NCBI GenBank assembly: GCA_963719515.1
Contig: CAVRCJ010000010.1
Span: 840,778 to 904,777 of the forward strand
Origin: an uncultured cyanobacterium
GTDB lineage: Bacteria; Cyanobacteriota; Cyanobacteriia; CAKZMO01
Length of the DNA: 64,000 bases
Direction: 5' to 3'
Of this stretch, positions 1 through 64,000 are shown one piece after another. Position 1 is the stretch's first letter. Every line of letters begins with the position of its first letter. The position numbers were made by a program, and so were the translations under genes. The notes below the pieces were generated by a model. The model was not told the DNA's origin and ran no database searches. It worked only from the letters and a program-made list of their open reading frames with translations.

Positions 1-24
1 TTCGTAACGGTGTTTAGCATCCTG

Positions 25-146
25 GAGGCCCCCTCCGCCCTCAATCCTGGGGGAACCAGAAAAATGCCAGACCTCTTGCTATTAAATGCTTTCAAGAATT
101 CTGACTTCGAATCTTGCTCCCCCAAACTTGGGGGCTGGGGGGCCTC
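25..146. repeat. Cyanobacterial short inverted-repeat (MITE/REP-like) element
   Basis: GAGGCCCCC...GGGGGCCTC termini with G/C-run internal palindromes (CCCCCAAACTTGGGGG); intergenic. Confidence 0.55.
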
Positions 147-340
147 TTTAAGGGGTGAAACAGCACGAATGTTACAAGGTATGAAATTCGCCAGCGGTAT
201 CAGAATTAGGGGAAGGGCTAGGGATGGGGGCCTTCCAAAACGCTAGACATGCACCCTAGTACTGCCATATTTCTACAAAGTGCAGACCCCGGATCAACAA
301 CGCCACACATTCAGCCCAAACACTCCACATCAAGAGGCAA

Positions 341-1318
341 GTGAACACTGATAACGATAGAACTAGGGATCTAGGCCGGGTACTGGATCGACGCAGGATT
401 ATTCGCTTATCGATACTGGCGATCGCCAACCTGCTTATCAGTCTCTGGATGGGACAGCAGGCCTACAGCTGGATGCCGCTGCAGGCCTCCGCCGAGGCCG
501 TGCTGGTAGACAAGCTATTTAGCTTTATGACCGCCGTAGGCTGCTTTATCTTCCTTGGGGTAATCGGCACACTGCTGTATTCCATGCTGTTTCAGCGCGC
601 AGCCAAATACGATGCCAGCGATGGTCCTCCCATTGAAGGCAACGTCAAGCTAGAGATCATCTGGACCGTCGTTCCCATCATCCTGGTGATCTGGATAGGT
701 ACGGTGAGCTACCGGACCTACGACCAGATGAGCCTTCTCGAGCCGTTCGCCCCCAAAGAGGTGAGCTCTGTGGGCACCGTGCCCCTCGACTCCACCAAAA
801 AAGTGGATACGGGCGTTGAAGCGACTCTCGATTCACCCCCGATTGAAGTGTTGTCCCGGCAGTGGTCTTGGGAGTTTCGCTACCCCCAGCAGGACGTTAG
901 CAGTACGGAGCTGCACCTGCCGGTGAATCAGCGCGCCCAGCTAAAGCTGACGTCGGAGGACGTGCTGCACGGCTTCTATGTCCCGGCGTTTCGAGTGAAG
1001 CAAGACATCATTCCGGGCCAGGAGATCGACTTCTCGTTTACGCCAATTTTAGAAGGGCGCTACCGCCTGCGGGATTCAGCGTACAGCGGCACCTATTTTG
1101 CCGCCAATCAGACCAACGTCGTGGTGGAATCGGAAGCGGCCTACCAGCAGTGGCTGGCCACCGCCGCCGCAACCTCACCCACACCGGCTGAAAACGTTGC
1201 CTACCAAGAGTTTAGCCGCTCCGCTGGCGGACCCATTAGCTTAGGCTGGGCCACCGTCAGGCCCGCCCCCGCCCCTATAGTCAACCACACTAGCTCAGAA
1301 CAGGACTCCTATGAGTAA
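341..1318 (+). CDS. ctaC: Heme-copper oxidase subunit II, ARTO-type (no CuA ligands)
   Basis: TM helices, LEIIWT, QWSWEF, DVLHGFYVP; CuA motif replaced by RLRDSAYSGTYFAAN. Confidence 0.9.
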   Translation: MNTDNDRTRDLGRVLDRRRIIRLSILAIANLLISLWMGQQAYSWMPLQASAEAVLVDKLFSFMTAVGCFIFLGVIGTLLYSMLFQRAAKYDASDGPPIEGNVKLEIIWTVVPIILVIWIGTVSYRTYDQMSLLEPFAPKEVSSVGTVPLDSTKKVDTGVEATLDSPPIEVLSRQWSWEFRYPQQDVSSTELHLPVNQRAQLKLTSEDVLHGFYVPAFRVKQDIIPGQEIDFSFTPILEGRYRLRDSAYSGTYFAANQTNVVVESEAAYQQWLATAAATSPTPAENVAYQEFSRSAGGPISLGWATVRPAPAPIVNHTSSEQDSYE

Positions 1319-3002
1319 CGCCACTGTAGAGGTACGTCCCGCTAGCCCGCCGCTTCAGCCTGAGCCGGGTGCGCCAGACAACTGGCGACGGTTCTTTACC
1401 TTTAGCACCGACCACAAAGTCATCGGCATCCAGTACATCGTCACGGCCTTTGCCTTCTTTTTGTTTGGCGGCCTGCTGGCAATGGTGATGCGCGGTGAGC
1501 TAATTACCCCTGAGTCAGATTTAGTCGATCGCACGGTCTACAACGGGCTATTCACCATGCACGGCACCATCATGCTGTTCATGTGGACCTTCCCCATGCT
1601 CAACGGCCTGGCCAACTACCTGGTGCCGCTGATGATTGGGGCGCGGGACATGGCCTTCCCGAAGCTAAATGCGATCGCCTTTTGGATGGTGCCCGTGTTT
1701 GGAGTCATCCTCACCGCCAGCTTCTTCATCCCTGGCGGCCCGTCGCAGTCGGGCTGGTGGGCCTATCCGCCGGTGAGCCTGCAAAACCCCACCGGCAACC
1801 TGATCAATGGTCAGGCGCTGTGGCTGGTGGCGGTGGCGCTCTCGGGCATTTCCTCAATTCTGGGGGCCGTCAACATCGTCACCACGATATTTAGAATGCG
1901 GGCCCCCGGCATGGGCTGGTTCAGGATGCCCGCCTTCTGCTGGACGGTGCTCTCAGCCCAGATGATTCAGCTCATTGGGCTACCCGCGCTCACCGCCGGG
2001 GCCGTTATGCTGCTGCTGGACCTCACCGTGGGCACCGCCTTCTTCGACCCCACCCGCGGCGGCGACCCCGTCCTGTACCAGCACTTCTTCTGGTTTTACT
2101 CCCACCCGGCGGTGTATGTAATCATTCTGCCGATCTTTGGGGTATTTTCAGAGGTGTTTCCGGTCTACGCCCGCAAGCCGCTGTTTGGCTACAGAGTCGT
2201 CGCTATCTCTTCACTGCTGATCACGGTGCTTAGCGGCGTGGTCTGGGTTCACCACATGTATGCTAGCGGCACGCCGAGCTGGATGCGGATGCTGTTCATG
2301 CTCACCACCATGGCCATCTCCATCCCCACGGGCATCAAGGTGTTTGCCTGGGTGGCCACGGTGTGGGGCGGCAAGCTGCGCCTGACTACGGCCATGCTGT
2401 TCGCCCTAGGCGGGCTGTTTATGTTCCTGTTTTCAGGCATCACCGGCATCATGCTGGCCGCAGTCCCCTTCGACATCCACGTCAACAATACCTACTTTGT
2501 AGTGGGCCACTTCCACTACGTCATCAACGGAGCGGTGGTGATGGGCTTTTACGCCGCCATCTACCACTGGTTCCCCAAAATGACGGGGCGGATGTATTAC
2601 GAAGGCTTGGGTAAGCTGCACTTTATTCTCACCTTTGTGGGGGCTAATCTAATCTTTTTGCCCATGCACCCCCTAGGTCTGCTGGGTATGCCGCGCCGGG
2701 TCGCATCCTACGACCCAGAGTTTGCCTTCTGGAACGTGCTGGCCAGCCTGGGCGGATTTTTGCTGGGGGTTTCCACCCTGCCCTTTATCTTAAATATGCT
2801 CAGCTCTTGGACCCAGGGCAAGGAAGCGGGCGACAACCCCTGGCGGGCCATCGGGCTGGAGTGGCTGGTGTCCTCTCCGCCCCCCCACGAGAACTTTGAA
2901 GAGCTTCCCGTGGTAGTGTCGCCGCCCTACGGCTACGGCAGTGATGAACCGCTGGTGTCCAACAATCCCGCTGGTAATCCTGTAGAGGAGGCGATCGCAT
3001 GA
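1311..3002 (+). CDS. ctaD: Heme-copper oxidase subunit I
   Basis: TDHKVIGIQY, MHGTIM, WFYSHPAVY, WVHHM, GHFHY, GMPRR. Confidence 0.97.
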   Translation: MSNATVEVRPASPPLQPEPGAPDNWRRFFTFSTDHKVIGIQYIVTAFAFFLFGGLLAMVMRGELITPESDLVDRTVYNGLFTMHGTIMLFMWTFPMLNGLANYLVPLMIGARDMAFPKLNAIAFWMVPVFGVILTASFFIPGGPSQSGWWAYPPVSLQNPTGNLINGQALWLVAVALSGISSILGAVNIVTTIFRMRAPGMGWFRMPAFCWTVLSAQMIQLIGLPALTAGAVMLLLDLTVGTAFFDPTRGGDPVLYQHFFWFYSHPAVYVIILPIFGVFSEVFPVYARKPLFGYRVVAISSLLITVLSGVVWVHHMYASGTPSWMRMLFMLTTMAISIPTGIKVFAWVATVWGGKLRLTTAMLFALGGLFMFLFSGITGIMLAAVPFDIHVNNTYFVVGHFHYVINGAVVMGFYAAIYHWFPKMTGRMYYEGLGKLHFILTFVGANLIFLPMHPLGLLGMPRRVASYDPEFAFWNVLASLGGFLLGVSTLPFILNMLSSWTQGKEAGDNPWRAIGLEWLVSSPPPHENFEELPVVVSPPYGYGSDEPLVSNNPAGNPVEEAIA

Positions 3003-3610
3003 GCAGCATTAACCTCGATACTGTCGATCCGGCGCTAGAGAGTCAGGCCTCTCATCACGCCGCCCACGAAGAAGACCACCGCATGTTTGGCTTTGTGGTC
3101 TTCCTGCTCTCGGAGAGCGTGATTTTCTTCAGCTTTTTTGTGGGCTACATCGTTTTCAAGACCGGCACCGCCAACTGGCTGCCCGCTGGGTTTGAGGGGC
3201 TGGAGGTCCGGGAGCCTTTAATCAACACGATTGTCCTGGTGTCCAGCAGCTTCGTCATCTATTTCGCCGAGCGCTTCTTACGCCGCAACAATCTCTGGGG
3301 CTTTCGCGTCTTCTGGCTTTTGACCATGGCCATGGGCAGCTTTTTCCTGTACGGCCAGGCGGTAGAGTGGATGGGTCTGCCCTTTGGGTTTACCTCCGGG
3401 GTATTTGGCGGCGTTTTCTACCTGCTGACGGGCTTTCACGGCCTGCACGTGCTCACCGGGGTCCTGATGCAGGGCGTGATGCTGGGGCGCTCCTTCATCC
3501 CCAACAACTACGCGGACGGCGAGTACGGGGTCGAGGCGACATCGCTGTTTTGGCACTTTGTCGACGTCATCTGGATTCTGCTTTTCATTCTGATCTATCT
3601 GTGGCAGTAG
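2999..3610 (+). CDS. ctaE: Heme-copper oxidase subunit III
   Basis: TGFHGLHV, WHFVDVIW; ATGA overlap with ctaD. Confidence 0.95.
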   Translation: MSSINLDTVDPALESQASHHAAHEEDHRMFGFVVFLLSESVIFFSFFVGYIVFKTGTANWLPAGFEGLEVREPLINTIVLVSSSFVIYFAERFLRRNNLWGFRVFWLLTMAMGSFFLYGQAVEWMGLPFGFTSGVFGGVFYLLTGFHGLHVLTGVLMQGVMLGRSFIPNNYADGEYGVEATSLFWHFVDVIWILLFILIYLWQ

Positions 3611-3613
3611 CTC

Positions 3614-5140
3614 ATGATTATTGATGACCAACATTACGATGTCATCATCGTCGGCTCGGGGGCCGGAGGCGGGACGCTGGCGCAAAAGCTGGCCCCTTCA
3701 GGGAAAAAGATCTTGGTCTTGGAGCGCGGGTCGCAGATGGCCCTAGAAGAGCAAAACCGGGCCGACGTGGATGTGTTTAAAAAAGAGCGCTACCACGCGC
3801 CGGAGCAGTGGTACGACGAAGCGGGAGAGCCCTTTTCGCCGCAAACCAACTACGCCGTAGGGGGAAACACAAAAATCTACAACGCGTCGCTGATGCGGAT
3901 GCGGGAGCGCGACTTTGAAGCGGTGACCTATCAAGACGGCGTCACCCCCGAGTGGCCGCTGAAATACGCCGACTGGGAGCCCTACTACACCGCCGCCGAG
4001 CAGCTCTATCAGGTGCACGGCGACGCTAAGGCTGACCCCACCGAGCCGGCCCACAGCAGCAGCTACCCTCACCACGCCGTAAGTCATCCGCCTATCATGC
4101 AGCCGGTTGTCACGGCCATCAAAGAGGAGGGACTGCACCCCGCCCCGCTGCCCACGAGCTTGACCCAGCAGGCAGACGACCCCACCGGGGACGCAGAGGT
4201 TTTTGGGATCAATTTAGCGATCGCCCATAATAACGTGACCCTTAAAACCAACGCCAAGGTGGTTGAGCTCCACACCAACCCGGCGGGCACAGCGATTAAG
4301 GGCGTTCAGGCGGAGGTTAACGCGCAGCCCATGCTGTTTACCGGCGACATTGTGGTGCTGGCCTGCGGGGCAGTGAATTCAGCCGCGCTGATGCTCGCCT
4401 CTGCCAACGACCAGCATTCCGAGGGCTTAGCCAACCGCTCAGGGCAGCTGGGCCGCAACCTGATGAAGCACCTGATGACGGTGATTGTGGAGCGCGGGGC
4501 GGCGGAGAACGACGGGACGTTTGCCCCCAGCATCGCCATCAACGACTTTTATTGGGGCGACCCAGACTATCACTATCCCATGGGCCATATTGAAAACAGC
4601 GGCGGCTTGCTGCAGGACATCGTCTTTGCAGAGTCGCCGCCCCTGCTCTCCGTTCTGGCCCGGCTGGCCCCTGGCGCAGGGCTAAAGCGGCTGGCGACGC
4701 GCTCCATCGGCTGGTGGGCTCAGACAGGGGTCTTGCCGAACCCCGACAACCGCGTTTACCTGCAGGAAAGCCGAAAGAGAATTAAGCTGCGCTACGAATT
4801 CACCCCCAATAACCTCGAGGCCCACGATCGCCTCGTGTACCGCTGGATGGGGGTGCTCAAAGAGCTAGAAAAGCCGGGGGTTGGGCTGCGGCAGGGCAGC
4901 GTCTACCCCAGAGGAGAATCGCCCATTCAGGTGGTGGGCTACCAGTGCGGCACCTGCCGCATGGGCAGCGACCCAGCGACCGCTGTTTTAGACCTCAACT
5001 GCCGCACCCATGAGATTGACAACCTTTACGTCGTAGACAGCAGCTTCTTCCCGTCCTGCGCCAGCGTCAGTCCGGCATTGACGGTGATGGCCAATGCCCT
5101 ACGCGTCGGAGAGCACTTGGTAGAGCGGCTGACGGCGTAA
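3614..5140 (+). CDS. GMC family FAD oxidoreductase
   Basis: IVGSGAGGG, VGGNT, GRNLMKH, GTCRMG, NLYVVDSSFFP. Confidence 0.9.
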   Translation: MIIDDQHYDVIIVGSGAGGGTLAQKLAPSGKKILVLERGSQMALEEQNRADVDVFKKERYHAPEQWYDEAGEPFSPQTNYAVGGNTKIYNASLMRMRERDFEAVTYQDGVTPEWPLKYADWEPYYTAAEQLYQVHGDAKADPTEPAHSSSYPHHAVSHPPIMQPVVTAIKEEGLHPAPLPTSLTQQADDPTGDAEVFGINLAIAHNNVTLKTNAKVVELHTNPAGTAIKGVQAEVNAQPMLFTGDIVVLACGAVNSAALMLASANDQHSEGLANRSGQLGRNLMKHLMTVIVERGAAENDGTFAPSIAINDFYWGDPDYHYPMGHIENSGGLLQDIVFAESPPLLSVLARLAPGAGLKRLATRSIGWWAQTGVLPNPDNRVYLQESRKRIKLRYEFTPNNLEAHDRLVYRWMGVLKELEKPGVGLRQGSVYPRGESPIQVVGYQCGTCRMGSDPATAVLDLNCRTHEIDNLYVVDSSFFPSCASVSPALTVMANALRVGEHLVERLTA

Positions 5141-5147
5141 TGTCCGG

Positions 5148-5204
5148 TAGCGCTCTAGGCCTGACAGCGCTCTAGGCCCGGCAGCGCCTAGGCCCGGCAG
5201 CGCT
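5148..5204. repeat. Short tandem repeat (AGCGC[TC]TAGGCC unit, about 3.5 copies) between convergent genes
   Basis: tagcgctctaggcctgacagcgctctaggcccggcagcgcctaggcccggcagcgct. Confidence 0.7.
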
Positions 5205-6095
5205 TTAATTGGAGAGCTGCCCTCCGGTAACGTCGACCAGCGCCCCCGTTATAAAGCTGCTGTCCTCAGCGGCAAGAAAAACGTAGGTCGGAGCAAGCTC
5301 TTCGGGCTGAGCCGCACGCTTTAGGGCGTTGGCGTCGTCAAACCCATCCACCTGGTCGGGGGTCATGGTTGCCGGAATGTTGGGGGTCCATACGGCTCCT
5401 GGAACGACGGCGTTGACGCGAATTTTCTTCTCGGCCAGGTTGAGCGCTAGGGATTTGGTAAAGGTGTGCACCGCCCCTTTGCTGGAGGCATAGTCCACCA
5501 AAAACTTCTTGCCAATCTTGCCGACAATAGAGCCGGTGTTAATGATGACGTCGCCTTCCTGTAGGTGGGGCTGGACGGCTTTGAACATGTGAAAGTAGCC
5601 GAAGATATTGGTTTCAAACGTCTCGTGAAACTGCTTGATCGTCAGCTCGGCCAAGTCTTTTCTCACCATCTGAAAGGCAGCGTTGTTGACCAGAATGTCA
5701 ACATGGCCAAACTTTTTCATGGTCTGAGCTACTGCGTCTTCGCAGGCTTCCGGCTTGCGGACGTCCATCTTGATGGGCAAGCACTGGCCCCCCCGCTCTT
5801 CCACCAGGCTTTTGGTCTTGTTGGCGTCTTCGTCGTTGACGTTGTATAAAATGGCGACGTTAGCCCCTTCCATGGCGTAGGCGATCGCCACCGCGCGGCC
5901 AATGCCCGAATCGCCCCCGGTAATAATTGCCACTTTCCCCGTGAGCTTACCCGCCGCTTTGTAGTTGGACAGGTCGCTATCTGGCGTCAGCTCCATATCC
6001 TCTTGGCTGGCCGGATAGGGGAGCTGCTGCGCGTCGATGTCTTCGGGTTTGGGGCGCGGTTCGGATCCCGTATTGCCTATGCTTTTGCTCGCCAT
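5205..6095 (-). CDS. SDR oxidoreductase (general stress protein 39/YghA-like)
   Basis: TGGDSGIG, NNAAFQ, YASSKGA. Confidence 0.9.
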   Translation of the reverse strand: MASKSIGNTGSEPRPKPEDIDAQQLPYPASQEDMELTPDSDLSNYKAAGKLTGKVAIITGGDSGIGRAVAIAYAMEGANVAILYNVNDEDANKTKSLVEERGGQCLPIKMDVRKPEACEDAVAQTMKKFGHVDILVNNAAFQMVRKDLAELTIKQFHETFETNIFGYFHMFKAVQPHLQEGDVIINTGSIVGKIGKKFLVDYASSKGAVHTFTKSLALNLAEKKIRVNAVVPGAVWTPNIPATMTPDQVDGFDDANALKRAAQPEELAPTYVFLAAEDSSFITGALVDVTGGQLSN

Positions 6096-6269
6096 AAAAG
6101 TTCTTCCATCTTGTAAGGAATTAGATCGTACGTGAGTTCTCTTTCGGTGAGTCTCTATCTAAGGGAGAGAAGATTTGACCCGTTTGAAGGGAAGAGCGAT
6201 TGCCTAAGTTTCTCTTTTCCTGAGCCATAATTGAAGCGTTGCCGAACCGCTTTCCGAATCGCACTGCCC

Positions 6270-7349
6270 ATGAGCGCCTCTCTGCAAACCATCCTCTTCC
6301 TCGCCGCTAACCCCAAAGACACCGCCCGCCGCCGTCTGGACCAAGAGCTTCGCGACATCGACGAGGGCCTACAGCGCTCCAGGAACCGCGACCAGTTCAC
6401 CCTAGAGAAAAAGCTGGCGGTGCGCCCTCGTGATATTCAGCGGGCCATGCTGGATGTGGGGCCGCAGATTGTTCACTTCTCGGGCCACAGCGACGGGGAA
6501 ATGGGGCTGCAGTTTGAAGACGAGGTGGGCAACGCCAAGCTGGTGGACGGGGCGGCGCTGGCGAGGCTGTTTGCGCTGTTTGCCGATCAGGTGAGCTGCG
6601 TGGTGCTCAACGGCTGCTATTCCCAGGCGCAGGCCGAGGCGATCGCCCAGCATGTGCCCTACGTCATCGGTATGAGTAAGGACATCGACGAGGATGCGGC
6701 GATCGCCTTTGCGGTGGGCTTTTATGACGCGTTGGGGGCGGGGCGGGATGTGGAGTTTGCCTATAAGCTGGGCTGCACCGCCATCAGTTTGGAGGGGGTG
6801 GAGGGATATCTGACGCCTATCCTGCTAAAGCACGCTCAGGAGGAAGTGACCGCTACGCCTATCCCCGCCGCTTCTAGTCCTGTGAACCATGAGGCGGACG
6901 GCTCCATTGAGGTTTTCATTTCCTATTCCCACAAAGATGATGCCTTACAAGAGGAGCTGATCGCCCATTTGTCTAGCCTGCGGCGGCGCGGAAATATCAC
7001 CGCCTGGTATGACCGTGCTGTGGAGGCAGGAGCGGAGTGGGAAGCGCAGATTAAAGACAAGCTGGAAACGGCTCAGGTTATTCTGATGCTCATCAGTCCG
7101 GCTTTCATGGCGTCTGATTACTGCTACGACATCGAGATGCAGCGAGCGCTGGAACGCCACGAGGAGGGTACGGCGCGCGTAATTCCGGTTATTCTACGCC
7201 CCTGTGACTGGAGAGAGGCCCCGTTTAGCAAGCTAAAGGCGATGCCAGAAGACGGTAAACCCGTGACGCAGTGGGGCGATCGCGATACGGCGTTTTTGAA
7301 TGTGGTGCAGGGCATTAAACGGGCACTGGAGTCGCTGACAAAAAAGTAG
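6270..7349 (+). CDS. CHAT (caspase-like) + TIR domain protein
   Basis: ILFLAANP, HFSGH and LNGC dyad motifs; C-terminal TIR VFISYSHKD...SDYCYDIEM...PVILRPCDW; ATG at 6270. Confidence 0.88.
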   Translation: MSASLQTILFLAANPKDTARRRLDQELRDIDEGLQRSRNRDQFTLEKKLAVRPRDIQRAMLDVGPQIVHFSGHSDGEMGLQFEDEVGNAKLVDGAALARLFALFADQVSCVVLNGCYSQAQAEAIAQHVPYVIGMSKDIDEDAAIAFAVGFYDALGAGRDVEFAYKLGCTAISLEGVEGYLTPILLKHAQEEVTATPIPAASSPVNHEADGSIEVFISYSHKDDALQEELIAHLSSLRRRGNITAWYDRAVEAGAEWEAQIKDKLETAQVILMLISPAFMASDYCYDIEMQRALERHEEGTARVIPVILRPCDWREAPFSKLKAMPEDGKPVTQWGDRDTAFLNVVQGIKRALESLTKK

Positions 7350-7385
7350 ACCGTTCTTTGCGTGCTGGTGCGGGAGCAAAGGACG
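7340..7385 (+). promoter_or_regulatory. Candidate -1 programmed ribosomal frameshift signal (A_AAA_AAG + hairpin)
   Basis: Heptamer 7340-7346 directly before TAG; 10-bp stem 7352-7361/7376-7385; GGAG at 7328-7331; -1 frame continuous with ORF 7358..8242. Confidence 0.6.
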
Positions 7386-8242
7386 ACGGGCTAACGTACC
7401 GGGGGGATGATTCGCCTTTTATTACGGGGACGCCGATTTCTCATCCGCGCTATTTCTTTGGCCGACGCCGGGTCGTGAAACGGCTGTTTAACTTGCTGAA
7501 GACCCATCCGCTGCAGAATGCGGCCATTATTGGCCAGCGGCGCTCGGGAAAGACGTCGCTGCTGAACTATTTGCGCACCGTTACCACGACGCCTGCCGCA
7601 GCGCTGCGACCGGGGCAAAAGGCGGACTGGCTACCGCAGCCGGAGGCCTACCGCTGGATCTTCGTAGATTTCCAGGATGCGCGGCTGGCGCGGCGGGAGG
7701 GGCTGCTGCGGCATTTGCTAGAGGCGATGGAGTTAGCGGTGCCGGAGCCTTGTGACCTGGAGCGGTTTATGGAGCAGGTGAGCGGCTGCGTGACGCGGCC
7801 TACGGTGGTGTTGATGGATGAGATTGGGGAGGCGCTGGGCACCTACTCGGAGCTGGATGATGAGTTTTGGAATAGCCTGCGATCGCTGGCGACAACGCAG
7901 ACGGACGGAAATTTGGCCTTTGTGCTGGCGACGCCGGAGAGCCCGGTTGGCCTAGCGCGGCAGACGGGGCACAGCTCGCCGTTTTTCAATATCTTTGGCT
8001 ACACGGCGACGCTGGGGCCGTTGAAAGAAGAGGAGGCGCGGGCGCTGATGGGGCGATCGCCCATTCCTTTTATGGAGGCGGATACGGTCTGGATGCTGGA
8101 GCAGAGCGGGGGCTGGCCGATTTTGCTGCAGATTTTGTGCCGGGAGCGGCTGTTTGCCCTGGAGGAGGGGGACGATAGCGAGGACTGGCGGCAGGAGGGG
8201 CTGGCGCAGATGCAGCCGTTTACGCATTTGCTAAATGGCTAG
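7358..8242 (+). CDS. P-loop ATPase (STAND/AAA-like); possibly the C-terminal part of a frameshift fusion with the CHAT-TIR gene
   Basis: SPFITG, FFGRRR, Walker A GQRRSGKTS, Walker B LMDE, SPFFNIF, SGGWP; TTG start. Confidence 0.85.
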   Translation: MRAGAGAKDDGLTYRGDDSPFITGTPISHPRYFFGRRRVVKRLFNLLKTHPLQNAAIIGQRRSGKTSLLNYLRTVTTTPAAALRPGQKADWLPQPEAYRWIFVDFQDARLARREGLLRHLLEAMELAVPEPCDLERFMEQVSGCVTRPTVVLMDEIGEALGTYSELDDEFWNSLRSLATTQTDGNLAFVLATPESPVGLARQTGHSSPFFNIFGYTATLGPLKEEEARALMGRSPIPFMEADTVWMLEQSGGWPILLQILCRERLFALEEGDDSEDWRQEGLAQMQPFTHLLNG

Positions 8243-8500
8243 AGTTTTCTATACGGTTGCGCGGGCACGCATATTCCGCTAAAGTGCCTAGCCATGGACG
8301 TTTTTTCGTCCGATTGCACAAACCTGACACCCAAATGTTTAGCGCCCCCTGGAAGTGACGCAACACAACCAGGAGGCTGACCTCCCGCTGACATACCCAG
8401 CGAGCGGCTACAGGGATTGTATCCCGTAGCCACCCTCGCCTTGTGCCGCGTGGAGTGGCTAGATGCTTGGGTTGTCTTTCCTCTCAAAGGAGACAACCCC

Positions 8501-8767
8501 ATGACCTATGATTCTTTTAATCCTCGCGATCGCGAGGGCGGTTCGTCCTGCCCGATTATTCTGCCGGGCGACGGCGACGATGTGCTGCGGCTCATCGCCA
8601 TTGGCCCGCCCTATGCGGTAGAGAACTGCCGACTGGCACTGCATCGCTACGGGTTTGCGGAGGCGAATGATTGGTCGCAGCCGCTGCCGGGGGCGAGCCC
8701 GGAGACGATTCGGGTGGTGGACCCGCGCCACGTGATGCGGATTTTGACGAAGCGGGTGCGGCGATAA
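8501..8767 (+). CDS. Small hypothetical protein
   Basis: AAGGAG SD before ATG 8501; LHRYGFAEANDWSQPLP...VMRILTK resembles small cyanobacterial proteins I recall. Confidence 0.7.
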   Translation: MTYDSFNPRDREGGSSCPIILPGDGDDVLRLIAIGPPYAVENCRLALHRYGFAEANDWSQPLPGASPETIRVVDPRHVMRILTKRVRR

Positions 8768-8974
8768 AATGGAGCTTCGCAAGCGAACGTAGATAGGACT
8801 GGCTCGCGGGATTTTTGAAAATCCCACGAGTCGATCAAGGTATATTTGGTATTGTGGAGTCTCCAGATTATTTTGTGAGGTCCAAAAAATCGTGATGTCG
8901 GCCTACAATGATCTTGTGAGGTCTACGAATTACATAGGCTGACACAACCATTGGTATCTCTGAGGAATAGCGTC

Positions 8975-9349
8975 ATGACAGCTCACCTGTTGCCGAAACT
9001 TGATGCGTTGCCAAATAGCTTGCCCTTAGAAGGAGCAGTTCGAATTGAATTGGTGGAGGGCGTTCCAGTTTTTCGGGCATCTAGCCAAGTTCAGATTCGT
9101 ATTGAAGCGCTCTTAGATAAGCAAAAGATTACGACTTTAGATTCAAATGAAGAGCAGGAATTAAGTTCTTACGAAGAGCTTGATGACTATTTGAGCCTAG
9201 TCAATCGGATCATCCGACAAGAATTGCAATTAAAGCCATCAGTAACGGCTGCAGTTTCGCAAGATTTTCCATTGGCGGGCAGTATTTTATACTACGATGA
9301 TCCATTCGGTCCTGCAGTTGACCCCGACGATTGGGGCGCTTTGCAATGA
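8975..9349 (+). CDS. Putative antitoxin
   Basis: ATGA overlap with downstream PIN gene; acidic C-terminus YDDPFGPAVDPDDW. Confidence 0.65.
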   Translation: MTAHLLPKLDALPNSLPLEGAVRIELVEGVPVFRASSQVQIRIEALLDKQKITTLDSNEEQELSSYEELDDYLSLVNRIIRQELQLKPSVTAAVSQDFPLAGSILYYDDPFGPAVDPDDWGALQ

Positions 9350-9738
9350 TTGTTATCGATACCCACATTTGGCTTTGGTGGGTAGACAATAGTCCGAGAT
9401 TGACTCAGCACCAGCGAAAATTGCTAGAAGACCACAGGGATCAGGGCTTGGGTGTAAGTATAATCTCATGCTGGGAAGTTGCAAAGTTAGTTGAGAAGCA
9501 GAAGATTGGCTTGGGGCGATCGCTAGAGGAGTGGATGGAGGTGGCATTGAGCTATCCCGGCATTCAGCTATTAGAGCTTACGATCCCCATTGCAGTTGAA
9601 TCGACGAGACTCGTGGGATTTCACCGCGACCCGGCAGACCAATTAATTGTAGCGACGGCTAAGGTTCATGATGTTCCGCTACTAACGGCTGATGCAAAGA
9701 TTTTAAGCTACGAAGGTATCAAGCTTCTGGGAGTATAA
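9346..9738 (+). CDS. vapC: PIN-domain VapC family toxin
   Basis: IVIDTHIWLWW, SCWE, HRDPADQLIVATA, LLTAD. Confidence 0.9.
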   Translation: MIVIDTHIWLWWVDNSPRLTQHQRKLLEDHRDQGLGVSIISCWEVAKLVEKQKIGLGRSLEEWMEVALSYPGIQLLELTIPIAVESTRLVGFHRDPADQLIVATAKVHDVPLLTADAKILSYEGIKLLGV

Positions 9739-9924
9739 ATCTTTGATGTCTAATATTTTGAGTAGTGTAATTGTAGGTAGCGACAGCGTAACTCAACAAA
9801 AGCGATCGCCTTCAAATTCGCTTCAGATTTAGAGAAGCGATCGCTCTTCAAAGGACCGACCGCGTTGGGTTCCTACGCTCAACTCAACCTACGTTTGGCG
9901 CTAAGGAAAAGGTGTCAGGCTTCA

Positions 9925-12298
9925 TGACCCCACTCCAGCCTCCAAACAATGCCTACACTCACTCACCTGAGCAGCATCCTAATCTGATTCTAGGAAGCTT
10001 TCAGCTGCTTTTTTGGCTGGTTTTCTACCCTCGGCTTGGGAGAATCATATCCAGCGCCTCGACTCTTCCCTCAATAAGAACTTTCTCGCTACTGCGGCTA
10101 TTTCGCCAGCAGCGATGGCATCGCGGGCAAATCTGGAAGTTTTTGATTCAAGGATTTGTTCTTTTACCCGTCTTTTTAAGTCTGTTGACAGGCGTCGTTT
10201 CCTTCAGCTTAGGGACGTCTTCTTGAAGAGTGGCGACGGCGGGCGTGGCGTGGCGTATGGCGTGACGTTGGCGTGGCGGTAGGCGTGGCGTTGGCGTGGC
10301 GGTAGGCGTGGCATATGGCGTGGCGTTCGGCGTGGCGGTTGGCGTGGCGTTGGCGTGTGCGTAGGCGTGATGGTAGGCGTGGCGTTAGGTGTGATGGGAG
10401 ACGTGGCGTTGGCGTGGCGTTGGCGTGGCGGTAGGCGTGGCGTTCGGCGTGGCGTTGGCGTGGCGGAAGGCGTGGCGTAGGCGTGGCATTCGGCGTAGTG
10501 GTAGGCGTGGATGGGAGGCGTGGCGTGGCGGTGGTGGTGGATCGTGGCGGTAGGCGTAGCGGGAGGCGTAGCGGATGCACGGGGCTATGGGTGAACTGGT
10601 GGCGACCAGTTCTTATGTTCGCTGGACTCACTCCATGGCACATTCTTCTGTATCGCATCGATGAACTTCCGTGCTGGAAAATTTCCAAGCCTCCTTCCAC
10701 CAGACACATCGCCTTCTGGGATGAATGGCAATATCTCCCCATCCCCGATCTCGACAAGCACCTCCTCCTAGTCCTCGAGCGCAGCCCCACAGAAGGCCAA
10801 GCCGCCCTCAACTACCTCAGCAGCACCCGCCAGCGCTGGGCCGCCGATTGCCGCCCAAATCGAACTCGACACCCGCCAGCTAGAGCGCTGCGACACCCCT
10901 CAAGAATATCGCCCAAATCCACAAAGCCCTCACCCTCAGCGATCTCAGCGGCCCCGCCAACCCCCTCTTCCGCAGCTTCAACCGCCTCAGCGAAGACACC
11001 GCCGCCGCCCTCAACCAAGCCAGCCCCTACAACCAGCGCCTTGCCCTCACCGCAGTCGCCGAAAAGCCTCGACGCCCTCATCCGCGAGCTCACCCGCAGC
11101 AGCGACAAATACGCCGTCCGCTTCCGCCCCATCGCCCAGCGCTGGAGCCGCATCATCGCCCTTCACATCCAAGACCTCACCCAAGCCGCCGAGCAGCGCC
11201 AAGAAATCGACTCCCCCTACATCATCGGCGTCCCCCTCACCGAGCGTCAGGAAATCTTCGTCGGTCGCATCGATATCAGCGCCCGCATCGAGCAGCTCCT
11301 CCTCGATCGCCGCCGCCCGCCCCTATTGCTCTACGGCCAGCGCCGCACCGGCAAAACCTCCCTGCTCCACAACCTAGGCCGCCTGCTGCCCAACAGCGTC
11401 GTGCCTCTATTCGTCGACCTCCAAGGCCCCGCCTCCAGCGCCAGCGACCACGCCGGTTTTTTGTACAACCTAGCCCGTGGCATGGCCACCTCCGCCCAGC
11501 GCCAGCGCAGCCTCTCCCTCCCCCCTTTGAGCCGAGAGACCCTCACCGCCGACCCCTTCACCAGCTTCGACGAATGGCTCGACGCCGTAGAAGCCACACT
11601 ACAGGGCAGCACCGCTCTGCTCACCTTCGACGAATTCGAAGTACTCGACCAAGCCCTCACCACGGGCCGCTTCAGCGAGACCCTTGTACTCGGCATGCTC
11701 CGCAACCTCATCCAGCACCGCCCCCGCTTCAAAGTGCTTTTCGCAGGTTCTCACACCCTCGAAGAATTCCAGCGCTGGAGCAGCTACCTCATCAACGCCC
11801 AGACCCTGCACCTGGGCTACCTCAAAGATGACGAAACCCGCCAGCTAATCGAGCGGCCCTCCGCCGACCTCGCTCTCCGCTATCGGCCCGAGGCCTGCGA
11901 TCGCGTCCTCGCCCTCACGAAGGGGCACCCCTTCCTGGTGCAGCTGCTCTGCGCCGAAATCGTGGTGCTCAAAAACGAGCAGGACCCCAGCGTCCGCCGG
12001 CTGGCCACCCTTAAAGACGTCAACGCCGCCGTCCCCGAAGCCCTGAGCAGCGGCAGCATGTTTTTTAGCGACATTGAAGGGAACCAGCTCAGTGAGACTG
12101 CGACCAAACTGCTGCACTACATGGCCGCTCAAGGTGAAGGGGCGATCGCTAATCCTTCAGCGCTGGCTCAGCACTGCGACAACGCAGACTTCGCAGCAGC
12201 GATCGCCCTTTTACAGCAGCGAGAGCTAATCGACGCCGCCGAGGAGCGGGTATCAAATTCGAGTGGAGCTAATCCGGCGGTGGTTTGAGCCGCGCTAG
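9925..12298 (+). pseudogene. Membrane-anchored P-loop ATPase with G-V-A-x repeats; multiple frameshifts (assembly error or decay)
   Basis: Hydrophobic N-terminus, GGCGTGGCG repeats, SPYIIG, Walker A GQRRTGKTS, FDEFE, KGHPFLVQ; plausible C-terminus RVELIRRWFEPR* in another frame ending 12298. Confidence 0.75.
10240..10570 (+). repeat. Coding tandem repeat, about 12-nt unit GGCGTGGCG+NNN (Gly-Val-Ala-X)
   Basis: Many degenerate ggcgtggcg units in succession. Confidence 0.85.
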
Positions 12299-12373
12299 CG
12301 AGTCTGCGAGCTACTAGCGCACTACATCAGCTCACAGACCTAGAATTAAAGGGAATTGCGCACCTCCCCACAC

Positions 12374-14674
12374 ATGAAATCCTCCCCTATAACGCAAGAT
12401 CTAGTTTTGATTGGCGGCGGCCATAGCCACGCGATCGTCCTCAAGCAGTTTGCAATGAACCCGGTACCGGGAGTGCGCCTCACCCTGATTACCAATGTCT
12501 CCCACACCCCCTACTCCGGGATGCTGCCGGGGTATGTGGCGGGCCTGTATACCTTTGACGAATGCCACATTGACCTATGGCCCCTATGCCACTCAGCGGG
12601 GGCAAGGCTAATTTTAGACCGGGCCTCCGGCTTAGATTTGAGCCACCAGCGGGTGCACTGCGCTCAGCATCCCCCCATCGCCTTTGACCTCCTCTCTATC
12701 GACATCGGCAGCACCCCCGCTACCACGGGCATTGACGGCGCAGAGCACTTAATTCCGGTAAAGCCCATCTCGAAGTTTCTCACCCGCTGGGATGCCCTAG
12801 TGGAAAGTCTAATAGGGCAGCCGCGATCGCCTTTGGCCCTGGCCGTCGTGGGCGGCGGTGCGGGGGGCGTTGAGCTGGCGTTGGCGATAGAGGCCCGCTT
12901 CCGGCGGCTCAGTCAGCAGACTCAAAAAGCGAGGAATCTCGACATTCATCTGTTTCAGCGTGGGGACAAAATTCTGCCCAACCGTTCCCAAATGATGCGT
13001 CGCCAAGTCAAGCGACAGCTCCAGCAGCGCCGCATGATGCTGCACACCGGGCAGAAGGTGACCGCCATAAAGTCTTTTAAAGATTCTGGGTCTAGGCCAG
13101 AGGGCCACCCGCTCAGCGTCGTGACCCAGCAAGATAAGCTCCCCTGTGACGCGGTGTTTTGGGTGACGGGGGCTTCGGCAGCGCCTTGGATCGCCACCTC
13201 GGGCCTTGAAACCGACGGGCAGGGCTTTATTGCCGTCAATTCCGCGCTCCAGTCCTCCCACCCCAGGGTGTTTGCCGCCGGAGATATCGCCACCCTGCTG
13301 GAGCACCCTCGCCCCAAGGCCGGCGTTTTCGCGGTGCGTCAGGGCCAGCCCCTCTACGACAACCTGCGGCGATCGCTTTTAGGCCAGCCGCTAAAGCCCT
13401 TCATCCCCCAAAAGCAGTTTTTAATCTTGGTGGGAACGGGGGACGAGCGGGCGATCGCCTCGCGGGGACCGTTTGCTTTGGGGCCTTCCTCGCTGCTGTG
13501 GCGCTGGAAAGACCGCATCGACCGCAGGTTTATGGCGCAGTTTGCCCCCCAGGAGGCCAATGCTGCCGCCGATGCTGCGATGGCGTCACCCTCTAAGGGA
13601 CAGGCCCCCATCATGTCCTGCGGCGGCTGCGGCGCAAAAGTAGGCAGTGCGGCCCTCAGCGCGGCGTTGACCCGAGTTCGTGTGGAATGCTCCGGCGTCA
13701 TCCCCGCCGACGTGGTGCTAGGTCTAGAGGCCGCTGACGATGCAGCGGTGATACGCCCCCCGGCTGACCAGCTCTGGGTTCAAACCGTGGACTACTTCCC
13801 GGCGCTGATTGACGATCCTTTTGTGCTGGGACAAATTACGGCCCACCACTGCCTCAACGACCTGTGGGCCATGGGGGCCTCCCCCCACAGCGTACTGGCG
13901 ATCGCCACGTTGCCCTACGCCACCGCCGCCAAGCATGAAGAGCTGCTGTACCACCTGCTTTCCGGGCTAGTTAAGGTGCTGCATCAGGAGGGCGCGGCGC
14001 TGCTGGGGGGCCATACGATAGAAGGCGAAACGCTGGCCCTTGGCCTCACCTGCAACGGCACCGTCCCGCCCGAACGGCTGCTGCGGAAGTCCGGCCTTCA
14101 GGCGGGGCAGTCTCTGATTCTCACGAAGGCTCTGGGCACCGGCACCCTATTTGCGGCGGCGCAGCAGCAGCGGGCCAAAGGGCGCTGGATTGAAGGGGCG
14201 ATCGCCGCCATGCTGCGCAGCAACGCCGCCGCTGCGGCCTGCCTGCAGAAATACGGAGCTGCGGCCTGCACCGATGTCACCGGATTTGGCCTACTGGGGC
14301 ACCTGTTGGAAATGGTGTCGGCGACCGCAGACGCAGACGCCCAGCCGGTGGGAGTTACCCTAATGTTGAATGCTCTACCGCTGCTAGAGGGCACAGCCGA
14401 CACCCTCGCCCAGGGCATCTTTAGCTCCCTCCACCCTCAAAACCAGCAGGCCGAGATTCGCCTCCACAACCCTCAGCAGGCCCAGCTGCCGCACTATGCC
14501 GCGCTCTTCGACCCGCAGACCTCTGGCGGGCTGCTGGCGGCGGTCCCGCAGGAGAAGGCTGAGCCCTGCCTAGCGGCGCTGCAGGCTTTGGGCTATGACC
14601 ACAGCGCCATCATTGGCACCATAGACTCGCTGGGAGATCTTACCCCGGACAAACCCGTTAGGATTGAGGGGTAA
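12374..14674 (+). CDS. selD: Selenide,water dikinase fused to an N-terminal FAD-dependent oxidoreductase domain
   Basis: GGGHSH, GGGAGG, FAAGD; SelD part CGGCGAK, DDAA, QTVDYF, GGHT, DVTGFGL, DPQTSGGLL. Confidence 0.93.
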   Translation: MKSSPITQDLVLIGGGHSHAIVLKQFAMNPVPGVRLTLITNVSHTPYSGMLPGYVAGLYTFDECHIDLWPLCHSAGARLILDRASGLDLSHQRVHCAQHPPIAFDLLSIDIGSTPATTGIDGAEHLIPVKPISKFLTRWDALVESLIGQPRSPLALAVVGGGAGGVELALAIEARFRRLSQQTQKARNLDIHLFQRGDKILPNRSQMMRRQVKRQLQQRRMMLHTGQKVTAIKSFKDSGSRPEGHPLSVVTQQDKLPCDAVFWVTGASAAPWIATSGLETDGQGFIAVNSALQSSHPRVFAAGDIATLLEHPRPKAGVFAVRQGQPLYDNLRRSLLGQPLKPFIPQKQFLILVGTGDERAIASRGPFALGPSSLLWRWKDRIDRRFMAQFAPQEANAAADAAMASPSKGQAPIMSCGGCGAKVGSAALSAALTRVRVECSGVIPADVVLGLEAADDAAVIRPPADQLWVQTVDYFPALIDDPFVLGQITAHHCLNDLWAMGASPHSVLAIATLPYATAAKHEELLYHLLSGLVKVLHQEGAALLGGHTIEGETLALGLTCNGTVPPERLLRKSGLQAGQSLILTKALGTGTLFAAAQQQRAKGRWIEGAIAAMLRSNAAAAACLQKYGAAACTDVTGFGLLGHLLEMVSATADADAQPVGVTLMLNALPLLEGTADTLAQGIFSSLHPQNQQAEIRLHNPQQAQLPHYAALFDPQTSGGLLAAVPQEKAEPCLAALQALGYDHSAIIGTIDSLGDLTPDKPVRIEG

Positions 14675-14700
14675 CGTTGCCCCAATTTGTAGCCTCTTTC

Positions 14701-15780
14701 ATGCTCACCGTTGAAGAGTTTTTGCAGCGCCCTGGCCCCATCCTCGACGTGCGTAGCCCAGCCGAGTTTGCCCAAGGCCACCTCCCTGAATCGCGATCGC
14801 TTCCCCTATTCGACGATGACGAGCGGGCCCAAGTGGGCACCTGCTATAAGCAGCAGGGGCGGGATGCGGCAGTGGAGCTGGGGCTAGAGCTGGTGGGGCC
14901 AAAGCTGGTAACCTTCGCGCGTCAGGCTAAGGCTTGGGCCAGTGAGGAGGCCAATCAGGGGGCCAATCAGGGGGCCAGCCAGGAGGGCGGCCAAGTGCGG
15001 GTCCACTGCTGGCGGGGCGGCATGCGCAGCAGCAGCATGGCCTGGCTGCTGGAGACGTCCGGCCTGTCGGCAACGGTGCTCAAAGGGGGGTATAAAGCCT
15101 TTCGCCACTGGGTGCGCCAAACCCTCAGCATTTCAAAGCCTATTTTTAGCCTGGGCGGCATGACCGGCACCGGCAAAACCTTAGTGCTGACGGCGCTAGC
15201 GGCGCAGGGAGAGCAGGTGCTGGATTTGGAAGGGCTGGCCCACCATCGCGGCAGCAGCTACGGCAATCTCTGCCTCCCCCCCCAGCCCACCAACGAGCAG
15301 TTTGAGAACCGAGTAGCGGCAGCCTGGCAAGGGTTCGATCCCCAGCGACCGGTGTGGATTGAGGCAGAAAGCCGCCGCATTGGCGCCTGCCGCGTGCCGG
15401 ATGAGCTGTTCGCTCAGATGATGCAGGCTCCGGTGGTGCAGATTGGGCGATCGCCCGCCGAACGGATCGCGCTTTTGGCCGATGAGTATGGCGACGCCGA
15501 TTCCTCAGAGCTGGTGGCCGCAACGGAGCGTATTCGCAAGCGACTGGGGGGGCTGCGCACCCAGCAGGCGATCGACGCCATTCACGAGGGGGATTTGCAG
15601 CAGGCGATCGCCCTCGTGCTCTCCTACTATGACAAGACCTATCGCTACGATCTAGAGCAGCGATGCGCCCCTATTCAAGTTGTAGAGGTCACTGGACTGA
15701 GCGCCGAGCAGGCCGCTACCCGGCTGCGGCAGATTGTCCATCCAGACGCAGCAAGCCGTTTATGCAGCGCCAATTTCTGA
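14701..15780 (+). CDS. selU: tRNA 2-selenouridine synthase
   Basis: Rhodanese DVRSPAEF, CWRGGMRS; P-loop GMTGTGKT; HRGSSYG; follows selD. Confidence 0.95.
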   Translation: MLTVEEFLQRPGPILDVRSPAEFAQGHLPESRSLPLFDDDERAQVGTCYKQQGRDAAVELGLELVGPKLVTFARQAKAWASEEANQGANQGASQEGGQVRVHCWRGGMRSSSMAWLLETSGLSATVLKGGYKAFRHWVRQTLSISKPIFSLGGMTGTGKTLVLTALAAQGEQVLDLEGLAHHRGSSYGNLCLPPQPTNEQFENRVAAAWQGFDPQRPVWIEAESRRIGACRVPDELFAQMMQAPVVQIGRSPAERIALLADEYGDADSSELVAATERIRKRLGGLRTQQAIDAIHEGDLQQAIALVLSYYDKTYRYDLEQRCAPIQVVEVTGLSAEQAATRLRQIVHPDAASRLCSANF

Positions 15781-15874
15781 TAGGGTAAGCACAGGATAAT
15801 ACTCTTGGGCTGCACTAGTTTGTTTATGCTGGGGAGCCCAGAACCCGTGTTTTTGGGAGGAGCCATACTAACCA

Positions 15875-16066
15875 ATGCTGACGATCTTGTTTCAACTCGC
15901 GCTGACCGCACTTATTGTGCTGTCCTTTGCCATGGTGATTGGCGTTCCGGTGGGCTATGCAACGCCCCAAAATTGGGACCAGTCAAAGCGATTGATCCTG
16001 TTGGGATCAATCGTCTGGGTGGCGCTAGTGCTCGTGGTGGGCAGCCTCAACTATCTAGTGGTGTAG
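15875..16066 (+). CDS. psbZ: Photosystem II protein Z
   Basis: [10 protein letters not shown]...[14 protein letters not shown]; upstream of ribH. Confidence 0.95.
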
Positions 16067-16076
16067 TCCAATTTAG

Positions 16077-16526
16077 CTAGTTCGTGAAAGCCCCCGCGCT
16101 GTATGCGCAGCATCAGCGTCGGGATGTAAGCGAGCGAGTCGAGGTGCGCCCTTGACTGGATGCCGAAGGTGGCAATTAAGGGCAGCGCCGAGGCGAGCAA
16201 AGGGTACAATTGAACCAAGCTCAAACTATTTCATGGCGGCGGCCTGCTATCCTGACACAAACGTACAGCCCTTGGCTGGTGAACAGTGCAGACGGTAGAA
16301 AACGTAGCTGGAAATTGAATACTCGTCACTGTCTGGGGTTGGTCATTGCCTGGACATTAAACAAATCGCCTGTCGATGGGATCTAATCGGGGTTGCACGG
16401 CTTGCTGCGTAACTAGACAGGACCAGATGAAGCAGGAAACCTTCTTGCGCGGCATCCATTAAATTGTGGTGCGTGAGCCAAGAAGCCCGCGCTCTATCTA
16501 AAAGATGAGCGTCGGGAGTATGTCGC
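16077..16526 (+). mobile_element. Non-autonomous IS200/IS605 derivative (PATE/MITE), about 450 bp
   Basis: Left end nearly identical to the tnpB element at 51846; right end GAAGCCCGCGCTCTATC...GCGTCGGGAGTATGTCGC; preceded by TTTAG. Confidence 0.85.
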
Positions 16527-16630
16527 GGGTACAACCGGATAAAAGTAGCGTGGCACTTGAGTCGATACAGGCTTGCTGAATGTAGCAAGCCTGCACTATC
16601 GTGAATGAGCAACACTGACAATCTGGGACT

Positions 16631-17206
16631 ATGGCTGTATTTGAAGGAACGTTCTCGCAAACCGGCTCGATGCGGTTTGCGATTGTTATCGGTCGGTTCA
16701 ACGATTTGATTACAGATAAGCTATTAGCGGCCTGTCAAGATTGTCTCAAGCGCCACGGCGTTGACCCCACACCAGAGGGCACCCAGGTAGACTACGCCTG
16801 GGTACCGGGCAGCTTCGAAATCCCAATGCTGGCCCGGCAGCTGGCTCTCACCTACCGTTACGATGCCATCATCTGCCTGGGCGCAGTGATTCGTGGCCAA
16901 ACTCCCCATTTTGACTACGTCGCCGCCGAGGTCTCGAAGGGCATTGCGTCGGCCAGCGCTCAGACGGGGGTGCCGGTAGTTTTCGGCATCTTGACCACCG
17001 ACACGATGCAGCAGGCCTTGGAGCGAGCGGGCATTAAAGGAAATCTAGGCTGGAGCTACGCCATGTCCGCCATGGAGATGGCGAGCCTCATGCGACAGGT
17101 CAACGGGGTAGCCCCCCAGTCAAACGGTCGGGACCTACCGGCCGCTGCGCCTTCTGCGCCTCCTGCGCTGCGAACGGCCTCCCCAGAATCGGCACAGGAT
17201 AGCTAG
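16631..17206 (+). CDS. ribH: 6,7-dimethyl-8-ribityllumazine synthase
   Basis: [29 protein letters not shown]. Confidence 0.97.
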
Positions 17207-17389
17207 CCTCGGACAGCCTGTTCAGACCGGTGCCGAACTGTTTTTGCCTGACGGCAGAGCCTGACGGTCGCGCTTTGGCAAGCGGGTTGCCCTGCTAAAA
17301 TGTGTTAATGTATACAAACTAAATGATGCCTCTGTTTTGCAGCGGCTGCCCTTAGTGGATCACAGCCAAAGCAAAGTTTATCCTCTGAG

Positions 17390-18055
17390 GTGTCCTTCAT
17401 CGAACATTACCAGGTCAAGTTCGAGACGCTCTGCATTGGCGGCGTAACCTACAAAATTCGCAGCCTGCTAGACCTTCAGCAGTTTTCAGATCCAGACGGA
17501 CAGGCGCTCCAGCTCGGAATATCATCAGCCATGTGGCCGCTGTTTGGGCAGGTGTGGCCCATGAGCAAGATTCTGGCTCAGGTGATGCTTCGGGAGACGC
17601 TTGAAGAGCGGCGCGTGCTTGAAATCGGCTGTGGCATTGGCCTTCCTAGCCTAGTCGTCAAGCAGCTTGGTGGAAATATCACCGCAAGCGACCACCATCC
17701 TCTAGCAAAAGACTTTCTGCTAAAAAATACAATTCTCAATGCCCTAACCCCCATCCAGTTCAGCGCCGGGGATTGGAACGTTGAAGACCCTACGCTGGGA
17801 AAATTTGACTTAATTATTGGCAGCGATATTCTATATGAGCGCCAGCACGCCGATTTGACGTCTCTCTTTATCGACTCCCACTGCGATCGCCACGGAAAGG
17901 TGATTGTCATTGACCCAGGTCGCGGCTCTCACCGGGCGTTCGCCAGAGCGATGGAACGGTTGGGATACAGCCATTCATGGACCGACCTGAGAGACTATCC
18001 CAGCGAAGGCGTTAAGCCCAAAGGGTTTATTCTCAAATTTTCTCACCAGGGTTAG
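17390..18055 (+). CDS. Class I SAM-dependent methyltransferase (Methyltransf_16-like)
   Basis: VLEIGCGIG, FDLIIGSDILYE. Confidence 0.8.
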   Translation: MSFIEHYQVKFETLCIGGVTYKIRSLLDLQQFSDPDGQALQLGISSAMWPLFGQVWPMSKILAQVMLRETLEERRVLEIGCGIGLPSLVVKQLGGNITASDHHPLAKDFLLKNTILNALTPIQFSAGDWNVEDPTLGKFDLIIGSDILYERQHADLTSLFIDSHCDRHGKVIVIDPGRGSHRAFARAMERLGYSHSWTDLRDYPSEGVKPKGFILKFSHQG

Positions 18056-18109
18056 GCTGACCTTTAGTGCCCCACAGTTCAAAAGCGGCGGGCGGGCTGC
18101 AAGCGTAGC

Positions 18110-18501
18110 GTGACATCCTCCCGACGCTGACAGCAAGCTGTACAGCGCGGGCTTCCTCAGTGACTCCCAGCTATTGCCGAGACATATCCTGAGATAGGTT
18201 TATACTCCGCCTGATGCCCCACGGCAGAGTTTTGAATTTTCATCTCCGCGAGGGAGGATACGCACTATGTGTCGCAGATACATTTGCAAACTGAGGAACG
18301 GGTGACTTGCAGCTTTCGCCTACGGGCCCGTCACACTCTTTGCGGGGTGTATCACCTTGCTATCTCTATCATACCAACTGCTAGCCTCAGCGCTGAGCGC
18401 ACTATCGGCTGTGCATCATTTTGCGGGCGCACTTCGGCTAGCGCGACTCTCATCCCGACGCTCACCCTGACGGGTAGAGCGCGGGGCTTCCTGTCTAGTA
18501 G
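18110..18501 (-). mobile_element. Non-autonomous IS200/IS605 derivative, 392 bp, copy A
   Basis: Subterminal hairpins GAAGCCC(C)GCGCT...AGCGTCGGGA at both ends; minus strand TTTAG|left end, right end finishes in TCAC; near-identical to 36299..36690. Confidence 0.9.
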
Positions 18502-18584
18502 CTAAAATGAGAATTGCAGCTCTATCACAAGTCATCACCGCTAGATTCTATAGGATCTACTCGGACGCGCTTTCTCCGAGGCTT

Positions 18585-19823
18585 CTATCGCTGTCGCCGG
18601 TCAAGCCGCTCCATGGCCAGCGTAGCGGTGTTGCCGTGGATGAATAGCGACAGGACGACGGTCAGCGTCACGATATTCCACAGCACATCAATGTTCTCAA
18701 AGCTGCCGTTGTTTTGAGCATAGGCTAAGTAATAGAACGAGCCAAACCCTCGAATTCCCAGAAAGGCGATCGCCCCTCGCTCTAGCTTCGATAGCTTTAT
18801 CCCCACCAGAGAGAGCAGCGCCGACAGCGGCCTTACCAGCAGCATAAACAGCGCCGCAAACAGAACGTTACGCCAGGTCAGCAGGTTTACGTCGGCGGTG
18901 GCCACCAGTCCCCCCAGAGCAATTAACAGCAGTCCAGCAAAAATCCGCTCTAGCTGCGTAGCAAATTGGTAGGGCTTAGAGTAATAGTCGTGAAACTTCT
19001 CGATATTCTGCCGGCTAGAGGCCGCCGCCGCAAACACCGCTAAGAAGCCGTAGCCGTGCAGCGCTTCCGCCAGCCCGTAGGACAAGAAAATAGCCGAAAC
19101 AACGAACAGACCCTCGCGGGTGTCCTCGCGCACCGTCTCATCGGAAACGCGAAAGGCGTAGTGGGCCAGCAGCCAGCCGACGCCAATGCCGACGCCGACG
19201 CCCATCACCACCCGGTATACCGCGTCGTAGGCCAGCCAGTTCAATAGCCAGTCCCCAAACTTACCCTCGTGCTTTGCCACCCCCAGCGCCAGATAGATAA
19301 ACGGAAACGCTAGGCCATCGTTGAGTCCGGCCTCGGCGGTTAAGCCAAAGCGCACGGGGCCTTCCCCTCCTTTGTTGGGCGGCCCCACCTGAACGCTGTG
19401 GGCCATCACAGGATCCGTTGGCGCGAGGCAAGCTCCCAGTAAAATTGCATCCGCCAGCGGTAAGCCAAAGATCCAGTTTCCCAGCAATACGGCGGCGATG
19501 ATGCAGAGCGGCATCGAAATGCACAAAAGCCGCAGCGCCGACTGCCAGGTGCGGAGACGAAAGCTGCGGTCGATGGCAAGTCCTGCCCCGGCCAGTGACA
19601 AAATTACGATCAGCTCTGTCGCATATTCCGCGACGACGCTGTGGGTCTCATTGCGAATGGGGTCAATGAGCGGCAGCTCTACCGACTGGCTAAACAGGAG
19701 CGCTGCGAGCAGGAAGTAGAGTAGCGGCACGTTGATGAAGCGAGCACCCCGCAAGCTGGGCAACCAGGTCAGCCCTAACAGCGCTAGACCAAAGGCAATA
19801 TATAACGTTATTTTGGGGTCCAT
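18585..19823 (-). CDS. Cation:proton antiporter (CPA1/NhaP family)
   Basis: Multi-TM; APTDPV, EAGLNDG, GIRGFGS. Confidence 0.9.
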   Translation of the reverse strand: MDPKITLYIAFGLALLGLTWLPSLRGARFINVPLLYFLLAALLFSQSVELPLIDPIRNETHSVVAEYATELIVILSLAGAGLAIDRSFRLRTWQSALRLLCISMPLCIIAAVLLGNWIFGLPLADAILLGACLAPTDPVMAHSVQVGPPNKGGEGPVRFGLTAEAGLNDGLAFPFIYLALGVAKHEGKFGDWLLNWLAYDAVYRVVMGVGVGIGVGWLLAHYAFRVSDETVREDTREGLFVVSAIFLSYGLAEALHGYGFLAVFAAAASSRQNIEKFHDYYSKPYQFATQLERIFAGLLLIALGGLVATADVNLLTWRNVLFAALFMLLVRPLSALLSLVGIKLSKLERGAIAFLGIRGFGSFYYLAYAQNNGSFENIDVLWNIVTLTVVLSLFIHGNTATLAMERLDRRQR

Positions 19824-19980
19824 AGCGCCAAGAATTGTAGGACAAGCAAGGCCGCATCTTCAACCTGGCCCCTTAAGAGGTTAGAACGTTAGACTCAAGC
19901 TTGCTCTATATCATCAGGCTAAGGTCGCCTGTAAGCACGGTTCTAAAGACGGAGTTACGACAGGTAGAAAGGCTGAACCG

Positions 19981-20715
19981 CTAGAGCGCCCGGCCCAGAA
20001 AGGAGATCGCCTCTCCCCAAGCGATGTCGGTAGCCACGGAATCATAGCGATAGCCGTCGTCCCGCATGAAGGTGTGGTTGGTCTCATACAGCAGCGTCTC
20101 GTGCCGGGTGCCCGCCTTGTCCAGGGCCTTGAGAATGGCCTCTCGTCCCTCAGAGGGAACATGGGGGTCTAAGGTGCCAAAAATTGTGAGCACCTCTCCT
20201 TTGATTTCGCCGACCCGCTCTAGGGTATCGGCTACCCCACGCCCCAGCTTGCCGCTGTGAATTCCGGTCGGGTAGATGCACACGGCAGCCTTGACCCAAC
20301 TTTGCAGCGCCGCTCGAAAAGCCAAATGCCCACCGATGCAAAAGCCAAAGGTGCCTAGCCTATCGACCATCACCCGCTCGTCGCTCGCCAGCCACCCCAA
20401 CACCGCCCCGGTGTCGGCGTCATACTCGGCGATCGCGGTCCGTCGAGCATCGTCGTTGCCCCGCAGCTTTCCAATGTCAGTCGGCTCAATCACTGCGCCA
20501 ACGGGCTCTAACCGGTGGAAGATTTCCGGGGCCGCCACCACGTAACCGTAGCCTGCAAGACGATTGGCGAGCCGGGTGATGGGGCCCCCTAGCTGATAAA
20601 TATCTGAATAGAACAAAATTCCGGGATAGTGCCCTACAGGTTCTGGGGCGGCGACATAAACCCGCATGAGGCTATCGTCTACGGTCAAGCCGACGTTGCT
20701 TGTTGTAATCTGCAT
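19981..20715 (-). CDS. Dienelactone hydrolase family
   Basis: GFCIGG nucleophile elbow, DPH, NHTFMRD. Confidence 0.9.
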   Translation of the reverse strand: MQITTSNVGLTVDDSLMRVYVAAPEPVGHYPGILFYSDIYQLGGPITRLANRLAGYGYVVAAPEIFHRLEPVGAVIEPTDIGKLRGNDDARRTAIAEYDADTGAVLGWLASDERVMVDRLGTFGFCIGGHLAFRAALQSWVKAAVCIYPTGIHSGKLGRGVADTLERVGEIKGEVLTIFGTLDPHVPSEGREAILKALDKAGTRHETLLYETNHTFMRDDGYRYDSVATDIAWGEAISFLGRAL

Positions 20716-20741
20716 AATGTCCCCTTAATTCCTTGACCCTC

Positions 20742-21101
20742 ATGACGCTTCATGTCTACGGTATTCCTAACTGCGGCACCTGCAAAAAGGCTATGGCCTG
20801 GCTTGAGAGCAGCGACATCCCCTATGAGTTTATCAACACTAAAGAACAGCCTCCTGAGCAGGAGGAAATTCGGCAGTGGGTGGCGGACATCGGCTCAAAA
20901 CCCCTGCGCAATACCTCTGGCCAAAGCTACCGCGCTTTAGGGGAGACCCGCAGCACCTGGAGCGACGAGCAGTGGGTGGAGGCGTTTTCTCAAGACGTCA
21001 TGCTGCTAAAGCGCCCGCTGTGGGTGAGAGACGGAAAGGCGCTGATGGCAGGGTTCCGGGGCAGTGAGGAGAAGACTCGCGAGACGCTGGGGCTAGACTA
21101 G
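20742..21101 (+). CDS. ArsC/Spx family thioredoxin-fold protein
   Basis: YGIPNCGTCKKA, LLKRP. Confidence 0.88.
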   Translation: MTLHVYGIPNCGTCKKAMAWLESSDIPYEFINTKEQPPEQEEIRQWVADIGSKPLRNTSGQSYRALGETRSTWSDEQWVEAFSQDVMLLKRPLWVRDGKALMAGFRGSEEKTRETLGLD

Positions 21102-21240
21102 CTCGTTTGCCAATAGGCTGGCTGTGCTTTCAGCGACTAAGCTCATTTAAGTTGAGGTCTTGCCCCAACGTCCCGACCCTCAGTCGCAGTATTTAATCGC
21201 AATGCTCAATGGCAATATTCAGTCGTAATGTTCAATCGTA

Positions 21241-21918
21241 ATGTTCAATCGCGCCGTATTTCGGACCGGACTGCTCAGCGTAGGCGTCTGGTGTAGCCTA
21301 CAGCCTTTGGCGATCGCCAGCTCACAATCCCTAGTGGATGAAGTGGTGGACCACCTGACGGGCGTTCTAGATACCACGGAGCAGGCCCGCCGGCACCCCG
21401 AGCAGCCTGCAGTACAGATGACGACCTGCCGTATTGACGTCGCCGTTGACGACTCTATGACCGGCAGCGCGACGTTCCTTTACCAAGAGCAGGCCCTTGC
21501 CGCATCTCTGGCTCAGCCATACCGGCAGCGCCTGCTGCAGATTGCCCCCCTGCCGGGCCTGATCTCTGGCGGCTTCGTGGAATCAATAAGCTACCGCCCT
21601 CTTGAGACAGAGGCCTTAGTCGGGCTGTGCGATCGCCCCCTCGCCGAGCGATCGCTATCTTTTAGTCAAATCGGTGAAGTCACCTGCCGCGTTTTCCTCA
21701 CCCCCGTCCCAGAGGGCTTTCGCGGGGTAACGGCTTCGGAGGGCTGCCCAACTGACGTGCGGGGAGCCGTTCGCGTCACTAACGAAATCCTGCTGCACAA
21801 CCGGGGGATGGACACTTGGGACCGAGGATTTGACGCGGCAGGGCAGCAGGTATGGGGGGCCACCACCGACCCCTACCAATTTCGCCGGCAAAATTCTGAT
21901 AGTGATGAGGAGCTATAG
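21241..21918 (+). CDS. CpcT/CpeT family chromophore lyase-like protein
   Basis: LYQEQA...PYRQR, WDRGFDAAGQQVWGA. Confidence 0.8.
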   Translation: MFNRAVFRTGLLSVGVWCSLQPLAIASSQSLVDEVVDHLTGVLDTTEQARRHPEQPAVQMTTCRIDVAVDDSMTGSATFLYQEQALAASLAQPYRQRLLQIAPLPGLISGGFVESISYRPLETEALVGLCDRPLAERSLSFSQIGEVTCRVFLTPVPEGFRGVTASEGCPTDVRGAVRVTNEILLHNRGMDTWDRGFDAAGQQVWGATTDPYQFRRQNSDSDEEL

Positions 21919-22596
21919 ATGCTAGTCAACGTCTCGGACACCAAGACCCAGGGCCTCAGGCTGTTCTTAGACACCGCCGACGCCGAGCAGTGGGCGACTT
22001 GGCTTTCCACTGGCCTCTTTTATGGCGTGACAACAAATCCGCTGCTGCTGCAGCGGGCAAATTTGGACTGCTCTATTGAGCAGCTCGGACTGCTCGTCGA
22101 CAAAGCGCTGTCCTATGGGGTACGCGAAATTCACCTGCAAACCTGGGGCAGCGCCATGGCGGAAACGGGTCTGGCGCTGGCAAGGCTAAACGATCGCGTC
22201 GTGGTAAAGGTGCCGCTGACCCAAACCGGCGTGGAGGCTGCCGCTAAGCTCTCTAAAGACAGCCCCATTACGCTGACTGCGGCCTACTATGCCCATCAGG
22301 CTCTCGTAGGAGCAGCCCTAGGCGCTGCCTACGTTGCCCCCTATCTAGGTCGCCTCACCGACGCAGGCCAAGATGGACGCGAGATAGTCGCAGCAATGCA
22401 GCGATCGCTCACGGCGCTCAACAGCGATACCCGGCTGCTCGTCGCCAGCATTCGGCAGGTGGCAGATCTGACGGTACTCTCGCAGCAGGGGCTCAATACG
22501 TTCACAATTTCTCCAGCGATCGCTCAAGCGCTGTTTTCAGTGCCCCTGACCGAGAAGGCCGCCGCCGATTTTGAGGCCGCTGCTGACGCCAGCTAG
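21919..22596 (+). CDS. Transaldolase/fructose-6-phosphate aldolase family
   Basis: LFLDTAD, GVTTNP, VVKVP, YVAPYLGR, LVASIR. Confidence 0.9.
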   Translation: MLVNVSDTKTQGLRLFLDTADAEQWATWLSTGLFYGVTTNPLLLQRANLDCSIEQLGLLVDKALSYGVREIHLQTWGSAMAETGLALARLNDRVVVKVPLTQTGVEAAAKLSKDSPITLTAAYYAHQALVGAALGAAYVAPYLGRLTDAGQDGREIVAAMQRSLTALNSDTRLLVASIRQVADLTVLSQQGLNTFTISPAIAQALFSVPLTEKAAADFEAAADAS

Positions 22597-22605
22597 AGTT
22601 TGTTT

Positions 22606-22842
22606 CTAGACTTTGTTTAGGTTGATGCCGGCTTCGCGGGCCATAGCCTCGATGCCGCGATTCTTGAGGGTTTTAATGGCTTTGGTCGATAGGCGCAGCT
22701 TCACCCAGCGATTGCCTTGAGGCCACCAAACGCGCTTGCTCTGCAGGTTGACGCCCTGCAGCTTTTTTGTGCGACGGTGGGAGTGGGATACAGCAAAGGC
22801 ATTGTTTGCCTTTTTCCCCGTGAGTGTACATCTACGAGCCAT
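22606..22842 (-). CDS. rpmB: 50S ribosomal protein L28
   Basis: [13 protein letters not shown]...SHSHRRTKK. Confidence 0.98.
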
Positions 22843-23116
22843 GGCGGTCTCCGGTTCAACAAAACAGCACGGTCTAAAATTATAGACGATTCTTGTAGCA
22901 GATTGGTGTTAGAAATGCGCTGCCCTAACCGACTCTCGACTTGAGAGGCTAGCTGGTATTGGACGGTGGGTCTAGCTCCAAGCCTTCAATTGTGAGAGTA
23001 AGCAGACAGTTTTAACTATCGAATTGCACGTAGTAAGTTGAGAGCCCGTAAACCATTGAAAAGCGCTTACGGGTAGCAAGCGCTCTCAGTATATCTATGG
23101 GAGCTTCTAGGAAAGG

Positions 23117-24463
23117 CTATGTCCTAGCGACCGAACAGCAAACTCGAAAACCAATAGTGGGATCCCGGAGGTCGGCCCCGCGCTTGCCACGGCACGCAGA
23201 GCGGCAAGGCCTAGGAATGAGATCAAGCGAACCGCCGCGTATTACACGCCTATGCTCATGCTCGTTCAGCCAAGCCGAACCGTCCGCAGGGGCATTGTTG
23301 TAATTTTTGTGCCAGGTATCTTGACACCACTCCCACAAGTTTCCGTGCATGTCATGGAGTCCGAAGGTATTAGGAGGATATTTGCCTACATCAGTCGTTT
23401 CTCTTGCTCCAAAACCATAAGGTGCAAGTCGACTGTTGATCGACTGGCCAAAGTAATAAGGCGTCTGTGTCCCAGCACGGCAGGCATATTCCCATTCGGC
23501 CTCGCTCGGCAGTCGATAAGGTGTCTTGGCGTACTCGCTAAGCCGAGCACAAAACTCTTGAGCCTCTCTCCACGAAATCTGCTCAACAGGATAAAGAGCC
23601 TCTTTGGAGTAAGAGGGTTCAGCCTCTAATTCTTGCTTCACCTTCGGTAGTGCAGCAACAGCCCGCCACTGCATCTGAGTTACCTGGTATTTCCCCATCC
23701 AGAAAGCCGAAATATTCACCTCATGCAGAGGGCCCTCGGAGTCTAATCGTTTCTCTTCATTTTCTGAGCTACCCATAGAAAATACGCCGCCCGGTATTCT
23801 CACCATGTCTAGAGTGACATCGTCGCTCAAATCCTCTCGGTAGTATTCCGCCTGACCTAGTCGTCGCTCTATCTCTACACCCTCTGCGTTGACCACGATA
23901 ATGTCGAAGGTAAACCTCGGATGAGATAGCTCTGGCTGCACTGTAGGCTGAGCGATAGGTATTTCAGGAATTGCAGGCACAGGCTGTGTCGATTCCTCTA
24001 GCAGGCCTTTAATGCCCTTTATCAAACGCGAGACATCTGTATGAAACCTTGGGTCGTAACCTACCCGCGTCCCATTGCGTCGGGCCAATGCTTGCAGTGA
24101 TTCTGGCAACTCAAATCGATCTGGGATCATTGCCCCTTCTAGTAAAACTGGAATAACTGATATGTCTTGTCTAAGTGCAGACTCTATTTCAATACGTACG
24201 AAATCGTCAGGGTTGTCTAGACGCCGTTTCCCACTAGAATCTGTTACTGTCAACCATGTCTTACCAATGATGACAAGCAACACCTGACAACGACTTACCG
24301 CACGGTCTAGGAACTCTGCAAAGTCAACACCAAGAGGAATGCTGTCTATGTCTTTGAAAACGTGCTCTTGACCAAATTCAGTCACTAAGCGATCGTATAT
24401 CCGACCAGTATCAGAAATGCTATCACTGCGGCGATAGCTGATGAAGATTGATCCACCAGGCAT
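23117..24463 (-). CDS. TIR + FGE-sulfatase (C-type lectin fold) domain protein
   Basis: IFISYRRSDS TIR with RIEIE; RLPSEAEWEYACRAG, GLHDMHGNLWEW, RGGS, GFRV; lower GC. Confidence 0.9.
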   Translation of the reverse strand: MPGGSIFISYRRSDSISDTGRIYDRLVTEFGQEHVFKDIDSIPLGVDFAEFLDRAVSRCQVLLVIIGKTWLTVTDSSGKRRLDNPDDFVRIEIESALRQDISVIPVLLEGAMIPDRFELPESLQALARRNGTRVGYDPRFHTDVSRLIKGIKGLLEESTQPVPAIPEIPIAQPTVQPELSHPRFTFDIIVVNAEGVEIERRLGQAEYYREDLSDDVTLDMVRIPGGVFSMGSSENEEKRLDSEGPLHEVNISAFWMGKYQVTQMQWRAVAALPKVKQELEAEPSYSKEALYPVEQISWREAQEFCARLSEYAKTPYRLPSEAEWEYACRAGTQTPYYFGQSINSRLAPYGFGARETTDVGKYPPNTFGLHDMHGNLWEWCQDTWHKNYNNAPADGSAWLNEHEHRRVIRGGSLDLIPRPCRSACRGKRGADLRDPTIGFRVCCSVART

Positions 24464-24672
24464 AATTTGTCGTTAATCTAGTTTGGGCTAGCGGAGAGAC
24501 TACGCTCTTGACAAAAGGCAGTCACTTGCCATGTCCATTTAAGCCGCTTAGCAAAGTCTTATCCAAGTCAGGGAGCTCAGGCTGCAGGGGTCTGACTAAA
24601 GCCCTCAGCGGTAGGGTAGATGCAACAGAAATGTTACTCGTCGACTGCCATCCACCTCTTTACTCAGCTTCT

Positions 24673-25596
24673 TTAAACGCTGCCGTCCTGCCTCACCCGA
24701 GCGTATTCTTCATACACGCCCTGGACATTGTACCAATTCAAAAATACCCGCGCCACCTCTAGCGCCAGCTGAGGCTTTCCCTGGTCAATCAGCCACTGCA
24801 GCAGCGGGGCCATCGTTCGCTCATTCAGCCGCCCGCCCAAAGACAGCCCGCCCCACAAAATTCGGTGCAGCCAGGTCATCTGAATCATGAGCCGCACGGT
24901 CCAGGAGGGATGCTTTTGATAAAACAGCACCCCCATGCGTCCCCGCTGCATTTCTTTATCGATCAGGTTCGGAACCTGGTCCAAGGCAAAGGGGGGATGC
25001 CAGTGATAGCCCACTGCGTCGGGACACTTAATCAGCTTCAGCCCTAGCTGTTTCAGCCGCACCCCTAGCTCTAAATCCTCCCAGCCGTAAAGCTGAAAGC
25101 GGGTGTCGAACAGTCCGGCCTTCTCTAGCCAATGGCGGGCGATCGCCACGTTGCCGGTGGCGAAGTAGGCGGCGGAGAAATCGGTAACTTTGTAGGGTTC
25201 TGCGGTGGGGTTTTCGAAGTTGCAGGTGTTGATCACGCGGCCATAGGTAAAGGCGCAGTCGTCAGGAGCTAGGGCGGTCGCGTGAGCCTCTAGAAATACA
25301 GGAGTGACGACGAGATCGCTATCGATAAAGATAATGGTGTCGCCCTTGGACTGCTCCACGCCGAGGTTGCGGGCGGCGGCGGGGCCGAGGTGAGCCTGTT
25401 TAAGGAGACGAACGTGGGGGAGAGCGATATGGGTGAGCCAGTCTACAGTGCCGTCGGTGGAGCCATCGTCTACTACCACGACCTCATAGCCGTCAATGGG
25501 GACGCCCGCGCTCCAAACCTGTCCTTCGAGAGCCAGCAGGCATTTTTCGAGGATGGGTTTGCGGTTGTAGGTGGGAATGACGACGCTAAAAAACAC
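24673..25596 (-). CDS. Glycosyltransferase family 2
   Basis: SVVIPTYNR, VDDGSTD, FIDSD, GWEDLE. Confidence 0.92.
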   Translation of the reverse strand: MFFSVVIPTYNRKPILEKCLLALEGQVWSAGVPIDGYEVVVVDDGSTDGTVDWLTHIALPHVRLLKQAHLGPAAARNLGVEQSKGDTIIFIDSDLVVTPVFLEAHATALAPDDCAFTYGRVINTCNFENPTAEPYKVTDFSAAYFATGNVAIARHWLEKAGLFDTRFQLYGWEDLELGVRLKQLGLKLIKCPDAVGYHWHPPFALDQVPNLIDKEMQRGRMGVLFYQKHPSWTVRLMIQMTWLHRILWGGLSLGGRLNERTMAPLLQWLIDQGKPQLALEVARVFLNWYNVQGVYEEYARVRQDGSV

Positions 25597-25647
25597 GGGC
25601 GATCGCTACAGGACTAGTGAAGTGTAGGAACACAGCATGCCATATCC

Positions 25648-26256
25648 CTACGCTTTCCAATCATATTTCATGTATGTGGCCGTCTCCTGTGCCGCATCTT
25701 GACCCAGCAGCTTCGCCACCAAATAAAACGACGCGTCGAGGCCTGCCGAGATGCCCCCGGAAAAGACGATCTTGCCGTTGTCAACCCAGCGATCGCCCTC
25801 GCGAACGTCGACATCGGGGGCGGCCTGACGAAGATCCTCAAAAGCCCCGTGGTGGGTGGTGGCCGCCCCATTTACAAGTCCCGCTTTAGCCAAAATCAGC
25901 GCACCGGTACAGACCGACAGCACCTGCTCGGTTTTTGGGTAGCGATCGTTGATCCAGTCTAGAAGCGGCTGATTGAGCATTTCCCGGCGGGTGCCGTAGC
26001 CTGTGCCATCAGGGTGACGACCGCCACCGCCGGGGACGACGAGAATGTCGGGCTGCGGGCAGGTCTCCAGGGTGTAGCTTGGGTTGATGCTCATGGCATT
26101 TCTAGCGGCGATGGGCGTCTTTTCGGCAACGGTGTAGACGTTGAACGGATCGGAGCCGTCGCGCCTGCCGGTGACGGAGAAGACCTCAAAAGGGCCGCAA
26201 AAGTCTAGAACTTCGACATCGTCAAAAACAAGAATGGCTACGTTGCGCTGTTTCAT
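25648..26256 (-). CDS. DJ-1/PfpI family protein
   Basis: EVLDFCGPFEVF, VPGG, SVCTGA. Confidence 0.9.
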   Translation of the reverse strand: MKQRNVAILVFDDVEVLDFCGPFEVFSVTGRRDGSDPFNVYTVAEKTPIAARNAMSINPSYTLETCPQPDILVVPGGGGRHPDGTGYGTRREMLNQPLLDWINDRYPKTEQVLSVCTGALILAKAGLVNGAATTHHGAFEDLRQAAPDVDVREGDRWVDNGKIVFSGGISAGLDASFYLVAKLLGQDAAQETATYMKYDWKA

Positions 26257-26363
26257 AGGGTTTGACTTTCAACCAGTGTTGATTCTCAGTCAATAGCAGG
26301 AGCCTTGACTGTAGTGACTTCCTGAATGCATCTATGATATGTGAACAACGTTGGACCCGATCA

Positions 26364-27140
26364 CTACCAGGGCAGGCGGCTACCGTCCCAGGAGAAAAAC
26401 TCCCCGCTGTCCTCCCGCTCTAGGCCACGAATCACCTCGAGCAATAGCCCCACCGTCTTCTCCACCGAAAACAGCTTCCCCTCTGGTACGTTGCGCTGAA
26501 ACGGCTTCGACAGCTGCGTATCGGTAGTGCCGGGGTGCAGCGCCACCAAAATCGTTTGGGGACTGCGGCGACCGTATTCAATTGCTGCGGTGCGAATCAG
26601 CATGTTCAGCGCCGCCTTAGAGGCCCGGTAGCCATACCACCCGCCTAAGTGATTGTCGCCAATGCTGCCCACCTTGGCGGAAATCGTGGCCACCACCGAG
26701 CGATCGCCGTGGCGCAGCAGAGGCTGCAGGTGCTTAATCAGCAAAATGGCGCTGATGCTGTTGACCTGGAAGGAACGGGTGAGGTTCTCCAGGTCAACTT
26801 GGCGTAGGCTCTTCTCAGGCTGCTGCGTGTCGCTGTGCAGCATGCCGACGCAGTTGACGACCAGATGCAGCTTCGGCGTGGCGGCGCTAATGGCGGCCAG
26901 CCCTTTAGCGACCTGCCCTTCATCCGTCAAGTCCATCTGTACTGCCGTGAGGCGGTGAGGATGCTGGGCCTGAAGAGCCAACAATTCTGAGGCCGTTTCG
27001 GCGCGGCGGTAGGTGGCGTATAGCGAGGTAACAGTTTCATCCTGTAGCATCGCCCTAACAAACCCCAGCCCAATGCCCTGACTTGCCCCTACCACCAGCG
27101 CGTGCGCAGTCTCGACCCCTTGAATAATTCCCATCAGCAA
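26364..27140 (-). CDS. SDR oxidoreductase (CsgA/C-factor-like)
   Basis: GASQGIG, SAKVGSIGDN, YRASKAA, HPGTTDT. Confidence 0.9.
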   Translation of the reverse strand: MLMGIIQGVETAHALVVGASQGIGLGFVRAMLQDETVTSLYATYRRAETASELLALQAQHPHRLTAVQMDLTDEGQVAKGLAAISAATPKLHLVVNCVGMLHSDTQQPEKSLRQVDLENLTRSFQVNSISAILLIKHLQPLLRHGDRSVVATISAKVGSIGDNHLGGWYGYRASKAALNMLIRTAAIEYGRRSPQTILVALHPGTTDTQLSKPFQRNVPEGKLFSVEKTVGLLLEVIRGLEREDSGEFFSWDGSRLPW

Positions 27141-27238
27141 TTGGCGAAACGATTGACTGGCGATAGTACTCCCCTTAGTGTAGACATATTACTGTAGACA
27201 TTAAGAGACTCTCAGGGCTCCACGCCTCAAGCATCCTG

Positions 27239-27559
27239 ATGGCCGACCCCGACCACTGCACCGAACTCACAGTTCACTTTCTAGACGGCCACAACGAGTC
27301 TTACACCGTCTACGATGCGACAGAAAATGGGCGCTTTGTGGGGATTCAGTCGCGGCTTGAGGCCATGCTCGAAAAGCGCTGGTGGGTGCTCCACCTGCAG
27401 GACCACACGGTTCTCCTCAATCTCGACAATGTGACTAAGATTGAGGTTAGACCCGGCGTCCCGCAGCTTCAGGGCGACGCCGTGCTAGAAAATGTCGACC
27501 GCATGTCGGCGCTGCGGCGAAGTCGCAGCATAATGTCTGGCCTAACCGACGAGGATTAA
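27239..27559 (+). CDS. Hypothetical protein
   Basis: 106-aa ORF ending 4 nt before the next gene. Confidence 0.6.
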   Translation: MADPDHCTELTVHFLDGHNESYTVYDATENGRFVGIQSRLEAMLEKRWWVLHLQDHTVLLNLDNVTKIEVRPGVPQLQGDAVLENVDRMSALRRSRSIMSGLTDED

Positions 27560-27563
27560 CCAA

Positions 27564-28526
27564 ATGTCCCCTGCCCCTACTGTCAGCCTTCTACGAGCGA
27601 CTCGCTACGACCGCGACCTAGCGGCCAACCTCACCGCGCTGCTAGAGCCTTTGGGCGGCATGGCGGCCTTCGTCAAGCCAGGCGATCGCGTGCTGCTAAA
27701 GCCCAACCTGCTCACGGGAGCCCGTTCCACCCAGGAATGCACCACCCGCCCCGAAATTGTCGCCGCCGTGGGCCAACTGGTAATTGACGCCGGAGGCAAG
27801 CCTTTCCTGGGCGACAGCCCCGCCTTTGGCAGCGCTAGGGGCGTGGCCAAGGCCAACGGCTATCTGCCTATGCTAGAGCGTCTGGGCATCCCGGTGGTGG
27901 AGTTCAGCGGCCAGCGCTGCGGCACAGGCAGCGACGAGTTTGGCCACCTGCGGCTAAGCAAGCAGGCCATGGGGGCCGATGTGGTGATCAACCTGCCTAA
28001 GGTAAAGTCCCACAGCCAGCTGACCCTGACGCTGGGGGTGAAAAACCTGTTCGGCTGCGTCCCCGGCAAGATGAAGGCCTGGTGGCACCTAGAGGCAGGG
28101 AAGGACAAGCAGCGGTTTGCCCGCATGCTGGTGGAAACGGCGAAGGCGATCGCCCCTGACCTCACCATTGCCGACGGCATCGTGGGCCACGAGGGCAACG
28201 GACCTAGCGGCGGCACCCCTCGGGCGTTGGGAGTGCTGGCGGCGTCACGGAATCCTTTTGCTCTAGATCGGGCCTTGGTAGATGTGCTGCAGGTAGACCC
28301 AGAGGCCGTGCCAACAATTGTGGCGTCGCGAGCCCTGGGGCTATGCCCAGAGCTAGAAGAGATTGAGTTTCCCCTGGCGACCTCAGCGGAACTGCAGATT
28401 GACGGCTGGCAGCTACCTGAGCGCCTAGTGCCCATCGATTTTGGGCTACCTCGGGTCATGCGATCGACGATCAAACATCTGTACATTCGCTTCATCCGTG
28501 AGCCTATCAATGCCTACGGACGCTAG
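27564..28526 (+). CDS. DUF362 family protein
   Basis: VLLKPNLL, NLPKVKSH, GVKNLFG, GNGP. Confidence 0.85.
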   Translation: MSPAPTVSLLRATRYDRDLAANLTALLEPLGGMAAFVKPGDRVLLKPNLLTGARSTQECTTRPEIVAAVGQLVIDAGGKPFLGDSPAFGSARGVAKANGYLPMLERLGIPVVEFSGQRCGTGSDEFGHLRLSKQAMGADVVINLPKVKSHSQLTLTLGVKNLFGCVPGKMKAWWHLEAGKDKQRFARMLVETAKAIAPDLTIADGIVGHEGNGPSGGTPRALGVLAASRNPFALDRALVDVLQVDPEAVPTIVASRALGLCPELEEIEFPLATSAELQIDGWQLPERLVPIDFGLPRVMRSTIKHLYIRFIREPINAYGR

Positions 28527-28611
28527 TTCTTGGGTCGGCAATCCCATGAGACAGGTATAGCTTTGAGCACAGCCGCAATAGAACGCGAGCGGACCTAGCG
28601 CGAGCGGTAGA

Positions 28612-28645
28612 CGTTGGGTTACGCTAGCGCTCCAACCCAACCTAC
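28612..28645. repeat. REP-like palindrome (GTTGGGTT...AACCCAAC-CTAC); related copy at 9863-9892
   Basis: Inverted repeat followed by CTAC (GTAG on the minus strand). Confidence 0.7.
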
Positions 28646-28953
28646 AGAGCTCCAATCCAACCTCCGGGACTCCAAACCTACCGTTTCAACTCCCAATAGA
28701 CACCGCTATATGCAGGGGGCCGCTGGGGGAGGCATCCCGTCCCCCAGCAAAGGGGGTTTGGGGGCCAAGCCCCCGAGCAGCCGGTTCGTAATCCAAGTCG
28801 AACCCAGGCCACCATGTCATAGCAGTAACCCCCCCCACAACTTCACACGGCGATCGCCCCAAAATAAATCCTCCAATCTAGCGTTGCTCCAATAGGACAT
28901 ACTTTCCAGCACCGTGGGATAAGCTAGAAAAAAAAGTATCGAGCAATAAAGAC

Positions 28954-30381
28954 GTGAGTGACTTTGACTACGATCTGATCATCATCGGCGCAGGCGTCGG
29001 CGGCCACGGCGCAGCACTACACGCCGTCGCCTGCGGCCTCAAAACCGCCATCATTGAAGCCGCAGACATGGGAGGCACCTGCGTCAACCGAGGCTGCATT
29101 CCCTCCAAAGCCCTGCTCGCCGCCTCAGGCCGCGTCCGCGAACTGCAGGACGCCCGCCACCTTCAGTCTCTGGGAGTCCACGTCGGCGACGTCAGCTTCG
29201 ATAGAAGCGCGATCGCAGGCCACGCCGCCGACATGGTTTCCAAGCTGCGGGGCGACCTCACCAACAGCCTCGTCAAGCTCAAGGTCGACACCATTCGCGG
29301 TTGGGCCACCCTAGCGGGGCCGCAAAAAGTCAGCATCACCACCGACACGGGCGAGACCACCATTACCGGGCGGGACATTATTCTTGCTCCTGGCTCCGTC
29401 CCCTTCGTCCCCCCCGGCATCGAGCTAGACGGCAAGACGGTATTCACCAGCGACGACGCCATCAAGCTCGACTGGGTGCCCGACTGGATCGCCATTGTGG
29501 GCAGCGGCTACATCGGCCTAGAGTTCTCCGATGTCTACACCGCCCTGGGCTCCGAAGTGACCATTATCGAAGCCCTCGACACCCTCATGCCCGGCTTCGA
29601 CCCCGATATTGCCAAGCAGGCCCACCGGGTGCTGATTGCCACCCGCGACGTCGAAACCCGCACTGGAGTGCTGGCCATGTCGGTGCGCCCCGGCTCTCCG
29701 GTGACCATTGAGCTAGCCGACGCTAAGACCAAAGAAATCGTAGACGTTCTAGAAGTAGACGCCTGCCTAGTGGCCACGGGCCGCGTCCCCGCCACCAAAA
29801 AGTTAGGCCTAGAGGCGGTGAGCGTGGAAACCGATCGCCGGGGCTACATTCCCGTCAGCGACCACCTAGCAGTGCTCTCTGAGGGCAGCCCGGTACCTCA
29901 CCTGTGGGCCATTGGCGACGCCACCGGCAAGATGATGCTGGCCCACGCCGCTTCGGCCCAAGGCATTGCCGTCGTCGAGACCATTTGCGGACGCGATCGC
30001 ACTGTCGACTACCGCAGCATCCCTGCCGCCGCCTTCACTCACCCCGAAATTAGCTTTGTGGGCATGACAGAGCCCGCCGCCAAAGAGTATGCCCAAGAGC
30101 AAGGGTTCGAAGTGGCCGCAGTGCGGGCCTACTTCAAGGGCAACTCCAAGGCTCTAGCGGAAAAAGAAACCGACGGGTTGGCCAAGGTGATCTACCGCAA
30201 AGACACGGGAGAAGTGCTCGGCGTCCACATCATCGGCATCCACGCCTCTGACCTGATTCAAGAGGCGGCCAACGCGATCGCCGAACGCCGCAGCGTCAAT
30301 GACCTCGCGTTCACGGTGCATACTCACCCCACGCTGTCTGAGGTGCTGGACGACGCCTACAAGCGGGCGGCAGCGGTATAG
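28954..30381 (+). CDS. lpdA: Dihydrolipoyl dehydrogenase
   Basis: [21 protein letters not shown]. Confidence 0.96.
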
Positions 30382-30507
30382 CCTCTGCGGTGTCAGATAC
30401 CGTGAGGCGATCGCCGGGTATCTTCTAGGCCGGTGTCTGCGATACCATAGATGGGGTGCGGTCTTCAGAGCGTCAGCGCACCCCTATCTTTTATCTGCCT
30501 ATCGCCT

Positions 30508-31398
30508 ATGTCTATTCGCCGTCGCCCTCCCAACCCTGCTGTCGACGTCCAGAGTTTGCGCTACCAGGTCAAGGTTCCCAACGCGGAGCCTCGGCATATC
30601 TTGGAAGAGATTGTGTGGCACAAAGAGAGAGAAGTGACGCAGCTGCGAGAGCGACTGCCCCTCAGCGACCTGCAGCGGCAGGTGCAGCAGGCTTCCCCCC
30701 CCAGGGACTTTTGCGCCGCCCTGCGCCAAAGCCGCTATCAGCCCGCCCTGATTGCCGAGGTCAAAAAAGCCTCTCCCAGTAAGGGCGTCATTCGCGAGAA
30801 TTTTGATCCCGTGGCGATCGCTGAGGCCTACGAGCGGGGCGGAGCCGCCTGCATCTCGGTGCTCACCGACGAAAAGTTTTTTCAGGGCAGTTTTGACTAC
30901 CTGCAGCAGGTGCACCAGGCGGTAAGCTGTCCGGTGCTCTGCAAAGAGTTCATCATCTACCCCTACCAGATGTATCAGGCCCGGGCCCAGGGTGCGGACG
31001 CGGTGCTGCTGATCGCCGCCATCTTGCCCGACAAAGACCTGCAGTACTTCATCAAGATCGCTCAGGTGCTGGGCATCACCCCGCTGATTGAGGTACATAC
31101 TCTAGGGGAGCTCGACCGCGTGCTAGCGCTGTCGGGCGTTACCCTCGTGGGAATCAACAACCGCAACCTTGAGACCTTCTCGGTGCACCTCGAAACGACG
31201 GAAGCGCTGATGATGGCTCGCCACGACGCCCTTGTGGCCCGAGACATCCTCGTTGTCAGCGAGTCCGGAATTCACGCCCCGGAGGATATCGCTCGCGTTC
31301 AGGCTAGCGGAGCAGGCGCTGTCTTAGTTGGCGAGTCTCTTGTCAAGCAGGCTAATCTTGAGCAAGGCATCCAGTCTCTATTTTCGTCCCAAGCGTAA
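30508..31398 (+). CDS. trpC: Indole-3-glycerol phosphate synthase
   Basis: [29 protein letters not shown]. Confidence 0.97.
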
Positions 31399-31442
31399 CG
31401 AGTTCGCGCCTGCTTTTAACACTATTTATCACCTGGCACCAC

Positions 31443-31682
31443 ATGACTACAATTCCATTGCCGTCCCATGTGCATTACGAGTTACTCCTGCAGCTCCTAG
31501 AGCAGCAAACGCTGCCAGCCTTAAACCGGCAGTCCCCCCAGAGAGAGCAGGTTCAGGAGATCATTATCACGTTGCGCAAGGCGCTGTCGCTGCAGAAGCG
31601 CTTAGAGGAGAATTGCGAGCGCGAGCGATTGCTCACAGAGCATCGATGGCCGCTTAACGATCAGGTCGCTTCCCGACCGTAG
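31443..31682 (+). CDS. Small cyanobacterial protein (DUF5340-like)
   Basis: PLPSHVHYELLLQLLE...LRKA. Confidence 0.7.
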   Translation: MTTIPLPSHVHYELLLQLLEQQTLPALNRQSPQREQVQEIIITLRKALSLQKRLEENCERERLLTEHRWPLNDQVASRP

Positions 31683-31710
31683 GCGGCATATTTCACTGCG
31701 GCGTCACGGC

Positions 31711-33024
31711 CTACGGGGCATCTTCTAGCCACGCCTTTGCAAAGGCGATCGCCGTTTGAGGGTCCGAAATTTCACCCTCTGCGTGGGCGAGGGCCAGACG
31801 CTCCAGCAGGCGTCCGAGCTGGGGACTGGGCCTTATATCCAGCTGGGCCATGAGCTGATGGCCCGTCAGCAGTGGGTTGGGATGAGCCACGGGGTCAGCG
31901 GGGTCTATAAAGCGCCGCATCATGTCCGCCATCCGGCTGTGGTGAACCTCTAGGGCGATCGCCATTAGCGCCACGGCAGGGAACGCTGGGCCCACTCGCT
32001 TGAACAGCTCGTATTGCTGTCGACGTCCCAGAGTAGCCCAGGGCGATACGCTGTCACCGCCGTCTTTGACTAGGAGCTGACGCAGCTGCAGGAGCAACAG
32101 AACCGCCTGTACCTCAGCGCGGCTACACTTGAGCTGCCACAGCTGCATCTCGGCCCGCCCCAAGTCTGGAGTCAGGCAGGAGAGTTTAGCAACTTTGATC
32201 CAGCTTCTGCCAACGCCAGCGGCCTGGTGCTGGTCTCGAATCCAGCCGGAAGCACTCCGCCCAAACTCGGGATTGGCCGCCGCTAAGCCATAGAACGCAG
32301 CATCGACTTTGGCGACTTCCGCCAAGCTTTGAGCGGTTACATCGGGAAGCCAGGGCCGCAAGAGCCCGTCGCGCCAAGCCTCGACCAGCTGTATCGTCCC
32401 CGCCTCGGGGACATTGAGCAGGTAGCTCAGCTCGGCGTAGACCCGCTCGGGGGCGACCTGGCGAATAGAGGGGGCCAGCTTGCGAATCGACTGCTGGGTC
32501 TCAAGATCGAGATGAAATCCCAGCTGCGCCGCCTGGCGATAGGCCCGCAGCAGCCGCAGCGGGTCATCCTTGAGGTTTTGCTCATTGATCATGCACAGCC
32601 GGTGCTGCTTGAGGTCGGCGGTGCCGCCAATGGGGTCGAAAATTTGGTTGCGGTGGGGGGAGTAGGCGATCGCGTTGATGGTGAAGTCCCGTCGGCGCAG
32701 GTCTTCCTCCAACGAAGATCCCATCTGCTCTGCGAAGTCAGCCGTCGCTTCGGGAAAGACCACCCGGGCAATGCGGCGCTCGGCGTCGAGCAGCACGAAC
32801 CCCGCGTCGTAGCGGTAGGCAATCTCCCGCGCCGTGTCTACCGCATCTCGCGCCAGGACAAAGTCTAAATCGAGGTGGGGAGTCTGCCGGCCCAAGAGGC
32901 CATCCCGCACGCTGCCGCCAACCAAATAGGCCTCTTGGGGCAGATCGTCCAAGGTGAAAGGCCATGTCGAAGACAGGAGCGCAGAGGCGGTGGCCGGCGG
33001 GCTAGCGGGCGCTCCAACGGTCAT
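31711..33024 (-). CDS. tRNA nucleotidyltransferase (CCA-adding family)
   Basis: YLVGGSVRD, DLDF, RRDFTINA, DDPLRLLR. Confidence 0.93.
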   Translation of the reverse strand: MTVGAPASPPATASALLSSTWPFTLDDLPQEAYLVGGSVRDGLLGRQTPHLDLDFVLARDAVDTAREIAYRYDAGFVLLDAERRIARVVFPEATADFAEQMGSSLEEDLRRRDFTINAIAYSPHRNQIFDPIGGTADLKQHRLCMINEQNLKDDPLRLLRAYRQAAQLGFHLDLETQQSIRKLAPSIRQVAPERVYAELSYLLNVPEAGTIQLVEAWRDGLLRPWLPDVTAQSLAEVAKVDAAFYGLAAANPEFGRSASGWIRDQHQAAGVGRSWIKVAKLSCLTPDLGRAEMQLWQLKCSRAEVQAVLLLLQLRQLLVKDGGDSVSPWATLGRRQQYELFKRVGPAFPAVALMAIALEVHHSRMADMMRRFIDPADPVAHPNPLLTGHQLMAQLDIRPSPQLGRLLERLALAHAEGEISDPQTAIAFAKAWLEDAP

Positions 33025-33264
33025 GGGGGAAAGGCTGACCCGGTTGGGGCGGTTGGGACAATCTGGCTGCGGGCTAACAGGGTTCAAGCGCGAGGGACGG
33101 TTTGAATGGCCGTACTCTAAACTAGAGTTGCAGTCAGCGGACAAGTTCTCCTTCAAGCTCTGGCTTCACATAATCTGAACATCTCTACCAGCCTATCTCA
33201 TCCCTAAGCCATCTGAGCCCATCTGCAGCGATCGCCCTATCGAGGCCCATACCCGAGATTAATC

Positions 33265-34776
33265 ATGACATTTACCTCAGCCTCATCCCCTGCGTCTCCC
33301 GCGCCAGAGAAGCTTTCAGATTTTCAGGAAACCCTGGAGGGCTTGCCCAATATCTGCGGCTGGGAGTCGGAAGTCCAGGCGGTTACGCAGCGACAAGACC
33401 CGGTTTTTCTGCCTCGAACTAACCTGCAGCTAGGCGAGGTCTCTGCCGGATTCGCGATCGCCCTGCATATGCACCAGCCGACGATTCCCGCTGGAGCTGA
33501 CGGCGGGCTGATCAATCACCTGCAGTACATGTTCGAGCATGCCCAGGAAGGGGACAACCACAACGCGGGCGCGTTTGCCTACTGCTACAGCCGCATGGCA
33601 GACTTTATTCCCGATTTGGTTCAGCAGGGATACAACCCCCGGGTCATGCTGGACTACTCAGGCAACCTGCTGTGGGGCTTTCAGGACATGGGCCGCATCG
33701 ACATCCTCGATAATTTGCGGCGCATCACCTGCGACCCCGACTACCAGCCTTACGTAGAGTGGCTGGGGACAATGTGGAGCCACTCTGTGGTGTTCACCAC
33801 CCCCCTACCCGACATCAAGCTACATATCCAGGCCTGGCAGCATCACTTCGCCAGCTTGTTTGGGTGGGAGGCGCTGGGCCGCGTTAAGGGCTTTTCGCCT
33901 CCAGAGATGGGCCTGCCCAACCACCCCGATGCGCTGTACGCCTTTGTGGAAGCGCTGCTGGACTGCGGCTATCAATGGGTGCTGCTGCAGGAGCATACGG
34001 TAGAATCTCTCACCGGAGGCCCTATCGTCGCGCCCCATTTGCCCCACCGGCTGGTGGCCAAAAACTCCCGCGGCGACGAGCTCTCTATCACCGCGCTGAT
34101 CAAAACCCAGGGCTCCGACACTAAGCTGGTGGGGCAGATGCAGCCCTACTACGAAGCCAAGACTTTGGCCCAGACCGTGGGGCAGCAGTCTTTGGGCGGC
34201 GTCTCCATTCCCCCTCTGGTAACCCAGGTGAGCGACGGGGAAAACGGCGGCGTGATGATGAACGAATTTCCCGCTGCCTTCCGCAACGCCTGGTATGACA
34301 TGGGTAAAAGCCGCCAAGGCGCAGTAGGCATGACGGGCACGGAGTACCTGGAGCTGATTACCGCCGCAGGCTGCTCTCCCACAGACTATCCCCGCTGCCA
34401 GGCCGTCGGGCAGCGCCGCATTTGGGAGCGGGTGGACGCGCCCTCCCCAGAGGCGGTGAGTGAGGCGATCGCCGCCGTGAAGCAGGCCGATTCTCAGTTT
34501 TCCATGGATGGGGGATCTTGGACCAACCACATCAGCTGGACCGAGGGCTACCAAAATGTACTCTCCCCCATGAATGAGCTGAGCGCTCGCTTTCACAAGG
34601 CCATCGCCCCCCACCGGCAGGCCGACTTTACCCGCCAGCATCGCTACCGCAACGCCCTATTGCACAATCTGCTGCTGCAAACGAGCTGCTTTCGCTATTG
34701 GGGGCAGGGAGCCTGGACCGGCTACGCCGAGGAGATTTACCGGCGGGGCTGCGCCATCTTAAAGTATGATTTTTGA
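33265..34776 (+). CDS. Glycoside hydrolase family 57
   Basis: LHMHQP, SPPEM, DGENGG. Confidence 0.85.
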   Translation: MTFTSASSPASPAPEKLSDFQETLEGLPNICGWESEVQAVTQRQDPVFLPRTNLQLGEVSAGFAIALHMHQPTIPAGADGGLINHLQYMFEHAQEGDNHNAGAFAYCYSRMADFIPDLVQQGYNPRVMLDYSGNLLWGFQDMGRIDILDNLRRITCDPDYQPYVEWLGTMWSHSVVFTTPLPDIKLHIQAWQHHFASLFGWEALGRVKGFSPPEMGLPNHPDALYAFVEALLDCGYQWVLLQEHTVESLTGGPIVAPHLPHRLVAKNSRGDELSITALIKTQGSDTKLVGQMQPYYEAKTLAQTVGQQSLGGVSIPPLVTQVSDGENGGVMMNEFPAAFRNAWYDMGKSRQGAVGMTGTEYLELITAAGCSPTDYPRCQAVGQRRIWERVDAPSPEAVSEAIAAVKQADSQFSMDGGSWTNHISWTEGYQNVLSPMNELSARFHKAIAPHRQADFTRQHRYRNALLHNLLLQTSCFRYWGQGAWTGYAEEIYRRGCAILKYDF

Positions 34777-34818
34777 GCCGTTAGCGCTGTTCCAAGGTTG
34801 CCTGAGGTTGTTTATCTA

Positions 34819-35082
34819 ATGTCTACTGACCCTTCTAAAACCCCTGCTTCGCCCGAAATGCCTGAGGCCACGCCCACTCCAGAGGCGGCTGCTCCAATCG
34901 ACGCGGCTCCGCCCGACGTGTTCGCCCTGCCTGAGCAGGCCCGCCAGCTTGAGCCCGGTTTTGGCTGGAAACCCTACGCTGAGATTATGAATGGCCGCTT
35001 CGCCATGATTGGCTTTGTGGCGCTGCTGGTGGTTGAGCTGGTGACGCGCCAGGACATTTTCACCTGGCTGGGGCTGCGGTAA
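34819..35082 (+). CDS. High-light-inducible protein (HLIP)
   Basis: [13 protein letters not shown] chlorophyll-binding motif. Confidence 0.92.
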
Positions 35083-35144
35083 GCCCGGCGAATTTTGCAG
35101 GGGCACGGCAGTGATCTGCGTCTGATAAACGTGAATATACAACG

Positions 35145-35630
35145 TCACGTCTCTGCAGGATTTGAGCCCTCGCCTTTCAGCCAGCGATACAGTGCCTTTT
35201 GAGGGTGAGCGATCTCCTCTAGGCTGGTGTAGTAATAGTTTTTCCAGCCGTGCTGGGGCAGTCCGGCAAACAGCATTAGGTTTAGAGGATAGACTTCGCT
35301 GTCGCTACAGCGGCGAAAGTCGTCTCGAAACAGGAATATGGCCTTTTTGAGAGCGATCGCCATCCCTAGCTCCACCATCACCCCCTCATCCGGCGGCGTG
35401 CCGTTGACCACCGCAAAGATGCCGTCGCACTTCTCGACGTCCTGCCGGTCGGCCTGAGACACGTCGTAGGCCCACCCTAGCCTGGAGAGGTCAACCTGAT
35501 TATTGCGCTCGAAGGGCTCCCAGACCTCAGCCCCCATAGCCTCCAGGGCAGTGACTAGAGCGGGGAGGAGCGATCGCTGCTGCTGGGAAAATCCGTAGGG
35601 ATTAGCCAGATAAAGAATTTTGCTCATCAC
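35145..35630 (-). CDS. Nucleoside 2-deoxyribosyltransferase family
   Basis: YLANP, DEGVMVELG, NLML. Confidence 0.85.
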   Translation of the reverse strand: MMSKILYLANPYGFSQQQRSLLPALVTALEAMGAEVWEPFERNNQVDLSRLGWAYDVSQADRQDVEKCDGIFAVVNGTPPDEGVMVELGMAIALKKAIFLFRDDFRRCSDSEVYPLNLMLFAGLPQHGWKNYYYTSLEEIAHPQKALYRWLKGEGSNPAET

Positions 35631-35735
35631 CGATCGCCCATAGCGCTACCTCATCCCCGATGGGGCTCCCAGCATTCTACAGCCTCAGCCTATAGGGTTG
35701 ACGAAAATAGAGGGCTTCAAGTCTCCTAATGGGCG

Positions 35736-36257
35736 CTATTGTCTCAGTCTGCTTTTGTCAAAGCCTTCTACATCGCGCAAAGAAGAGCCGTCTTCGAGGG
35801 TCTTGATTACGCTAAAGCTGCCGTCGGTTTCTAGCACGACCGCATCGACCTGAGCCATATCGCCGATGCCTTTGTTGCGAATTGAGGCGAGCACTTCCCC
35901 TTTGGCAACCCGCTCCTGCTTGAGGGCTTTATCCAAAAACTGCCCCTCATAAAGCAGCAGCGTTGGCTTTGCCTTGATGAGGTTCTGCACGAGTGAAGAG
36001 CGGGTTGCGATCGTCGTGAGGATGAACTGATAGAGCACCAGCATGCCAAACCCTAGGCTAGCCTGCGCAAGTGACGTATCTTTTGATAAGAGCATCGCGG
36101 CTAAAATTGAGCCAAAGGCAATGGTGACGACGAAGTCAAAAGAATTCCACTTTGATAGCGTCCGCTTGCCCGAAATGCGGAGTAGAAAAATGATGACGAT
36201 GTATCCTAAGCTGCCAGCAACGAAGGTGTGTGCCAGGGACGACCAGCTGTTAAACAT
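35736..36257 (-). CDS. DUF421/YetF family membrane protein
   Basis: GKRTLSKWNSFD, VLETDGSFSV. Confidence 0.85.
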   Translation of the reverse strand: MFNSWSSLAHTFVAGSLGYIVIIFLLRISGKRTLSKWNSFDFVVTIAFGSILAAMLLSKDTSLAQASLGFGMLVLYQFILTTIATRSSLVQNLIKAKPTLLLYEGQFLDKALKQERVAKGEVLASIRNKGIGDMAQVDAVVLETDGSFSVIKTLEDGSSLRDVEGFDKSRLRQ

Positions 36258-36298
36258 TTGTGATCACCGTGCAGTGCTCTCAGCTCTCGATGCTACGA

Positions 36299-36690
36299 GT
36301 GACATCCTCCCGACGCTGACAGCAAGCTGTACAGCGCGGGCTTCCTCAGTGACTCCCAGCTATTGCCGAGACATATCCTGAGATAGGTTTATACTCCGCC
36401 TGATGCCCCACGGCAGAGTTTTGAATTTTCATCTCCGCGAGGGAGGATACGCACTATGTGTCGCAGATACATTTGCAAACTGAGGAACGGGTGACTTGCA
36501 GCTTTCGCCTACGGGCCCGTCACACTCTTTGCGGGGTGTATCACCTTGCTATCTCTATCATACCAACTGCTAGCCTCAGCGCTGAGCGCACTATCCGCTG
36601 TGCATCATTTTGCGGGCGCACTTCGGCTAGCGCGACTCTCATCCCGACGCTCACCCTGACGGGTAGAGCGCGGGGCTTCCTGTCTAGTCG
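36299..36690 (-). mobile_element. Non-autonomous IS200/IS605 derivative, 392 bp, copy B
   Basis: Matches 18110..18501 with only two substitutions seen; TTTAG flank on the minus strand. Confidence 0.9.
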
Positions 36691-36768
36691 CTAAAGCGGA
36701 CGGTCTGCTATCTGCCGGTAGGCGGGTTTGGGGCGTGCGGTCCCTTTCCCACAGCTGGGCAGGCAGCG

Positions 36769-37644
36769 CTAGACCTCTTCAGCGCTAGCGATATTTAGCC
36801 GCCGCTGCCGCTGCTGGGCAATGATGCCGTACTTGGGGGCAAACACCATCGCCAAGGCAAACAGCGCGGTCATCAGCACCACGATGCTGCCCCCCGTCGA
36901 AACGTCAAGGTGGTAGCTCATGTAGGTGCCCAGGATGCAAGAGAGCAGGCTCACCGCCACCGAGAACAGCAGCATATGGTCGAAGCGATCGCTCAGCAAA
37001 TAGGCCGTTGCCCCCGGCGTCACCAGCATGGCCACCACCAGAATAATGCCCGCCGTTTGCAGCGCCGTGACGATGGTCAGCGCTAGCACCAGCAGCAGGG
37101 TGTAGTACATAAACTGAACGTTCAAGCCAATGGCTTTGGCGTGGTTGGGGTCGAAGCAAAACAGCAGCAGGTCTCGCCGCCGCAGCAAAATAATCACTAG
37201 GGTTGCCACGCCGGCAATCAGGGTTTGAATAATATCCTGCTGAGAAATGCCCAGCACGTTGCCGAACAAAATATGAAACAGGTCGATGTTGCTCGGTATC
37301 TTGGTGGAGAGCACGATGCCAAAGGCAAAAAAGCCGGTGAACACCACCCCAATGACCGCGTCTTCCTTGAGCCGCGTTTTCGACTTCACGTAGCCAATGG
37401 CGACGGTGGCCCCAAAGCCAAACAAAAACGCTCCTAAGGCAAAGGGCAGCCCTAGGGCGTAGGCCACCACCACCCCCGGCACCACCGCATGGGACACCGC
37501 GTCACCCATCAGCGACCAGCCTTTGAGGGTGATGTAGCAGGACAGCACGGCGCACACCAGCCCCACAAAGGCGCTCACCCACAGCGCCTTGACCATAAAG
37601 CCGTACTGCAGCGGCTCAATTAACCAGCTTACGATCGCGTCCAT
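36769..37644 (-). CDS. mntB: Mn ABC transporter permease
   Basis: GDAVSHAVVPG, LFGNVLG. Confidence 0.9.
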   Translation of the reverse strand: MDAIVSWLIEPLQYGFMVKALWVSAFVGLVCAVLSCYITLKGWSLMGDAVSHAVVPGVVVAYALGLPFALGAFLFGFGATVAIGYVKSKTRLKEDAVIGVVFTGFFAFGIVLSTKIPSNIDLFHILFGNVLGISQQDIIQTLIAGVATLVIILLRRRDLLLFCFDPNHAKAIGLNVQFMYYTLLLVLALTIVTALQTAGIILVVAMLVTPGATAYLLSDRFDHMLLFSVAVSLLSCILGTYMSYHLDVSTGGSIVVLMTALFALAMVFAPKYGIIAQQRQRRLNIASAEEV

Positions 37645-37717
37645 TACTCACCGTTTGGATAGCTCTTGAGAAGTAAACCTGCTTCTCCCCCTTTGCAAGG
37701 GGGAGCTAGAGGGGGTG

Positions 37718-38482
37718 TTAAACATCGGCCCGCCGCTTGGGCAGGCTGGCGGTGGGCAGTCCCCCGAAGGTCATGACTAGGTTGTCCTCCGTCAGGGTCT
37801 CTTCGGTGGTGCCGGAAGCCAAAACGGTTTGATTGATGAGGATGACGCGATCGCAAAAGGTGGAGATGGAGGGCAGATCGTGGGTGGAAACCAAGATGGT
37901 GTGGCCCTCGTCGCGCAGCTGCATCAGCAGATCGATGATCTGCTTCTCAGTCTTAATATCGACGCCGGTAAAGGGCTCATCCAGCAGAATCACTTTGCCC
38001 TGCTGCGCCAAAGCCCGCGCCAAAAACACCCGCTTCTTTTGCCCGCCTGACAGCTCTCCAATCTGGCGGCGGCGGAAGTCACTCAGCCCTACGCGCTCCA
38101 GGCTTTCCATCACCAGCCGCTTATCTTTGGCGTTGGGGATGCGCAGCAGGTTCATGTAGCCATAGCGCCCCATCATCACCACGTCGTAGACGCTCACAGG
38201 AAAGTCCCAGTCCACCTCATCGGCCTGGGGCACGTAGGCCATTAGCTGCCGCTTTTGGGCCATTTTGGGGGAGTAGCCGCTGATATGGACGCGGCCCTGA
38301 CCGGGCGGCAGAAACCCCATGACGGATTTGAACAGCGTAGATTTACCGCCGCCGTTGGGGCCGACTAAGGCCGTGATGCTGCCCGGTTGAACGGCGCAGT
38401 TGACGTTGTAAAGCGCTAGGCGAGCGTTGCTGTAGGCGACGCTGAGGTTATCAACGGTGATGCCCAAAGATTGTGAGGTCAT
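37718..38482 (-). CDS. mntA: Mn ABC transporter ATPase
   Basis: [23 protein letters not shown]. Confidence 0.9.
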
Positions 38483-38517
38483 GGCGGTGCGGGTAGTAGG
38501 AGCGAATGTGGGTGGTG

Positions 38518-38662
38518 GGGTCGGGGCGGGTTTGAGCGTTACGCTTCAGGGAAGGCCATTGCGCTGCTGCGAAACCCGCCCGTTCGGGGTGTTGGTGGGT
38601 CGGGGCGGGTTTGAGCGTTACGTTTCAGGAAAGGCCATTGCGCTGCTGCGAAACCCGCCCGT
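38518..38662. repeat. Tandem pair (period 79) of REP-like palindromes GGGCGGGTTT...AAACCCGCCC
   Basis: Copies 38518-38583 and 38597-38662 in the mntC-mntA spacer. Confidence 0.85.
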
Positions 38663-38674
38663 ATGGGATGGAGG

Positions 38675-39676
38675 TCAATCCTTCAAAAGGCCCTCCGTAA
38701 TCGTGCGGGCGTCGTATTCCAACAGATCTAAAAACGTCGGTACCGGCCCATCTGAAGGCGACAGAGAATCGACGTACAGATTGCCGCCAAACTCAGCGCC
38801 CGTAGCCCGCGCCACCGCCTTTTGCCCTTCGTCGCTGACGGTGCTCTCGCAAAACACAGCCGGGACGCTGTTTTGCTTTACCTGGTCAATCACCGACTGC
38901 ACCTGCTTAGGCGTCGACTGTTGCTCAGCGTTGATGGGCCAAATGTAGATTTCTTTGAGGTCGTAGTCGCGAGCCAGGTAGGAAAATGCCCCCTCACAGC
39001 TCACCAGATACCGCTGTTCAGAGGGCACCTGGGCTAGGTCGGTCTGCAACTGCTCGTCGATCGCCCGCAGTTCGTCGCTGTAGGCCTTGGCGTTGGCGGT
39101 GTAGAGGTCAGCGTTGTCGGGGTCCAGAGCCACGAAGGCCTGCCGGATATTCTCGACATACACTAGCGCATTGCGCGGCGACATCCAGGCGTGAGGGTTG
39201 GGCTTGTTTGAATAGGGACCAGCGGCGATCGCGATCGGCTCGATGCCGTCGGTGAGCACCACGGCGGGGACGTCTCCGGTATTCCCTAGAAACTGCTCAA
39301 ACCACCGCTCTAAATCCATGCCGTTGTAGAGAATCAGGTCGGCGTCCTGGGCGTTAACCAAGTCGCTAGGGGTGGGCTCATAGCCGTGAATCTCTGAACC
39401 AACGCGGGTTATAGAATCCACCATCAGCTGGTCACCGGCAACGCTGCGGGCCATATCCGCCAAAATGGTAAAACTGGTCAGCACTTTGGGCCGCTCGGCA
39501 GTACTCGCCGCGGCGTCCGTACTGGGCTCGGAAGAAGGCTCTACCGCCGTGCTGCAGCTAGCGAGCTGAACACCACTCACCACGGCTAGCGCAATACTGA
39601 ACAAACGGCCAACGGGCTGACGGAACAACTGCAAGCCTGTTCGAGAGCATACCGGCAGCATAGGGAGCGCATCCAT
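38675..39676 (-). CDS. mntC: Mn ABC transporter substrate-binding lipoprotein (start uncertain)
   Basis: Lipobox LASC, EIHGYEP, NPHAW, CEGAF, YVDSL. Confidence 0.9.
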   Translation of the reverse strand: MDALPMLPVCSRTGLQLFRQPVGRLFSIALAVVSGVQLASCSTAVEPSSEPSTDAAASTAERPKVLTSFTILADMARSVAGDQLMVDSITRVGSEIHGYEPTPSDLVNAQDADLILYNGMDLERWFEQFLGNTGDVPAVVLTDGIEPIAIAAGPYSNKPNPHAWMSPRNALVYVENIRQAFVALDPDNADLYTANAKAYSDELRAIDEQLQTDLAQVPSEQRYLVSCEGAFSYLARDYDLKEIYIWPINAEQQSTPKQVQSVIDQVKQNSVPAVFCESTVSDEGQKAVARATGAEFGGNLYVDSLSPSDGPVPTFLDLLEYDARTITEGLLKD

Positions 39677-39721
39677 TTCATAATGGTTTCACTTTCTATT
39701 ATTTCATAATGGTTTCACTTT
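39675..39721 (-). promoter_or_regulatory. 21-bp perfect direct repeat, putative ManR-type operator
   Basis: ATTTCATAATGGTTTCACTTT at 39675-39695 and 39701-39721, directly upstream of mntC. Confidence 0.65.
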
Positions 39722-39760
39722 TGCCATATCGGTAGGTCAAAAGTTCTGGGGCCGAGGATC

Positions 39761-41044
39761 CTAGTCGGGCTGTAGTGCCTTGTCCGTTGCGGGGTCAAAC
39801 AGATGAATATGCGCAGGGTCGAGGGATAGCCACACCCTGTCGCCCGCTGCCGTCTGCTGCGTCGGCGAGAGGCGAGCCTGCAGATGCTCAGGGACATCAG
39901 CAGGGACGTCTACCAGCTGGCCCATAACCTGGGTATCGCTTCCCAAGGTCTCCACTCGCTCGATGCGCAGGCAGAGGTTTTTGGGGGCCGGGGGGGAAAG
40001 GCTGAGGTGCTCGGGGCGGATGCCCAGCCAAACCGACGCGCCGTCATAGGGGGCAAGGGCTGACTGCCACCGCTCAGGAAGCGTCAGGCGGAAAGCGGGG
40101 TGGGTGATCAGCAAAGGGCTATGCACCTGCACCCGGAGAAAGTTCATGGGAAGGGTGCCAATGAACTGCGCCACGAATCGATTGGCGGGATGGTGATAGA
40201 GCGCCAGCGGCTTGGCTACCTGCTGAATCTGACCTTGATGCATGACCGCAATGCGATCGCCCATGGTCATCGCTTCGGTCTGGTCGTGGGTGACGTAGAG
40301 GGTAGTGGTGCCCAATTGATGCTGCAGGTCTGAGATTTGGCCCCTCGTCTCGGTACGCAGCTTGGCGTCCAGATTGGACAAAGGCTCATCCATTAAAAAC
40401 ACTTTTGGGTTGCGGGCGATCGCCCGCCCTAGCGCCACCCGCTGTTTTTGGCCGCCGGAGAGCTGACGCGGCAGACGGGAGAGTAGGGGGTCGATCTGCA
40501 GCATGCGGGCCACCTCCCGCACCCGCTGGCGGATGTCGGCTTCGCGATCGCTCGAATAGTGCCAGCGGGGGGGCAGCGCCCGAGACAGTCGCCCGGTAAC
40601 TTGCTGCCACCGGCTGGCGGACGAGAGCCTATCATCTCCCATGCGCCGCAGCCCAAAGGCGAGATTGTCGTACACGCTCATGTGGGGGTAGAGGGCGTAG
40701 CTCTGGAATACCATAGCCACGTCCCGCTGTTTGGGGGGCAGATGGTTTACTTTGCGATCGCCCACCCAAATGTCTCCCGCCGTCAGAGGTTCTAGCCCCG
40801 CAATCAGCCGCAGCAGGGTGCTCTTGCCGCAGCCGGAGGGGCCGACCAGGGCTAGAAACTCCCCCGAGTTGACGGTGAGGCTGATGTCGCGCAGCACGGA
40901 CACGGCGGCTTGAGAGGCCGCTGGGGCGTCGCCCAGACCGGGCCGCGCGGGCTTTGACGCAAGCGCCGGAGCAGGATTAGCCGGTGGGTCAGCCTGCCGC
41001 TGAGGAAACTGTTTGTAAACGTGGTCTAGAGTAACGTGGGCCAC
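39761..41044 (-). CDS. Sugar/osmolyte ABC transporter ATPase (MalK/GgtA-like)
   Basis: [32 protein letters not shown]. Confidence 0.9.
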
Positions 41045-41093
41045 AGCGCGCCTTGAGCAGTAACGGACCTGGATCTGGACCTAAATTCGGGGG

Positions 41094-42473
41094 CTAGTCG
41101 CTTTTGAGCCGCCACCCCGGTTTCACCGACTGACGGGCGCGGGCGATGACCAGAGCATCGTCCGGCACATCTTCAGTGACCGTCGATCCCGCCGCCACCG
41201 TCACGTCTGCCCCCAGGTTCAAGGGAGCAACCAAAACGCTATTGGAGCCGGTTTTGCTGCGATCGCCGATAGTCGTGGGGTGCTTGTTGACGCCGTCGTA
41301 GTTGGCGGTAATCGTTCCCGCGCCGATGTTCACCCGCTCGCCCAGGGTGGCGTCACCTAAATAGGACAGGTGGGCCACGTTGGTGTTGTCCCCAAGGGTC
41401 GACTGCTTTAGCTCTACAAAGTTACCCACGCGGCAGCTCTCGCCGACTTGGGCCTGTCCTCGCAGGTGGGCGTAGGGGCCAACGCGGCTGCGGGCCTGAA
41501 CGGTGCTGTCCCGAATGACGGAGTATAGGGCGGTGACGTCTTCCCCAATCTCGCTATTCTCGATCAAACACCCCGGTCCAATGCGGCTACCGGCTTTAAT
41601 GACGGTGGTGCCCCGCAGATGGGTTTGAGGCTCGATAATGACGTCGGGCTCGATGTGGACCGCGTTGTCGATAGTGATGCTGTTGGGGTCTATCAGGGTC
41701 ACGCCCGCCCGCATCCAATGCTCACGCAGGCGGGTTTGGAGAATGTCGTAGGCGGTGGCGAGCTGGACGCGATCGTTAATGCCCAAAATTTCGCCAGGAT
41801 CCTCGACATCCACCGCCATCACCGGGGCCATCATACTAATGACGTCGGTGAGGTAGTACTCCTGTTGGTCATTGTTGGTCTGCAGCTTGGGGAGCACCGC
41901 CATCAGGGTCTCCCAGCGAAAGCAGTAGACCCCAGCGTTGATGCGCGGGTTTTGCCGCTGAGCTTTAGTACAGTCGCGGTGCTCAATAATCTGGGTCACC
42001 ACGTTTTGACCGTCGCAGAACACGCGGCCATAGCCCTGGGGATTGGAAAGCTGCGCGGTGAGGAGGGTGGCTTCGTTTTTTTGGCTTTGGTGAATGTCGA
42101 GTAGCCGCTGCAGGGTTTCGGCGCGCAAAAGGGGCACATCGCCGTTGAGCACCAGCAGGTCTCCGGTAAAATCCTGCAGGTGGGGAATCAGCTGCTGAGC
42201 GGCGTGGCCGGTGCCCAGCTGTTCTGTCTGCTCCACAAATTCTATTGCGGGCTCCGAACCATTGGCCTGCTCTGACGCGCTGGCCGTTAGCGATCGCCGC
42301 ACTTGCTCTTTCTCATATCCCACAATCACGAGCCGCCGCTCGGGAGCCAGCGGGCTGAGGCTCAACAGCACGTTCTCGACCAGCGATCGCCCCCCCAGCT
42401 CATGTAAGACTTTGGGCAGTCGAGATTTCATTCGCGTGCCGCGTCCGGCTGCCAAAATTGCTACTGCTACCAT
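41094..42473 (-). CDS. glmU: Bifunctional GlmU
   Basis: [11 protein letters not shown], hexapeptide repeats, NYDG. Confidence 0.97.
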
Positions 42474-42636
42474 AGTTGGGCAAGACTAATTTCTTTGAAT
42501 CTCAAGGGTTCCCTAAATTGCAGTTGGCTTGAGTTCTGGATTTCTGGATTTAGAGATCTCAAGCAGACGCCAAAGCAGGGGTTAGGCTATAGCCACGGCT
42601 ACCATACTACTATTAGGGGCAGCACGGTAAGAGTGA

Positions 42637-43659
42637 ATGCAATTTATTGACCAGGCGACGGTAGGTGTTCGGGCAGGTGACGGCGGCGACGGGCTGGTCG
42701 CTTTCCGACGAGAAAAGTTCGTGCCGGCCGGCGGGCCGGCGGGGGGCAACGGCGGCCCCGGCGGCTCAATTATCCTCAAGGCTTCCAACCAGCTCCAGAC
42801 CCTGCTGGACTTCAAGTACAACCACCAGTTTCTCGCCAAAAACGGCGTGCGGGGCGGCAACAGCAACAAGACGGGAGCCTCAGGAGAGGACCGGGTCATT
42901 GAGGTGCCCTGCGGGACGGTAGTCTACAACGATGAGACCGGCGAGGTGCTGGGAGATCTTGTTGAGCCAGGGGAAACGCTCTGCGTTGCTCAAGGCGGCA
43001 AAGGGGGCCTGGGAAATCGGCATTTTCTCAGCAACCGCAACCGCGCTCCGGAGCATGCGCTGCCGGGACTACCGGGGGAAGCGCGCACCATTCGCCTAGA
43101 GCTGAAGCTGCTGGCGGAAGTGGGCATCATTGGGCTCCCCAACGCCGGAAAGTCCACCCTGATTTCCGCGCTCTCCTCCGCCCGACCCAAGGTGGCCGAC
43201 TACCCCTTCACGACCTTGATCCCCAACTTGGGGGTCGTTCGCAAGCCCTCTGGCGACGGCACCGTCTTTGCCGACATTCCTGGCTTAATTGAGGGGGCTC
43301 ACCAAGGCAGCGGCTTAGGGCATGAATTTCTACGCCACATTGAGCGTACCCGGCTGCTGCTGCACCTCGTCGATGGCACCGAGCCCGACCCCACCGAGGC
43401 CTATCGGACCATCCAGGCCGAGCTGCAGGCCTATGGCCAAGGGCTAGCGGCGCGGCCTCAAATCTTGGCCCTCAATAAAATTGATGCCCTCCCTGAAGAA
43501 GAGGTTGGCGAAAAGGCCGCTGCTCTCCAACAGCTCAGCGGCGAGGCTGTACATGTGGTTTCGGCGGTGTCCCGCGCGGGGCTAGAGCCGATGCTGAACG
43601 AGATTTGGCAGCGGCTCGACCAGATGGACCGGGAGCAGGAAACTGCTAACCCGATCTAG
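42637..43659 (+). CDS. obgE: GTPase ObgE
   Basis: [31 protein letters not shown]. Confidence 0.97.
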
Positions 43660-43665
43660 CTCTCG

Positions 43666-45822
43666 CTAACGGGAGGGGCGATCGCCAGCAGGGGTGGGTT
43701 GGGGGGCAAGTCGCCCCGCGCTCGGCTTGGCGGCGGGGATGACGGTTTGCAGGGCAGCGGTGCGGCCCTTAGCGTAGTTGATGCTGTAGCTGCGAACCAG
43801 TAGCCCAAAGTAAAGTCTTGGAAAAACGGCCTCTAATCTAGGTTGGACTCTGGCAACTAGGCCCGGCACCCAGGCAAACAGGCCGCTGAGCAGCGCGTCT
43901 AGGGTAAAGCTGAGATAGCTGCCACTCCACCGCAGAAAATCTTTGGGGCCCGCCAGCTGCCAAATCCAGCCAATGAGGGCCGGGTTGCGCCAAGCCGCTT
44001 TGAGGGCCATCCGGTTAAAGGTCACCCACCCGGCCCGATCTTTGATAAAGTCGTCGGCGACTTGGCTGGACTCGCTAGCCAAGATGCCAAAAAAGGTGTT
44101 AAGCATTGCGTTAATCCGCTCGGGGGGAATGAATTTGCCCGTCGGCACCATCATTCCTTTCGAGAAGAGCCAGGTTACAGCGACGTTGCTTTGAAACGAG
44201 CGAATCTGATTGAGGTGACGAGCCTGCAGCAGATCGTGGCGCAGAGCGACGTCAAGCAGGTGAGTCAGGCGCGGCAGATTGCGCACCAGAGATCCAAAGC
44301 CAGTGAACACTAGGGGCGACTGCAGCGAGGCGGCGTCGCCAATGGCAACCAGGCGATCGTAGGCCACCTGGCGATCGCTGGCCCGGACGCTAAAGTGGCC
44401 AGGAATATAGCCAAACGTGGGCTTACGCCAGGTCAGCTCCTCCATATCGCAGCGGCGGTACTCAGGCAGGATGGTGAAAAAGTCCTCGTACATCTCCAGC
44501 AGCGACCCCGGATTGCGGGGATCAACCTGGTGGTAGTGGAACAGATAGAAGGTCAGCTCGCCGTTTTCGCCGGGAAACAGCTCCCAGATGAGCTGCCGCC
44601 CTCGTGAGATATCACCGTGGCTGTTGAGCACATCCCCGAAGCGGCTATCCCACACCGCTTTGTCAAACCCGCTTGAGATGATGCCGCCCACCGTCGGACA
44701 GACGCTATCGAAAGCCCGCCCCCCATTGAGCTGCCAGGCAATGGGAGAAGCGGTGCCCATGGCATCGACCAGAAGGCGCGATCGCCATCGGGCTGTGGTG
44801 TTGGTGGGCAGGTGCGTTGTTTCTAGGGTGACGCCCTCAGCGTCAATGGCCGCCTGCACAAACTCGGTCTGGTCTTCAATGCGCCCGCCTGCAGCCCGCA
44901 AGATGTCGCCGCATCGCGCCAGCAGCGCGTCTGACTTGAGGGCGATATTGAGCACGGTTGGGGTGTGCAGGACGGAGGCTCTGGCCTGGGGCGGGTTGTT
45001 GGCGTCGAAAAACTTGTGAAACCCATCGACATACTCGCAGGCAATCAGCTCATCCACCTCGGCGGCGCTCAGCAGCTCCAGGTCGACCAGGGTCTGCAGC
45101 TCGTCGCGAGAAATATTCCACTCGCGGTTCATTCGGCCAAAGGGCAGGCGCTCCAGCAGCAGCACCCGGTACCCGAGTTTGGCCATTAGGGCGGCGTGAA
45201 TGACCCCGAGAGCCCCCCCCACGTAGGCCAAATCGTAAGTCTCTCCCTCAGGTTCTATGCCGCCACTATTCACTTCGCCAGAACGACCAGGCGAACGACT
45301 GGGCAGCGGCCCTGGGACAATCACCTGACGCGGAGCTTTGGGCGATCGCACACCCTCTCTCCAGCGCCGCTCCCACCAGTAGGCCCGCGTCAGATCGCGC
45401 TCCCCCTGAGGCATTTTGCGAAAGTAATGCACCGTTTTAGGGTATTTCGCTGACAAAGCGTCAAAAATAGACTGCTGGTCTAGGTCGATGGGCGCCAATT
45501 CGGGATACTGGTTGGGAAAAGCCCGACGAATATCGGCTTCGAGCTGATTGACGATTGCTTTTTCCTCCAGCAGGGCTGAGCCCCAGCGAAAGGCCTTTAG
45601 GTAGGTTGTTCGCTGAAGCGACCAAACAAACAGCGTCAGTCGGGCAGGCGAAGTCATCTGCCCAGCCGAGCTATCCGCCTGGGAAGACTGAATGATGCAG
45701 CCCTCTGTCGCCGACAGCTTGCGCCCTGCAACTGGCTGAAACTGCTGCTGCAACCAGTCTCGTACGGCGTCGGTGTCTGGGGTGGGCACCTCTATATATA
45801 AGAGCTCTAGAATATCAGCCAT
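43666..45822 (-). CDS. cruA: CruA/CruP-type FAD-dependent lycopene cyclase (likely CruA)
   Basis: REWNISR, DAMGTASP, IGDAASLQSPLVFTGFG; long N-terminal extension. Confidence 0.7.
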   Translation of the reverse strand: MADILELLYIEVPTPDTDAVRDWLQQQFQPVAGRKLSATEGCIIQSSQADSSAGQMTSPARLTLFVWSLQRTTYLKAFRWGSALLEEKAIVNQLEADIRRAFPNQYPELAPIDLDQQSIFDALSAKYPKTVHYFRKMPQGERDLTRAYWWERRWREGVRSPKAPRQVIVPGPLPSRSPGRSGEVNSGGIEPEGETYDLAYVGGALGVIHAALMAKLGYRVLLLERLPFGRMNREWNISRDELQTLVDLELLSAAEVDELIACEYVDGFHKFFDANNPPQARASVLHTPTVLNIALKSDALLARCGDILRAAGGRIEDQTEFVQAAIDAEGVTLETTHLPTNTTARWRSRLLVDAMGTASPIAWQLNGGRAFDSVCPTVGGIISSGFDKAVWDSRFGDVLNSHGDISRGRQLIWELFPGENGELTFYLFHYHQVDPRNPGSLLEMYEDFFTILPEYRRCDMEELTWRKPTFGYIPGHFSVRASDRQVAYDRLVAIGDAASLQSPLVFTGFGSLVRNLPRLTHLLDVALRHDLLQARHLNQIRSFQSNVAVTWLFSKGMMVPTGKFIPPERINAMLNTFFGILASESSQVADDFIKDRAGWVTFNRMALKAAWRNPALIGWIWQLAGPKDFLRWSGSYLSFTLDALLSGLFAWVPGLVARVQPRLEAVFPRLYFGLLVRSYSINYAKGRTAALQTVIPAAKPSAGRLAPQPTPAGDRPSR

Positions 45823-46153
45823 ATCTCTCAGACAAAGGGTAGCGGTTTCAGCGTGGGCGTGACTCTGAGCTAAAGTGTATACGAATTTACGACATGCCCC
45901 GTAGCCGAGGTAAACGACCTATCAAAGGCAGCTTTGGACAAAGTTAGTTTTGAATAGGGCTTGGCATAAAGCGGTTGCCTACAGTATTATGATAGACCGT
46001 GGGTTAGAAAAATACTGTAGGCTTTGGCGTTAGTACGCTTTGAGGGTATTCCGAGAAGAATCCTGATATAAGGTGCGGCTTACGCCTCAGGCACGGCTCT
46101 AAACACGTTCGCGGTTTGGTCGCGAAGTAGACGCGGATCTTACGAGGCTGGTC

Positions 46154-46516
46154 ATGAATGCACAAGAAATTATTCGGTCAATTGAGTCCACTCATATAAA
46201 GTCCGATTTGCCCACTATTCACGTGGGTGACACGATCCGAGTTGGTGTTCGCATCAGCGAGGGCGGAAAAGAGCGCATACAGCCTTACGAAGGCACCGTG
46301 ATTGCAATGCGTAATGGCGGGATCAGCGAGACGATTACGGTTCGCCGCGTTTTTCAGGGCGTAGGCGTTGAGCGGGTATTCTTGCTGCACTCGCCGAAAA
46401 TCGCCAACATCAAAATCCTGCGGCGCGGTAAGGCTCGCCGGGCTAAGCTCTACTATCTGCGCGATCGTGTGGGTAAGGCAACTCGCCTGAAGCAGCGATT
46501 CGATCGGGCGCTTTAG
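46154..46516 (+). CDS. rplS: 50S ribosomal protein L19
   Basis: [17 protein letters not shown]. Confidence 0.98.
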
Positions 46517-46662
46517 GGCCACAGCAGTACTCTTTTGAGGGGGTCTGTAGGTTTACAATCTGGTTTGCTGACCAAGTCTTAGTGCTCAGCTTCGCCTGAA
46601 ATGATATATTCTATGAGGCGGGGTGCCGTGAAGTTTCCGCCATGCCACCCACAAGTCTGTAT

Positions 46663-46735
46663 GCGTCCTTAGTTCAGTTGGTAGAACGCAGGTCTCCAAA
46701 ACCTGATGTCGAGGGTTCGAGTCCTTCAGGGCGCG
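46663..46735 (+). tRNA. trnW: tRNA-Trp (CCA)
   Basis: GCGTCCT/AGGGCGC acceptor stem; anticodon arm CAGGT-CTCCAAA-ACCTG; GGTTCGAGTCC T-arm. Confidence 0.97.
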
Positions 46736-46855
46736 CTCATTTCTTGGAAGTGGCTGAGCACAGGTAACTGAAAGAGTATTGCTCACGGGGCTCCGCTAGT
46801 CGCTACAGCATCGAAACGCAACATCGTACAAGCTAACGTTAAGGAATTTAGGGCT

Positions 46856-47104
46856 GTGGCAAAGAAGAAGGAGACAACTGCTAAGGACAGCAAGAAAAAA
46901 GAGGCAGAGTCCAAAGAGTCTTCTGGCTTTCAAGCAGCAGAGTTTATTCAAGGAACTCGCGAAGAGCTAGGTAAAGTAGTTTGGCCAAGTCGCCAGCAGC
47001 TAATCAGTGAGTCGATTGCCGTAGTTCTGATGGTGACGCTCTCCGCAACGGTTATCTATCTGATTGATGCGCTGTTTGGTTGGGCTGCAAGGCAGGTGTT
47101 CTAA
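46856..47104 (+). CDS. secE: Preprotein translocase SecE
   Basis: ELGKVVWPSR + TM helix; synteny. Confidence 0.95.
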   Translation: MAKKKETTAKDSKKKEAESKESSGFQAAEFIQGTREELGKVVWPSRQQLISESIAVVLMVTLSATVIYLIDALFGWAARQVF

Positions 47105-47106
47105 AC

Positions 47107-47739
47107 ATGGCTTCATTTGACGAGACCGAGCTTGAGTCTGAAATCGAAGTGCCTGAAGGCGAAGGGCGCGACAAGGTCCCCGCCCGTTGGTATGCTATCC
47201 AGGTCGCCTCGGGCTGCGAGCGGCGAGTAAAGATGAGCCTCGAGCAGCGCATTGAGACCATGGAAGTCGCCGATCGAATTCTAGAGATCGAGATTCCCCA
47301 AACTCACATTCTCAAGCCCCAGAAAAGCGGTAAGCCCAAGGAGATTTCCGAGAAGGTATTTCCGGGCTATGTTTTGCTGCGCATGAAAATGGATGACGAC
47401 GTTTGGCAGGTGGTCAAAAGCACCCCCAACGTCATCAACTTTGTCGGCGCAGAGCAGCGGCGGCGCTATGGTCGGGGACGCGGCCACGTTAAGCCCATGC
47501 CGCTCAGCCGAGGGGAAATTGAGCGCATCTTTAAGCAGTCTGAAGAACAAAAGGCTGTGGTCAAAGTTGACATGGCCGAGGGCGATAAGATATTAGTCCT
47601 CTCTGGGCCGTTCAAGGACTTTGAGGGTGAGGTGATTGAGGTCAGCCCAGAGCGCAGCAAGCTGAAGGCGCTGCTGTCGATCTTTGGCCGCGACACCCCC
47701 GTAGAACTAGAGTTTAACCAGGTTGAAAAGCAGAATTAG
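47107..47739 (+). CDS. nusG: Transcription factor NusG
   Basis: [32 protein letters not shown]. Confidence 0.97.
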
Positions 47740-47741
47740 CG

Positions 47742-48167
47742 ATGCCGAAAAAAGTTGTTTCTATCATTAAGCTGGCGATTCCTGCTGGAAAAGCCAACCC
47801 TGCGCCGCCCATCGGGCCAGCGCTAGGTCAGCATGGCGTGAACATTATGGCGTTTTGCAAAGAGTACAACGCCCGGACGTCCGATCAAGTCGGCCTTGTG
47901 GTGCCGGTCGAGATCTCGGTGTTTGAGGACAGAAGCTTCACCTTCATCCTTAAGACCCCTCCGGCGTCTGTTTTGATCAAAAAAGCCATGGGAGTTGAGA
48001 AAGGATCGGGAACGCCTAACACCGTCAAGGTGGGCTCCTTGACCCGCGCTCAGCTCCAGGAGATCGCGCAAACCAAAATGCCTGACCTCAACGCCAACGA
48101 CATCGAAGCTGCGATGCGTATTGTGGAAGGCACAGCGCGCAACATGGGCGTGACCATATCGGATTAG
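47742..48167 (+). CDS. rplK: 50S ribosomal protein L11
   Basis: [15 protein letters not shown]. Confidence 0.98.
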
Positions 48168-48295
48168 CTGAGGCACGGCGCACCCTGCTCCAATCAGGGC
48201 ATTGCCGTTTTGCCTGAAACGCGCTAATGTAGAAGACTGTGACTTTTAGATGGGGGAGAGGCTAACGGCTTCGTCTGCACCCCAAGGAGAAACCT

Positions 48296-49015
48296 ATGAC
48301 CAAGGCGCGATCGCGTCGATTTCAGGCGCTAGCAACCAAGGTTCAAGAGAGAGCCTACGAGCCTATTGAGGCGCTAGCCCTGCTGCGGGAAACGGCAACC
48401 GCCAAGTTTCCTGAGTCTGCTGAGGCCCATATTCGCCTCGGCATCGATCCCAAGTACACCGACCAACAGCTGCGGACCACCGTCGTCCTTCCGCAAGGAA
48501 CCGGCCAGGCTGTTCGAATTGCGGTGATTGCCCGGGGCGAGAAAGTAGCGGAGGCCAATGAGGCTGGCGCTGACTTAGTTGGCTCGGAAGAGCTGATTGC
48601 GGAAATCCAGAAAGAAGAGATGCTGGATTTTGACGTTCTTATCGCCACCCCAGACATGATGCCCCAGGTGGCAAAGCTAGGCCGACTGTTGGGTCCACGT
48701 GGCCTAATGCCTTCTCCCAAGGGCGGCACCGTCACCTTCGACCTGCCTCAAGCGATTAACGAGTTCAAGGCGGGTAAGCTTGAATTTCGCGCCGACCGCA
48801 CCGGCATCGTTCACGTGCTGTTTGGCAAAGCCACGTTTCCAGCTGAGGATCTGTTGACTAACCTCAAAGCGCTGCAGGAAACCATCGATCGCAACCGCCC
48901 CTCAGGCGCGAAGGGTCGATACTGGCGGAGCGTTTACGTCTCTGCTACCATGGGTCCTGCCATCCAGGTAGACGTCAGCGCCTTGCGAGATATGAAGATG
49001 GACGAGGCGGCTTAG
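48296..49015 (+). CDS. rplA: 50S ribosomal protein L1
   Basis: [14 protein letters not shown]. Confidence 0.98.
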
Positions 49016-49149
49016 ACTGGCTATGGCTAGTTTGAGCCACGGGGGCTAAGCCTTTGACAGGCGAGAATTAGTCCGTCTACCTCAAATCTGTTCAGGTTTC
49101 AAATTGTAGCGGAGTCAAACCATCGGCCATAAGGTCTCCAACTAAATAG

Positions 49150-49315
49150 CGACGCCGAAGACAGCAGGTCATCCGTAATTCCTGCCTAGGTTTGTTGAGG
49201 TTTTCCGTAGCGCTCAAACGCTGCGATCGCCATTGGCTTGTCCCCACAGGCCAAGGCAGACATCAACCCTAGGCAACCCCTGCATCCCGGCTCCCATAGT
49301 CGGGATTTTTTGTGG
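49150..49315 (+). promoter_or_regulatory. Putative L10 leader (boundaries approximate)
   Basis: CCGAAGACAGCAGG...CCTGCC stem upstream of rplJ, followed by a hairpin and T-run. Confidence 0.6.
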
Positions 49316-49386
49316 CCGATGATGCGCTACAAGCTTTGATTCTCAAAGCGTGAACATGTAACCCCAAAACAAGGAGGTGAAGTTGA

Positions 49387-49956
49387 ATGGGGAGAACCCT
49401 AGAGGACAAAAAAGCGATCGTTGCGGATCTCAAAGAGACCCTCAGCGACGTGCAGTTAGCCCTAGTCATCGACTACAAAGGGCTGTCAGTTTCTGAAATC
49501 ACTGACCTGCGCGGTCGCCTACGAGAGAGCGGAGCCGTCTGCAAAATCACCAAAAATACGCTCATGCGGATTGCGGTGGAAGGCGACAGCGCCTGGGAAC
49601 CGATGACGGAGTTCCTAAAAGAGTCGTCGGCGTTTCTTCTTCTTAAAGATGATCTGGGTAAAGGCATCAAAGCCTACCAGGCCTTTCAGAAGGACACCAA
49701 AAAGACGGAGCTGCGCGGCGGCGTCATGGAAGGCCAGACGCTCAGTGAAGATGACGTCAAAGCCATTACTGAGCTACCGACGAAGGAAGAGCTTATCGCC
49801 CGCATCGCTGGTGCGATCAACTCGATTCCAACCAAGCTGGCCGTGGGCACCAAAGCGGTACCGACCAAGCTGGCCGTGGGCGTTCGAGAAGTGCCTGCGT
49901 CTCTGGCGCGTGCGCTCCAGGCCGTGGCGACCAAGGACGATGCCGACGCGGCGTAA
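49387..49956 (+). CDS. rplJ: 50S ribosomal protein L10
   Basis: [15 protein letters not shown]. Confidence 0.97.
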
Positions 49957-50025
49957 AGCCTGTCGTCGTATCGGATCACTGTTTTACCAATTGTTTACAC
50001 CCTATCTATTACCGAGAGGAACGTT

Positions 50026-50430
50026 ATGTCTGAAGCTACCGATCAGATTCTAGAGCAGCTCAAGTCCATCTCTCTGCTAGAGGCTTCTGAGCTCGTCAAG
50101 CAGATTGAAGAAGCCTTTGGCGTCGATGCCTCTGCCTCCGCCGGCGGCGGCATGATGATGATGGCTCCTGGTGCTGGCGCTGGCGCTGCTGCTCCGGCAG
50201 AAGAAGTCGAAGAGAAGACTGAATTCGACGTGGTGCTGGAAGAGGTCCCATCCGATAAGAAGATCGCTATTCTCAAGGTGGTCCGCTCCCTCACCGGTCT
50301 GGGCCTAAAAGAAGCCAAGGACATGGTGGAGTCTACGCCTAAGGCAATCAAAGAAGCGGTTGCCAAAGATGCAGCTGAAGAAGCCAAGAAGTCGCTGGAA
50401 GATGCTGGGGCGAAGGTCTCGGTTAAGTAG
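50026..50430 (+). CDS. rplL: 50S ribosomal protein L7/L12
   Basis: [17 protein letters not shown]. Confidence 0.98.
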
Positions 50431-50516
50431 TGAACTTCTGGCATCGATGCCTGATTAGCGAGCTGACCCGCACAAGCAGCTGTTTGCTCTAAGCTCAGTT
50501 GGGCGGGTCAATTAGG

Positions 50517-50586
50517 AAAAAGCGATCGCTGAGCCGAAGGATTTTACCGCTGCGTAAACCTCTGAAGCTCTGGCGATCGCTTTTTT
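50517..50586. terminator. Putative bidirectional terminator closed by HIP1 sites
   Basis: AAAAAGCGATCGC...GCGATCGCTTTTTT between convergent genes. Confidence 0.55.
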
Positions 50587-50638
50587 GTGGAAAGGCAAAG
50601 TCTGTCTGTGCGAAGTCGAGACCCACTTCAAGCAAGCT

Positions 50639-51331
50639 CTAAATCCAGTGGCTCAGCTGCCAAGCGGCGATCGCACTCCCCAAAGGTACCGTCAGGTTGT
50701 CGACACCCAAAATCGACACGGCCTCCAGCACCGTTGCCAGCACCGCGATCGCCACCGCCGTCAGCCCAGCCGACCCAGCATCCCCCAGCGCGGCCCACAG
50801 CACCCCGCCGCTCACCAGGCCGCTCACTAGCGCCATCGCCGTCGAGCCTTCCCAGCTCTTCTTCATTCCCAAAAACTCGTAAGGGTGGGCCCCAAATCGC
50901 TGTCCCACCAGGGCCGCCATCCCGTCCCCCCAAGCCATCACCAGCACCCCCAGCGCCGCATACTCCGGGTGCCCCAACGGCCAAAACACCGCAATCAGCA
51001 GGCCAATGCTGAGGGAATAAAAGCAGGTGCCAAAGCTGCGGCGACCGACGCTGTTAATCGCGGGCAGCACCGGACGCCAGTAAGACAGCAGCGTTACGCC
51101 ACTCGCAAGGATAGAGGCGCTGACGCCAATCCAGGCAGGAATGTTGAGCCACCAGGCCAGCAGAATTACGTTGCCCGTGCCGATATGCACCACCTTGCGG
51201 ACTGCCTCCGAGCTGCGATCGCTCCGGTGGGCCCAGATAGCGATCGACGCCACCAGCCCCAGCCAGACTGCCATCGGCAAGAGCCTAACGTAGAGCGGAC
51301 CCAAGGCAACATCCACAGCCGTCACTCCCAT
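50639..51331 (-). CDS. Phytol/polyprenol kinase family
   Basis: RKVVHIG, WGDGMAALVG, KSWEGS, DNLTVP. Confidence 0.88.
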   Translation of the reverse strand: MGVTAVDVALGPLYVRLLPMAVWLGLVASIAIWAHRSDRSSEAVRKVVHIGTGNVILLAWWLNIPAWIGVSASILASGVTLLSYWRPVLPAINSVGRRSFGTCFYSLSIGLLIAVFWPLGHPEYAALGVLVMAWGDGMAALVGQRFGAHPYEFLGMKKSWEGSTAMALVSGLVSGGVLWAALGDAGSAGLTAVAIAVLATVLEAVSILGVDNLTVPLGSAIAAWQLSHWI

Positions 51332-51338
51332 AAACTCG

Positions 51339-51722
51339 CTAGTCAGACGCCTGTCCGGTTCGTCGCCCTAGCTCGTAGATACCGCAGGCCATAGCGGCCA
51401 GGATGCCTGTACTAATGCCCCAGCTGCGGCCTAGGCCAACGTCGATCAAATAGTTGAGCAGGCCGCCCGCAATTAGAAACGGTACAATGCTCAGCAAAGA
51501 CGCCAGAAAAGCATTTTGAGATTCCCACCCCTTGCGGGCCTTTTCCATTTCTTCCGGCGAGGTATAGAGAAACTGCTCAGCAAAGTTGAACCAGCGGTTA
51601 AGCTGCAGCGTCACCCAATCCCCAACAGGCGATAGCCCTAGGTAGAGCGCCAAGGACCAAAGCGACGCACCGGCTAGAGCAACGCGATCAATTGAAATGC
51701 GGAATGGGACCCAATCGAACAT
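51339..51722 (-). CDS. Hypothetical membrane protein
   Basis: Hydrophobic ORF ending in YELGR, closely upstream of the kinase gene. Confidence 0.7.
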   Translation of the reverse strand: MFDWVPFRISIDRVALAGASLWSLALYLGLSPVGDWVTLQLNRWFNFAEQFLYTSPEEMEKARKGWESQNAFLASLLSIVPFLIAGGLLNYLIDVGLGRSWGISTGILAAMACGIYELGRRTGQASD

Positions 51723-51845
51723 AGGATGTGGCAAAACCCGCTGATTTGTTTAATTATGCTAATCTAAATCCGCCAGTTTTGGCGGGGTTGACAGAAGAGG
51801 GCCACATGAAGCCCTACGCCAATAGAGGCGGTCGGTGTGTTTTAG

Positions 51846-53264
51846 CTAGTTCGTGAAAGCCCCGCGCTGTACTCGGAGAGTCAGCGTCGGGATGTAAGCG
51901 AGCGAGTCACAGACGAGCATTTCTAGGGAGTAGCACTGCCCTTCCTAGAAATGCTACAATTGAGGTATGTTGACCTTGAACTACTCCTACCGAATTTATC
52001 CGTCTCTTGAGCAGGAAGCCCGCATGGTCTGTTGGCTTGAGGTTTGTCGCGGCATCTATAACTATGCGCTGCGTGAACGCAAGGACTGGATAAAGTCGAG
52101 AAGCTGCGTAGCTAATACCTGCTCGCTTCAATCGGAGTACATCATTGCGGCAAACGCGCCATATCCCGGTTACTACGACCAAAAGCGATCGCTGACGGCT
52201 GCTAAGAGAGTGCTTCCCCACCTGAAAGAAGTGCAGTCGCAGGTTCTTCAAGACGTTATAGGGCGGGTAGAAGCAGCGTTTGCGGCTAGGAAGGAGAGAG
52301 GCCACGGTTTCCCGCGCTTCAAGAAGTTTGGGCAGTACCGCTCGTTCCTCTTTCCGCAGTTCAAGGAAAACCCGGTGACGGGCAGCCAAATCAAGTTGCC
52401 TAAGCTGGGCACGATGGGCATCGTTCTGCACCGACCTATCCCTGATGGATTCAAAGTAAAGACGGTGCGCGTCATCAAAAAGCATTCGGGGTGGTACGCT
52501 ACCGCGAGTATTCAAGCCGATGTCAATGTGCCTGATGTCGTTCCCGCTGGGCATAGCATCGGCATTGACGTCGGGCTCGAGTATTTCCTGTCCACTTCCA
52601 ACGGCTTGCAGGTAGAGCGCCCGCGCTTTTTCGGTAAGCTGCAACGCAAGCTTAAATTGCTGCAACGCAGACTGAAGAATAAGCAGCGGGGCTCGAATAA
52701 CCGCGCCAAGCTGATTGGAAGGATTGGACGGGTACATGAGCAGATAGCAGCATGTCGCCTTGACTGGCAATTCAAGCTGGCCCACAAGCTTTGTGACCAG
52801 GCCCAGATCATCTTCGTGGAAGATCTTGACTTTCGCGTCATGGCGAAAGGGATGCTGGGTAAACACACACTCGATGCTGGTCTGGGGCAATTCGTGAACC
52901 AGGTCTTGCCGTGGGTGTGCTTCAAGCGCGGTGTCTATTACGAAAAGGTTGACCCCTACGGCACCTCTCAGGAATGTCCTGATTGCGGCGCTGCTGTCAA
53001 AAAGTCCATAGGCGATCGCGTTCATCATTGTGGTGAGTGTGGGTCTGTGAAGCCGAGAGATATTGCCGCTGCTCAAGTCATCAACGCCCGTGGAATTTCG
53101 GGTATTCAAATTGCCTGTGGAGTCGAGGTAGCGGGGATGTGGGAAACCATATCTAGCCAACTGGCTGCGAAGCAGGAAACTCATCGGGTGACCGATGAAG
53201 CCCGCGCTCTATCCGTAGGATGTTCGCAAAGCGCTTCCGCAGGAAGAACGTCGGGAGTATTCAC
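51846..53264 (+). mobile_element. IS200/IS605-family element, tnpB only (IS1341-like)
   Basis: TTTAG|left-end hairpin; right-end hairpin finishing in TCAC at 53261-53264; no tnpA. Confidence 0.88.
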
Positions 53265-53334
53265 TGACGAAGGGCTTTGCCCTATCCCTCACTGGCCTCG
53301 GCTAGGCTGTACCCTAGCCTGTATACCCCTCTAA
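51967..53334 (+). CDS. tnpB: RNA-guided endonuclease TnpB
   Basis: HTH N-terminus, GFPRFKK, RuvC GIDVG / VEDL / RDIAAA, Zn finger CPDC...CGEC; ORF reads through the right end. Confidence 0.95.
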   Translation: MLTLNYSYRIYPSLEQEARMVCWLEVCRGIYNYALRERKDWIKSRSCVANTCSLQSEYIIAANAPYPGYYDQKRSLTAAKRVLPHLKEVQSQVLQDVIGRVEAAFAARKERGHGFPRFKKFGQYRSFLFPQFKENPVTGSQIKLPKLGTMGIVLHRPIPDGFKVKTVRVIKKHSGWYATASIQADVNVPDVVPAGHSIGIDVGLEYFLSTSNGLQVERPRFFGKLQRKLKLLQRRLKNKQRGSNNRAKLIGRIGRVHEQIAACRLDWQFKLAHKLCDQAQIIFVEDLDFRVMAKGMLGKHTLDAGLGQFVNQVLPWVCFKRGVYYEKVDPYGTSQECPDCGAAVKKSIGDRVHHCGECGSVKPRDIAAAQVINARGISGIQIACGVEVAGMWETISSQLAAKQETHRVTDEARALSVGCSQSASAGRTSGVFTDEGLCPIPHWPRLGCTLACIPL

Positions 53335-53346
53335 CTTGACTTACTC

Positions 53347-54630
53347 GTGCAGCGACGTCTCCTTACCCTTTTACTTAGCCCAGTCGTGCTGCTAGCCGCC
53401 TGCGATGGCCGACCCCTCCAAGACGCTCTTCAGACAGACCCTAATCTGCGGCCTGAGACGAGCGCAGAGCCTCCTAGGCCTGCCGCCACCTGCAGCGAGA
53501 TCGCGCGATCGCGGCTGCCTGAAGCGTTTCCCAGCGGTTTTTGCTACCCTGAGGCCGATCTACTTCAGGTAACGGAATCGACTCTGGACAACGGCACCGC
53601 CATTGAGGCCCGCTGGTCTACTGAGGATGACGCCGAGCAGGTGCAATCGTTCTACCGTGAGGCGTTTGAGCAGGAGAATTGGGAGGTCACGACCTCTACC
53701 GATGTCTCGGCTACAGCACCGATAGAGGCCGTCAAAGACGGGGTACGGGTGGCGATCGCCATTCCGGCGGGACAGTCCGAAGGAGCGGGTGCAGCCTCAT
53801 TTACGGTGAGCTACCGTCCTTCGCAAACGGCGCAGGTTGACGAGGAGCCGGTGGTGGCTACAGCGCCAGCGGCTGAGGGTGCCGAGGGCAATGCCAGCGA
53901 GACGTCAGCAGACGAACCTGCCTCAAGCGCTGGCGCAGCGCGATCGTTCACGGATGCTGACGACGCCCCGGAAGAGCTTCGAGACTACGTTCGCGACTTA
54001 GCCTCCCTTGGAGTTCTAGACGCTGCCGAAGGAAACCAGTTTCAACCCAATGAACCCGTGACGCGGCGCACCTTTGCCCGGTGGCTCTTCAACGCTAACA
54101 ACCGCCTCTATACCGAGCCTTCAAAGCGCATCCGCATTGCCTCCGGTAGCGACGCCGTGTTTCAAGACGTCCCCCAGAGTAACCCCGACTTTGGCAAGAT
54201 TCAGGGTCTTGCGGATGCGGGTCTGGTGCCTAGTGCTCTGTCGGGAGCCACTGCAGTCAGCTTTCGGCCCGACGCCCCGATGACGCGGGAGACTTTGGTG
54301 CAGTGGAAGGTGCCGCTGGACCTACGGCAGTCTTTACCCAACGCGACCCTAGACGCGGTGCAGCAGGCCTGGGGCTTTCAGGATGCGGCCAAAATTGAGC
54401 CAAAGGCGCTGCAGGCTGTATTGGCAGATTATGCCAACGGCGACCAATCTAATATCCGCCGCGCTTTTGGGTTCACGACGCTGTTTCAGCCCAAGAAACC
54501 CGTTACTCGCGCTGAGGCGGCGGCGGTGCTGTGGCATTTTGGCTATCAGGGGGAGGGGCGATCGGCGGGGGATGTGCTGCAGGGGGCGGGGGAGGAGGCC
54601 GAGACGGAGCCGGAAACCTCGGAGGGGTAG
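53347..54630 (+). CDS. S-layer homology (SLH) domain lipoprotein
   Basis: Lipobox LAAC; FQPNEPVTR, FRPDAPMTRE, FQPKKPVTRAE. Confidence 0.88.
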   Translation: MQRRLLTLLLSPVVLLAACDGRPLQDALQTDPNLRPETSAEPPRPAATCSEIARSRLPEAFPSGFCYPEADLLQVTESTLDNGTAIEARWSTEDDAEQVQSFYREAFEQENWEVTTSTDVSATAPIEAVKDGVRVAIAIPAGQSEGAGAASFTVSYRPSQTAQVDEEPVVATAPAAEGAEGNASETSADEPASSAGAARSFTDADDAPEELRDYVRDLASLGVLDAAEGNQFQPNEPVTRRTFARWLFNANNRLYTEPSKRIRIASGSDAVFQDVPQSNPDFGKIQGLADAGLVPSALSGATAVSFRPDAPMTRETLVQWKVPLDLRQSLPNATLDAVQQAWGFQDAAKIEPKALQAVLADYANGDQSNIRRAFGFTTLFQPKKPVTRAEAAAVLWHFGYQGEGRSAGDVLQGAGEEAETEPETSEG

Positions 54631-54910
54631 GAGCCTAATCCGGCAGTGGGATAAACTCCGTCTCCTCCGGCACCTGACCAAACTTCCGGATAAAGGATCG
54701 GGGAAAGAGCTTTTACAGGCGATCGCTTACCGTGTTCACCGCTCCTGGGTAGATTTCCTGAACGCTGCCAACGCTATCGACTTAAGAGCGTCCGATCTTA
54801 GATCGGCTGAGAGCGGTGAATTTCACCGCTACCTTTAGGCGCGATCGCCGTTGGCCCGCTCACCCCAAGCGCGCTTGTAGAACTCCCCTAATGGTGAAGA
54901 GCCACAAACC

Positions 54911-56263
54911 CTACCGCATCGTGACGAACTCTTCCGCCGAGCTGGGGTGGATGCCTACCGTCGCGTCAAAATCCGCCTTCGTCGCCCCCATCTTCACCGC
55001 GATCGCCACCCCTTGAATAATCTCAGCGGCGTGGTCCCCCACCATATGGGCGCCCAAGACCCGCTCGCTGTCGTTTTGGTTGACGATTAGCTTCATCAGG
55101 GTCTTCTCGTCCTTGTTGGGCAGGGTGTAGTACATGGCGCGGAAGCGAGATCGATACACCTTAATGGCATCGCCGTACTCTTCGCGAGCCTCTGCCTCAG
55201 TAAGGCCCACCGTCGCGGCCTCCGGCGTGGTGAAGACAGCGGTGGGAATATTGCGGTAGTCCATGGTGCGGGGATTGTTGCCGAAGAGGGTATCCGACAG
55301 CGCCCGCCCCTCGTTGATGGCTACGGGGGTGAGGTTGATGCGATCGGTGCAGTCGCCCACGGCGTAGACGTCCGCCTCGGCGGTTTCTGATGCCTTATTG
55401 ATGGCGATCGCCCCATTCGCCACCTCAACCTTGGTGTTTTCCAGCCCGAGGTTGTCGATGTTGGGATGACGACCCAAAGCAGATAGACTCACCGCATCTG
55501 CTACAACGTAGTCTTCTCCTTGGTCAGTGCGGACGCTCACCGCGACGCCGTGGTCTGCCCTTTCAATCATCAAGTTCTGGGTATTCGTCAACAGGTTGAT
55601 ACCGTGCTTGATCATGGCCTCTTGAATCTCCATCCGCAGGTCATCGTCAAAGCCCCGCAGAATTTTGTCGGCACGGATGATCTGCGTCACCTCGCACCCC
55701 AAGCCGTTCAAAATACAGGCAAACTCGCAGCCAATGTAGCCCCCGCCCAAAATCACTACGCGCTTCGGGTACTTGGGCAGCGAAAAGATATCGTCTGAAG
55801 TGATGGCTAGCTCCACCCCAGGAACATCGGGGTAGGTCGGCTCGCCGCCCACCGCAATCAGCACCTTCCCGGCGGTCACCGTGCGATCGCCCACCTGCAG
55901 CGTATGGGGATCAATGAACCGGGCGCGATCGCGAAAAATCTGGACGCTCGAGTTGTCCAGCATCCGCTGGTAAATCCCGTTGAGGCGGGTCACCTCGTTA
56001 TTTACCGCCGTCGTCAGGGTGGTCCAGTCAAACTGGCTTTCTACCGGGCTCCAGCCGTAGCCCGTCGCTTCTTCAAAATGGTCAGGGAAGTGAGAGGCGT
56101 AGACCATCAGCTTTTTAGGCACGCAGCCCCGGTTAACGCAGGTCCCCCCCAGGCGATCGTACTCAGCCACCCCAACTTTAGCGCCGTATTGCGCCGCGCG
56201 GCGAGCCGAGGCAATGCCCCCAGACCCAGCGCCAATTACAAAATAATCAAATTCGTAGGCCAT
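54911..56263 (-). CDS. gor: Glutathione-disulfide reductase
   Basis: [26 protein letters not shown]. Confidence 0.95.
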   Translation of the reverse strand: MAYEFDYFVIGAGSGGIASARRAAQYGAKVGVAEYDRLGGTCVNRGCVPKKLMVYASHFPDHFEEATGYGWSPVESQFDWTTLTTAVNNEVTRLNGIYQRMLDNSSVQIFRDRARFIDPHTLQVGDRTVTAGKVLIAVGGEPTYPDVPGVELAITSDDIFSLPKYPKRVVILGGGYIGCEFACILNGLGCEVTQIIRADKILRGFDDDLRMEIQEAMIKHGINLLTNTQNLMIERADHGVAVSVRTDQGEDYVVADAVSLSALGRHPNIDNLGLENTKVEVANGAIAINKASETAEADVYAVGDCTDRINLTPVAINEGRALSDTLFGNNPRTMDYRNIPTAVFTTPEAATVGLTEAEAREEYGDAIKVYRSRFRAMYYTLPNKDEKTLMKLIVNQNDSERVLGAHMVGDHAAEIIQGVAIAVKMGATKADFDATVGIHPSSAEEFVTMR

Positions 56264-56445
56264 CTCTACGTCTCCTTAAACTATTGCTGCCATCAGATTG
56301 AAGGGTTGAGCAGACACTGATGGACTGGACTTGCGTGCTACCTACCTGGGCTCAATAAAAAGGATGTGTGAGCTAATATTCCCCACACATCCAGTCCAAA
56401 TGGGTTAAACGAGCCCCTAAAAACTGAGGCTCACTCCTGCGTCAA

Positions 56446-56979
56446 TTACTTGGTGCCCTTGAGATAGGCCAGCATTGTATCGGCGTCGGACACTTCGAAG
56501 GGGTCAGTGGGGCAGTTGTCGCCATAGTCAGGCTCAACAAAGATCTTCTCGATTTCCATGTCGTTAACCACCATGGAATAGCGCCAAGAGCGGCTGCCAA
56601 AGCCCAGATTAGTTTTCTCAACAAGCATGCCCATCTTGCGGGTGAACTCGCCGTTGCCGTCGGGCAGCAGGGCGATATTTTTGACGCCCTGCTGCTTGCC
56701 CCACTGAAACATTACAAATGCGTCGTTGACCGAGACACAAACGATTGCATCGACGCCCTGTGCCTTGATCTCCTCGTAAAGCTCTTCATAACGAGGCAGG
56801 TGAGTAGAAGAGCAGGTCGGCGTGAAGGCACCAGGCAGTGAGAAGACGACAACGCGCTTGCCCCCAAAGATCTCTTGGGTAGTCGCATCCTGCCAGCGAA
56901 ACGGATTTGGGCCCTCAATGGACTCATCACGGACGCGGGTCTTAAATGTAACGTTGGGGACACGTGTAATAACGGGCAT
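56446..56979 (-). CDS. Type II (Prx5-like) peroxiredoxin
   Basis: [25 protein letters not shown]. Confidence 0.93.
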
Positions 56980-57052
56980 AGATTACCTCACTATATAAAT
57001 CGCTGTAACCTCAGCTAGCTTATGCGTAGTCAATCCGGCTAGCTGACTTTTC

Positions 57053-57067
57053 TTAGAATAATTCTAA
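57053..57067. promoter_or_regulatory. Per/Fur box, perfect 7-1-7 palindrome TTAGAAT-A-ATTCTAA
   Basis: In the divergent prx-perR spacer; degenerate second copy near 57087-57101. Confidence 0.8.
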
Positions 57068-57190
57068 ACAATGTTTTAGTCAAGGGTAGGAATCATTCTC
57101 TGATGCTGTTTGTTTTTATAGAGCAAATCACTTAAAATAGAATATCCAACGAAACGACAACGCTGCTTGACGTCCGCATGAGTAAAGCCC

Positions 57191-57649
57191 ATGAACCGTT
57201 TCCCCACCGATAGTATTACGCTGGAGCTGAAGGCTAAGGGTCTGCGAATTACACCACAGCGCTATGCGGTCTATGCCAGCCTAGTGGCCCGCAACGACCA
57301 TCCCACGGCAGAGCAGTTATTAATCAACATCAACCAGCACTTTCCAACTTCTTCTCAGGCGACGGTCTACAACTCTCTGCAAACCCTTTGTCAGGTTGGT
57401 TTAGTGCGTGAGGTGCTTCTGGAGCACGGCGTGGCTCGCTACGATGCCAATGTTCAGCCTCATCACCACTGCATCTGCCGCCAGTGCGGAAGCATCAGCG
57501 ATCTCTCTTGGTCTACCTTTGAGGCGGTCGATTTGAGCCGGGTTGATGCCCCCTTCCATCCGGAAAGTTATGAAGTAGCGGTCTATGGCGTCTGCAGCGA
57601 CTGCCAGGAATCGTCACAGGGCCTGGCTGACAACACCCAGCTGGGTTAG
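57191..57649 (+). CDS. perR: Fur family regulator, PerR-type
   Basis: RITPQR, HPTAE, TVYNSL, HHHCICRQC, CSDC; divergent from prx. Confidence 0.85.
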   Translation: MNRFPTDSITLELKAKGLRITPQRYAVYASLVARNDHPTAEQLLININQHFPTSSQATVYNSLQTLCQVGLVREVLLEHGVARYDANVQPHHHCICRQCGSISDLSWSTFEAVDLSRVDAPFHPESYEVAVYGVCSDCQESSQGLADNTQLG

Positions 57650-57666
57650 CAGGCGCGGAATTTGGC

Positions 57667-57990
57667 CTACTGGAGGCGATCGCCTCCAGCAAGGGCTGGT
57701 GCTGGTTGAACGTGCTCAGTCGGTCTACGGGGCGTCAGGCCGTTGCTAGAGCAATGAGTTGGGCTCGGGCCGCCGATGAGTACCTCAAAGGTCGATCGCT
57801 CCTCCGGCGGACTGTAGTTGGCTTTTACCCAAAGCTCTGTTGAATGATTAGGGGGCTGAGCGCCCACGTCGCGCATTCTGTGCTGAGTATTGATCTGTGC
57901 GGCCTGCCAAGCTTGAAGAAATTGATGGCTCAATTCCCGAGAAATAGACCCTTCCTGGCGGACGCTCGACTGAATCTCAAGCAGTTTCAT
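57667..57990 (-). pseudogene. Truncated FMN-dependent azoreductase (AzoR/AcpD-like) N-terminus
   Basis: MKLLEIQSSVRQEGSISREL...RDVG matches the family start, then similarity is lost after about 65 aa. Confidence 0.6.
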
Positions 57991-58056
57991 GATTGATTCT
58001 ATTATGGCCTCTGTAGAATAAGACGAAGAACGCCTGCAATCTGTGACAAGCTCCGG

Positions 58057-58719
58057 TTAGGCTACAGCTTCAACGCAGTCAGCACTGTTGTTGGCCGGAC
58101 TGTTCACCACCTTGCTGACGGCATGCTTTGCGAGGCTTTCCCTTTGGTCCGTTGCGATCAGAGCCTGCAGCGCTGGCGCTGGCTGCTGTGGGTCTAGCCA
58201 CTGCGCGTAGTCCTGCCGGCCAATCACAACCGGCATGCGGTGATGCACCGGCTCGACCACCTCATTCGCCGCCCCCGTCAAAATGGTGCAGGACTCGATC
58301 TCCTCGCCCTCAGGGCTGCGCCACGCCTCCCACAGCCCCGCAAACCCAAACGGCTGGCGATCGGGCTGGTAGAAGTAGAAGGGCTGCTTCTGCTTTTGGC
58401 CCTTTTGAACCTGCCACTCATAGAATCCATCTGCCACAATCAGGCAGCGCCGCCGCGCAAACGCCTGCCGGAAGGCGGGCTTTTCGGCCACCGTCTCGGC
58501 TCGCGCGTTGATCAGACGGTAGCCAATCTTAGGATCTTTAGCCCAAGAGGGCACCAGCCCCCAGCGGAAATATTTGGCTTGGGACGCCTTAGCGGTAACG
58601 GCAAGGACGGGCTGGCTGGGAGCAATGTTGTAGCATGGCTCAACTTCAGGGAGTGACGCGAGACCAAATGCCTCGGCGATCGCCTCAGCCGAGGCCGTGA
58701 GAGTAAAGCGTCCGCACAT
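58057..58719 (-). CDS. SRAP/HMCES family (SOS response-associated peptidase)
   Basis: MCGRF, YNIAP, WGLVPSW, NARAET, GFYEW, HHRMP. Confidence 0.93.
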   Translation of the reverse strand: MCGRFTLTASAEAIAEAFGLASLPEVEPCYNIAPSQPVLAVTAKASQAKYFRWGLVPSWAKDPKIGYRLINARAETVAEKPAFRQAFARRRCLIVADGFYEWQVQKGQKQKQPFYFYQPDRQPFGFAGLWEAWRSPEGEEIESCTILTGAANEVVEPVHHRMPVVIGRQDYAQWLDPQQPAPALQALIATDQRESLAKHAVSKVVNSPANNSADCVEAVA

Positions 58720-58784
58720 AGCTTAAACCGGATACTACTGGGGCCAATTTTGTATATCTGAAGTACACTCAACAACCAATACCG

Positions 58785-58881
58785 TTATAGCGATTTTCAG
58801 TCGCGTGAGGTACGGATTTGGGTGGTAGTGGCGCGCCGCGCCACTACCACCCGTACTCCACCAGCATAGAAAATGCTGTAA
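58785..58881. repeat. MITE-like element with imperfect TIRs and a perfect internal 15-bp hairpin
   Basis: TTATAGCGATTTTC...GAAAATGCTGTAA; GGGTGGTAGTGGCGC-GCC-GCGCCACTACCACCC at 58820-58852. Confidence 0.65.
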
Positions 58882-59515
58882 TCGGGCCCTTTACTTCATC
58901 TTAGCGCCAGATTAACGCTAGGTTTATCCAACCAGGGCCGCGCGTAAGAGTCTGGTGAATTTCCTCTGTCAGATTCCTGCTCCTCCTAGCACTGTGCCAC
59001 ATTCGATACAGGTTAGCGGCGAGCGATACAGCAATTCTACCGCCACATCTACCAAGACTGAACGACGTTAGAGGCGCGTTGGGTCCCTGAAGCCTGCTGT
59101 GCTTCAGGATTTACACAGTAATTTTCGAACTTATACAACGGTCAACTGCTGACTCTAGAGCCCGGCTCTTGAGCAGGTCGTTTACCCTGGCACCGCCGCA
59201 ACGGCGCGTGCTGCTTTGACCTGATATTCATCCAGAAGCCGTCCTACAGACCAGTGCCCTCATTCTTGGTGCGGCCACAATCTTCGGCAATTTGGAGACC
59301 TTTACAGAGCGATATCGGCTGGGGCAACCCCAACAGCAACGCGGTGGCGATCGCCTCGTTGACCAATGACCCCAGCAAGTCGGCGATCTTCAGCTACGAC
59401 GCGGGAGCGGCGCTATTCAACGGCAAGACCGCTGCGGCGCGGCGCGTAGGCTTCTCCCTATGGGGCAACCCCAGCGCTACAGGACTAGATCTATTCGAGG
59501 CGGCAGTAGCCTGGG

Positions 59516-61298
59516 CTACACGCCAGTCCCCATAGGCTCACCCGTCTGAACACGCCACAGCCCTGCATAGAGGCCGGCCTGCCGCAGCAGCTCATCGTGG
59601 GTGCCCTGCTCCACTATCTGGCCTTGATCCATGACGTAGATCTGGTCTGCATTGCGGATAGTGGAGAGGCGGTGGGCGATCGCAATCGTGGTGCGGTGCT
59701 GGGTAATCTTCTCTAGAGACTGCTGAATGGCGGCTTCTGTCTCGTTATCCACGGCGGAGGTCGCCTCGTCTAGCACCAAAATTGGCGGGTCTTTTAGAAT
59801 GGCTCGGGCGATCGCCAGCCGCTGCCGCTGCCCGCCCGAGAGCTTTTGCCCCCGCTCCCCCACAATGGTGTCGTAGCCGCGGGGGAGCGTTTCGATGAAG
59901 GGGTGAGCCTCGGCGATTTTTGCAGCGTGGCGAACTTGCGGCGGGCTGGGCATCGGGGCTCCCGTAGGCGATGTTTTCGGCGACGGTACCGTCGAACAAA
60001 AACACGTCTTGACTCACCAAACCGATGGCGCGCCTTAGGTCTTGCAGCCGAATCTCGCTGATGTCAATACCGTCCAAGGTAATACGTCCCACGTCTAGCT
60101 CATAGAAGCGCAGCAGCAGCTTCACTAGGGTGCTCTTGCCAGAACCGGTGGCCCCCACTACGCCGATGGTGTGGCCTGCAGGAACGGTGAGGGACAGCCC
60201 CTTAAATAGAAGCGACCCATCTCCATAGGCAAAGCCCAAGTTCTCCAGCCGCAGCGCCCCCTTAACGGTATCCAGGCGCAGGTCTCGGTAGCCCGAGCGA
60301 ATCGCAACGGGAGTGTCGAGCAAGTCCAACACGCGGGTGGTGGAGGCCATCGCCCGCTGATACTGATCGAGGGTATTGCCTAGAGCAGTGAGGGGCCACA
60401 GCAGCCGCTGGGTAATGAACACCAAAACGCTGTAGGTGCCCACCGCTAGAGTGCCGCCCGCCGCCGCTAGCCCGCCAAAATACAGCGTGGCGGTAAACCC
60501 TACCAAAATGACAATGCGAATCAGGGGGACAAACGCGGCGCTGAGGGCGATCGCCTTGCGGTTGCTGGTGCGGTAAGCGTCGCTGTCTGAGCGCACCCGG
60601 TCAATTTCGTAGGTTTCGGTGGTGAAGCTCTTGATGGTGGTGATGCCGCTGAGGTTGTTGGCCAAGCGGCTGTTGAGCTGGCCCACCTGCTGCCTCACCT
60701 CGGCGTAGCGGGGAGCAAGGCTGCGCTGGAAGACCAAAGAACCCCACAGGATGAACGGCATGGGCAGCATAGCCATCCAGGCAATGCCGGGAGCCAGGAT
60801 AAAAAACGCACCGCCTACCACCACTACGGTGGTAATGGTCTGCAGAATTTCGGTTGCCCCAACGTCCAGGAATCGCTCCAGCTGGTTGACGTCGTCATTT
60901 AAAATCGACAGCAGTCGCCCCGTGCTGCTGTCTTCAAAAAAGGCCAGCTCCAGGTCCTGCAGGTGAGCGTAGGCTTCCAGCCGCAGCTCGTGCTGAATGG
61001 TTTGAGCCAGCGATCGCCACAGGCGGGCGTAGGCGTATTCAAAGACAGATTCTAAGCCCCAAACGATCAGGGTCAGCCCTGAGAGAACCAGCAGCTGCGC
61101 TGCAATCGACTGTAGCCCCCAATTCGCTAGCAGGGAGCTTTGTCCCTCCACCACCGTATCAACGGCGAGTCCGATTAGGAGGGGAGGGGCTAGGTCAAAC
61201 ACTCGATTGAGCACAGAACAGGTCGCCGCTAGCCAGACTTGAGTGCGGTAGCGGCGACCGTAGCGAATTAGCCTCGCTAGCGGCGATAGTGCTGTCAT
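59516..61298 (-). CDS. ABC exporter (TMD+NBD), interrupted by a single frameshift near 59950
   Basis: Walker [10 protein letters not shown] in one frame; LSGGQ/LDEAT/AHRLST in the next; removing one C restores [14 protein letters not shown]. Confidence 0.85.
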
Positions 61299-62114
61299 CT
61301 AACGCCCCATAACGCCTTCGATGACGGCGTGAACAGCGTTGCGGCTGAGCTTTTCTTTGCCGTGGGCCAGAACGTCTAAGGTGGCGTGGGCCAAGGCCAG
61401 AGGAATCTGACAGAAGTTACGGGCCGGGCCTTTGGGCAACCCCTTGGTGTAGGCATCGGCCAAGGTGAGGTTGTAGCGGGCGTAATTGTGCATATCGTCA
61501 GAGGTCCAGCCGTCTGGAAAGAAGCTGACGCCCCGCACCGAGTCCTCTGAGCTGTTGCGCACAATGTTGACCGCCTGCAGACCGCGACCAAACCCAACGG
61601 CCTGGGCGCGATCGGTTTGGGTGCCGTCGTGCCAAGCCCACAAATCGGACAGCATTAGGCCCACAGCTCCTGCCACGCTGAAGGTGTAACGATCGAGATC
61701 GGCCTTGGTATGAATGGTCCAATTATGCTCGGCCCAGTAGGCCATGCGATCGGCCATGGCGGCGGTGGCATCCCAAATGCGCGGGGCAACGTCGGAGGGG
61801 GCCATGAGCGCCCACTCCCCTGCGCGCAGACTCACCTCGGGCAGCGGCGCTTCGTCGGTATGGAGGTCGAGCACAAAGTCTGCTTCGGCTGAGCTTTCGG
61901 TTGACCCCTGAAAATTAAGGCTCAGCGATCGCAGTAGCCGAGCCTTGGTATCATTCGTTAAATGGGGATGGTCCTCTATCTCGTCAATAGCCCGCATGAG
62001 CAGGTAAGCCGATGCGACTGCCTCTAGCAGCCGGTCTGGCAAGCGACTAATGGGGATGTAAAACGTTCGACTCGTTTCTTTAAGTACCTCTAGCGCATGC
62101 TTCTTGGAATTCAT
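61299..62114 (-). CDS. Squalene/phytoene synthase family (cyanobacterial squalene synthase-like)
   Basis: TSRTFYIPI, RAIDEIED, VAGAVG, GLQAVNI. Confidence 0.88.
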   Translation of the reverse strand: MNSKKHALEVLKETSRTFYIPISRLPDRLLEAVASAYLLMRAIDEIEDHPHLTNDTKARLLRSLSLNFQGSTESSAEADFVLDLHTDEAPLPEVSLRAGEWALMAPSDVAPRIWDATAAMADRMAYWAEHNWTIHTKADLDRYTFSVAGAVGLMLSDLWAWHDGTQTDRAQAVGFGRGLQAVNIVRNSSEDSVRGVSFFPDGWTSDDMHNYARYNLTLADAYTKGLPKGPARNFCQIPLALAHATLDVLAHGKEKLSRNAVHAVIEGVMGR

Positions 62115-62396
62115 CCGTCAACTCCTTACACCAACTTGTGCCATAGCATATAACGCCCGCCGTCAGAAGACTAGTGCTTTCAGTAACAGGAAGTATTCTG
62201 GCACAGGACTCTCAGAGACGATTTGGGCGCTGGGTCCAAACGCTACTGTACGGGCACTGCCTGAGTATAAGCAAAGTTTTAGGTGTGGAGAGAGGGCTTT
62301 TGAGGGCAAAGCCTTTGTCATCGGCGAGGCGATCGCTGAAGGCGTGGCTAGAAGGGCAGCGGCTGATGAGAGTCTTGACCGACACCACTGGGTCCT

Positions 62397-63155
62397 CTAG
62401 CTGCGGACGTTGTATTCAGGTTCTTGTCCGGGGATCTGAACCGAGAACCCGCCATATTTCCTGATCAAAGACAGCAGAGTGTAGATTAATATGATGCAGC
62501 CCATCATTTCAAAAGCTTCCTCTATCGTTACCATAATTTGATAAGGAAACTTCTCTTTTCTCAGCATTATATTAGAAATGTCCGCGCTTAAATATTGTCC
62601 TTCTAACATTTCAAGACCGACGGCACCAGACACGTAGACGAAAGCCGATGTGACCATAAGGTAGCGGTGTCTTATGTCAATTTTTTTCAAGAAAGGCAGC
62701 GTTATTATTAATACTACAAATCCCAAAATGCAGTAGGGAATAATCCAAGAGTTTGTGAAGAAACCGGACGTCTCGAATAGCTTTGACGTTGGCTCTATAA
62801 GCTTCTCATGAATCGCCAGCACTTCGTCAGCTGACAAAAAGCAAAACACAGCACTGAGAAAAGCCGAGGCTCGTTTGACCTTGATTGGAGCCTTTGTAAA
62901 CACCAAAATTGCAAACAGAAAACCGGACACAAACAGTAGTCCTCCAGAGAAAAGCGTTGGCAAGCTTTTCTCTTGATCGAAGTCAAATATGCTGATCAGA
63001 GTTTGGGCAATCTGACTCTCTGTTCCAATAGAGTATCGGAGAATCAGTAGACTAAGCTGACAGCTGAGCAAGAAAGCAACGAAAAAAGTAAGTATCCGAG
63101 CAGCGTTGAGCGGCTGAAACGTGAAACCTGATTTTTGGCTGGGATGAAGCATCAT
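62397..63155 (-). CDS. Hypothetical multi-pass membrane protein, low GC
   Basis: About six hydrophobic segments, DE..IHE and EE..EM motifs; AT-rich relative to the window. Confidence 0.7.
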   Translation of the reverse strand: MMLHPSQKSGFTFQPLNAARILTFFVAFLLSCQLSLLILRYSIGTESQIAQTLISIFDFDQEKSLPTLFSGGLLFVSGFLFAILVFTKAPIKVKRASAFLSAVFCFLSADEVLAIHEKLIEPTSKLFETSGFFTNSWIIPYCILGFVVLIITLPFLKKIDIRHRYLMVTSAFVYVSGAVGLEMLEGQYLSADISNIMLRKEKFPYQIMVTIEEAFEMMGCIILIYTLLSLIRKYGGFSVQIPGQEPEYNVRS

Positions 63156-64000
63156 AGACTGAAACCTTTCAGGCTGGAAAATAGAAACTTATATTTTTAA
63201 TTGGGGAAATGACGCAGTCTGGAACAGACAACGCATTCTTAGGTTAAGATAAGGTTAATCTAACTTTAAGAATGGCGGCTTGAAAATACTTTTCAAGAAA
63301 TTTTACTTAAGCAAAATGCTATTCAGGGCAGAGGATAAGATTACATAAATTTTGTGAAAAGAGTCCTGTGGAGCCACATTCCTCTGTGGCAAGCTGGATA
63401 CATTATTGAGACTAGAGGTCAAAGCCTGATGCTGCGCAGCCGTTGAGGCGCTTAAGGCACTGCTGAATCCGGTGATTTGTCTGGCCTGCTAAGTTCTCTC
63501 TCCGGTTGAAGCAAAGACGCGGGTGCGGCAGGGTTTCGGGGCTGACCAACCTCCCACCTGCATCGAGATTTCTCAGCCCTTCCCGATAGGGAAAACCATA
63601 GCTGCAGCGATGACGACCCATCATTGCTGCCTCGGTTGAGAGAATATTGAACTGCAGATGAAAGAGCTTCATAAGTTCGTCAATCGGCCATACGCAAAAA
63701 TAGTCTACCCAAAAATCTCCATAGGGCCACTAGCTCGGTCATGCATCAGAAGCGCTCAGTGAAAGAATTCTACAGACTGGTCAAGTCGGTAATATCAGAG
63801 CAGCGAGACAACCTATCAAAACTGATCGGAGCTGGCTTTGGAGACTTTCTCTAATCGCTCTACGACCACATCAAATTTATTCGAGCAGGAGCTGTCGGCC
63901 AGCTGTTTTTCGACAAATCGTGGAAGCAGGTCGCTACAGATGTTGCCGACCATGTCCATATCGATTGAAACAAGACGCTAAATGGTCGCCGCTGGAAGGA

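Follow-up and report, generated by a model that had tools for sequence, protein, structure and literature searches.

A candidate programmed -1 ribosomal frameshift joining a CHAT-TIR effector to a STAND-like ATPase in an uncultured cyanobacterium

Results

The window, that is, the whole 64,000-nucleotide stretch of DNA analysed, belongs to a cyanobacterial genome of 5.28 Mb in 21 contigs, and all features described here lie on its plus strand. An ORF at nt 6270–7349 encodes a protein of 359 amino acids in which Pfam detects a CHAT domain (PF12770, about residues 6–181) and a TIR_2 domain (PF13676, about residues 214–357). H73 (nt 6486–6488), C116 (nt 6615–6617) and E289 (nt 7134–7136) occupy what we take to be the catalytic sites of a CHAT protease and a TIR NADase. 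When the protein is aligned to the CHAT protein of PDB 8tl0, the first two fall on the His and Cys motif positions of the latter, and alignment to the Cat1 TIR places E289 on its Glu; by these alignments the protein appears to keep the predicted catalytic His-Cys pair and the TIR Glu, as had been claimed in the initial annotation. Among PADLOC models the protein matches chat (2e-22) and the TIR-like ThsB1 (1.8e-60, profile positions 3–146 of 319), so that its TIR resembles the ThsB of Thoeris systems. No ThsA domain was found by Pfam in the three downstream small ORFs and the second ATPase of the locus, which were the proteins scanned.

The ORF ends with ACA AAA AAG TAG. The heptamer A_AAA_AAG (nt 7340–7346) is of the X_XXZ_ZZN form and of an efficient type, lies in the 0 frame, and is followed directly by the TAG stop (nt 7347–7349), whose TA contributes to a GTA codon in the -1 frame. 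A stem of 10 bp with one G-U pair begins 5 nt 3′ of the heptamer (nt 7352–7385, arms 7352–7361 and 7376–7385), and a Shine-Dalgarno (SD)-like GGAG lies within Leu-Glu codons 8 nt 5′ of it (nt 7328–7331). From the heptamer the -1 frame stays open for 300 codons (nt 7340–8242), comprising a linker of about 25 codons and a STAND-like ATPase, termed ATPase1. Translation with a -1 shift at the heptamer is predicted to yield a CHAT-TIR-ATPase1 fusion of 657 amino acids, in agreement with the approximate length given previously. Ahead of the first conserved ATPase motif there is a single start codon, a TTG within the 5′ arm of the stem; the earlier remark that the downstream ORF has no start other than TTG holds. 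On re-reading, the coordinates first assigned to the heptamer, stop, -1 frame, stem and GGAG were all correct.

ATPase1 carries an N-terminal F-x-G-R, Walker A (nt 7532–7558), Walker B with Asp-Glu (nt 7817–7822) and a G-x-P motif; F-x-G-R and the G-x-P of the helical domain are presumably hallmarks of STAND NTPases. Pfam places AAA_16 (PF13191, 3e-8) above the cut-off and nSTAND1 below it. A structural model (pLDDT 64) best matches ORC/Cdc6 (Z 13.3, rmsd 3.4, 163 aligned residues), followed by a plant resistosome (Z 10.1) and Avs3 (Z 8.6), which for a model of moderate quality suggests a fold of the ORC/Cdc6-to-STAND type. A sequence search of the PDB with ATPase1 returned no match. Pfam finds no sensor repeats on the chain, which stops about 45 residues after the G-x-P motif. 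Its closest relatives are cyanobacterial.

Further downstream, nt 9924–12298 hold a partner gene with hydrophobic N-terminal repeats and a second ATPase (ATPase2), which appears broken in the assembly. An ATPase2 gene follows ATPase1 in 66 of the 69 loci with at least 2.5 kb of downstream sequence, and its intact relatives contain 3–5 hydrophobic segments in three of the four checked, the fourth being partly masked. We infer an NLR-like system with two components: ATPase2 would be the membrane-associated partner, and ATPase1 would bear a variable effector. None of the PADLOC or NCBIfam models matches ATPase1 or ATPase2. Since no defence model covers the ATPases, the putative immune role of the locus is argued from its domains and from previously described conflict systems (PMC7159879, PMC8195603).

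A true run of seven A's, misread in the assembly, would place CHAT-TIR and ATPase1 in a single frame. Contigs from four short-read sediment runs of one study, possibly from the source site, were compared with the window over nt 3000–15000. Two of them, from different runs, span the junction with 0 substitutions and 0 gaps (contig X1 record 4, nt 6852–7534; contig X4 record 29, nt 7300–7450), and both contain the heptamer. Many other assemblies, independent of this one and among them complete Acaryochloris plasmids, also have the A6G-stop; as the sediment runs may come from the source site itself, these other assemblies are the stronger evidence. The concern over indels had arisen from the neighbouring ATPase2 gene, and there it was justified. 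The contigs differ from the assembly by 1 nt at five sites (10021, 10844/10847, 10907, 11062 and 12245/12247), and at about 10850, 10905, 11067 and 12234 the frame of intact relatives switches relative to the window. Because the contigs lack these indels, we regard them as assembly errors. At the junction, however, A6 is upheld, and the probability of a homopolymer error is negligible. The A_AAA_AAG-stop here is more than chance; in the host genome only 2 of 3713 ORFs of at least 150 amino acids end in A_AAA_AAG_TAG, and 45 of 1032 internal Lys-Lys pairs are written A|AAA|AAG.

Homologs were drawn from 80 GTDB loci found with ATPase1 and 15 loci from 41 related genomes, with five loci fetched twice. 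A TIR ORF ending in A_AAA_AAR_TAR with ATPase1 in the -1 frame is present in nine other genomes (G001–G004, G007, G009, G032, Sphaerothrix gracilis and L023); in metagenomes, 3 of 80 TIR loci are full-length split TIR/ATPase1 cases. The remaining ATPase1 homologs mostly carry an in-frame N-terminal domain, which by eye is an HTH-like segment of 85–100 amino acids, or else a TIR (L026, L084) or a CHAT domain (L010); for about L039–L064 these domains are known as lengths only. In addition, three database proteins (P0055, P0063, P0084) continue in frame through Lys-Lys-Val, which is the -1-frame reading of the junction. In-frame fusions had been named beforehand as evidence that would count against recoding. 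They do exist, but they do not refute a shift, since their existence makes an effector-ATPase1 long product a natural architecture. One locus (L028) has a TIR, a TAG and an in-frame ATPase1, and no heptamer.

The junction was examined more widely in 139 distinct TIR junctions, counted after leaving out duplicates, matches short of the TIR end and loci with less than 120 nt downstream. Fifty-seven of them end at the TIR, and in 32 of these A_AAA_AAR precedes the stop; because the homologs are kin, such locus counts are read as a pattern and not as a p-value. A -1 ORF of at least 150 amino acids follows in 25 of the 32, two reach the contig end, and five are short, of which L117, L158 and L167 start a cut-short ATPase1 and L007 and L143 have no NTPase. 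Among the 23 TIR-terminal loci with no heptamer the -1 ORF is long in one and short in 22, and both loci with A_AAC_CCT have a long one. TAG or TAA directly follows the heptamer in 31 of the 32 loci, the exception being L124. The codon before AAA specifies Ala, Thr, Ser, Pro or Leu, with A as third base throughout, and the linker to the first ATPase1 motif varies from 24 to 50 codons, the -1 frame being kept despite these length changes. The heptamer and the -1 offset are thus conserved beyond protein constraint. Of the 119 closest database TIR proteins, 52 end exactly with Lys-Lys at the junction position, 30 end otherwise and 37 continue; 'NSL-stop' and 'NK-stop' are among the other endings. 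A DNA search across the phylum (401 genomes) gave no further split locus, and a scan of two genomes for the A6R-stop pattern alone was uninformative. A query with P0045 in 144 genomes of one Nostocaceae-like family retrieved mostly other CHAT proteins, together with two loci ending in A_AAA_AAG_TAA followed by only 31 open -1 codons.

The in-frame relatives could also mean that an ancestral fusion lost a base, and that the ATPase part is now a pseudogene or is made by accidental slippage. The decay of the downstream frame in some heptamer loci points the same way. ATPase1 is nevertheless intact, with Walker A and B invariant over 33 aligned sequences, 11 of them from split loci, and the split is kept with four NTPase partners and in several families of cyanobacteria, its stem showing compensatory changes. 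An inherited broken gene is therefore largely refuted, and we consider it scarcely tenable.

The stem is present in the minimum-energy fold of the window sequence. Folded as a single sequence the hairpin does not reach significance (z -1.33, with 24 of 200 shuffled sequences folding equally well), and its support is therefore its conservation. An alignment was made of 22 heptamer loci, omitting L009 (long loop), the remnants L007 and L143, the near-duplicate L162, and L124, L144 and L251–L255. Over these 22 sequences, 85.1% of the cells of a helix drawn from the window sequence itself are paired, against 72.2 ± 1.6% after shuffling (0 of 500, a count and not a probability, as the sequences are kin) and 40–52% when the helix is slid. 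Two-sided changes occur at 10 of its 11 pairs. RNAalifold, unaided, finds the same helix with 7 of 8 pairs compensatory. Independently of any alignment, a stem that runs without a break for 8 bp or more, beginning 3–9 nt 3′ of the heptamer, occurs in 23 of 27 long-frame loci, and in 6 of 97 junctions with no heptamer (4 of 22 and 2 of 75 in two groups). There is thus a covarying 3′ structure a few nucleotides downstream of the heptamer, and it is predicted to stimulate frameshifting. The conservation foreseen for the heptamer-stop, the -1 offset and the covarying stem is accordingly found for all three.

An SD 9–14 nt before the slip site is an optional stimulator, found in dnaX and about 56% of IS elements (PMC5009743). 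The GGAG is present as noted initially, but its supposed role as stimulator is not borne out: its spacing of 8 nt falls just under the cited range, and an SD-like 4-mer 5–14 nt upstream occurs in only 12 of 30 loci. It is probably not a conserved stimulator. A single tRNA-Lys, with anticodon UUU, was detected among 45 tRNA genes of the genome, which suits ribosomal slippage on AAG.

Alternatively, the A-run could act in transcription, with RNA polymerase adding an A so that a fraction of the mRNAs are in frame. There is a likely case elsewhere in the same genome, a gene with an A9–A10 run found in 24 of 25 homologous loci. That gene occurs in all three frame offsets across its loci (15, 6 and 3) and lacks a constant stem, as would be expected if the polymerase slips. 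The junction studied here, unlike it, shows only the -1 offset together with a covarying stem. Its run is A6 followed by G in nearly all loci (A7 in L006 and L124), whereas transcriptional slippage has been described on runs of 9 (review, PMC5009743). We hold this alternative to be very unlikely.

The TIR-heptamer-stop-stem arrangement was also sought class-wide, in 401 genomes and fetched regions. The -1 frame leads to an nSTAND1-like ATPase in L122 and L123, to an NB-ARC-TPR protein in L118, L138 and L140–L142, and to a second NB-ARC/NACHT-TPR type in L144 and, as assigned by motif, L124. The NB-ARC-TPR classes carry C-terminal sensor repeats on the same chain. The joint is likewise present in four further Acaryochloris plasmid loci, and in a Calothrix plasmid locus the -1 frame enters CHASE2. 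Carriers in culture include Acaryochloris marina MBIC11017 (pREB7 and pREB8) and, for the ATPase1 form, Sphaerothrix gracilis. Thus, besides ATPase1, the signal joins the TIR to three NTPase types and to CHASE2. A reversed, dnaX-like polarity was observed as well: five in-frame TIR-NTPase genes keep GCA_AAA_AAG and meet a -1 stop 3–9 codons on. Three of the five have stems of 9–10 bp; for the reversed-polarity group as a whole, stems of at least 8 bp are found in 3 of 7, which is weaker than first appeared.

A second form of the signal may exist. C_CCT stands before a stem, with an NB-ARC or its start in the -1 frame, in three soil-type metagenome loci and in L147, and in L024 C_CCT and a stem of 11 bp lie between a CHAT protein and ATPase1. 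In E. coli, C_CCU does act as a shifty tetramer, though a weaker one (PMC4066793), and in our comparison it is more weakly supported as a signal than A_AAA_AAR. In a quick tree of 77 TIR rows, every A_AAA_AAR NTPase class sits, together with the five reversed genes, in one branch of 47 rows (SH-aLRT 95); three C_CCT loci and the CHASE2 case fall outside it. Judged by these loci, the phenomenon is wider than the single TIR/ATPase pair first proposed.

The main rival, and a serious one, is that the locus holds two genes coupled by re-initiation, in which the terminating ribosome melts the stem and its purine-rich 3′ arm serves as the ribosome binding site for a GTG or TTG start. The 5′ arm indeed lies inside the footprint of a terminating ribosome. 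In 12 heptamer loci an in-frame GTG occurs at codon 18–23 of the -1 frame, 3′ of the purine-rich arm, one locus (L018) has a strong anti-SD duplex (-9.2 kcal/mol), and the Acaryochloris cases are separate CDS in RefSeq; three of the four Acaryochloris records annotate the parts so, and one has no downstream CDS. Yet in the present locus and in L016 the sole candidate is a TTG that falls within the stem (duplex -2.0), and of the 29 loci scored, 11 lack any start codon ahead of their first conserved NTPase motif; L255, which has no NTPase motif, is left out of this count. Moreover, re-initiation leaves unexplained the invariant A_AAA_AAR and the single offset in the face of linker indels, as well as the heptamer and stem in genes of reversed polarity, and most ATPase1 homologs carry an in-frame N-terminal domain. 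We therefore consider re-initiation unlikely as the explanation of the junction, although it and frameshifting could both operate in some members.

Discussion

The most probable explanation of the junction, and one we hold with high confidence, is programmed -1 ribosomal frameshifting that yields products of 359 and 657 amino acids. The case is made by comparison, from the signal, its conservation, the uniform -1 offset, the covariation of the stem, the in-frame equivalents and the two-ATPase locus; at the level of sequence, with A6 confirmed in contigs and the heptamer-stop, offset and stem conserved, the original proposal of a -1 shift is supported. That the slip takes place at the ribosome, like the rate at which it does, is an inference. 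On A_AAA_AAG, a ribosome translating CHAT-TIR would hold tRNA-Lys(UUU) in each of its two sites and encounter the stem 5 nt further on. A fraction of ribosomes would slip one base back to AAA_AAA, bypass the TAG and read ATPase1 to make the 657-residue fusion; the remaining ribosomes would terminate to give the 359-residue protein. The two products may be made in a set ratio, which could fix the stoichiometry of effector to ATPase.

The signal is well known in other genes. Few heptamers work as efficiently in E. coli as A_AAA_AAG, which together with A_AAA_AAA makes up 72% of IS3/IS1-family heptamers (PMC4066793). As in OrfA/OrfAB of these elements, overlapping 0 and -1 frames would give a short upstream protein and a long fusion; unlike them, neither frame holds a transposase domain by Pfam, and the domains are of immune type. 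The locus resembles E. coli dnaX (tau/gamma) in its A_AAA_AAG, its 3′ stem-loop and two products with a common N-terminus. It also shares its layout with a predicted 'reversed' form of dnaX, noted in some bacteria, in which the shift gives the long product and the 0-frame stop comes immediately after the site (PMC5009743). It differs from dnaX in that the CHAT-TIR/ATPase1 loci have no conserved upstream SD, that the products would be an effector and an effector-NTPase instead of clamp-loader subunits, and that there are several downstream partners.

The domains, similarly, have been described together in the EAD/TRADD-N/STAND conflict systems of multicellular bacteria (Kaur et al. 2020, PMC7159879; 2021, PMC8195603), which share with the present genes caspase and TIR effectors, EAD or TRADD-N adaptors, STAND NTPases with TPR or WD40, CHASE2 and cyanobacterial enrichment. 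The homologs found here carry EAD1, TRADD-N and NB-ARC-TPR. In those papers the effector and NTPase are fused or lie in separate genes, TRADD-N genes, for instance, adjoining a separate AP-ATPase-TPR gene (PMC8195603, section 9), and the word 'frameshift' is absent from both main texts (PMC7159879, PMC8195603). As in Avs and bNACHT, an N-terminal effector would sit on a STAND-like NTPase, and the NB-ARC-TPR classes have the full tripartite layout. Unlike in Avs and bNACHT, ATPase1 has no C-terminal sensor, is paired with a second ATPase gene and has no PADLOC model, and its role in defence is putative. Paired-gene cyanobacterial STANDs make up the MNS clade. The two-ATPase locus fits this clade (Npun2340/2341, named in PMC8195603) by description and not by placement against reference sequences.

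Both the mechanism and the domains are thus already known, and it is their union in NLR-like genes that we did not find in print. Our search, outside which most subscription papers lay, returned no account of a frameshift that links TIR or caspase effectors to STAND NTPases; it covered the GeneTack survey (PMC3711429) apart from its supplementary file 1, where an undiscussed cluster is possible. The earlier statement that no such recoding was known for these systems agrees with this outcome.

More speculatively, CHAT-TIR tethered to ATPase1 might oligomerise with, or be controlled by, the membrane-associated ATPase2. Free CHAT-TIR might then be recruited through TIR-TIR contacts as an amplifier, or act as a competitor that sets a threshold, and the outcome might be a response against an invader or the death of the cell. 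In plants, alternative splicing of TIR-NLR genes (tobacco N, RPS4) produces a truncated TIR-bearing form and a full-length NLR from one locus. That case involves eukaryotic splicing, whereas ribosomal recoding would be at work here, and the likeness is one of analogy only. Nevertheless, a broader reading may be ventured, to which we give an even chance: the junction may be a portable recoding joint between the effector and NTPase modules of bacterial NLR-like genes. Such a joint would survive swaps of partner (ATPase1, the nSTAND1-like ATPase, two NB-ARC-TPR types and CHASE2), work in both polarities and have a second form, C_CCU with a stem, in distant TIR and CHAT-adaptor genes. Activation would then require that free effector and effector-NLR be produced side by side, and the arrangement would be the bacterial equivalent of TIR-NLR alternative splicing.

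There are consequences for annotation. The downstream protein in Acaryochloris plasmids is listed with a start that removes the conserved N-terminal motif of NB-ARC, and defence screens that clone one annotated CDS alone would miss the working protein. If the portable joint is real, numerous database entries for 'effector-less' STAND genes and for 'orphan' TIR genes would be mis-annotated halves. To our knowledge, few cases of functional -1 frameshifting are known in non-mobile bacterial genes. A conserved case at the point where effector and NTPase meet in NLR-like genes would give bacterial innate immunity a further layer, one of translational control, and it opens the testable question of whether the free and tethered forms of a toxic effector set the threshold of activation.

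Genes neighboring the CHAT-TIR/ATPase locus

A small ORF and a PIN-domain gene (PF01850), lying together at positions 8978–9738 of the window between the genes for the two ATPases, ATPase1 and ATPase2, probably constitute a toxin-antitoxin pair. An ORF of 88 aa at 8501–8767 has no match in Pfam. The ATPase2 gene itself (9924–12298) has a broken-looking reading frame in the assembly. Its 1-nt indels coincide with changes of frame relative to intact relatives and are missing in the short-read contigs, by which the portion at about 10218–10618 is barely covered; the indels are probably assembly errors. On the minus strand, positions 23117–24463 encode another TIR protein, the second in the window, which also carries an FGE-sulfatase domain as a fusion.

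Unusual TIR, CHAT and ATPase1 loci

At one of the compared loci (L028:239–1621) the TIR is followed by a single TAG and then by ATPase1 in the same frame, where no start codon lies ahead of the conserved ATPase1 motif; either a nonsense mutation or stop read-through may account for this TAG. An ATG ahead of the conserved motif is also lacking in the ATPase1 frames of L086:4692–5840, L087:4722–5852 and L080:4926–5888. A coiled-coil-like segment is located at the start of two of these three frames, and no overlapping upstream ORF of at least 60 codons was found at the three loci.

CHAT proteins of about 357 aa that end at A_AAA_AAG_TAA were observed at L287 and L289 (genomes G664 and G774), where the open −1 frame extends for only 31 codons; in a relative, L288, the same run is displaced to a position behind a TGA. 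Within the source genome, other TIR and CHAT paralogs (contigs C6, 31693–31695, and C11, 109389–109402) have the domain itself split across frames, and represent either errors or pseudogenes.

Possible slippage sequences elsewhere in the genome

Two identical split ORF pairs, on the minus strands at C1 271790 and C8 43403, contain A_AAG_GGC close to the stop and are probably an insertion sequence, presumably of the IS630 type.

Outside the window, an A10 run is present on the minus strand of contig C14 at about 69620–69640 (L307:5620–5640). It lies at the end of a long acidic ORF (788 aa counted from ATG) and is followed by a 539-codon ORF with an N-terminal motif that we take to be Hsp70/actin-like; Pfam searches gave no match for either ORF. 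Among 25 homologous loci, drawn from many families, 24 have a run of A9–A10. The upstream ORF shows the −1 offset at 15 loci and the other offset at 6, and at 3 it is in frame. Judged from these sequences, the run in the C14 gene and its homologues looks like a case of conserved transcriptional slippage.
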